Below, piece by piece: positions 1-64,000 of a DNA stretch of 64,000 nucleotides. The notes beneath the pieces are model-generated. The model had not been told where the DNA came from. It worked only from the letters and a program-made list of their open reading frames with translations, and searched no databases. Source of the stretch: Ostrea edulis (lineage: Eukaryota); NCBI RefSeq assembly GCF_947568905.1, contig NC_079169.1:25792001-25856000 (forward strand), given 5' to 3'. Each line of letters opens with the position of its first letter. The first letter of the stretch is position 1. The translations under genes were made by a program, and so were the position numbers.

Positions 1-19
1 TCTTAAGTTCTTAAGCATA

Positions 20-799
20 TTGCTTAGCAAGAACAAAATGGCTGACAGAAAACAGAGAACATTCAAACCACGAATTAATCCCTTAAAATCAATGACAGCA
101 GCAGAACTGCAGCACAGATTTAGATTTGATCAGGAAGGAATTGAATTTATAACAGATCTAATTCAAAATGACATTATGCCTTTGACCAACAGAAATCACA
201 GTGTGCCTGCAATTGTGCAAGTCATGGTTGCCTTGAGATACTATGCTACAGGTAAGATGCAGCTATGTAGTGGTGACAACTTTGGTCTTCACCAGTCAAC
301 TGTTTCAAGAATAATTCAAAGAGTTACTACAGCTCTTGTTCAACCAAATATTGTCAAGCGATTCCTTTCCTTTCCAATGGACCCAGGAACTATTCGAAAG
401 CACCAGGTTGACTTTTTTGCCATTGCTGGTTTCCCTGGCGTGGTTGGGGCGATTGATGGGACTCATGTGCGAATTATAGCTCCCAGTGAACACGAAGAGG
501 AGTATGTCAACCGGAAAAACTTTCACAGTATAAATGTACAGATTGTATGTGATGCCAGTTATAAGATTTTAGACATCGTGGCAAGCTGGCCGGGAGCGAC
601 TCACGATGCCAGAATACTGAGGGAGAGTGGTCTATTTCAGCTCTTTCAACGACGTTTATTGCCCGTGAAATGCCATCTTCTCGGTGATAGCGGTTATCCT
701 GGGAAAGACTGGCTGCTGACACCTTTTTTAAATCCACAAGAGTGGGCAAGTCACAGGACAAAAGATTTTTTTCTCTTGTCAAAGTTTTTAACAAATTAA
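20..799 (+). pseudogene. PIF/Harbinger-superfamily (HARBI1-like, DDE_Tnp_4) transposase, 3'-truncated
   Basis: ORF has GAIDGTHVRI, NRKNFHSINVQIVCD, WPGATHDARIL and LLGDSGYP motifs. Similarity stops after LLTPFLNPQE (~740), and the C-terminal segment with the catalytic Glu (R..IE..FG.LK.RF) is absent. First ATG is at 38. Confidence 0.9.
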
Positions 800-1267
800 G
801 TTATCTTCAGCATTGGTTACAAAAAAAAGAGAGAATATTTTGCATTGAAAATAAAATTAGTGAAGAAAATGTGCGATTCCTCCCTTACAGTATAATTGCG
901 ACTCATATAAACTGCACAAAATAATATATTACATTATAAGTAAATCATCAACGTCACATACAATTTATGCCCCCTTGTCCCAAAGATGCCTCATACCAAA
1001 GTTGAAAAGAATTGGACTGGTAGTTATCAAAAAGTTAAAAAATGTTCAATTGTTAACGGACGACAACCAATCGCAATAGGTCACCTGAGTTTATCCTTGT
1101 ATACTTTCTATGTCATCGCTTGTATACATTATTTCGTTGGTTGTACGAATCATATCCAGTATATTACTTGCAAAAATGACATTGGTTTTATTTTTCACCT
1201 TTAGGGAAATATTTCTTTCGACAGTATTTTGTATTTCCTACCTTTACATATTTAAAGAGAAATCACT

Positions 1268-1328
1268 TTTATTCCACCTGAGCTGACCGCCTGTTGTCTG
1301 TCTGTCTGTAAACCTTTCACATTTTCAA

Positions 1329-1365
<37 letters not shown>

Positions 1366-2330
1366 GTTGGCAAAAATCATCCTTTGGTGAAGGGCTGTCA
1401 AATGTTTTCAAATGAAGGGCCATGCTCCCTTGAAAGGAACGATAATTACAAAAATAGGGTGGGTTATCTAAAAATCTTCTCAAGAACCACTGGGCCAGAA
1501 GCTGAAACTTATACGAAAGCTTCCTGACAGAGTGCAGATTCAAGTTTGTTAAAACCATGACTCCCGGGGGTAGGATGGGGCCACAATAGGGGATCAAAAT
1601 TTTTACATACAAATATATAGGGAAAATCTTTAAAAATCTTCTCAAGATCCACTGGGCTAAGAGAGTACAAAGTTACATGAAAACCTTCTGACAAAGGGAA
1701 TATTCAAGTTTTTTAAAATCATGACCCCAAGGGGTAGGATGGGGCTACAATATGGGATCAAAGTTTTACATACAAATGAATTGGGGAAATCTTTGAAAAT
1801 CTTCTCAAGAACCACTGGGTCAGGTAAGTACAAATTTACATGAAGGCTCCCTGACATACTTCATATTCAAGTTTGTGAAAATCATGGCCCCCGGGAGTAG
1901 GATGGGATCACAATAGGGGGTCAAAGTTTCACATACAATTATATTGGGAAAATCTTCTCAAAAACAACTAGGCCTGAAAAGTTTACATTTACATGAAAGC
2001 TTCCCGACATAGTGCAGATTCCAATTTGTTAAAGTCATGGTCCCCAGGGGTAGGATGGGGCCTCAAAAGGGGATGAAAGTTTTGCATACAAATATATAGG
2101 GAAAATCTTCAGAAAAGTTTACATTTACATGAAGGCTTCTTGACATAGTGCAGATTGAAGTTTGTTAAAATCAGGACCCCCGAGGGAAAGGTGGGGTCAC
2201 AATAGGGGATCAAAGTTTTACCTACCGATATATAGAGAAAATCCTCAAATTATGAAACATCATTGGAACAAATTCTAAATTTCAGGAATCCTGCGACTTT
2301 AAGGGCGGAGTGAAAATTGACTAATGATAA
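1268..2330 (-). mobile_element. Helentron-associated non-autonomous element (HINE/CvA-Pearl-like) with ~155-166 bp tandem array
   Basis: Reverse tail (cacctgagctg..gtctgtctgtctgt) followed by about 5 diverged units starting aaaatcttctcaaga at ~1471, 1632, 1797, 1951 and 2103. Confidence 0.8.
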
Positions 2331-4173
2331 CAAACGCACATCTGTCAGAAAAATCAAATACATAGTGATGTAGTGCAGTAAAGCCTATATCAAAATGGTA
2401 AATTTCAAGATCACCGGGGTAAAGGTTCTGACTCCAGTGTGGGACCAAACTTGGTTTGTGTGTATAGTGTTTATGTGTAAAACATTTAAATAAAAAACAT
2501 CTTTATGCTTTTGATACTAAATTGAAAGTGAATGGATATTTTGAAGGAGTGTGTAGTCATTTACCAAATTGTAAATTTCATGTTCCCAAAGGTAGGGGTT
2601 TTGGTTTCAGGGTGGGGCCAAAATGGTCAGTGATTAAATGTGTCAATAACTGAACATTTTAAACCTTATTCTTAGTAACTACCTTTCAAATTCTCTTCAA
2701 ATTTGGAATGAAGCAACATTGGGATAAGGGGGACATAACTTGTAAATTCCAGGTCTCCTGCATCTCTGGGGCGTATGGGGAAGGGCAAAAACTACCAAAA
2801 TTGTTCAAAACCCTTCTCTACAAGGAAGGCCTCTACGAAAGTTGTAAATTTCATGATCCCCGGGGTAGAGGTTTTGACTCCAGGGCGGGGACCGAACTTG
2901 GTATATAGCGCTTTTGTGTAAAACATTTAAAAACATCTTTAATGCTTTCTATACTAAATAAAAACTAAATGTATATTTAGAAAGAGCAGATAACCTATTA
3001 CCAAAATTATAAATTTCATGATCCCAGGGGTAGGGGTTTTGGTAACAGGATTGGCCTAAAATGGTCAATGATTAAATGTGTTAACAATTAAGTATTGTTA
3101 TATTTGAAACAAATCAGTAGCGGAATTCAATTACAAATTGCTACATAACTTGACACACTGTTGTAATTTGTCACTGAGCAAATGACAAAATGAACAATCC
3201 AGTTTTTGCCTATTATGTAAGGTCGTAGAAAATTCAAAGCATTGACTTTTTGAAAGCAACAATGTACATTATATTTGGAACACTGAAAATATTTCAATTT
3301 TAAGAATACATGGTAATTAATTGTTCTAGGTTTTTATTTACAAGAAAACAATACAACGAACAGCTACAACAACTGCTATGAAAATACATAAATTTAAAAT
3401 GCAATGTTGATTTGAAAATTGTGAAGAACGCATTCATGGTCTCATGATGTACATCAAGAAACAGTTATTTTTATGAATTCTATGCATGACAAAAAAAAAA
3501 AAAAAAATCAAAGCAACTTATCTTTATAAAATGCTAAAGGATATGGCTGAAAATATATAATGCATAATAAATATATTTCTATATGTATGCATTATAATAA
3601 GACGATATACTTGAAGGGGACAGTTCTTCAAGATAAACAGGTAAGGGGCACAAACTTGGCCAGTGAATTCTGAACTATATTATTATTTATTAAATTGATA
3701 GCCGAAGAGTCTACATCTATACATTGTATGTACTTGAATTATTGATAAATGCTTTTTTAATCCAAGAGCCCCCTGGCAACCCAGGTGAGGAATACTGAGG
3801 GGAAATCTTTGGATATTTTAACCCGAAACTAGAATAATGTACTTTCTTAATAAAATCAATGTCAACAGGAAAAAAAACAAACAATCGAGCGTTGTTATCT
3901 TCTTGATAACTACCATTCTAATTATTTTTTAATTTGGTATGAAGCACCTTTGGAACAAGGGGGACATAAATTATATTTCAGGACAGCAGTAACATCGTGG
4001 TGTAAGGGGTTTGGCGGGTCAAAAACTGTTCAAAAGTTGACCAGTTTAAAAACACTAAATACAGAGTGATGGAAAGCATGGATGCCTCCACCAATCCCAG
4101 GGGGTAGGAAATCTGACTAGAGGGCGGGGTCAAACTTTGGTGTATATATGTGTAAAACATTGGAATATTATGA

Positions 4174-4385
4174 AAGGTGAAGAAAACGAACAGTGGTCAA
4201 TCTCATAACTCCTATAAGCAATACAAAATAGAGAGTTGGGCAAACACAGACCCCCTGGACACACCATAGGTGACATTACGTTCCTATGAGGAGTAAGCAT
4301 CCCATGTCGACCGGTTACATCCACCATGAGCCCTATATCTTAATCAAGTAAACGGAGTTATCCATAGTCAAAATCATTGTGCAAA
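4174..4385 (-). mobile_element. Penelope-like retroelement 3' end fragment
   Basis: Begins gaaaggtgaagaaaacgaacagt; same sequence as the 3' end of the RT-bearing copy at 63014-63573. Confidence 0.75.
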
Positions 4386-6659
4386 GATCTTTAATGTTAC
4401 CGACACTAAATTGAAACGAAATAGATATTTAGAAGGAGTAGGTAGTCCTTTACCAAAATTGGAAATTTCATGATCCCAGGGAGTAAGGATTTTTAGTTCC
4501 AGGGTGGGACCAAAATTATTATAGTGAGTATTTGAAATTCTTCTTTACGTTTGCTGATATATAAACTAAATGCAGAAAGGGATGTACCTAATTTGTGAAT
4601 TTCGCAACCCAGGGTTTTGACTCTAGAACAGGTCCAAATTTGTCAAACCGTGTTAATGTTACATACATGTATATTATGAACAGTTTTTCATCATTATAAG
4701 CATTTTCGGGGGGCATTTAGCTTAGATACGCAGAACAGGATTTTTTAAATACTAGATTTCAAAGCCCTTAGGACTTGTGATACTTTTAATTAACGCCTTA
4801 GGCGTGGGTCAAAAATTGACCCAACTTCCAAAAGTGCTCTCCTCTACAACTGCACATCTGCAAGAAAAATGTATAGCAATATTGAGCAGAGAGATACATG
4901 TATCTACCAAAACTGTAAATTTCATGATCCCTGGGTTAGAGGTTCTGACTTCGAGGGTGACTTAGTATACAGTGTTTATGTGTAAAGTATTTAATTAACA
5001 CATTTAATGCTATTGACATCAAATTGAAAGTAAATGGATATGTTGAAGAAGTTTCATAACCCCAAGACTAGGGGTTCTGGTACCTGGGTGGGACAAAATG
5101 GTCGTAGTGATTATATGTGTCAACAAATTGACATTTTTAACTTCTCGATTACTATCATTCCAATTTTTTCGAATTTGGTATGAAACATCAGTTGGACAAG
5201 GGGGGGGGGAATAAAATGTATTTTAGGACAGCAGTACCCGTTGCTCTTTAGGGCCGGGACAAAAATTGTCATATTTTTAAATACCTTCTTCTCTACAACC
5301 TCACATATGTAACATAAACTAAATGCATAGTAATGTAGAGCAGGAAAGCCGCTAACAAAATTTTACATGTCGTGAACCCTTGGGTAGAGGTTCCGACTAC
5401 ATATAATGTTTTGAGTAAAACATTTAAATAACATCTTTATGCTATTGATACCAAATCGAGAAAAAAATAGATATTTAGACAAAGTAGATAGTCCATGACC
5501 ATAATTGTAAATTTCGTGATCCCAGGATGGGGTAAAAATTATCATAGGGATTATTGTGCTAATCATTTGAAAAACGTCTTTAATTTTGCTGATATTGTTT
5601 AACAAGAGGCCTACAGGCCTTATTGGTCGCCTGAATACTAGTGAAAAGTATCACTACTTCCAAGGGCTATGAAATCTAGAAAATAATTCCTGTTCTGAAT
5701 ATCTAAGCTAAATTCTAATGTTCAGCAACAGTATAAAACAAGATGTGTTGTTCAAACTTCAATCCCCTCAAAAGTACATACATTGATAAAAGGCTTTACA
5801 TGATATAATACGTGCATTGACATTAAAAGATATGACTAATTTGGACCCATCCTAGAATCAAAACCCTGAGTTGTGAAATTCGCCATTTTTTGTACATCCT
5901 TTTCTGTTAATCCTAAGTATGCTTTTAGATTTCATACAGTATCAGCAAACTTAAATAAGTCCTTGAAATCATTATAAATTTAACACTACCCTGAAACCAA
6001 ACCCTTACGCCTAGCATATTTAGAATTTTGGTAAAGGACTACCTACTCCTTTTAAATTTCTTACACCTGTGCGGTTGTAGAGAAGATTTTTTTTAATTGG
6101 TCAATTTTTGTCCTGTCCCTAAGGCCCCTTGAATTCTGAACTTTACAATTTATGTCCCCCTTGTTCTATAGATGCTTCATACCAAATTTAAAAAGAAGTT
6201 AAAAATTTGTATTGTTCACACATTTAATAACTAACCATTTTTGCCACACCAAAACCCTTACCCCTAGGATCATCAAATTTAACATTTTGGTAAAGGGCTA
6301 CCTGCTCTTTCTAAATATTCATTTAGTTTCAATTTAGTATCAATAGCACTAAAAATGTTATTTAAATGTTTTACATATAAACAATATATAATAAGTTTGA
6401 TCCCACCCTGGGACAGAACCCCTACACTGGGGATCATGAAATTTACAATTTTGGTAGAGGCCTTCCTGCTTTACATTGTTATGCATTTAGTTTCTCTTAC
6501 ACATGTACGGCTCTAGAGAAGGAGATTTTTGAAAATTGAGCAGTTTTTGCCCCACCCCTAGGGGTGCAGGAATCCTGAAATTTACAATTTATGTCCTCCT
6601 TGTTCCACAGATGCTTCATATTAAATTTGTAAAGAATTGGAATGGCAGTTATCGAGAAG

Positions 6660-6901
6660 ATTGATTGATTGTATATTGTTTTGCGTCCCTCTTAAGAAGA
6701 TTTCAATCATATGGAGACGTCACCATTGCCGGTGAAGGGCTGCGAAATTTAGGCCTATGCTTGGCGCTTATGGCCATTCAGCAGGAAAGGATTTTTATCG
6801 TGCCACACCTCCTGTGACACACCCGAAGGACCGCCCCGTTTAGTCGCCTCTTACGACAAGCACGGGGTACTGAAGACTTATTTTAACCCGAATCCCCACG
6901 G
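6660..6901 (-). mobile_element. SINE body/3' fragment
   Basis: Shares tcatatggagacgtcaccattgccggtgaagggct..taggcctatgct with the tRNA-headed copy at 35353-35672. Confidence 0.7.
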
Positions 6902-6941
6902 AATTTATAGAGAAGTTAAAAATTTCTATTGTTCACACACG

Positions 6942-7190
6942 AAAGGTGAAGATAACGAACAGTGATCAATCTCATGACTCCTATAAGCAATACAATATAG
7001 ACAGTTGGGCAAACACGGACCCCTTCACACACCAGAGGTGGGATCAGGTGCCTCGATCCCCTGTTGACCGGTCATACCTGCCGTGAGCCCTATATCCTGA
7101 TCAGGAAAACGGAGTTATCCGTAGTCAAAATCGGTGTGCCAAGAACGGCCTAACAATCGGTATGAAACACGTCAGACAGCATTTGACCCA
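6942..7190 (-). mobile_element. Penelope-like retroelement 3' end fragment
   Basis: gaaaggtgaagataacgaacagtgatc...gtatgaaacacgtcagacagcatttgaccc, matching 63014-63180. Confidence 0.8.
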
Positions 7191-7484
7191 AAAATGCTTC
7201 ACACCAAATTTGAAAAGAATTGGACTGGTAGTTATCAAGAAGTTAGAAATGTTCAATTGTTAACGAACGACGGACGTCAGCTGACCTAAACTAAATGCAT
7301 ATTCAGGAAAAGTGGAAAGGAATGTACAGTGCACCAAAATTACGAATTTCGCAACCCCGTGGGTTTGACTCTAGGACGGCCAAAATAGTCATATAATGGT
7401 AATATAAGATATTGTATTGAAAGTGCTTCATCAATATGTACACTTTCTGGGGGCATTGGTGTTAAAGAACACATCTTGTTTTAA

Positions 7485-8189
7485 AGGGACTGGTTCATGA
7501 TTTTTGATAAAAAATATTTTTCATTTTTGATATTAAATATAACTCATTTAATGTTGACAGCCAAAATTTTGATCTTCTGAATGCATGAATGAAAGCAATA
7601 TTTCAACCTTAAATATGTGTTATGTAAACAAAGACTCGAGTCTTTCTACATGTATGTAAACAAACAAACAAGTGAAATATTGATTTTGTAATATAATGCA
7701 TCTTAATTTTGCATAGTCACAAATTTTAACTTTTAGATGACACATTTCATCCCAAAAATGCTTGAAAAATGAAAGATATAATAATACTTAGATCGATATC
7801 CATTTCTTTTGAAAATTCCGTAAACAATAGCATATCGCAATCTTTGTTTATAAAACAAATAATAAACTCTCTAAAATGAGCTTCTGTGATGATGTATAAC
7901 CTTAACTTTCATGTGAAATCTTTCAAACACATTAACTCCGTTTACCTGATCAGGATATGGGGCTCATGGCGGGTGTGACCGGTCAACAGGGGATGCTTAC
8001 TCCTCCTAGGCACCTGATCCCACCTCTGGTGTGTCCAGGGGTCCGTGTTTGCCCAACTATCTATTTTGTATTGCTTGTAGGAGTTATGAGATTGATCACT
8101 GTTCGTTATCTTCACCGTGCATTAGATAGTAGATTTTGATCATTAAAAGTGAAAAACAAAATTTTGGGTAAAATCGTGAATCAGCCCCT
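7485..8189. mobile_element. Kolobok-type MITE (TTAA TSD) containing a nested Penelope-like fragment (7931-8117)
   Basis: ttaa|AGGGACTGGTTCATGATTTT ... AAAATCGTGAATCAGCCCCT|ttaa: imperfect TIRs with RR..YY termini and a TTAA duplication. Confidence 0.8.
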
Positions 8190-8798
8190 TTAATCTGCTA
8201 CTGAATATTAAAATTTAGCTTAGATATCCTGAACAGGAAAATTAGTATCGATTCCATAGCTAGTGCTATTTTAAACTAATATTATGGTGACCGAAAAAGC
8301 CTAAATGTCTCTTGTTTTGAGTATTGATCATCTTCCTTTGAAGGGGGTTGTCCTTTATTTGAACAAACTTTGACCCCCCCCCCTCACCAAAGTATGCTTT
8401 GTGACAAGTTTGGTTGAAATTAGCTGAATGATTTTGGAGAAGTTGAAAAAGTTCACGGACGACGACGGACAAAACGGATATCATTTGAATAACTCGGGTG
8501 GCCTATAATGGACTAGGTCAAGATAACCACAAGTCGTTTTCCATATACATTGTATATTCATTTTATGACTTAAATACTCACCACAATCCCCACCCTCTAT
8601 AGTTTCTCCCCTAGAGTAGATGATGTAGAACAATGTGTAATTTATTAGAAAAGTACCAAAACAATCGCATGGTGTTTGGACGCGGCCGCCAACGGTTGTA
8701 ATAGTGTTGCATTTCATTCATTATGGCAAAGGCAACAACTTATTAGTTTTAATCCAAGCTTTAATTTTCTCCAGTGGTGTTGAGTGTGTTTTACTTAC

Positions 8799-9587
8799 CA
8801 AGTACGGGGACAGCTGCAGCTATTGAAATAGCACCGCATAGATAGGACAGACTGAGCGCTGATCCCAAATTCCTCAGTCCACAGCTCCTTACAAGAATGG
8901 GTGGCATGAAAACAAAAACCGCTCCTGGGAAACCACCAACAACGGCTGCATATCCATACAGTATCCATAAATGATTTGTAAAACTGACAATGATCGCGGC
9001 GAAACCTCCAACAAAGACAGTAACACAATACACTACAGCGGGAGACACACGATCTGTTAATGCACCCCATAATATTCTACAAATTATTTCTGCTACAGCA
9101 AAAATTGTCATAGCAATAACGATGGAGCTCTCCTGAAAACCCCTGCTTTTGATAAATGGGGGGAATAAGAAAAAATGGGCAACATACCCAATCTGCGCCC
9201 ATGTAAAAGAAGAGCACTCTAGGATAAAGGAGAGGTTTCGATATAGCGACAGACAATTCTTTAAGAGTTTCTGTACAAAGTCGAGACAAACACTATGCGG
9301 AGACCTTTGATATGAGGCTGGATCAAGATGAGTGTCCTTTTCTTTAAGCAGTTCGGGTTGTCGTATCAATAAAGCAGCAACACAGTTATTTAATACAATC
9401 CCACTGATGAGCAGTAGGCAACCTTTTAGCCCATATTCATCAAAAAGATTTTTATACAAGTTTTGAAACAGAAATAATCCCACACCACTAGCGGAACAGA
9501 GGAATCCACTGGCTATAGCACGATGCTTTTCAAAGTAAAAATTCATAACGGTAGCGGCAGGAGAAATCAGGAGTCCAAAGCCAATTC
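8799..9587 (-). CDS. SLC16/monocarboxylate-transporter-like MFS protein, large internal exon
   Basis: GIGFGLLISPAATVMNFYFEKHRAIASG...YGLKGCLLLISGIVLNNCVAALL, typical of SLC16 TM4-12. Acceptor ttgcag at 9588-89, donor gtaagt at 8797-98, phase 1-1. The terminal exon was not located. Confidence 0.9.
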
Positions 9588-10004
9588 CTGCAACCGATAA
9601 TATAAAACGTATGTTAACTTTTAACATCTGGCATACATATATTAAATATTATTCGAGGTTTTTTTCAATCTTCGGATGTGACTGATGCGGTTTTTCTCTC
9701 AAATATGTTTGAGAGGTGAAAATTGAATACTTTAGAACAGCCCAATTCTCAAAATATGAATCAAGAACGTCCTGAACATGTCCTACGATAATTAGTAAAT
9801 GTTTATAAAATCCTTTTGGGAATGGCTATTCCATTAGGTATTTTATATAGATTCATCACAGGCAAAGGTAGATGTCAAGTTTGCAGATAATCATTGTTCT
9901 AGTCCATGACGTTGCACCCCCCTTCCCGAATTGAATATCTGAAAGGAAGGCTTGGTATGCAGTCGTTAATCCATAGAGAGCGGTTGGTATCTTAACGAAT
10001 CAAA

Positions 10005-10938
10005 TACCATGTCCATGGTGGCGCATCACGTGATTTTGTCACGACCTATTAGCCGGAAAATGACGACGAAAGTCAACACGTAGGGAAATTAAAAAGAACA
10101 AGCATTCTGAGAGTATGAATTATTGGACCGCAACAATATTCGAAGTTCATTATGAGAGCAAGGTTATGGTAAAAGGGAAGATTGCGAAACCAAGATAGGA
10201 ATATTAATGGTTGGAAATCAACTACTATTCAGGTACAAAGACTAGACCAGGAAAACTTCAAAATTGATCTGTAACTTGTAATGGCAAAGCAATTATCATG
10301 ATGTACAGAATATCAAATAAATATCTGCAAGCACTTTAAAAAAAAGTCAAGAAAACTGATAATTTATGTTATTTTTTTTAAGTCTAAGGGCCATAACTTA
10401 GTGAAAAATCAACGGACCGAGACAAAACTCGAACTTGATCAGCAACTTATGGCAAAGCAATGTACCAAATATCAAATGAATATCTGCAAGCACATTTAAA
10501 AAAAGTCCGGAAAACTGATTTGCAGGACTGACGGACAGACAGACGGACGGAGCGCAAACCTAAAGTCCCCTTCGACTTCGTCGGTAGGGGACTAATAAGT
10601 AACACCTTTAAATACTTTATTACAAACGCATACTAAAATGGTAGTTCTAGAAGCATAGAACATTGACATATTTTCTTTGCAGTCAGAACGTTTTTGACTG
10701 AAAACCAAAAAAACCCGTGTCAATGTTCTCTGTTTCTATCGCATGTAGAACTACAGATTTAGTATAGCTGTGTTCCTGGGAAAATCCTTCAAATGTTGAT
10801 ATAAGTTATGTGACAATTCGTTATTAATAAAGGTGTTACTTATTCTTTTTAATTTCCCCACGTGTTGACATTCGTCGTCATTTCCCGGGGTAATTGGTCA
10901 CATCAAACTCACGTGATTGGCCACCGTGCATGATGGTA
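10005..10938. mobile_element. MITE with ~95 bp TIRs in the transporter intron, with a nested HINE (~10225-10596)
   Basis: 10005-10100 (taccatgtccatggtggcgcatcacgtg..gtcaacacgtagggaaattaaaaag) is the reverse complement of 10839-10938. Confidence 0.7.
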
Positions 10939-11059
10939 ATCGCCACAAAACGTAGTGTCTAGCTCATGTACTTAAATGAAATCGTTCTGAAGAAAAATAT
11001 TTAAATGGAGCTGTTAATGGACGACTAGGATTTTGTTAACTTGTTATACGGGACGACAC

Positions 11060-11340
11060 GAAGTTTTCACTTGTATTGAGACGTCACCTGCTGTAAATCT
11101 AGACCTATGTTTAGTGCTCTGGGCCGTAGAAGTGAAGGTTCTTTAACGTGCCAATGCCTGCCGCTGCACGGGACCTCCATTTTCATGTCATATCCGAAAG
11201 ACCCGTGATTCTCAATTCTAAGGATTGAGCATTTGACGGGGAGCAATCACTACCTAGGTTCACATCTCCAGTTTCACGTGGCTATGGTACGAGCCAGGCT
11301 CGAACTCACGACCCCCCGGTAACGTAGCGAACGCTCTTAC
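11060..11340 (-). mobile_element. tRNA-derived SINE
   Basis: Reverse strand has a gttcgagcc B-box head and the same body as 63621-63940. Confidence 0.75.
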
Positions 11341-11404
11341 ACTGAGCTGCTAAAATATATTTTGTCGTGAATTTGCAGAATGTCACGAGGAAAGATAGTT
11401 TTAC

Positions 11405-11548
11405 CTGTGATGAGCGTGTAGGTAACAAACATGATGTTTAGTCTATTAACAAACACACTGAGGAAAATTCCCATGGACTGCATGATTCCACCGAAAAACA
11501 GGACCTTTCGAAATGTTGTCCTCTCACCCAAGGCACACCCGAACACTC
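11405..11548 (-). CDS. SLC16-like transporter exon (TM3 region)
   Basis: (G)VFGCALGERTTFRKVLFFGGIMQSMGIFLSVFVNRLNIMFVTYTLIT; canonical AG/GT, 144 bp, phase 1-1, joins in frame to 8799-9587. Confidence 0.85.
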
Positions 11549-11662
11549 CTATAAAAATATTTTGGCGAATAAATAAATTTTTCTAATGTAATACAAGTGT
11601 AGGGAATTTTAGAAGAAAAAAATATTTAAAAATTCTATTTCAAGACAGGAAATATACGTAAC

Positions 11663-11806
11663 CTGTGAAACTCAACACTAATGACGCCACCGATCCCACC
11701 GTAGAAGTGAACCCAGCTCCACCATTATAAACTGTTAATAATTTCACCAACAGCATTCCGTAGGACTTCAACAGACCAAACGCCAACATATGTATGCAGC
11801 AACATG
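11663..11806 (-). CDS. SLC16-like transporter exon (TM1-TM2)
   Basis: CCCIHMLAFGLLKSYGMLLVKLLTVYNGGAGFTSTVGSVASLVLSFT; acceptor tttcttcactgtag, donor gt at 11661-62, in frame with the next exon. An alternative acceptor at 11834-35 is possible. Confidence 0.8.
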
Positions 11807-12121
11807 CTACAGTGAAGAAATGTTTGCATACAACTTAAATGGCAAGTGAAAACTATATAAAACAATTAAAAACCATATACATGTAAACCCCAAACAAACA
11901 GAATAGCAATTTTGATACATCAACACATACTAAATACATGTAAAATCCCATAATACTGACCTGACAATACAACCCAGGAATATCCAAAATCCATTTGTCA
12001 CTAAACGGTAGATACAAGTTAACACGGCAATTATGCATCATCATGTTTATATAGTGTGCAGTAAACTTTACGAGTGGATGGACCCATTATCCAGGTTTGA
12101 CATTCTCGTGTATCGGCATAC

Positions 12122-12185
12122 AAAGAGTATCCATTGTCCTTAGGTATAGTGTCTTGTGATATCCTTTCACCCTCATTGACAACTA
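12122..12185 (-). other. Candidate remnant of the transporter N-terminal exon
   Basis: Reads VVNEGERISQDTIPKDNGYS, resembling the SLC16 PPDGG(W/Y) motif, and is followed by gtatgc. The splice phase does not match the next exon cleanly. Confidence 0.35.
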
Positions 12186-12445
12186 CACAGGGAAAAGTGG
12201 CTCGCATGAAATTCGCATGAATATCATGCGAATTCTTCGCATGAAAAGGAGACGAAAAGGACCACGCATGATATTCGCATGAAAAAAATCATGTGATTTT
12301 CATGTGAAATTCGCATGATTATCATATGAAAAATAATTCGCACGATATTCATGCGAATATTATTGTTACCTACTATTAAGGTTTTTCGCACGATATTCAT
12401 GCAAATATTATGCGAATATCATTATATTTTCATATGAAATCCATG
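12186..12445. mobile_element. CACTA/EnSpm-like terminus with subterminal palindromic repeat array
   Basis: ta|CACAGGGAAAA followed by more than a dozen TTCGCATGA/TCATGCGAA-type motifs in both orientations. The matching other end was not found in the window. Confidence 0.6.
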
Positions 12446-12776
12446 TAATGTATACATTTCAATGCTAGTACTTGAATTTTTATAAAAACTTAATGAAAAG
12501 TTTCATAAAATTCTGTGTTGCTTAGCAATTTGTTCCTCACAGATATCTACAGTTTTGTTTATAATTAAATATACAACTGATCATCAAGGTTTCACTGTTA
12601 ATGATATTCATACAGAGATAATAAGTACAATCTCAAAATCATGCAGTAAATGAATTACATCAAAATTCATTATTTAAAACTGCTTAATTTGTACCCCGAT
12701 TTTGAGGAAGTACCATTATAAGTATGAATATCCAGGTATTCTTTTGATTAATAAACAACTGGACACTTTCTCTTTC

Positions 12777-12857
12777 TTAATCTTCTTTATTGCAAGCTTC
12801 AACTTTCTTTTTCATTCTCTGCTCAAGGGCAACCCATCTGTCTGGTGTCTGTTTCAT
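12777..12857 (-). CDS. Unknown multi-exon gene, last exon (MKQTPDRWVALEQRMKKKVEACNKED*)
   Basis: Strong acceptor ttttcttttctcttgcag; phase 0; ends in TAA. Confidence 0.7.
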   Translation of the reverse strand: MKQTPDRWVALEQRMKKKVEACNKED

Positions 12858-13884
12858 CTGCAAGAGAAAAGAAAACCATTTGTAAATAATTTAAATGAAA
12901 TACATGATTGCTCAACTGCAGTTTCAAAATCATTATTTTCCAAATTTATCAAGATGACATAGAAACTGAACAAGTACATTTATAACTAGAAATAGCAATC
13001 TCAGAAAATACCATCTCCACAAATCTATCTACAGATGTCAGAATAGTTAATTGAAGAAATTTTCAGTTGAAAAGGAAATTCAGAATTTTCCTTTTTTAAA
13101 CCTTGTTTGAATGACCATTGGATAAGGCCATAGCACATTTACAGGTTTTCTTACTATGGGATTTCTAATTTTCAAGGCCTTGAAAAGAAATAACACTTTT
13201 TTCTGTCAGACCTAGTTATGTACTTGACCTTGACTTAGGACACTCCCAGATAATAACGGTTACCATTCTTTGTATCAAGTCTGGGCTTGCAGTGTATGTT
13301 TCACTGTTATAAAGTCATGGAGAAGACAAAAAGTGAACAGTTTTACCAATGACCTTATATTGCCTAAATGATGTTCAATGATAATAATTACAAAACCATA
13401 GGTCATCAGTAACAATGTACATGCATCTAATGTTTATCTCATACAAAGTTATTGATAAGATTTACATTAAATTTTTCTGCAAGTGGCTTTAGTCTTACAC
13501 TATAACCTTGTGTCAAGGTCATGATCTACCTTCAAGTGGTACAAATGTATATAATTATATGTTTCCTTGAGCATGCAATTCGTATTTGTTAGAAGAAATT
13601 TCAAGGCAGGAATTACATAATTTCCTGACATACTAAGACTGGCCTTGAACTAATACAAATGACCTTGACACAATGCCAGGTCATAAATAATCTTTTATAA
13701 AGCAGAAACTTCCAATGTTTCTGAGAGAGTTATGGACAGGATATGAATTATAGGTAAACATTTTCTGTGACTAATAATGAACTTGTCTTAATGACCTTGG
13801 TTTAACATTATGACATATCCTCAATACAATATATAGTTGCTGTCTGGGTACACTTGCACAGACATACCGTAAAGTTGCTGCTTT

Positions 13885-14137
13885 TTGTAACAGTGACGTG
13901 TTTCATACCGATTGTTAAGCCGTTCTTGGCACACTGATTTTGACTGCGGATAACTCCGTTTACCTGATCAGGATATGGGGTTCACGGCGGGTGTGACCGG
14001 TCAACAGGGGATGCTTACTCCTCCTAGGCACCTGATCCCACCTCTGGTGTGTCCAGGGGTCCGTGTTTGCCCAACTATCTATTTTGTATTGCTTGTAGGA
14101 GTTATGAGATTGATCACTGTTCGTTATCTTCACCTTG
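13885..14137 (+). mobile_element. Penelope-like retroelement 3' end fragment
   Basis: cgtgtttcataccgattg...gttatcttcacc, the reverse complement of the 6942-7190 copy. Confidence 0.8.
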
Positions 14138-14225
14138 CATAGTAGAGTTGATTCATCCTATATTTTGGTTTTGGAGGGAGGTGGGCAGAAACTAATAATT
14201 CTGATATTTCTTAAAGATTGCTTAC

Positions 14226-14318
14226 CATTGTGTCAATATTCCTTTTTAAAAAAGCACGCCAGAAGTCTATGGCTGTGGTTGGGTTGTTGAATAATCTGTG
14301 CCCATCTGCGAAAGCCCT
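14226..14318 (-). CDS. Unknown multi-exon gene, exon (RAFADGHRLFNNPTTAIDFWRAFLKRNIDTM)
   Basis: Acceptor ctttacag, donor gtaagc, 93 bp, open in phase 0. Confidence 0.75.
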
Positions 14319-14436
14319 CTGTAAAGCAATGAACCAAAAAAATATATCTAAATATTAAGACTGGGCATGATTTTGATATCTCATTTCTGTTCTCTGATTC
14401 TTATCATACAATTAAATAACAAGTTCAATATATTCA

Positions 14437-15090
14437 AACAAGAGGTACTGTGAGCAATGCTCCCTAAGAATACCCCCCGCTTACCCCAATCTCCCAAAGG
14501 GTGTTGTTAATAGGTATAAATTACCTCTTTCCTGAGTGTAAAAATATGGTATGCCTTTGTAAAAGGAAATGGAAGATATAGTCCGAACACAAATCCATAG
14601 TATAAACCTATAATTTTGACCTTGAGATCAAAGGTCAAGGTCATAAAGAGGTCATGAATGTACATGAAACATAGTCTCATGGCGATACACCCATGTCTTA
14701 TGGTATGACTATGTCAAAATCCTATAATCAATTTTGACCTTGATGTCAAAGATCAAGGTTATATGGAGGTCATGAAGGTACCCGACACATCGTCTCATGG
14801 TGGTACACTCATGTGTCAAATATGGTATGCCTATGTCAAAGAACAAAGAAGTTATGGCCAGGACACGAATCCATTGTTTTAAAAACCTTTCATTTTGACC
14901 TTGAGGTCAAGGTCATATAGAGGTCATGAAGGTACTCGACACATCGTATCATGGTGATCCACCTGTGTGCCAAATATGGTATGTCTATGTCAAAGAACAA
15001 AGAAGTTATGACCCGGACACGAATCTGCAGACAGACAGACGGACAGACAGAGTGATTCCTATATACCCCCATGAACTTCGTTCGGGGTAT
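14437..15090 (+). mobile_element. HINE with internal tandem units, (GACA) microsatellite and 3' hairpin
   Basis: Head aacaagaggtactgtgagcaatgc; repeats of ttttgaccttgaggtcaaggtc; tail gacagacagacggacagacag..taccccccatgaacttcgttcggggtata. Confidence 0.8.
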
Positions 15091-15269
15091 AAATATATCA
15101 GAAACAATATACATGGCTTAGTCATTCCAAAGGGAAAGTTGAAAATATTCAAATGTTAAAGGATGCTTTATGATCCTTTCATCACACTATGAAGGACAAA
15201 AACAAATAGCAATAGGTCAACAGAGTGATTCAAGTCACCTCATATGTAAAAAAGAATTTCAATCCTTAC

Positions 15270-15398
15270 CAGTGCAAGGGTCACCTTGAAATAAATTTTT
15301 ACATCCGACTCGGATGGCGACACCCATAAGGCTGAGAAAAGGTATCTCTGCAGATTTGTAATGGGCATCATCTCAACCCGCTTCTCTTGAGTCACTAG
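15270..15398 (-). CDS. Unknown multi-exon gene, exon (LVTQEKRVEMMPITNLQRYLFSALWVSPSESDVKIYFKVTLAL)
   Basis: Acceptor aatttcag, donor gtaagg, 129 bp, open in phase 0. Confidence 0.75.
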
Positions 15399-16261
15399 CT
15401 GAAATTTAATGTATGCATGAACAACAGGAAAATATCACCATGTTTCATATTATTTAGACTGAGAAATGAAATGTAGGATGTTACATTAGGCTAGCTTATA
15501 TCTACATCCCATCTGCATTTTTTCTTATAAACTCAGCTGAATACTTTGGCATTCAAAACACCATAACACAGACAGGCAGATAAAAAGTTAAAGGTAATTA
15601 ATGATTTTTATTTTTATTTCACAAATGTTGAACTTTCTTGTGCAAATTAAGTCATGAAATAAAATTAAAATTCATGCTCAAGTTGAACAATAACAGCTGT
15701 TCCCTTGATTTAGCTATACAAGTGTGGTGTGTATAATTTACTTCAAATAAGCCATATTTAATCAATCTATCAAGAAATCAATAAATTAATGAAAAGAAAA
15801 GTTTTACATTGTAAATTTTGAACGTTCAATGTGTCAAAACACAGACAACTGTGCAAACTGGACAAATGTTTATAACACACTAAAACTTAGGCATCTTTAA
15901 AAAAATATTTATTTGCCCTATCTCAACCAACTTGCAAAAAATGGCCCTACTTAAAACGTTTTTAACCTCAAGGAAACAATAAATTTTTTAATTAATTCCA
16001 GAATTTTCTTATCCCGTCAACAAAGATTTTAATCCTAGTTATACCTTTAATTTTATTAGATTTTGAAAGTTCAAAATTTGGTCGTGTAATTTTCTAGAAT
16101 TTGTTCCCCCACCTACCTATTGACCCAATTTTTTTTTTATCCTGAGTTGGGAGAGGACAAAAAAAGCCTCCAATTAATTAGATGCCATACTGTACGCTCC
16201 TGCAACTTCTAAAATTATTTTGCATGTCAAAATTTTATATTTTTAGTGTAAAATTCTGTAC

Positions 16262-16381
16262 CTTTTGACGAACCTGGTTCCTCCAGTTGGTGAAAGAATG
16301 GGAGGCATATGAGAAACATGTGATGATGACATTTTTGTCTGCCTCCCATCCACACCCCTCCAGAACTGATGTAATTTGTCT
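16262..16381 (-). CDS. Unknown multi-exon gene, exon (RQITSVLEGCGWEADKNVIITCFSYASHSFTNWRNQVRQK)
   Basis: Acceptor ctttttatcctcag, donor gtacag, 120 bp, open in phase 0. Confidence 0.75.
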
Positions 16382-17006
16382 CTGAGGATAAAAAGTAAAG
16401 GGATTAACATGTACGTGTTTTCTTGATATTGGTGTGGATTAAATTCACTGTTCTAAAAGTACTGCATCTGTTTACAATTTCTATGTACCTGGTAAGTGAT
16501 ATTGTACTACCTGAACTAGAAATTGAAAAAAAACATGTATACAAATCACTAAAAAATTGTCTCAGTCATAGGGGCCCATATTAATAAGAAAGTGAAAACT
16601 GCACTTAATATATCAATATTTAAAACAAATCATTAATTATTTGTAAATAAAACAGGATTTTTGCATTCCTGATGTGAACACAGGCACATCATGCGCAGAA
16701 CTAGAAGGGGGTGGGGTGTGTGTTTCGGACCCCCCTCCCTGGAATTTGCGGGGTAAATAAATGTACATAATAAAGTATCTAATAAATGGTCCTAGCCCCC
16801 CCCCCCCCTTCCGGAAAACAAGAACCTCTGTAAAGTTAGTACTAAGAGCCATACATACGATTCTCAAGAAGTAGTAAAGTGGCTAACAACACCCAACACC
16901 ATGCACTCTTAAATTATCACACCTTTTATTAAATCTTTAAGGAACACCTTTGTATTTTTCATTCAGAGTATCTTGGGATCTTTTTGTGTGTGTATATATA
17001 TATATT

Positions 17007-17144
17007 ATTACTACAGTAACTTGATCCAAAGAGTCGGATCACGTCGAGTTGACAGGCGCGGATGATCAGATCACACGAGACGCAATGATCCGCGCCTGTC
17101 AATGAGACATGATCCAACTCTTCGGATTAAGTTACTGAAGTAAT
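17007..17144. repeat. ~138 bp imperfect hairpin (MITE-like)
   Basis: attactacagtaacttgatccaaagag..ttgacaggcgcggat pairs with atccgcgcctgtcaa..ctcttcggattaagttactgaagtaat. Confidence 0.8.
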
Positions 17145-17757
17145 TTTTAAATCCCCGTTTATAAGATAATAAATGTAATCCAAAATTATCAAAAACACAG
17201 ACATACTATGAAATTATGTTTGGTGTACGCCATTTCGTTTGTGACACGGTCAATATTTTCCACAAATAAAGTTGTGTTGATGCATTGTGGCGTCATTGTG
17301 ATGGCATTTCAGAGGATATTGATACGGAATCAGAAAACCACAGTGTGGTGATCCGGAAAATAGGCTCACACGCTGTGAAATTCACAGTATCAAAGAACTA
17401 TACACTGATGGGTATAAAATAAATATACATATTACTTTTTAGAAGAAATTTCTGGTCTAATGGTTCTTGAGAACAAGAATTTTTAATGACCCCATCCAAT
17501 TTTCACTATTTCTTGATTATCTCCCCTTGGAAGAGGATGTGGCCTTTCATTTGAACAAATTTGAATCCCCTTTACCCATGGATACTCTGTGCCAAATTTG
17601 GTTGAAATTGGCGCAGAGGTTCTGGAGAAGATGAAAATTTGAAAAGTTAGTGACCACAGATGCCGGACAAATTTCGATCAGAAAAGCTCATTTGAGCCTT
17701 CAGCGCAGGTGAGCTAATAATAGCAATGACAGATTGTTATTTATAAAATATGTATAC

Positions 17758-17829
17758 CTTTAAATCCTCGTCATCTTCTCTTATCCATGGGCATGTGAAG
17801 AAGCTTTTTAGATGAGCTGTTAAAGGTTT
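17758..17829 (-). CDS. Unknown multi-exon gene, most 5' surviving exon (KPLTAHLKSFFTCPWIREDDEDLK)
   Basis: Acceptor ttttttttattcag, donor gtatac, 72 bp, open in phase 0. Confidence 0.7.
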
Positions 17830-18004
17830 CTGAATAAAAAAAAAAAAGTACATTAGCAACTAATTAGTAAAGGACCAGAGCCACAAAGTACTAAAATTGG
17901 CCCTTTCACCAAAATAAATGAGACTTTCACAGTTGATGCTCTAGGATTTATAGGTCATAGAACAATTTATTTTATAACAATATCTTTTCTAGTTTTCGTT
18001 TTAC

Positions 18005-18421
18005 AGTCGAGATGACTGTGTCACCAACATGTATGAAATCGTTCAGTTCATAAGACAAAGATGGCCCAATACCAAAGTTATCATCTCATTAACTACCCCA
18101 AGAAGTGATTTGCAGAAAAACAGTGCAGAAATGGTAAATGCTATTCTGAAACAGAAGTTTCTACAAAATAACGATGGAGCTATATCTTTTGTTGATCACC
18201 ACATGTTTGTTGACTCTGGTCTTAACCTAACCCTGTTGAATAAGGATGGATATCATCTCAATCCTAAAGGAGTATCCAAACTTGCTGCCAATTTCCGTTC
18301 GGCTATACATGCATCCCTACACCTAAATGTAGATCGTCGTTCCAGAAGCAGTTCACAGCGTCGGAATCACGGACGTGGACGAGGATTTCCTGGAAAACCT
18401 AGATACGCCAGACGAGATTAG
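18005..18421 (+). mobile_element. Non-LTR retrotransposon ORF1 C-terminal SGNH/GDSL esterase domain (5'-truncated)
   Basis: KVIISLTTPR..NAILK..DGYHLNPKG (DGxH motif) followed by an Arg/Ser-rich tail; lies 181 bp upstream of an APE ORF2. Confidence 0.8.
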
Positions 18422-18602
18422 ATAATCCTCCAGAGGTGTACATGCAGGTGTTGTAACATTCAGATATGTATATATATGTTTTTTCTTCTTCTTGTACATA
18501 GTTTGTATTATATTAGCAGTATAATAATTCTGAACCAAATTATATGTACATGCAGATAGTCAACATGGTATACTATTTTATATATTGTTAAACTTCATAT
18601 AA

Positions 18603-20305
18603 ATGAAGGTAAAAAATTTAAGATTTGGCCTACTTAATGTTGGAGGTCTAACATGTAAAGAGGGTAATAAGTTAGAGGAACCCTCATTTGTTGAGCAATT
18701 TAAGAAATATGATATTTTCTTCTTAATCGAAACCCACATAGGGTATGATTTCTGTGTTCCAAATATTGAGCCCTTTTATTGTCATACTATATGCAGGGCA
18801 AAGTCTACTAATAATAGATACTTTGGAGGATTAGCAATATTTTGTAATAAGTATATCAAACAACATGTAAAGATACTGACAAACAACAACAAAGACTTTC
18901 AGTGGCTGAAATTTGACAAAGATTTCTTTGGCTTTGAAAATGATTTATATCTATGTGTGATATATATTCCACCATTAATATCCTCATATTATAAGGCTTT
19001 ACAAATAGATATACTGGACTCCATTGAAAAAGATGTCTATAGATACTCCAAGTTTGGAGATGTTGTATTATGTGGGGACTTTAATGCAAGAGTGTCACAA
19101 GAAAATGATTTTATACCCAATGACAATTGTCTGTACGTACCAACTCATGTTAATTATCAATCTGATAGAAATATTAGGGAGCGTACAAGTCAAGATGAGA
19201 CAATTGATGCAAGAGGTAAACAATTATTAGACTTGTGTATTGGTAATCAACTAAGAATATTAAATGGCAGAGTATTCGGAGATTGTTTTGGAAGATACAC
19301 CTGTTATACAACAAAAGGTGCTAGTGTGGTAGACTATGTGATAGCCTCTGAGAAAATATTACCATGTTTTTTATATTTTCATGTAAATCAGTTCCACCCC
19401 ATATTCTCTGATTGTCATTCAGTACTAGAATGGCAAATATGTGTTGATTTTGCTTTTAAAATATGTGATGAACTGCCTGTATTTCAGTTAAAACCCAAGT
19501 TTATATGGGATGATAATTCAGCTGAGAAGTTTTGTTTAGCACTTAGTAGCACTGAATTCAGCAAGAAATTAAATTATTTTGTGAATGATCAAATTATTGA
19601 AAACACACAAAATTCAATAGACAAAGCCTGTGATGATTTGACATCCATTATACTATCTGCAGCTAAACAATCTCTGAAAGAGAACAGAAATGTGTCCAGC
19701 AATAAAACACACACATTAAAAAAACCAAAAATTGGTTTGATAACGACTTATTTAAGAAAAGAAAAGATCTATTACAATATGCAGAAATTTTTGCTAAATA
19801 CCCGAAAGATCCTTTGGTTCGAGGACACTTCTTTAAACTTAGGAGAAACTATGCAAAACTTAGGAAATTTAAATGTAGACAGTTCAAAAACAGCATGCTT
19901 GAAAAGATTGATGAACTGCATGATAATAATCCGAAAATGTTTTGGGAATTAATAAAGAAACTCTCAGATGAGAAAGTGGATGACAAAGGATCCCAAATAT
20001 CTTCTAAAGATTGGCTACACCATTTCATTATGTTAAATACTGTTACAGATTCTTTCAAATCTCGCATTGCTAGTTTGGATGAACAAGTATCTAAACTTGA
20101 ATCTAAAGCATGTTTTAATGAATTAGACTTTAGGATTTCTAAAACAGAAATCTCTGAAACAATATGTAAATTAAAATATAACAAATCTCCAGGATTAGAT
20201 AGAATAACTAATCACATGCTGAAACATGGACAAACCGCACTTATCGATAGTTTACATAAACTATTTAATAGCTGTATAGTGGGAGGTATTTACCAACTCA
20301 CCTAG
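18603..20305 (+). pseudogene. LINE ORF2 (RTEX/CR1-type): APE endonuclease plus the start of RT, frameshifted and 3'-truncated
   Basis: LLNVGGL, DIFFLIETH, YIPP, LCGDFNAR, ILNGR, SVVDYVI motifs. After a frameshift (~19730-19800) it continues NPKMFW..KSPGLDRITNHMLK..LFNSC and stops before the RT core. Confidence 0.9.
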
Positions 20306-23300
20306 TAAGAAAGGAAAAACTATTACAAGCATTGTTGTGGTTAAAAGCAAATAATCAAATATATGCCAACATATCTTTAAATTTTGACCATATTCCCGAA
20401 GATATAAACATTGAAAATGAACTAGCTGTCATCAATAACACTTATGAAGAGTATGCTGTAATACCATCAGATTATGTGATACCACACATTGACATTGAAA
20501 CTTTGTTGAATAGTGATATTCCTCATTTATCATTGAAAAGATGCAGGTCTACTCCATTAAATGCATACGACACTCCGAAAGGTGAAGAAATGGCATTCCC
20601 TCATTTGTTTCCCCTTGGTGTTAATGGATTTGGTCATGAAAGACTTGCAAAATTAACTGCTTCCAAGTATTTTAAGTGTAGGATGTATTATAAGGATGGT
20701 AGATTCAGAAAAGATATTTCCTATTTACTGCATGCAGTAAATTATTATGAAAAGGAAAGATTATTAAATGCTGTTAGTATTCACATGAGAATGAGAAAAA
20801 GCACTGGGTTGCTAACAGCAGCAGATGTAAATGATATTTCAAGTAATCCTGATTTATTACAAAACTCTTACATGTTTATGAAATTTATGAAAGGAACAGC
20901 TGCCTATTGGAAAAATAATTTATTAAATTTATTGGCAATGTTTAAATGTCTTGGACCTCCTAGCTTATTTGTAACATTATCAGCAAATGACATGCATTGG
21001 CCTGATTTGATCATGTCCCTGCAATGTTGCAGCTATGATACAGCATGTAACATGACAAACTGTTTACAGTTGGTGAAAAATGACCCAGTTTTGACAGCAC
21101 TTCATTTTCAACGGCGCTTTAGGATACTACTGAAAGATGTTATTCTTGGTCCTCTAATGCCTTTAGGAAAAGTAGTCGATTATTTCGCACGTGTAGAGTT
21201 CCAAAACCGCGGAAGCCCACATTATCATATTTTCTTTTGGATTGAAAATTTTTCAGAAATATTTAGTGACCATGAAAGGCTTGTAAAGTATATCAATGAC
21301 GTAATAAGCACAAAACACAGCACAAGTCGGTATGCTTCAAAATTTCAAACTCATCGTCATTCTGACTACTGTTTGAGAAAAACTGGCCGATGTCGCTTTG
21401 GTTTTCCATTCAGAGTAAAGAAGGAAACATACATTTTGAGTAATGTGGATTTACAATCAAATGTTATCAAAGGCAAGTTTTATGAAACTGAACGCACTGC
21501 TGATGATTGTTATATTAATGCTTTTAACCCTATTATTCTGAATCATTGGCAAGCTAATACGGACATACAAGTAATAGGTAATTGTGAATCAGCTGCTTAT
21601 TATGTCTGTGCTTATTTATGTAAAGCAGAACCCGAAAATTTAAAATTTGAATTGTTAAAAGTCATTAACAACTTAAATCAAATGACTGTTTTGTCTCAGT
21701 GTTCTAGAATGCTAAAAATTGGATATTGTGTGTTAAAGTCAAGAAAGCTAAGTGCTCAAGAAGCAGCATATAGGCTTCTTCAAGATTTAAATTTGATTAT
21801 TAGCTCAAGATCAGTTCAGACACTAAATACAAAACCACCAGAAAAGAGGTTCCGTGTACTGAAGTCAAAACAAGAGCGAGAGGAACTAGATGATACAAGT
21901 ACAGACATATTTTACAACAATGTGATAGACTATTATCATGCACGTCCAAATGAACTTTTTAATCTATGTTTATTTGAATTTTCACAATGGTACGTTAAGT
22001 GTGGAGACAAAGATGTTGATATAACTGTAGCTTCTTCAAGTAAGCAACCACGTACAAGGTTAAAGCACCATTTCAACATGTCATAATGCGTAAGAGATTA
22101 AAAGCCTTGATAATTCGCCTCCCAAAGTTGCCATTGTCATCTGATGATTACTTTTACAGTCTCTTGATGTGCTTTTTACCCCATCAAAATGAGGAAGAAC
22201 TTATACAAAGAAATCAGACATCAAAATATAGCACCGCAAGAGATGCATTTATTGCTAAAAGACAGAACATGCAATTAGACTTTTTAGAATCAGCAACGCT
22301 AGTAGATGAAATTGAAAATGCAGTGCGTTTTATTCAATGTTCTGTAAAAGAGATGGAGGCTTTTATTGCCCCATCTACTAGTGAACATGTACATGTTGAT
22401 GATGACTGTCTTTTGGAAGATCCCCCCATTATCTATATCACACCCCAATAACTTGGATGATGTAGATTTTCATTTGAGTAGTGAATTACAAAGTGAACTT
22501 AGTTGTGATAATAGTGATGAGCTGCATATCAATGAAATAAGTTCATCATCTATATCTTTTGATGAGATACAAAGCAGAATAGCAAGGTTAACAAGGTGTC
22601 AAAAAACTAATGCGGTACATTTTTAACCATTATAAAAACAGGGATAATTCTCAGCAACTTTGCATGTTTATTAGTGGTGGAGCAGGAGTTGGAAAAAGTT
22701 ACCTCACAAGACTGATAATTGACTGGTTAAACTGCTGTTGCCCAATTGTTTGTGGAAAATCCCCAGTAATGGTATGTGCTTCAACTGGAACAGCAGCTAG
22801 AAATATCTTGGGAATCACAATACATAGTGCACTGTATTTACCAGTGCAACATGGAAATGAACCCAATTTTTATGAATTATCTGGGAAAAGTTTGAAGAAA
22901 TTAAGATTCATTTATTCATATGTTCATACACTCATCATTGATGAAATTTCAATGGTTAGTGCAAAAACTTTTGAATACATTCATAGAAGACTAACTTCAA
23001 TTAAAGATAATGATAAACCATTTGGAAATTTAAATGTTATTGTCATAGGGGATTTCCTTCAGTTGAGACCTGTTAAAGGCAAATATGCCTTTGAAAATTC
23101 AATTCTATGGTCAACTTTTAAGCCTTTCATTCTCTAAGAAAATGTACGACAATCTGAAGATGTTACATATGCTTCAATTCTAAATCGAGCTAGGGTTGGT
23201 TTACTGAGTGAAGATGATCTCAAGATTTTACAGTCAAGGTTAATTCAACCCCCGCAAACAGATATTTCATCCCTACTTCATTTATTTCCTACACTGAAAG

Positions 23301-23963
23301 AAGTTCAAGAACATAACAACAAGATGCAAGTGTTGTTAAGTCGAAAATGTATTGAAGTGAAAGCTAAACATTATTATTCTCAAGATGACATAGAAAAAAA
23401 GGGTCCCATCTCTGATGATGATATCCCTGTAGATGATAGAAATGCAGGTGGGTTACCATGCCAGTTACAAATATCTACTGGGACAAGGGTTATGTTAATA
23501 AAAAATATATATACATCAAAAGGTTTAGTAAATGGAGCTCTTGGATATGTAGAGTCAATAGAAATGCACCAAGAAATGACTGGAGAAGTTAACTTAATAT
23601 ATGTAAAATTTGATGACCCACATATTGGAGGTATTCTTAAAAGGGTTGAACATAATAATGCAATAGCTATTGAACCTTTATATCAAGAATTTTATTACAA
23701 TGGAAGAATACTTGTTAGAGAGCAATTTCCTCTTATTCAAGCATGGGCAACTACAATCCATAAAGTGCAAGGTGCATCTTTATCACAAGCAGTTATTTCA
23801 ATTGGTAACAATGTTTTTGAAAATGGAATGGCTTATGTTGCTTTAAGCAGAATTAAAAAAAAACCTGTCTGGTTTATATTTACTGGCATTTAATTCTCGG
23901 AAAGTTGCACCCCTCTCAAAGCTTTGGAGGAATATACAAGACTAAGTTCTTTGACAAAGTAAT
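20290..23963 (+). pseudogene. Helentron/Helitron2-type Rep-helicase (HUH Rep + Pif1 helicase), decayed
   Basis: ALLWLKANNQIY, PSLFVTLSAND, RVEFQNRGSPHYH (Ser variant of motif 2), YYVCAYLCK, SGGAGVGKS, DEISMVS, GDFLQLRPV, TIHKVQG, YVALSR. Frameshifts near 22086, 22450, 22620 and 23860; in-frame stop at 23135-37; N-terminus missing. Confidence 0.92.
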
Positions 23964-24557
23964 AAGCCATTTAATGTTATATTTGTAGATATGTCCAAGT
24001 TGTCTCCCTGCATACTGAGAACTTTTGTACAAAAAAGTATTAGATTTATTGATTTATCCCTGTTTAGTTTTAAAAACATGCATATTTATAAGACTTTAAA
24101 GACATTCATTGCACTTTCTTTCTTTATGCAACAGTACCAGTATTACATCTTTTTTGCTCATTTCAGCTTGCTTGATCTTGTCTTAAAATAATATTAACAT
24201 TATTTCATAACATAACAATATGACAATGACAATATAAGGGGATTGTTTGATAAATTGAATATGAAAAGAGAAAATACCTACAAGAAGCACTTAATTGTAC
24301 ACTGCAACAGTATTGATAAATCAAAGCAATTGTTGATAATTTACTTTAAAAATGCCTGTCAATGATCATGATGACCTAAGATTTAACAAATTATTTTTTT
24401 CAAAATATGAATACAAATGATTGTGTAGATTATTGCAAAGAAGCCTAACATTGCATGCATATTCAAAAAGAAAATTATGACATTAAGAAAATGAAAAAAA
24501 AATATAGATGCGAAATGTTTGATATGTAATTATGATACAATATTGTGAAAATTGCAG

Positions 24558-24974
24558 ATGCTGAAAATAAAGGATATTAAAGACAAAGATGTTAAACATC
24601 TGCCACCATCCCCTTCAGTGAGAGGAGTTGTGCTAGATGTCAGTGACATAGAAAAATCACAAAATGCCCAATACAAAGATAAATTCTTTGCAATCATTGC
24701 TGATGAAACTGCTGCAGTATCTGTAACAGTGTATGATCCAAACAAAAGAAACAAATTTATTAAGGGAATGGCTGTAGTTCTAATGAATGTTCTTGTGAAG
24801 CAAAATTTTATAGCTGTTACAAGCAAAACAGATGTGGGAATTGCAAGACCATTCTCTATCCCTGATGATGTTAAGAGTGAAGAACCAACCCTTGCTGGAC
24901 AAACAATGACCTTAAAAGCTGCACTAGCTTCACCTGTGAAAACACTACTTACAGTCAAGGGAAAAGTTGTTAAG
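24558..24974 (+). CDS. OB-fold ssDNA-binding (RPA-like) protein, exon 1
   Basis: RGVVLDVS..FAIIADETAAVSVTVYD..FIKGMAVVLMNV OB-fold pattern; ATG after ttgcag; donor gt at 24975. Confidence 0.7.
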
Positions 24975-25129
24975 GTACTATATATTTAAAGATTGGAAAT
25001 ATATTATTTAGATTTTAAAGTAGTCTACTTTAATTGTGTCATTAAATGCATTAATATAATTTAGAAATATGAATCAATAAAGCATAAAAAACCTGTTTGG
25101 ATTCTCCAATTTTTTAATTTTTATTTCAG

Positions 25130-25342
25130 TTGTCACCAGCAAGCAAGAAAAGGGTTGAGCAAAATGATGTAAAATTCCAAGAGGTAATTCTGAAAGATAT
25201 TGATAGTCATGCAACAGTTGCAGTGTGGGACTCAATGGTAAATACTATTGAAAAGGGAGAATGTGTGCAGATTACAAAATGCAGGGTGCGTTTGTTCAAC
25301 GAGCAGAAAAGGTTAACCACTACAAGATCATCCCAGTCCGAG
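25130..25342 (+). CDS. OB-fold ssDNA-binding (RPA-like) protein, exon 2 (second OB fold)
   Basis: Splices in frame to give TVKGKVVK|LSPA..QEVILKD..ATVAVWD..IEKGECVQITKCRV; acceptor ttatttcag, donor gtttgt. Confidence 0.7.
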
Positions 25343-25399
25343 GTTTGTTGTTATACATATATAATCAATGGGATAATTCTATGAAAAATGTTTATTCTA

Positions 25400-37909: not shown

Positions 37910-38870
37910 CATTAGTTAGTTTTTTTTTCTCTATTTGGTGGAGTTTTTCTCTCTATTTGATGGTGTTAGGTTTTTTTCTCTATTTGATGATGTTAGATTT
38001 TTTTCTCTATTCACTATTTGATGGTGTTACATGTAGTTCTTTTTCTCTATTCACTATTTGATGGTGTTAAGTTTTTTTCTCTCTATTTGATGATGTTAGA
38101 TTTTTTCTCTATTCACTATTTGATGGTGTTAGTTTTTTTTCACTATTCACTATTTGATGATGTTAGTTTTTTACTCTATTTGATGATGTTAGATTTCTTC
38201 TCTGTTCACTATTTGATGGTTTAGTTCTTTTTCTCTACTTGATGGTGTTAGTTTTTTTTCTCTATTTCATGGTTTAGTTTTTTTCACTATTTGATGGTGT
38301 TAGATTTTTTCTCTATTCACTATTTGATGGTGTTAGTTTTTTTTCTCTCTATTTGATGGTGTTAGTTTTTTACTCTATTTGATGGTGTTCGTTTTTTTTA
38401 CTCTATTTGATAGTGTTCGTTTTTTTCACTATTTGATGGTGTTAGTTTTTTACTCTATTTGATGGTGTTAGTTTTTTTCTCTATTTGATGGTGTTCGTTT
38501 TTTTCACTATTTGATGGTGTTAATTTTTTTCTCTCTCTATTTGATGGTGTTCGTTTTTTTTTCTCTCTATTTGATAGTGTTAGTTTTTTACTCTATTTGA
38601 TGGTGTTAGTTTTTTACTCTATTTGATGGTGTTAGTTTTTTTTCTCTATTTGATGGAGTTAGTTTTTTTTCTCTATTTCATGGTTTAGTTTTTTTTCACT
38701 ATTTGATGGTGTTAGATTTTTTCTCTATTCACTATTTGATGGTGTTAGTTTTTTTTCTTCTCTATTTGATGGTGTTAGTTTTTTTTCTCTATTTGATGGA
38801 GTTAGTTTTTTTTCTCTATTTCATGGTTTAGTTTTTTTCTCTACTTGATGGTGCTTCTACTTGAACGTTG
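37910..38870. repeat. Degenerate T-rich minisatellite
   Basis: About 30 variable-length units of ctctatttgatggtgttag(t)n. Confidence 0.9.
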
Positions 38871-40589
38871 TGTGAGAAGAGTCAATAAAGAAAACCAAAA
38901 TCATTGTATTCATTATAGAAACCAAATATGACACTCTGACATGATGGGTTTGCAATATGAAAAATATTCAAATTGTTCCATCACGTTTGAAAGTGTCAAC
39001 ATCTATATACAGAACCACATGACAGTTTCAAAAAATCTCATCAAAAACTGTAGATTTCCATTTTGTAAAATAATTTATGTGCTAAATGCAACGTCAATCC
39101 CCCTCCCCTCCCCTCACTGATCATTTTGATGTACATGTAGGAGAACCTTAGGTTAGTATGATAAACTATGTACTTGTAAAATAACAATATCTGATAATTT
39201 CGATAGATTATCCATTGGTATTAACGATTACTGATCTGTTTAATGTAAGGTCAGAACTGATTTTCCCATGTATGATTATGACTTTTATGATAGACGTGTG
39301 CAAGCTATTATTAGAAACACCACGGGGGAAGAGGATTTTGTTTACCATACCTAGTATGTACATGTAGTATTAACTATGATTTTTATGTTAAACATGAAAT
39401 TTTAAAAACTCCCCTTCACTCGTCCATCGTTCCAAAAGTCCCCCCCCCTACCCCGCTCCTCGTCTGACTGGGGTTTTTATTTTATGGCGGCGTGTGCTCC
39501 GTCAACAGCTTGCGAGCCATCCCAGGATTCCTATAGCCATTTGAGATTTAGCTTGCGATGTCACGTGATCATGAATATTTTAAAATGGGGTGCTTATCAT
39601 CCTATTAGAATGATAAATAAATAATGAATTAGCTTGATTGCTTTTTAATCCGATCGGGTCAAATGGTATCTTTGCATAAAGTACATAACCTATGACTCCA
39701 CATGAGGATCGATCTACCTTAACATATAGTACAGACACTTTTTATCATCAGCTTTTGCGGCAAAAAATGTACCCTTAGATATATAAGTTCGGTGATATCT
39801 ATATTTCTTCGTCTTCCGCTATATCCGTTTGTTTTTCCATTATGCGTGTTGAAAATTTTCCAAGTTGGTCATCGTTCGTGCACTCCCGTGTAATCACCAG
39901 TACAACTGTTGTCGCAAGAATAACAAAACAGGTTTCTTGTTTGTAGAACATCGTTTTCCGTCGAATAAACTTGATGAATTCTCCTGTTTTCTTTGACTGA
40001 GCGGAAACATTGATCTTGGTAAATAAAGTAGAAAAATAAGACATTTACTCAAGAAATAAATTTTATTTTTGAAAATTCATGAAGGTATGAACTGCGACTC
40101 AATATACTCAAGCATACAATGTGCTTCATGAATAGTACGCCAGCGTATTATGTATTTTCAATCATGAAATTTATATTTTATATTTACATTCTATTTTCAA
40201 GTCTGTCGAAATTCCCATTTGTAAAGATAGACTTACTGTATTTATCAAGATTCACACGTACATTGTTCTGCATCGCATTCATGAGGAGATGGATATCATT
40301 ACAATTGGTAAAGGTATCGAAGGCAAAAACAATCGAAATGAAAATACAATGTATATGTTGATGAAGTAGTTGTGTGAAGCAAAATACTAAGAGTAAACTC
40401 AGAAGAAACCACGTATGTATGGTGTGGAATGCACGAAGAAAAGACAAATCCGCTATTTTCCCACTACATAATGATACACACACGTGATATATTTCTCTCC
40501 TTTTCTGTATTTCTTTTCTTCTAGAGGGGGTTATGTGGAACGCTTTAGAGATGTTGCAGCACACTTCAGAGTCCGGAAGAAATATTTTT

Positions 40590-40944
40590 ACGGTAGCTCA
40601 CTACATCAAAACTTATACATTTTATGACACTACGTCACAAGATGGCGATTCAAATGTTTTGTGAAATTATTTGTATCGATTGATTTGCTTGCACAACTGG
40701 ATAGCTCAGTGGATAAGGTTTCGGATTATTGACCCGCAGATCCCGAGTTCAAATGCACCAGTGTCTTTTGTGTTATCTATCATTGAAATAAAGTTTTTAA
40801 AATCATGGCTTTTCTCAAAAATTGCATTTTTTTAAAAAAAATTTTTTTTTTACATTTGCTTATTACAAATCATCAGATCTTTCATAATTAAATAATATTT
40901 CGTGCTGATTTGATAAACTCATTCAAGGTGTAGTGAGCCACCTT
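40590..40944. mobile_element. MITE with short TIRs and an internal tRNA-like segment
   Basis: ggtagctcactacatc ... gtgtagtgagccacct; internal TAGCTCAGTGG..GTTCAAATG at ~40697-40762. Confidence 0.65.
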
Positions 40945-42173
40945 CAGAGAATCCCAAATATGTATTTGAGCTCACAAATATGTAAATCATTTTCTTAAAT
41001 CTTATAAAGATATAGATATCTGAAATACAACATGCGTCTCTCCCTTTAGCACACCAACTCTTTTGATATCATTTTGCTGTTGTTTCTCTAAACATCTTAA
41101 GTTTCGAGTTTTTGCGAATCATTAGATAAAAAAGTATCACATGTAACAAGCCGACGGATCTCACGTGACAGGGAAAACGGAATGCACATTGCCTTCTTCA
41201 CATTTTTCATAAATCTTATACTGTAGAAACACTGTGACAAAGTATTTGATACACACCTCTCAATATTTCGACACATACACACATTCTTACCATAGTATAC
41301 GGATCCTTGTTATTGTTAAACAAATACCACTCGAAACTTTGTAAATATTCCGGGTAAGGGCCTTTGTTAAGATTGTTACTACATCACAGACAAATAAAAC
41401 ACCAAAATTGTCTACTTCACTAAGTTTCCATGGTCATGCAACAAAGAAATCTCAGTCACGTGGTTTCTGACAATGAAACATTTATAAAATAGTTTGCAAC
41501 ACTGTAATAACTGACGTTCGTTTGATTTAAATCTTTATTGTCCGTTTCATGACCCGGGGCCTGATGTAAACTTGTGACAAGAAAAGGAAATAGACTTCAG
41601 CCTTCTTTTGTTGGTATTTATTACCTTGATTTTATTTCCACCCAGTCAACAGTATTCATAAAGAAATTGCTAAGAGGGAAGACAAGATCAAGATCCAGTC
41701 ATAACATTGTTAAGATGCATTATGCTAATCTGAAGATGCATTTCATATTCAATTTCCTTACGGCACTGGTCAAAATAAATTTAGCATGAATCCCTCTATA
41801 CCTGAAAAGGCTTGTTTCCTGGAATAATTGTTGAGAAAGGAATATGATATTAATACTTTCTAATAACTGGCCTAAACTGCAATTCTTGTGTTATACTATA
41901 ATTATATGCTCTAAAAGAAAAGTCTTGAATTAATAACTTTACTTCAGGAACTTCACAGATTATACAAATTTGTAAGAACTTCATAAAGACTAACACAATA
42001 ACGTTATATCAATCTATTTTAGAATATCAATTGTGTAAATGATGTTTTTCTCTTGGATTACATTGCATTTTGTTTTAATTTATTTGTAATTCTTTGATAA
42101 ATTTCTTTACTATAATTACATTGTGACCTTGTACTTGTGGGAAATACTTCTACATAGGTTATGTTTATAGTTC

Positions 42174-42524
42174 AATCCATTTATTATGCTTTATAATAAA
42201 CAGGTCTTGTATAATCCATTTATTATGCTTTATAATAAACAGGTCTTGTATAATCCATTTATTATGCTTTATAATAAACAGGTCTTGTATAATCCATTTA
42301 TTGTGCTTTATAATAAACAGGTCTTGTATAATCCATTTATTGTGCTTTATAATAAACAGGTCTTGTATAATCCATTTATTATGCTTTATAATAAACAGGT
42401 CTTGTATAATCCATTTATTATGCTTTATAATAAACAGGTCTTGTATAATCCATTTATTATGCTTTATAATAAACAGGTCTTGTATAATCCATTTATTATG
42501 CTTTATAATAAACAGATCTTGTAT
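42174..42524. repeat. 39-bp minisatellite, 9 copies
   Basis: aatccatttattatgctttataataaacaggtcttgtat x9, nearly identical. Confidence 0.95.
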
Positions 42525-43105
42525 AAGATATATAATCCTATACGTCCACTGTTTTCGTACCGCCGTAATATAAACAACCATGCTATTTCTTTATGATTTA
42601 CGCTAAAATTTATTGCGACAGATAACTATAGGTTTTTAATTCATTTGAACTGAACACGAAAACAATGAAGCTTTGGAGGTGTAATAACACGCTTCAGGGT
42701 CTGCATTCATGTCTGTGTTTTTACTATGATTATCTTTTTCGGGTTTTTATTTACACCCTGCACGATGTATTTAACTTATAATGTTACAGTATTTTAGATG
42801 AGTAAAGTCGGACCCCAACCCCGGCAACTGCCTTATGAATTATGCTACACAAAATTAATTTAGATCTAGACTATAATATATTTGAAGGGAAAAACAACAT
42901 ATTTCCCACTACACTTGTCTCAAGATGTACCTTCAAATGTATCAAGTTCCCATTCGAATGAATGAAAACTCCCAAGGTGACCTATGCTATTGGTCTGCGT
43001 CCATCGTTGTTCATCGTCTGTTAACGATTTAAAACATTTTTATCCCTACCCTTCCAATTCCCAAATTTTGTATAAAGCAAAGTTGGGACAAGAAGGACAT
43101 ACATT

Positions 43106-43238
43106 GTGAATTCCAGGACTCTTGCACTGTTAGAGGCGGTGAATTCCAGGACTCTTGCACTGTTAGAGGCGGTGAATTCCAGGACTCTTGCACTGTTAGA
43201 GGCGGTGGAATTCCAGGACTCTTGCACTGTTAGAGGCG
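43106..43238. repeat. 33-bp tandem repeat, 4 copies, within a HINE unit
   Basis: gtgaattccaggactcttgcactgttagaggcg x4. Confidence 0.95.
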
Positions 43239-44439
43239 GTGCAATAACTCAAAAATCGACCAATTTTCTCAAAATAATCTTCCTCTCTACAACTGCACAC
43301 CTGTAAGCTTATTGACTGTTGTTGTTTATTAGTCAAAAGCAAATACAGCTTATAGACATAGTATACAATGTAATAAATCTAAAATCATATATACTTATGA
43401 ATATCGGTAGTCATGTAAAGTGGGAAGACCTTTACTAAAATTGTAAATTTTATGATCCCCCAGAGGTGAGGGTTTTGGTACCAGGGTGAGGCCAGAATGG
43501 TCATCGTGATTAAATGTCTTATCATTTAAAATACCTCTTTAAACCCATAAATATGTAACTTGGGTAAATTTATTAAAAATTACATTGAAATTAGAAATAC
43601 CAATGTATAAGCACGATTTCTATTTGTACTTGACCTTTATATAATTATAGATTTATTACATTGTATACTTTATCTATAACATGTATTTGTTTTTGACCAA
43701 TAAACAACAATAACCCAAGAGGTAGAGATTTAAAGTCAATGGCGGTTCATTATGGTCAAATACTGTCAATGTCCATGATATATAATAAACTTCTATAATC
43801 TTACTGACACTAGATAAAAGTACAATGAATATTTAAGAGGAACAGAAGCTGTTATATATAACTGGTCTCTGTCCACAGTCATTGTGAATTTCAAGTTCCC
43901 GGGGATAAGAGCTCTGACTCTAAGGCGGGGTCCAAATGGTAATATGATATACAAAATTTTTGAAAAGTTGGTGCTGATATTGCATGAATACTAAATGAAT
44001 TTTGAAAGAAGATCTGGAAGGCCTCTACCCAAATGTGTTTTTTCCCCTTCTTTTAACAGGAGTTGACTCTGAGGCAAGCCCAAAATGGTTGTAATAGTTT
44101 TGAGTGTTTCCTTGTTTACTTGCGCTAATGTTGAATAAGAGCTGAAAGCATATTTACCAAAAGCGTGAAGGCTTCTACTAAATTGTAAATTTCAGGATCC
44201 CTAGGGTTAGGGTTCTGACTCTAGGGTGTGTTCAAAGTAGCCATACGGTGTTAATGTATCATATTATGTAAAGTCTTTCATCAGCGTGGGCACTTTCGGA
44301 GGCATTTGTGTTTTAAGACCACATCTTGTTTTTTACTGCTACTGAATAATAGAATTTAACTTAGGTATGCGGAACAGGAAAATTAATATAGAATTCATAA
44401 CCATTGGGGCTGGAGATACCTTTGATTAATACGCGGTGA

Positions 44440-45150
44440 TCATAGATGCAGAACTGTAGCTCTCTGAAAAAAATATTGGGACAAATCAGAGAGCTACAGA
44501 TCCACCCCTTATCAAAACCTTCAATTTACTGCACAGAAAAACATGCGCACAGTTAAGGCCTTGTTGCTGCATTGTCTCATAAATTCAATATAAAAAATTC
44601 CTAACATATTTTCCACTATTCCTGTGTCCCAACATACATTCAAATTTTCATTAAAACTCCTTACGTACACTGTATTACATTTCGGAATATGATATCGAAT
44701 AAATAAAATATTGTTTAACCAAGAGTAGTTATTTTTTACTTCCTTTTTCATACATTGTTATTCCTTTGCTTAAAAACTGATGACGTCTACAATATTATTT
44801 GTGTCTTAAAGAGGCTCGCACCTGAAATTTGTAATAATGTAAATTTTTGGGAAGTGTATCTTGGGTTTGTACATTGATGGAGAATTAGGAAATTAAAAAG
44901 AAAAGTTGGGGTCATAATGCTTCTTATTGAGTACCTGCAGAACTATAGCTCTCGAAGAAAATATTTGGAGAGATCAGAGAGCTACAGATCCACCCCTTAT
45001 AAAAACCTTCGATTTACGGCGCACAAAAAGCTGCGCACGGTTGAGGCCTGATATCGTTGTATTCTTGTGAAGTCATCTCATAAATTTAAATCATGTATTT
45101 AAAAAATCTAATATATTTTCCTACTATACTTGTGTCCAAACATACCCTTC
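44440..45150. repeat. Diverged direct duplication (~490 bp spacing)
   Basis: gcagaactgtagctctc..cagagagctacagatccaccccttat at ~44448 and ~44937. Confidence 0.75.
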
Positions 45151-45163
45151 AAATATTCAAAGA

Positions 45164-45349
45164 AATGACATCAATATTCCTGATTTGCCCGCCATGTCCC
45201 CAGACCTTAATCTGATTGAACATGTTTAGGACGAGCTTGGTAGACGTGTGTGCAGCCGCCAGCCTAAGAATCCACAAGAACTGAGAAGGGATTTGTTTAT
45301 AGAGTGGCAGAATATTCCTCAAAGAACCATTCGAAACTTTTGTCAGTCA
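45164..45349 (+). pseudogene. Tc1/mariner transposase C-terminal fragment
   Basis: PAMSPDLNLIEHV*DELGRRV..PKNPQELRRDLFIEWQNIPQ matches the Tc1 SPDLNPIE.W motif. Confidence 0.85.
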
Positions 45350-45477
45350 AATGAACCAAACCAGAATTTTTGCCCATTCCTACCACCTTTGATCTCATTT
45401 GTAGACTCTCAAAGAATATCCATAGCGTTTATTTATCAAAGATCATATATCGGAAATATGCGTTTCAAATTAATAAA

Positions 45478-46623
45478 ATAAATAAAGTGCACCGCCACGG
45501 CACATGATACGCCCGTCACATATTGTTAACATGAACATATTACCATGAAGAGATAGGTATGCATGGAGCCAAATGTCAACCTTCCTTTAAGAATCTTACC
45601 CACTTTATGGCCTCATGTGACATTGCTTCAAATATTGCATAGTACATTCATTTATTTTTCAACTGGTTGTTTTCTGTTTACACAAATGCCCAATCTAAAG
45701 CCTGTATATGTATTATATTGCCACAGCCTAATAAATTAAACATCAAAATGCTAATCATTAAAATGTCCTATATATATATTGCAACCATCTGTTATCTTAA
45801 TCAGAAATGACACTCTGCATATCGGTTGCTTAGAAAAAGAATTAAAAATTATATTATACAATGTTGAAATTAATTTTGACATTCTAATATGAAATTCATT
45901 TCGAAAATATAGACTGGCCACCAAGAACAAATTTGAAAGAATACCAATATATCAACAGTTATTAAGAGGCTTAATTAATAAACTTCCTCTGCCCAATTCC
46001 TTAGAGATGTAGATAACACCTGCTTGATCAGAGATGCTCTACCAGAAATGATTAAGACAGTCTCCTTACACTAAACTCATTAATTAATCTTATCAAAATG
46101 CTCTTTGCATGCTACTCCCATGGGACAAGTGGAATTTCTCTTGTTATTGTTAGAAACAAAAGAAACATTATATATACTAAAAAAAGCTGCACAGTATATC
46201 ATACAAAATATGTGTTTTTTTAATGCAACATTTTTGAATAAGCAACAGTATAGATTGTACCCATTAAAACATTTTTTTTATATCACCTTAATTAAATGTC
46301 ACAGTGACCTTAAAGTAGGATGCGACACACCTTCTACCTAAGATGCATTAGTTGACCAATTTTGGTGATTCTAGGTCTAATAGTTTTCAAGTTATGAGCC
46401 GGACAAGTTTTTGCCATATATGGCCATATCTTCTTATTGAAAAGTCACAGTGACCTGGTTTTAATGTGCGACACACCTTCTACCCAAGATGTATCTACAG
46501 ACAAAGTTTGATGATTCTAGGCCTTGTAGTATTTAAGTTACGGGTCGGACACGAAAAAGCTAACAGACGGACGGACATGAACGCCATACCATAATACGTC
46601 CCGTCTTAAGACGGGCGTATAAT
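45478..46623 (+). mobile_element. HINE with subterminal inverted repeats and 3' hairpin
   Basis: ATACGCCCGTC (45507-17) and GACGGGCGTAT (46610-20); hairpin cgtcccgtcttaagacgggcg; gacggacggac microsatellite. Confidence 0.8.
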
Positions 46624-47279
46624 AATCAGACAAAAAAGAAATGCCCAGTGTTGCGTTAATAAAGCCTCTCAGTTTATTACTAACGTTTCCGTTATGGTTC
46701 GAAAGGACGTCGACCATTATTACGATGGTATTCATCCTTAATTCAATTGATGCAGTCGCCTGTATTATGGAAACCAATACCAACAGACCAAACAAAGGAA
46801 TAGCCTGGAGCAGATTTTTCTCGCAATGCACAGACAGGTAAATGCCCCTCTGTTAAGTAGTCGATAGGCAGAGAGAGGTGTATATACCTTGGTTTAAATC
46901 CTTTCCTCAGCTCTATATAGTTGTTTTCATTCATCCATAAAAATTATTGCAACCGTCAACATAAGTGAAGACTAAACAGTGGATAGTTGGTTAGGCGTAC
47001 GATTGTTCATATTCATACACGCATTGTTAGCTTAACAAACATGATATAAGAAGCCCCCACAACTTTCTTAGTAACAAAACCACTTCTGCATTATGCAGAC
47101 TGCATTTTAATGGAGAGTAAAAAACAAGAATTGTTTGTAAAGCAATAGTCCCTCTCCTCCCTTAAAATAACAGTATACAGAAGCACACCTGACAAATTAA
47201 GAAATATGTATGGTGGGAAAGAAAAACGGACTTGGAAGGAATACTACACCAAATAGATTTATTATGGGTGAAAATTGGG

Positions 47280-47534
47280 AGATGTGTACAACACTATTTT
47301 AAAAGTAAAAACTTCAAATTTACTTTACTTAGTCAAAAAATGCAATTTTAGTAGAAATTGATATGGAAAAAAATTGAAAACTCCTGCTGGACTCGAACTC
47401 ACGACCTACTAGATTCGTAGACGACTCGTTAGCCTGTTGAGCTACTATTGGATAGACAAATATTTGCCGATATTTATATTTATGTTATAGAAGGAAGACC
47501 GCCATTATGACGATGTACATGTAGTATACCCCCT
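47280..47534. mobile_element. Kolobok-like MITE part carrying a tRNA-like segment
   Basis: Homologous to 33700-34013; reverse strand TAGCTCAACAGG..GTTCGAGTCC. Confidence 0.55.
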
Positions 47535-49389
47535 TCTCAGTGGGTGTTCCGAGTAACATAACAAGTAATAACAGCATATTCAAAAATCGTTTGTTTAGTA
47601 CATAAACAGCGTACCACGTGGGGAAATACGTCAACATACAAGTGACTAAGCAATTTTTATTCGCTAGTTGTGTATCACCTCGGCACAGGTGAAAGATGCA
47701 CTTACATCATTTGCAGTTTGGACTTGATATGTCGACATTGATATGATAAATCAAAAAAGTGATTCGGACCGGTATAATATCCTCTCATATTTAGCAATTT
47801 CCATAATCTCGATTCAAATGTTGGGCATTTCCCACATTCACTGCCAATTCTTATCTACACGAGGCAAAAAATCCTACCTTGCGTATCAAAATCCTAAATC
47901 TGCAACTAGTTACCTTTTGGAATATGTCTTGATTAAAATAATATATTGTCATCTTTTACCTGTCCCAAGTCGATATGTGCACACGATTGACTTCTAAAGA
48001 TATATCCATATCAGGGAAAGATTCTCGATCGCGACGTTAAACAATATACAAACAATCAATCTTTATTCTAAATGACCATGCACATGGAGGCGATTTCAAG
48101 GTCGCAATGTATCATAAATATTACTGTAGCGCACACTACATATAAAAACAGGAGACTTAATTGAAAAAGAATCATTTGACAAACAGATTTGCACATATAC
48201 AGTTTGAACACTGCATAACAGTATTAAATAACGAGAAAATATTCTGACATTAAACTATCGGCATGTATGTCGTTACGTACTTTTATATTGTGACGTCATA
48301 TAGTGTGATTTGGTTGGTTGTATATTGTTTATCGTCCCATGCGAAAAATGTTTACTCATATGGAGATGTCACCATCATTCGGCAGATTCCGGTAGCCTTC
48401 GGTACCCTACATCTAGCCTCGGATGTATGACAGTAAGTGATATGTAGCTACGCCTAACATTTGCAATGCGGTCGTCTATTTACTCCTTCGGAAAAACTTC
48501 CACTTTCAGAATGTAGTGATCAAAATGGTTTGGGTTTTTTTTTTAAAAAAATTATGGAGTTTTCCTTAGAAAACTGCTCTCTATTTCAAGAAGAAGAAAA
48601 AAAAATCTCAAAGAGAAATAGTTATAAAAATATGTTAAAATGGACTGTATTTCGTGGGAGCTGTCAGTAGTTCCAGTTGATCAAAGACGTTAAACATGTT
48701 ATACGTCACTGTATACGTGCTATATGGCGGAAAACATCATATATCGGAGGTGAGATGGAATCGACCGAGGTGATCCGAGTGCCATTGCCAGTGTGAAGTG
48801 CATTGAGGTACATTTCGTGATTTTTGTTTTAACTTTACTCGGGACACTTTAACCCCATTGTGTTAATGAGGGCATTGCTTTGCAATACACAACATATGGG
48901 AAAAGCATATGTGTGCAACCTGTTTGACCTGGTAAAGACATAATCACATTGGACATACTGACCCGCCGAACAATTCGGATCACGTGTACGTTGAATCAAT
49001 TATGCAATGTAACAAGTGCTTTTTTCAGTTACCCATCGCATGAGATCCATTACACAAATATGCCTGCACTGTAAGGCAACAATCCAACCAAACTTTATTT
49101 GCAGGGAGTTTCGAGTAGATCTTCACTATATGCCTCTTAAGCCCCACCCTTAGGCCTGAATCTTGACTAATGTTAACAAAAAACACGAGGACAAACTCAA
49201 AATGAAAAAACCTGTTTCAAAAATTAAAGTTTTAACGTACATGTAGAATATCAAAGGGTAATCAGAGCTCCTGTCATTAATTCTACAGTGGCAAGGACCT
49301 TACTTCATCTTGTTATTAGTATCTGACAATCAGATTTAATCGTCAATGGGCGTTTCATTTTACGGGGGGATGAATTACAACACGTTTCA

Positions 49390-49906
49390 TTGATTTTGGT
49401 ATACCTATTGTATTTTGTCCAGCTGTCTCCGTGTGTCGATATCATTCTCTTAACATCGTTTTCAGTGCGTGTCTTTTCTCTTTCGATGATTCCTTTGTTT
49501 TGGTGTCGTTTTCATTTGAAAGTGTTCAATTTGTTCCGATATATCTACTTTTTTTTTATCTTTGTCATGATCGACGATCTCTATCAGTCACCAAATTTTA
49601 CCCGTCTGTTTTTTAGGGGGAGACAAAATTCCATGATATGGAGACCAGGCAGTTTGAGCATGGGTGACGCCATTACTGTATATAATCGATACGAAGCAAG
49701 TATGAATGACGCGCTTTGATAGGGTGGCAAGGAAAGCCAAGCCACTGAGCGTTTATGAAATCGGACTAAATCTGCCATGGAGGAGATGGCAGTACGCAAT
49801 TTACACCTGGCATGCGGAGATGATTACAAATATACACCCGTTTTCTGTAAACTGTTCGGTACATTTTCCCTGTATGATCTATTTACCTGTAGCTCTAAAC
49901 CCCTGA
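49390..49906 (+). pseudogene. Possible decayed rhodopsin-family GPCR fragment (TM1-TM4)
   Basis: Hydrophobic ORF ending ..IFVMIDDL..W, then (frameshift) GDQAV*..FDRVARKAKPL..IYTW..P. Motif spacings are imperfect. Confidence 0.35.
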
Positions 49907-51834
49907 CACAGGGGTAATGACTTTAACAATAGCAATTAAGAGCTTCTGTTTTTCATTTTAATCTTAACTATGCAACCACATTGTCTGCTAAATTTTCGGC
50001 TATGAAAGGTATTTACAAAAATATGCATATTATCACTATATGATGTTTTGTGTCCTCCCTAGGGCATGAACATCACAGATTTCACAAAATTGATAGAGAC
50101 GTCCGTGCATTATGTAAATGTCTGCTAAGTGTTCTGGTGTAGAGATGGTAATTTTAAAGTTACTTTTTCAGAGTTTGCCCTATCTTAATACTCGGGAACA
50201 TCAATTTTGCATAGCAAATGAACCGCTACCTATGTTAAATACCCTAGGTTTATCACGGCGCTGGGACCGAGAATCAAACCCAGAACCTCCAGGTTCCGAA
50301 GTCACCAGATGTTATAAATATCGGTTAAAAATACGTGATGTAGTCATCAAGCCTGTGTGTAAGTGATTACCATATGTTGCAAACATGTTAAAATGCACAG
50401 TATCATCATTTCTATCTAAATATATACCCTACCCTCACCGTAATGGGAATATTTCAGGGGAAATTGATGGTGAAAGATATATTATGCTTCTTGACAGTTA
50501 TGTGTGACACAATAACCATTTTCCTCTCTCATTTCCTTTGCTTGAACTTTGAACCCGGAATTGATATAGATCTACATGTATAGGTCATCTCTAGTGGGTA
50601 ATTGTCGTGTGAAATTTCCCGATTTCAAGTGGATAGGGAAACGACTGCAGTAAGCTCTAAAACCTCTTTTATATCAGTCCGCTTTCCTTGACCTTTGACA
50701 CTAAAATTGATGGAGATCATTTTTCTCTTTGTGAAGTGAGGTGACTTCGGTTGGAAAGCAAAATCACGGAAAGCTCGAAAACCGCTTTCCAGCATCAGAG
50801 TCATATACGCTTGATATTTGTATCCCAAAATCAATAGGGATCAAACACATTCCGTGTCTTGTCCATGGATGAATTACAGTGACTCTAGGTGAAAGGAAAA
50901 ATCACTTTTGGCCCGGAAACCGTTTTTCTATATCCGAGTACAGTTCTCTTGATATTTTGACCCGAAATCAATAAGCATCATCATCATTCCATGGTTAGTC
51001 ATTTCAGGTGAAAAGAAAAATATAGTTGAGAGTCGTTTACCTACATGTATGCAAATGTCCCATTTTAATGACCTAAGACCCCCAAATGGATTGGGATAGT
51101 CCCTTGGGGAATCTGTGTGTGAAGAATAGAAATACAAGATGTGTACAGAGACGGATGACCTGATTTCAGTGTAACCTCGCAAACTTTCTTTGTAAATAAT
51201 GTCATTCTCAAGCCTGTACACAATTAGGGTACTCTTTTTGTCATTTCGTTTTTCGTCATTTCAGAGAGAAATTGTGATTAAAAAGATTCTCGAATAAGGC
51301 GTAAATCAACGAACACATTATTCTAAAACAAATTAAATATGAAAAGACACCAAGCAGTGGCAATACAGTAAATTAGCACCTCGTTAGCAGGAAGGTTGTA
51401 ACAGTCTTGATGGCCGATTTTCTTTTGTACTTAAAGCAGAGAGAAGGAAATTACCTAGTGTTCACAGACACGGTTAAATAATCCCGAATTTAAAAACGTA
51501 CAATTCTTTCTATATATTAAGGCATCTTTTGAAATGTTTTTAGTTTTTTTGGTCTTTAATATATGCTAAAATATATACGCAAATGGTCTGATATTCGGTA
51601 TTCTAAAAGTACAAAGCTACATGTTTATACTGTAGTACGCGATTCCCCCGACTCGAAGAGGGATCGATTGTTACAAGCAGTATAGAGAGAAGCACGGAAT
51701 ATTCCACAACATTGCTTGACAAAGCGTGAATTCATTTCAAGTGGAACATTCAGTATCACTTAGAAGAAAAACGCCTTATATCATTAACAATTTTCTACTG
51801 AATGAAATATTCCCTTTACAAAATGGATACTCAC

Positions 51835-51973
51835 AGTATTCTATCGACGAAGTAGGTCCTCATTGACAGATGATAACCGTCGGTAGCCGCCAGTTGTGCG
51901 ACTATTGATCGGCCATGAAAATTGTAGTCTGCCAAGAAATATTCCCTTACTGGCAATTTGGACACCCGAGCAC
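51835..51973 (-). CDS. Candidate exon of an unknown gene
   Basis: Acceptor ctcctctattacag, donor gtgagt, open frame (G)ARVSKLPVREYFLADYNFHGRSIVAQLAATDGYHLSMRTYFVDRI, phase 1-2. Confidence 0.4.
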
Positions 51974-52982
51974 CTGTAATAGAGGAGTCAGACCGGGGTT
52001 TAATCAATGGCTCAGTCACTCTTGAAGGACTTTTAACTGAAAATGAAAGAACTAAATAAATACTATAAATATATTGAAAATCCGTGAATTACTACAATTG
52101 ACAGTTATAAATTTTATCAAAATTGTTCAATTTATGGTTCTCGTACAGGGTTTAAGCCTCTGGGAGGAGCAACATATAGGGTATATAGAAAAGATGCATG
52201 AAAATATTTTAAATTCCTACACCTCAGAACATATTACAGTGTATATTTATATTGAAGTTGAAGGTGTCTACTGAAACTCATGACCCCCTACTCGTGCTCT
52301 GGCCACAGGGTGGGGTTAAATTGGCCATCTACTTCAAAATGTATTCCATCGATCCAAAACAAATCTATCTGGGAACAAGCAAACTGGGTACATGGTTTGG
52401 GTGCTTCTACCGAAATTGAAATGAATGACATTTTCGAAATAGTCTTTACTCCTGACCAGATAGCAGACATACTCGGTGCAAAGTTTGTGTGAGCTCTAGA
52501 CGTTTCTAACGAAGAAATTCTTGATCCATGGGTCAGATGATATGTTCTAACACAAGGACGAGACTACATGTAGGTATACAATATAACGAAGGTGTATCCA
52601 CATCACTCAAATCTCCAAATCTATTGTTGGGGAAAGCTATGTGCATCGTTTCAATAAGCTTGAAGGCTTCTAAGATTTTGAAACTTCTGGCCCCAAGACT
52701 ATAAACTGAGAATAGACTAAGTCAAAATTGATTAGTTATACCTTAGGATTTATGTAGCACAGGGGTTTAAAAAAAACCACTGCAGGTTGATAAAAAAAAA
52801 TTCAAATGCAAACATATGCTGAAAATTTTATTTGTATATGAAAATTATTTCAAAAGTTAGCTGGATTTGAAATTTAGACTTAAGTCTATTCTCAGTTTAT
52901 GGTCTCGAGGCCTGCTCTTAGGTTGGTTGGTTGTATATTGTTTAACGTACGGTCCTGCTCGAGAATTTTTCACTCATATGAA

Positions 52983-55771
52983 CACTGTCATGATCGTGTG
53001 CAGGATTGGACAAAACAAGATGGCAGACGGCATTTCCAAACAAAGGTAGGCTCTTAAAACTCTTCATTTTACCGACTTATTAGACGACGAATTTATGAAT
53101 TTAAAACACTGCCTGGCCAGGGAGGCATCATTAAGTTGATTGGTTGTTGGAATTCTTACTCATGTACACGTACAACTCTAAATTCATTGATCGAAGTTGA
53201 CGATGTTGCCTCGATAGAATTCGAAGCGGGCGAAGATGTTTCTAATCATGTTTTCATGCATTTTAAGAAAGATACTTTCGGTAAAATAGACTCTGCACAT
53301 ATCTTTTGATGAAAACTCGAACCAGTGTATGCGATTTGTCCATTAAATTGCCTTGGTTAAATAGATATCTTGACTTGAACATTTGCTAATGTGCAGGATT
53401 GGACTATGGTCGTTTCCACAATAAACGTGCCGGATTGGACCTCAATTTTGGTTCAGGATTGGACCCTCTTTTTATCTTTATTTTCAAAATCCTTTATATT
53501 TTCGAATCTCGACTCCACTTTATCATATTTTAGTTTGATTAATGTAGCTTATTAGATTCTCAGACATTTCCAACATGACCATGGTGTATTTTGAAATTTT
53601 TTTTTACTGTTATCAAATTACATCGTCGTTTAAGTTCCCAACGACGACAATTGCTACTGTAAAAATATTCATTCGCTATCTCCTTCAAAATGAACCAATA
53701 TAACAGATATATACATGAATCACCAATCTTTGCTTACGACAGATGTAACGTTGACTGTTCGTATCCATGATATATAAGGCCATTTTGACCTATAAAACAC
53801 GTGAGAAATTATCATTATTTTAGAATCCTCTGTAACAATATAAATTCGACGTTTCCTGAATTCAATTAACCCGCTTACATATTCCCTAATTCCAAACTCT
53901 GTTATATAGATTTTCTCCTTTGTTTCAGGTATCAAGCCCTAGAACTTCATTCCATGAGATGGGTACACTTCGAATGTGCAAATTTGTGGTGAGGAATTCA
54001 AGACCAATTCTGAATTGCGTAGGCATGTATAAAGGAAACATCAGTCAGAAAAATTGTCTTCGTTTGTGACCAGTGCAACACACGCTTTTGCCCATTATAA
54101 AAGAAACTCGAAGTAAAAAATACATTGTTTTCTGAATACACGAGGTGTATACATACATGTATACCATGGCAGCCGTTTTATATATTCGTTTATGTACATT
54201 GTGAAACGATTATTTTTACGGTATTATGCTTTGTTTTACAGAGATACTACTAATCTTTTACATTGCATTTTACACATGTTGATTTGTCATTTCATTGAAC
54301 CTAAGTTTTACGTGTTATTAAATATATTTCAATGTTATTGCGTTTGTATTGAACTGATAACAACTAGTGAAAAAATTGTATTGAAGAGTAACCTCTCATC
54401 TGAGCAGCAAATATTGAAAAAGAAAAAACACCATGGACAAAACTGCTTTTCATTTAGGTTCATATTTCAGCTACAGGAGTGATATTGCGAATTTCTGAGA
54501 AAATATCCTTTTTATTTGCTTTCATCAGTATATGCACTCCAAGGTTGAATTCAATGTAATTACAAGAAACGAAAGGTTTTAAATGCTGATATTTACTACC
54601 GTAAGTAATTATCCTTGTAAGTGAGTTGGCCTCGATATCTTGCACGACATATGCACTCAAGATTATTAGAATTAAAATGATAGGGAATTTTTTTTCAAAA
54701 GATAATAAATCCCGCTTTAACAATCAAAACTGGTTCCAGCAGAAGCATACATATGAAAGGCACAAGTGCATGTGGACAGATCATTAAGTATTGAAAACAT
54801 GAACACCTCAACATCTTATTGTCTTTATTGTCATTGAACAGCTTTGTGAAATGTAAACCATCATGCCTGAAGAGATTATTATACGTCAAACCATGCTCAG
54901 TTTTCATAATTCCATGCAGATATCACAAATGTTAAGTGGTTGGGAATCGAACATGGTCTACATGTGTATATACAATATAAATGTATTTGCTTCTGCAAAA
55001 TGAAGACTTTTCAACATGTTGATCTTCGACAACAAGGCTCCTTCTAACGTGTGACAGAACTTTAGATTCATGTGCGCGGTGCAATTCTCAAACACGTAAA
55101 GATTTTCGAGCTGGCTCTTCCGCTTACTGATAGTTCCTTGCTCCACGTGCTCTTTTAGGTTTGTCAAAACCATGGTTTTATTAGGAGACATAAAATAGAA
55201 CACACTTCATTCACTTGCAACTTTTAAGCTTAAGGAAGTCCGCTCCTGACTGGATCTGTAAGAAAAAAAATGCATGTATTTAAGAAAGGGTCCAATCCTG
55301 AACCAAAATCGAGGTCCAATCCGGCACATTTATCGTGGAAACAACCATAGTCCAATCCTGCACATTAGCAAATGTTCAAGTCAAGATATCTATCTAACCA
55401 AGGCAATTTAAGGGACAAATCGCATACACTGGTTCAAGTTTTCATTAAAAGATATGTGCAGAGTCTATTTTACCGAAAGTATCTTTCTTAAAATGCATGA
55501 AAACATGATTAGAAACATCTTCGCCCGCTTCGAATTCTATCGAGGCAACATCGTCAACTTCGATCAATGAATTTAGAGTTGTACGTGTACATGAGTAAGA
55601 ATTCCAACAACCAATCAACTTAATGATGCCTCCCTGGCCAGGCAGTGTTTTAAATTCATAAATTCGTCGTCTAATAAGTCGGTAAAATGAAGAGTTTTAA
55701 GAGCCTACCTTTGTTTGGAAATGCCGTCTGCCATCTTGTTTTGTCCAATCCTGCACACGATCATGACAGTG
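52983..55771. mobile_element. Non-autonomous DNA transposon with CAC..GTG ends, ~490 bp TIRs and 5-bp TSD (Transib-like)
   Basis: ATGAA|CACTGTCATGATCGTGTGCAGG ... CCTGCACACGATCATGACAGTG|ATGAA. 52983-53472 is near-identical to the reverse complement of 55283-55771. It splits a SINE whose halves rejoin across the TSD. Confidence 0.9.
53930..54100 (+). pseudogene. Relic C2H2 zinc-finger exon inside the Transib-like element
   Basis: After acceptor tttgtttcag: FECA(fs)CGEEFKTNSELRRHV*RKH, then (fs)FVCDQCNTRF. Confidence 0.65.
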
Positions 55772-56520
55772 ATGAAGACGTTATCATTACCGGTGAAGGG
55801 TTGTAAAATTTAGGCCTATGCTCGGCGCTTACGGTCTCAGGTTGGGGAAAATTGCATTTTGTACCTCCGCAAACGAAATTTAAATGGTGTTGTAATCAGA
55901 ATGTCTGTCGATTGTCTGCACACATGATTTGTCCGGACAAGTTTTGAGACTAGTGCATGGGAATTTTCCTGAAAATTTGTGCACTCTTTATTGCATCAAA
56001 ATATTATTAAGTATCAAGGTCAAAGGAATTTAGTGTATCCTGTTACTAGTACCTAGGTGAAATATGAACAATGTGTAAACTAGTCTTCAGCTTTACAATA
56101 TTTCGAATAAGCCCCCATATGGATGAGCCCTGCCCGCCCGGGGTGGGGTGGGGTGGGGGTAAGTCTCGTTAGGACAATTCTAACATAAAATCTTTACTTC
56201 AAAACATTTAGCAATGTTGGGTGTAATAATCCCTGTAAGTAAATATGATATTGAAATGTCATGTCCATTACTAGCTCTGCTTGTTGGTCTCAGTTCCTTC
56301 CATCAGACTTTCGTATAAGGCGCTGAATAGGAACATAAAAAAACTTACAATGAGACAAGTACAATTAGCTTATCGAAATTGTGTTTGGTTTGGAAGATCA
56401 TGATTTTGTAACAGAGATACATTTCTGTAGAATTTTAATTTAAAAAAAAAAAAACCCAACCAAAACGAAATTTCCAAACGTTTAACATTAATCCACGGTA
56501 TTATTGCAGTGTAGTCATAC

Positions 56521-56638
56521 TTTTGCGACACATGGAATTGTTTTGCACTATTAACACCATTATGTGTGCAATCTTTGTCGATTAACCTTGGACCATTGTA
56601 CAATATTTCATATGCAGAGCCAGGTAGGGTAACAAAAC
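56521..56638 (-). CDS. Candidate exon of an unknown gene (weak GON-domain-like resemblance)
   Basis: Acceptor ctatcag, donor gtatga, open frame (G)FVTLPGSAYEILYNGPRLIDKDCTHNGVNSAKQFHVSQ, phase 1-2. Confidence 0.4.
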
Positions 56639-57157
56639 CTGATAGATCTAGAGCAATTTTGTTCAAAATCACTTCGTTGTTGATATTTTAATAGCTCAGC
56701 GGAAAGCGTTACTTTACTTGTTCTATCCCCATTGGTTCAAAAGATATACAATGTAGTCAATATTAATGTTTATAAAAGTAGGAGCAAGTCCAAGGTAAAG
56801 GTCAAAAGTCTTGGAATCAAATGAAAGGCCTGGTCATGAGGCATTTATATGTGAAATATCAAAACCGTATCCCCCTTGGTTTATAGATTGTTTTGATGTT
56901 TCCGCCACACTCAACAATTTTTCAGTTATCTGGTGGCGCCCAGTTTTCATTGGTGGAAGAGAGAACCCAGATACAATGTACCTGGGAAGAGACCACCGAT
57001 CTCCGAAAGTAAACTGGGACCCCTTGGTTTAAAAGATATAAACAAGGTCAAGGTTCTTGAAAAGTAGGTAAAAGTCCAAGGTCACTAGGTCAAGATTCAT
57101 GGTAAGTTTAAAGGCCTAATCATGAAAAACCTATCTCCTTTGGTTTGAAATATATCA

Positions 57158-57533
57158 TTAAATCGAGGCAAGCTACTGACAAACAAGTTGATGGTACAGG
57201 GGTTTAAACAGTCTCAATTAAAGTCAGCATTTCGCAAATTCTATGGTCGTTATAACGATCTAGTTCGTCAATACAACCTATCATTGGGTCAAATGCTGTT
57301 TGACGTTGTTTGGCCGTTCTTGGCACACTGATTTTCACTACGGATTACTCCGTTTACCTGATCGGGATGTAGGGTTCACGGCGGGTGTGACCAGTCGACA
57401 GGGGATGCTTACTCCTCCTGGGCACCTGATCCCACGTCTGGTGTGTCCAGGGGTCCGTGTTTGCCCAACTATCTATTTTGTATTGATTTTAGGTGTTGTG
57501 AGATTGATCACTGATCGTTATCTTCGCCTTTCA
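57158..57533 (+). mobile_element. Penelope-like retroelement 3' fragment
   Basis: Encodes LNRGKLLTNKLMVQGFKQSQLKSAFRKFYGRYNDLVRQ followed by the shared 3' end. Confidence 0.85.
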
Positions 57534-59433
57534 TCACCAAGGCGATGAAAAGTAGCTAATGATTAAAGATCAAAGTTGGTATCAAATGAAATGCCAGTTC
57601 GTGAGCCATCTATAAGCTATACCCCCTTAGTTCTAAACGTTAACGTTTTCCCTTATAGTGTGACGCCGACACCTGGGTCACGACTACCTCTCTGGACACC
57701 CGTACTGGTCAGCGACCTAAAATGCAATTCCAAGTTTTCAATGTTTTTTGCTCTCTGAAAATTTTCGGGGGAGGATATAATCGCTGTCGTGTCCGTCCGA
57801 CTATCCAAGTTCATATCTCCTAAATCTTTCATCACTAATTTATCAAATTGCTTAGAAATGTTCCTAGAGACATTGACTATTGGACGAAGGTCTCTCAAGG
57901 TCATTTTGGAAAGGTCAACGCAGCTCAGTAGTGTTGTAATAAATGTACCTATGTGCACTTCGCACCATATGACGTCAGAAGAGTTCCGATAGTCTACTTT
58001 ATAAATGATAGTTTGTACAGATCGAACTTCCTGAATGACAATTACTTTACATAAAGCATTTAAGCATACGAATTAAAAGCAATAGAAAACTGTAACTCTT
58101 CAGTGTTGAGAAGGTAAAAATCAAATGGTGACCATTTGCAACGGCTTCAAATTAAAATACCCAACTTTATTTACTGTAGGATTTACACTATGTAAAGGTA
58201 AACAATGCATGTTTCATTGTAATAGGGAGTTAATAGTAAGTCTGGTTGAAGCGGGAAAGAAATTCAGCTTAACCCCATATTAATCGCAACAAGTGGCCCA
58301 AATTCGGGCAAGATTTCCCGAATCACATTGTGAGTGACACTGGTACATGTATGAGATTCAGAAGAGGCATCAATCCAAATATCCAGCTCAACGAATCTCG
58401 CTGAGATGATTGAGGAATGTGGGCAACCTCGGTAATATTCGCTGAGTGATGACTGTCGATATGTTTTTAAATCATAGCATATATTTAGTTTGAATAAGCA
58501 TTTGCTCCTAGCACTTTTCATTTGAAGGAGTTTTATTTCTTTTTGAATATTATCAATGAATGTTCAACTGGTAAATCACATGTACCCGAACCTTTGTTTA
58601 TAAGGAAGGTCTTTAATAAAGTGTTACATGATATTCAGTTGACGTCACGAGGAAATTAACATGCGGGGAATTTATAGTAGCTCGGTCGCAGTCAACGTAT
58701 GGGTAGTATTGTTTTGGTGTTTAATCGTATGAATTGTAATTATACTTTGAGGTGTAATTTCACACCAAAATTATAGTACTTAAGCAAAGTTGCAAAGGTT
58801 GCTCTGAACATTTAAGTCCTTTATTTCAACAGAAATTTATCACAAATATTTTTGTACATACATGTAAGTAACAGATATGGTTTTCAGACAGAGGTCATTT
58901 GGTCAAGGTCACTTAGAAAATATACCTTGCATATGAAAAAAAATATTTCACTTTAACAATTATTGATTCTCTCAAGGCCATTATCTCTCAGATCATATAC
59001 ATGATCATATACATGTACCTTGTATAGTGAAAAGTTCTTTTATCAATTGTAATCCTGCCTCTAATAAAAACGTTGGAATTTCATTGGCTGAAATCAATAC
59101 GACACACAACGATGTTATGTCTCTTACTATCCTAATATTGTCAATATTATAGTACTGGTTTACTGACCACATATGTGTACTATGACTTCATTTACAGTTT
59201 AATGAAAAACTTTTTTTTTTATCCCGTTGTTGATAGTTTAAATGTTGCGGCCACTTTTTCATCGTTGTACGTTTGATAGAGTATGTCAAGAATACATACA
59301 TTGCAGTCATTTATTTTTGTTGTACATGTACATTAGAAAATCATCAAGAATGAATAATGTCAATAATCCTTTAATTAATGTAAAAGTAAAATTCAGAGAC
59401 AGGATAACTTACGCCGCGCCCAATATGATTTTC

Positions 59434-59467
<34 letters not shown>

Positions 59468-59534
59468 AAAGTGTGTACATAACTAATAATATTTGACTTC
59501 AATTTTCGAGGAAAATGTCAATTAGAAAAAGTCC

Positions 59535-59795
59535 CATAGGGATCCGGGTTAAAATAGGTCCTCAGTACCTCTCGCTTATCGTAAGATGCAACTAAATGGG
59601 GCTGTCGTTAGGATGAAACCACAAAAACCGAGGCCCCGTGTCACAGCAGGTTTGGCACGATAAAGCTCCATGCTCAATGGCCGTACGCGCCGAGCATAGG
59701 TCTTTTTGTAGTACTTCATCGGCAATGGTGATGTCTCCCTATGAGTGAAACATTCTCGAGAGGGACGTTAAACAACACACAATCAATTAGAAAAA
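59535..59795 (+). mobile_element. SINE fragment
   Basis: Reverse-complement match to the 6660-6901 family. Confidence 0.65.
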
Positions 59796-60544
59796 AGGTA
59801 TTTTGGACAATTATATTCTATAAAGAAATTGCAAAAAAATCAGACATTTTGATTTTTCAAATTTGAACCAAACCCGATGGAATTATATATAATTATATAT
59901 TTAAAAAAGTGGTCATAGAGAACATTTTAATCAGAAAATTACATTCCCTTTTTGTAAAATGGTTTACAAATTACAAATCAAATGCATTTACATGTATAAA
60001 GCAAACCAATTTCATGATGAAAAGTGCATGAAATACATACTGTATGCAGCAATTTCATTATTTTATCAATGTTGAATGCTTTTATTTTCCAGGTTTGGTT
60101 CAAATCTAAAAAGTAGCATATTTTTTTTAATTTTAACATTTTATTTCAATATCTTTGTAAAATATATTTGTCTGATATATGTGTATTTTGCAAACGATAC
60201 GTTTCGTGAAGAATTCAAATTTTAAAATATTAACAATTAACCGTATAATTTTCATAGATATTTCTTTATTGAACATCTGCATTATTCACCTTGGCAGGCT
60301 TTATTAGATATTTATATCACGCATCAAATCAAAGCGAAGTTCAGATTTTAAAACACTTTAATTGAATAACAACAAATAACCAATCAAAACAAAGTTCACG
60401 CATCACCAAGGGATCGTGCTTACTGGAGTGTACGTAATGGTGTGTGATTATTAGTCTTTTGTTGCGGTAACTTGAGCTCGCAGAAAGAACCACAGTTTTT
60501 ATCTTTTATCTAAAGGATTAATCACGTGGATTGAGTTTTAGTCA

Positions 60545-60624
60545 TTGTTATGTCCCCGAGATCGGGGCATATTGATTTTGTCCTGTCTGTCATTCTGTCT
60601 GGAACTTTAACCTTGCTAATGACT

Positions 60625-60663
<39 letters not shown>

Positions 60664-60780
60664 CAAGACCTTTTCCTTGGCACTAAACCTTTGACCTTGA
60701 CATTTGACCTACTTTTAAAAAATTGACATTGGTCATAACTTCTAAATGGTAAATATTAGAGTTTTCATATTGTACATGAA

Positions 60781-60811
<31 letters not shown>

Positions 60812-60848
60812 CCAAGTTATTTGTCCTTGTGACCTTGGCAATCTTCGT

Positions 60849-60896
<48 letters not shown>

Positions 60897-60900
60897 ATGC
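60545..60900. mobile_element. Short HINE-type element
   Basis: atgtccccgagatcggggcat hairpin, ctgtctgtc, gaccttg units, and a cacaaacacatcttgtt end. Confidence 0.65.
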
Positions 60901-60959
60901 TGTCCTCGTCCCGATGTCTTGATCCTGGTGACTACAGGAAATTGTCTGTATAACTTACA

Positions 60960-61867
60960 CGTATGAGAATCTCCTTAGACAATTTTTAAATAAAAGAGGG
61001 AAGTAGCGAGCATAGGAGATGCCAGTTGCACAATTAAAACGAAATTTCTCCAATACAATTTCAGGTCATCCGAGTAACTCAGGAGAGCTTTAGCTGTCAT
61101 TGATGGTCATCTACTTTTGAATAAGTGAAGATAACGAGCAACTCAGAATCTGCATGACCAATTTAAACCTTAACTGCCGTTCCAACCTTTTGGGTAGTGA
61201 AACTGTGAATGTTGTGGTCCCTGTCCTTTCGGAACCTATTTTTATATACACATACAAGTATATTTGTATAACCAACAGGAGATGAGGTGGCGTAGTCATG
61301 TCCACAAAACACTTCAATTTTCCTTTTATCTACATGTGTTTTACCATGACCATGCAACTGGTCGAGTGGTACTGCAAAAACAAAATTTAATGCTTGGGCA
61401 TCATTCAAATAACATATGTATGTATACCATCGCATTACAATAAAACAGTGACCTTTGTTTGATGTATAGCTCTGTAGAACTAATTGTTTTCACGATTTAC
61501 GATGTCAATAAACAGCATCCATCAAACTTATTAGTATAAGCCATGTTATTTCCATAATGGTCAGTGGTATTGTCATATCAGCATCTTTGCTGCAATCATT
61601 TTAAAGCTGTCATGGGGTATCTATGTTTGGAATACTTCTAGACTGAATAATCTCAGCAACAAAAAGGCCATGTAAATAATGTTCCGAACAATAATCAAGC
61701 ATTAAATGAACAAACACTCGCGTAATGGCTACGGGAATTATACAATTTCCACTTGTAATCATGCATTTTACAAATAGATATATATTGTTTATAATTGTCT
61801 CTATCGTCTTGCGCTTAGTGTTCTTCATGTCATCAATTTTATACACGTGTTTAAAAACAAGTTTCAT
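60960..61867 (-). pseudogene. Probable decayed intronless rhodopsin-family GPCR
   Basis: In order: SGNCIIPVAITR (TM1), YLHGLFVAEII (TM2), P*QL*NDC (ECL1 W/C), WLILISLMDAVY (TM3), MRW..AVP (TM4), then (fs) PPHLLLVIQIYLYVYIKI (TM5) and RLERQLRFKLVMQIL (TM6); several stops. Confidence 0.45.
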
Positions 61868-63013
61868 TGAGGGTATGAACTGCGATGCTACACGCTGGCA
61901 TCCGCACGGAGTGTGTCAGCCATGAAAAGAATGCTGGTGTGAAGCGTTGCAGTTCATACCTTCATGTATTTTCAAAAATCAAAACTTATTTCTTATAATT
62001 GCATTCTACTTTCACTTTTGTTGGAATTCCCAACCGTTAAAATAGTCGGTTTAAGAGCTCATGTTATTTGTTTATGTTTGTAGAGTACACAGTGCCGACT
62101 TTAAATGAAATTTATATACTTACGTACCCGGTACTATATTTATCAAGATTCATACGCGAATTGTTTACTACTGTAGAGCGTTCATGAGGAAATAGCTATA
62201 ACAACAATGTATAAAGATATCATTCAAAGGCAACAACATTGGAAATATAAATATTTCTGAAAAACGAGATTTTTTTTATTGGGTAAATTTAAGTCTAGAA
62301 ATATCATGGAACATAATTCAGACCTAAAGATTAAAAAAAGCCTGAATTATTGTAAGCATGATAGGTTAAGGATTTGTGAGGAGATACCCTTGCGCTAACG
62401 AAGACGTTCTATCAGGGTCTGGTCGTTTTGAAAACCTTACACCCCATACAAGACTTTTACTCATGTTCTTTGTGTAGAATTGTCATCATAGCATAAAGAG
62501 AGTTCTTGATGTGACCTCCGTTTTTCAGATCAAGAATTGAACCCGGGCCTCCGAAGTGAGCCCCCTAACGACTAGACTTTTGTGCCGCTGTAAATTACTA
62601 CACAGCTGTCCATTGTAATTCAGTTATACACACACATTAAAATAAAGGCATTAAACCTGTACGATGAAAGATACTATCCAGGTCAACAATAATTCACCTG
62701 GAAATCCTTTTGATTATATGACCATTATTCATGAGGGGTTGAATTAGGTGATTACAAATGCAGGTCCAGTCCACCTGCTTCACATCAATGATGCAGTGTA
62801 TCTCGATTGCCAAGTAATCCCCCAGGTACGATGAGGACGAAAGGTGAATCAATTCAATACACATGTACTAAATGTATGCATGTAAAGTTTAAACTACCAA
62901 ATTCCCTTAACTAACAGTCTGAAGTATCAGTGGGAATGTACATACAATGAGATTGATCAGGTATTATTTAAGCTAGATCTGTAATACGTATCGTATTCCA
63001 GAATTTATCAAAT

Positions 63014-63573
63014 GAAAGGTGAAGATAATGAACAGACCCCTGGACACACCAGGGGTGGAATCAGGTGCCTAGGAGGAGTAAGCATTCCCTGTTAACCGGT
63101 CAAACCCGCCGTGAGCCCTATATCCTGATCAGGTAAACGGAGTTAATCGGTATGAAACACGTCATACAGCATTTGACCCAATGATAGGCTGTTTTGACGA
63201 ACTTGATCGTTATAACGACCATAGAATTTGCGAAATGCTGACTTCAATCGAGATTGTTGAAACCCCTGTACCATCAACTTGTTTGCCAGTAGCTTGCCTC
63301 GATTTAAAAACTGACCATACGTAGAACAAACTCTTGCGTATCGAATCAGTTGAGAGATATAAACACCATATGCAGATGATAATGGAATATTGCTACATAG
63401 AAATGGGAAGTTGACGATGGAGAAGCTGAAATCATCCCGTTTGTCATACAGTTGAGTTGTCAGTTTGTCGTTAATGTCTACTTTCAATAAAATATCTAAG
63501 TATGAAGCAAAAGTAGACGACTCTGTGGTGTCCTTTATTTCGAGCTCACAGGGATATATCGAATCGACATATG
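63014..63573 (-). mobile_element. 5'-truncated Penelope-like retroelement (RT C-terminus plus 3' end)
   Basis: YVDSIYPCELEIKDTTES..ASYLDILLK..LYDKRDDFSFSIVNFPFLCSNIP..AYGVYISQLIRYAR. Confidence 0.88.
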
Positions 63574-63620
63574 CCTTTTATAAGACGGAATTCCTATTTG
63601 TTTTCAAAGCTACAAGGACC

Positions 63621-63940
63621 GGTCGCGATAGCTTAGTGGTAGAGCGTTCGTTTCGTAACCGGAGGGTCGTCAGTTCGAGCCCCGTTCGTGGCATGGCCGC
63701 GTCAAACCTAAGACGTAATGATTGCTCCTTCACGAAACACTTGGCATTTAGAAGTGAGGATCACGGGTCTTTCAGATATGATCTTAAAACGGTTGGCACG
63801 ATAAAGAATCCTCACTGCTACGTGTATGGCTATGAGCACTAAGCATAGGTCTAGATATGTGGTACTTCACCTACAGCTGGTGCCGTCTCAATAGGAGTAG
63901 AAAGTTATCGACGAGACGTAAAATAATCAACCAATCAAAG
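63621..63940 (+). mobile_element. tRNA-derived SINE, near full length
   Basis: A box TAGCTTAGTGG and B box GTTCGAGCC, conserved body, (aatc)n tail. Confidence 0.85.
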
Positions 63941-64000
63941 CTATAAGTGGAATGACAAGTTCACCAACATCAGTTACATTGTACATTTCTTACCCAAATT

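What the first reader, a model, noticed from the sequence alone, without database searches (positions are those of the whole stretch)
12777..17829. Hidden five-exon, all-phase-0 gene missed by the ORF track
Five short minus-strand exons (17758-17829, 16262-16381, 15270-15398, 14226-14318, 12777-12857) each have canonical AG/GT sites and lengths divisible by 3. They join into one stop-free 164-aa C-terminal protein ending in TAA, which I cannot assign to a family. The gene sits just inside a CACTA-like end. The segment W..EDDEDLK..I...FTNWRNQVRQKL loosely recalls the helical domain of CACTA TnpA/ORF2 proteins (inference). The frame is intact even though its 5' part is displaced by a LINE, which suggests a young or constrained gene.
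Basis: partly seen in the sequence, partly recalled or inferred. Interest (0 to 1): 0.75.

Follow-up and report, generated by a model that had tools for sequence, protein, structure and literature searches.

The report
Truncated oyster transposon helper gene
The five exons are real and already annotated in the flat oyster, but they are only the tail end of the second gene of a cut-and-paste jumping gene, in a copy that has lost its start, its promoter and its transposase.

Summary
Observation confirmed. The five minus-strand exons have AG/GT sites, are all phase 0 and end in TAA. Together they equal residues 9-172 of the public Ostrea edulis model LOC125647078, so the gene is not hidden.

It is not a host gene. 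Its exons recur at 17 or more loci on most chromosomes. They lie inside a transposon family with 23-bp CACAGGGAAAAGTGGCTCGCATG terminal inverted repeats, TA on both flanks and TCGCATG subterminal repeats. Complete copies run from 6.8 to 19.6 kb.

The full gene has eight coding exons and gives a 244-257 aa protein. That protein is found only in oysters (Ostrea, Saccostrea, Magallana, Crassostrea) and has no Pfam family. Comparison of copies gives dN/dS of about 0.15.

In complete copies it sits head to head with an intron-rich, C2H2-led transposase-like gene. That gene resembles EnSpm/Plavaka-type enzymes only at motif level; the Pfam tests failed.

The window copy breaks at 17869-17871. Exons 1-3, the promoter, the transposase and the other end are nowhere in the 64 kb.

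No similarity to plant TnpA was found, so a TnpA-like end-binding role is inference only. The scan has met similar two-gene elements elsewhere in this genome. RNA evidence could not be obtained.

The parts
12184..12185 (.). TA dinucleotide flanking the element end (putative 2-bp target duplication, or the outermost bases of the repeat)
   Evidence: TA flanks both ends of the two complete copies inspected (C10, C2), with no longer duplication. TA is kept in 42 of 44 TIR hits.
12186..12208 (+). Terminal inverted repeat CACAGGGAAAAGTGGCTCGCATG, the gene-distal (3') end of the element
   Evidence: the two ends of the complete C10 copy match perfectly over 25 bp including TA; 23 forward and 21 reverse hits in the genome at up to 2 mismatches, and none for the control pattern.
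12186..12560 (.). Subterminal region with repeated TCGCATG / CATGCGA motifs (candidate protein-binding sites)
   Evidence: seven motif hits lie between 12202 and 12356; 0.02 are expected by chance. The same motif runs at 12-17 per kb in both 400-bp ends of the complete copy against 0.5 per kb over the whole element.
12777..12857 (-).
13894..14140 (.). 247-bp dispersed repeat inserted in the last intron of this copy only
   Evidence: it matches unrelated places in other loci and is absent from the homologous intron of the other copies.
14226..14318 (-).
15270..15398 (-).
   Evidence: It is about three times more diverged from the other copies than its flanking introns (Fisher P = 0.018).
16262..16381 (-).
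   Evidence: As a query against 1.84 billion proteins it found only its own oyster family.
16666..17727 (.).
   Evidence: homology to the other copies jumps from window 16665 to 17728.
17758..17829 (-). The public model extends it to an ATG at 17853.
   Evidence: It has one codon fewer than all other copies.
17869..17871 (.). Breakpoint where homology to all other copies of the element stops
   Evidence: One search finds no match to residues 1-83 of the full-length protein anywhere in the window. One search finds no second TIR in the window.
17869..18009 (.). 141-bp fragment of a repeat with more than 300 copies at 99-100% identity, abutting the break
18029..19952 (+). LINE-like 5' fragment: an ORF with a weak GDSL/SGNH esterase match, then an ORF with an AP-endonuclease domain. 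No reverse transcriptase was seen.
20332..23893 (+). Helitron Rep (Helitron_like_N) and PIF1-type helicase ORFs

Best explanation
The five exons are coding exons 4-8 of the second ('helper') gene of a cut-and-paste transposon family of Ostrea edulis.

The family has 23-bp CACAGGG... terminal inverted repeats flanked by TA and TCGCATG subterminal repeats. It carries two head-to-head genes. One is an intron-rich transposase-like gene that starts with a C2H2 finger. The other is this eight-exon gene for a protein of about 250 aa, with an acidic N-terminus, a predicted coiled coil and a conserved all-helical C-terminal domain of about 165 aa.

The window copy is a 5'-truncated remnant. It keeps the 3' end of the element and the last five exons. 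It has lost exons 1-3, the shared promoter region, the transposase gene and the other end. So this copy is most likely dead, and its open frame is a leftover.

Shown: the exon structure, the multi-copy status, the ends, the truncation, purifying selection on the gene family, and its restriction to oysters.

Inferred: the protein pairs through its coiled coil, binds the subterminal repeats and helps the transposase assemble the two ends, as TnpA does for En/Spm.
For: Exons and splice sites.

Public model: the five translations match O. edulis LOC125647078 exactly.

Copies: 10-11 copies of exons 2 and 3, and 17 or more loci by profile search, all belonging to this element family. Splice sites are conserved and indels are in frame.

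Element: shared extent, TIRs and TA flanks. Complete copies are 96-98% identical over 11.6 kb.

Selection: window versus other copies gives dN/dS 0.11-0.21 in nine of ten pairs (0.30 against the degraded C8 copy), with dS about 0.2. The excess of synonymous changes has Fisher P = 2e-7.

Full-length relatives: proteins of 244-257 aa exist in five other oyster species, at several loci each.

Likely transcripts: two full-length relatives come from 927-960-bp assembled contigs, too short to hold the introns, so they are probably spliced transcripts (inference).

Truncation: residues 1-83 map to three upstream exons in complete copies but nowhere in the window.

Partner gene: the opposite strand has conserved exons with 28-61% relatives in other families of this genome. 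They show RD.P.G.LH..LG..KH, H(3)H and GP..FEK motifs that align colinearly, though weakly, with Transposase_21-bearing ORFs of the same genome. There is also a Plavaka lead from the Atlas.

Against: The protein has no Pfam, PDB or out-of-oyster relative. Both AlphaFold models are of low confidence, pLDDT 47-49. DNA binding and the TnpA-like role are therefore untested.

The transposase assignment fails every Pfam test. I did not find the C(2)C motif.

Whether the oyster orthologues in other species also lie inside such elements could not be checked.

TA could be part of the repeat and not a target duplication.
Confidence: 0.8

Rival explanations
1. The truncated copy has been co-opted. Driven by a new upstream start, it makes an N-terminally truncated protein that lacks the acidic and coiled-coil part and acts as a regulator or repressor of the family, or does a host job.
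For: The frame is open across all five exons with intact splice sites. NCBI's pipeline calls a complete CDS from an ATG at 17853.
Against: That ATG lies inside the acceptor's poly-T tract and codes MYFFFFIQ. No promoter or upstream exon exists in the window. The copy has private changes at two positions invariant in all other family members (F57Y, N108Y), plus two private codon indels. It also carries later insertions in its introns. No expression data were available.
Confidence: 0.08
2. The gene is captured host cargo that the transposon merely carries and does not need for transposition.
For: It has no similarity to any known transposon protein or Pfam family. The family is confined to oysters. 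Sister transposase families in this genome show no detectable copy of it.
Against: All 17 or more loci found in the genome belong to this element family, and no TIR-free parent was seen. It is a complete gene with its own start, head to head with the transposase gene. Coding constraint is kept between element lineages and across oyster genera. It is multi-copy in other oysters too.
Confidence: 0.1
3. It is a conserved single-copy host gene that happens to lie next to a transposon end.
For: It is annotated as an ordinary protein-coding locus.
Against: The same exons, introns, 3' flank and TIR recur on chromosomes 1, 2, 3, 7, 8 and 10 and on an unplaced scaffold.
Confidence: 0.01

Closest known systems
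En/Spm (CACTA) two-product system: TnpD transposase plus TnpA end-binding protein
   Same: The termini start with CAC and end with GTG. There are arrays of short subterminal repeats. A second element-encoded protein exists beside the transposase. The element is large, with spliced genes.
   Different: The flanks are TA (2 bp), not a 3-bp duplication. The two genes are separate and head to head, not alternative splice forms of one transcript. The helper protein has no detectable similarity to TnpA or Pfam Transposase_24. The transposase fails Transposase_21 and DUF4218.
ESTA, Plavaka and Mirage lineages of the CMCT group (Kojima 2025, PMC12730594)
   Same: CA..TG-type termini and a 2-bp (TA) duplication. 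An H(3)H motif lies ahead of a GP..FE(K/R) motif. The Atlas gives a Plavaka lead for the first catalytic region.
   Different: ESTA and Plavaka were described in fungi. The oyster enzyme is split into many short exons, the C(2)C motif was not found, and no profile reached significance. The partner gene is unrelated to the TET/JBP cargo of the fungal elements.
Two-gene CACTA/Plavaka-like transposons already noted by this scan in the same genome (s1-311836, s1-311814, s1-311865)
   Same: A head-to-head, intron-rich pair: a transposase starting with a C2H2 finger and a partner of about 250-265 aa of unknown function.
   Different: I could not show that the partner proteins are homologous. A profile of this family finds only its own copies in the genome. 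Those notes are unchecked leads.
Uncharacterized oyster proteins LOC125647078 and LOC125661747 (O. edulis), LOC133193175 (Saccostrea echinata) and K1R4B0 (Magallana gigas)
   Same: They are the same protein family at 61-100% identity. LOC125647078 is this very locus.
   Different: The public records give no function and do not say that the gene is transposon-borne or that this locus is truncated.

Membership tests
Oyster LOC125647078-like protein family (244-257 aa, uncharacterized) | Sequence identity over the conserved C-terminal domain of about 165 aa | tested here: met
   The window exons equal residues 9-172 of P0010. Identity to the other members is 61-92%.
Oyster LOC125647078-like protein family (244-257 aa, uncharacterized) | Full-length N-terminus (acidic region plus coiled coil, coding exons 1-3) | tested here: not met
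   Residues 1-83 of P0009 have no match in the 64-kb window but do map upstream of exon 4 in six other copies.
CACTA/EnSpm and wider CMCT transposons | Termini 5'-CAC...GTG-3' with terminal inverted repeats | tested here: met
   CACAGGGAAAAGTGGCTCGCATG sits at both ends of the complete copies and at window 12186-12208.
CACTA/EnSpm and wider CMCT transposons | Target-site duplication: 3 bp for canonical CACTA, 2-5 bp for the CMCT group | tested here: inconclusive
   Both ends of the two complete copies are flanked by TA only. That fits the 2-bp lineages (Mirage, PlavakaA, ESTA) but not canonical CACTA. No empty site was available to prove duplication.
CACTA/EnSpm and wider CMCT transposons | Subterminal repeat arrays | tested here: met
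   TCGCATG/CATGCGA runs at 12-17 per kb in both 400-bp ends against 0.5 per kb in the element as a whole.
CACTA/EnSpm and wider CMCT transposons | Transposase matching Pfam Transposase_21, DUF4218 or Plavaka | tested here: not met
   No exon reaches any of these profiles. Genome-wide scans with PF02992, PF13960 and PF18759 hit other elements but none of these copies. tblastn with local Transposase_21 ORFs is negative.
CACTA/EnSpm and wider CMCT transposons | [quoted passage not shown] | tested here: inconclusive
   H(3)H (KTHLSVH) and GP..FEK are present and conserved in a 36-61% relative. They align weakly to local TnpD-like ORFs. C(2)C was not found in the frames inspected.
TnpA-type helper (Pfam Transposase_24 and relatives) | Sequence similarity to plant TnpA | tested here: not met
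   Pfam scans of the single exons and of P0001, P0007 and P0009 give no transposon family.
TnpA-type helper (Pfam Transposase_24 and relatives) | Binding to the element's subterminal repeats | not testable with these tools
   This needs a binding assay. The structure models are too poor (pLDDT 47-49) to support any argument.
LINE (the element said to displace the 5' part) | AP endonuclease plus reverse transcriptase | tested here: inconclusive
   An AP-endonuclease domain lies at 18603-19952 and a weak esterase-like ORF at 18029-18421. No reverse transcriptase ORF follows; a Helitron Rep starts at 20332.

The most novel reading that the evidence does not exclude
The protein of about 250 aa is a new, oyster-restricted class of transposon end-binding helper. 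It would be the functional counterpart of TnpA, with a new fold, and would serve a barely described animal lineage of EnSpm/Plavaka/ESTA-like transposons that use TA targets and an intron-rich, C2H2-led transposase. Truncated copies such as this one could then supply coiled-coil-less proteins that damp transposition.
Probability: 0.2. Interest if true: 0.55.

Novelty: new member of a known kind. Interest (0 to 1): 0.3.

Why it matters
For genome annotation, LOC125647078 and its paralogues are listed as ordinary oyster genes. They are in fact transposon genes, and this locus is a truncated remnant.

For transposon biology, the family adds one more case of an animal CAC-ended, TA-flanked element that keeps a second, lineage-specific gene under purifying selection. 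Together with its clear subterminal repeats, this gives a simple testable system for how such helper proteins work.

The window locus itself is ordinary.

Tried and rejected
Joined peptide. Exons were searched one by one by reference. The full-length analyses used public proteins returned by the searches: P0010, which is identical to the model, and P0001 and P0009.

Protein family searches that gave nothing:
- Pfam on each exon and on three family proteins gave nothing except a sub-threshold MTHFR match (16-19.5 bits against a cut-off of 24). I take that as chance, because the models are all-helical.
- The Atlas search with exon 3 gave nothing.
- A PDB profile search gave only E = 0.7-1.3 hits.
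- The other three hits of the big search are repetitive proteins and were rejected.

Structure. The two AlphaFold runs gave pLDDT 47 and 49. I therefore ran no fold search, since the matches would be meaningless.

Transposase identity:
- Pfam on the exons of two families.
- Genome scans with PF02992, PF13960 and PF18759.
- tblastn with local TnpD-like ORFs.
- PDB searches with three exons.
- All were negative. Only weak hhalign matches and an Atlas lead remain.

A false lead. A 74% match between the element and window 33700-34016 turned out to be a non-coding dispersed repeat, not a displaced part of the gene.

Tools not available:
As a result the 141-bp repeat, the sister families and further element ends could not be read.

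I took no stretch for human, and no N runs were met in the region.
Full report
**1. The observation**

Each follows an AG and precedes a GT. The lengths are 72, 120, 129, 93 and 81 nt, each is open in one frame, and the last ends in TAA at 12779-12777.

GC content is about 35% and the neighbours are animal genes. These are a single-exon beta-1,3-galactosyltransferase at 31122-32231 and an MFS transporter exon at 8791-9627. None of the five exon peptides matches a Pfam family.

**2. It is a multi-copy gene**

Searching the window's own genome (895 Mb, ten chromosome-size pieces) with exon 3 and exon 2 gave 11 and 10 matches. They lie on chromosomes 1, 2, 3, 7, 8 and 10 and on a small scaffold. 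Amino-acid identity is 82-98% and the exon spacing is the same.

I fetched those loci and aligned each exon with 20 nt of flank. The AG and GT sites are kept in nearly all copies. Only three copies (C8, C3c, C27) carry stops or frameshifts.

**3. The gene lies in a transposon**

Homology between the window and the other loci runs from window 12184 to 17871. It is interrupted by insertions private to the window copy, at 13894-14140 and 16666-17727.

Among themselves the other loci share much more. Two copies are 98% identical over 11.6 kb.

The shared unit ends in CACAGGGAAAAGTGGCTCGCATG, and this sequence is found in inverted orientation at the far end of complete copies. With the flanking TA the two ends of the C10 copy match perfectly over 25 bp. 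In the genome the 25-mer occurs 23 times forward and 21 times reverse at up to two mismatches. The control pattern occurs 0 times.

Paired ends delimit elements from 101 bp to 19.6 kb. In the two complete copies whose flanks I could read, both sides carry TA and no longer duplication.

Both subterminal 400-bp regions are packed with TCGCATG/CATGCGA, at 12-17 per kb against 0.5 per kb for the element as a whole. The window end has seven such motifs within 170 bp, where 0.02 are expected.

**4. The protein family**

A search of 1.84 billion representative proteins with exon 2 alone returned one real relative, P0001, an 'uncharacterized protein' of Ostrea edulis. The other three hits are repetitive proteins. 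This names the genome.

Word searches with P0001 and with a family profile found only oyster proteins. They come from O. edulis, Saccostrea echinata, S. cucullata, Magallana gigas, M. angulata and Crassostrea virginica, at 61-92% identity. None has a name or a Pfam domain, and there are several loci per species.

One of them, P0010 (LOC125647078), consists of the window's five exon translations in order, as residues 9-172. They are preceded by MYFFFFIQ, read from an ATG at window 17853 through the poly-T tract of the acceptor. The gene is therefore already in the public annotation.

Full-length members are 244-257 aa. Two of them come from assembled contigs of 927-960 bp. These are too short to hold the introns, so they are probably spliced transcripts. 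This last point is inference.

These public proteins took the place of the joined peptide.

**5. The window copy is truncated**

tblastn with the full-length S. echinata protein maps residues 84-251 onto the five window exons. Residues 1-83 map nowhere in the 64 kb. In six other copies they map onto three further exons within 1.5 kb upstream.

In a complete copy these upstream exons read as follows:
- ATG...MEGEMDSQQSIDLFR, followed by a GTAAGT donor.
- GSQSED...RLL, followed by a phase-1 intron.
- YEEICALRQEVK...GSNVK.

The whole gene thus has eight coding exons. The window holds exons 4-8.

No second TIR and no other part of the element occur in the window. At 17869 the copy abuts a 141-bp piece of a repeat with more than 300 copies at 99-100% identity. 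Next come ORFs with a weak esterase-like match and an AP-endonuclease domain, which look like a LINE 5' part. Then come Helitron Rep and PIF1-helicase ORFs.

So a LINE is indeed nearby. But the gene's 5' part is missing, not merely pushed aside.

**6. Constraint**

Window versus other copies gives dS of about 0.2, dN of about 0.03 and dN/dS of 0.11-0.21 in nine of ten pairs. The exception is 0.30 against the degraded C8 copy. The excess of synonymous change has P = 2e-7. The gene evolved as a protein while the lineages separated.

This says nothing about the window copy since its insertion. That copy shows:
- two private substitutions at positions invariant in all ten other aligned proteins (F57Y, N108Y);
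- two private codon indels;
- two later insertions in its introns.

With 164 codons, an open frame is not strong evidence of constraint on this copy.

**7. The partner gene**

In complete copies the opposite strand carries a series of short conserved open frames. The first has a C-X2-C-X12-H-X5-H finger and starts about 0.6 kb from the helper gene's ATG, head to head. Later ones read ..DDTSANKSKKWKPLHC....RDIPVGILHWLYLGLGKH....KVKTHLSVH.. and ..GPMDCYKEDAFEKLHG...

Two of these exons have relatives at 28-61% identity in several other element families of this genome, with the same exon limits.

From my knowledge of EnSpm/Plavaka transposases, and from the motif list in PMC12730594, these look like the D, D, H(3)H and E regions of that group. 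The formal tests give the following:
- Pfam Transposase_21, DUF4218 and Plavaka all fail.
- tblastn with local Transposase_21 ORFs fails.
- PDB searches fail.
- hhalign puts three exons in the expected order on local TnpD-like ORFs, but weakly, with P = 0.03-0.4.
- The Atlas gives a Plavaka cluster at 0.89.
- I did not find the C(2)C motif.

I therefore call the element EnSpm/Plavaka/ESTA-like by its ends, its TA flanks and its motifs. Membership is not proven. Earlier notes of this scan describe similar head-to-head pairs elsewhere in this genome. I used them as leads only.

**8. How it probably works**

Shown:
- The gene is an element-borne, selected, complete gene that shares a promoter region with the transposase gene.
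- The element has dense subterminal repeats.

Inferred:
- The protein dimerises through the predicted coiled coil (roughly residues 45-70).
- Its conserved helical C-terminal domain binds the TCGCATG arrays. That domain has invariant W, C and H residues, such as CGWE, TCFSFASHSF, ADGH and IDFW.
- This brings the ends together for the transposase, as TnpA does for En/Spm.

There is no sequence or structural support for DNA binding. The two AlphaFold models have pLDDT 47-49 and show only helices.

**9. Verdict**

The transposon reading is right in outline and wrong in several details. The locus is a truncated remnant of an already annotated but uncharacterised oyster transposon gene.

Noticed in passing
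window 15270-15398 and flanks: Exon 3 differs from the main subfamily at 15 of 129 nt, mostly at synonymous sites. Its 140 nt of flanking intron differ at only 5 (P = 0.018). Exon 2 with its flanks is 98-99% identical. The copy looks mosaic, perhaps through conversion between diverged lineages that align only in exons.
   Followed up: partly
P0009 (Saccostrea echinata) versus O. edulis copies: One S. echinata paralogue is 86% identical to the O. edulis protein, while other Saccostrea and Magallana members are 61-69%. Either several old lineages persist or there was transfer between oyster genera. No DNA was available to test this.
   Followed up: no
window 17869-18009: A 141-bp piece of a repeat with more than 300 copies at 99-100% identity sits exactly at the break of the transposon copy. 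Its nature is unknown because no further genome letters could be fetched.
   Followed up: partly
window 18029-19952: A LINE-like 5' fragment. One ORF has a weak GDSL/SGNH esterase match, as in the ORF1 of some CR1-type LINEs (from memory). It is followed by an AP-endonuclease ORF. No reverse transcriptase follows.
   Followed up: partly
window 20332-25384: Helitron Rep and PIF1 helicase ORFs, followed by ORFs with HIN-200 and Ssb-like OB-fold matches. The scan has already noted this (s1-268764).
   Followed up: partly
window 26266-27030: A tandem array of a unit of about 145 bp. It is also present inside the complete C10 copy of the transposon and at other loci.
   Followed up: no
window 31122-32231 (-), 8791-9627 (-), 20-799 (+): A single-exon beta-1,3-galactosyltransferase gene (Galactosyl_T, E = 1e-42), an MFS transporter exon, and a Harbinger-type DDE_Tnp_4 ORF.
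   Followed up: no
complete copy C10:17624424-17644069 (el10 positions about 13280-13305): A TGACGTATGACGTCAC palindrome, resembling a cAMP-response element, lies between the two divergent genes about 80 bp upstream of the helper gene's ATG. It may be part of a shared promoter.
   Followed up: no
G000 C6:25334458-25338418: Another copy of the same family, 4 kb long with both ends and the last exons of the helper gene, lies about 470 kb from the window on the same chromosome.
   Followed up: no
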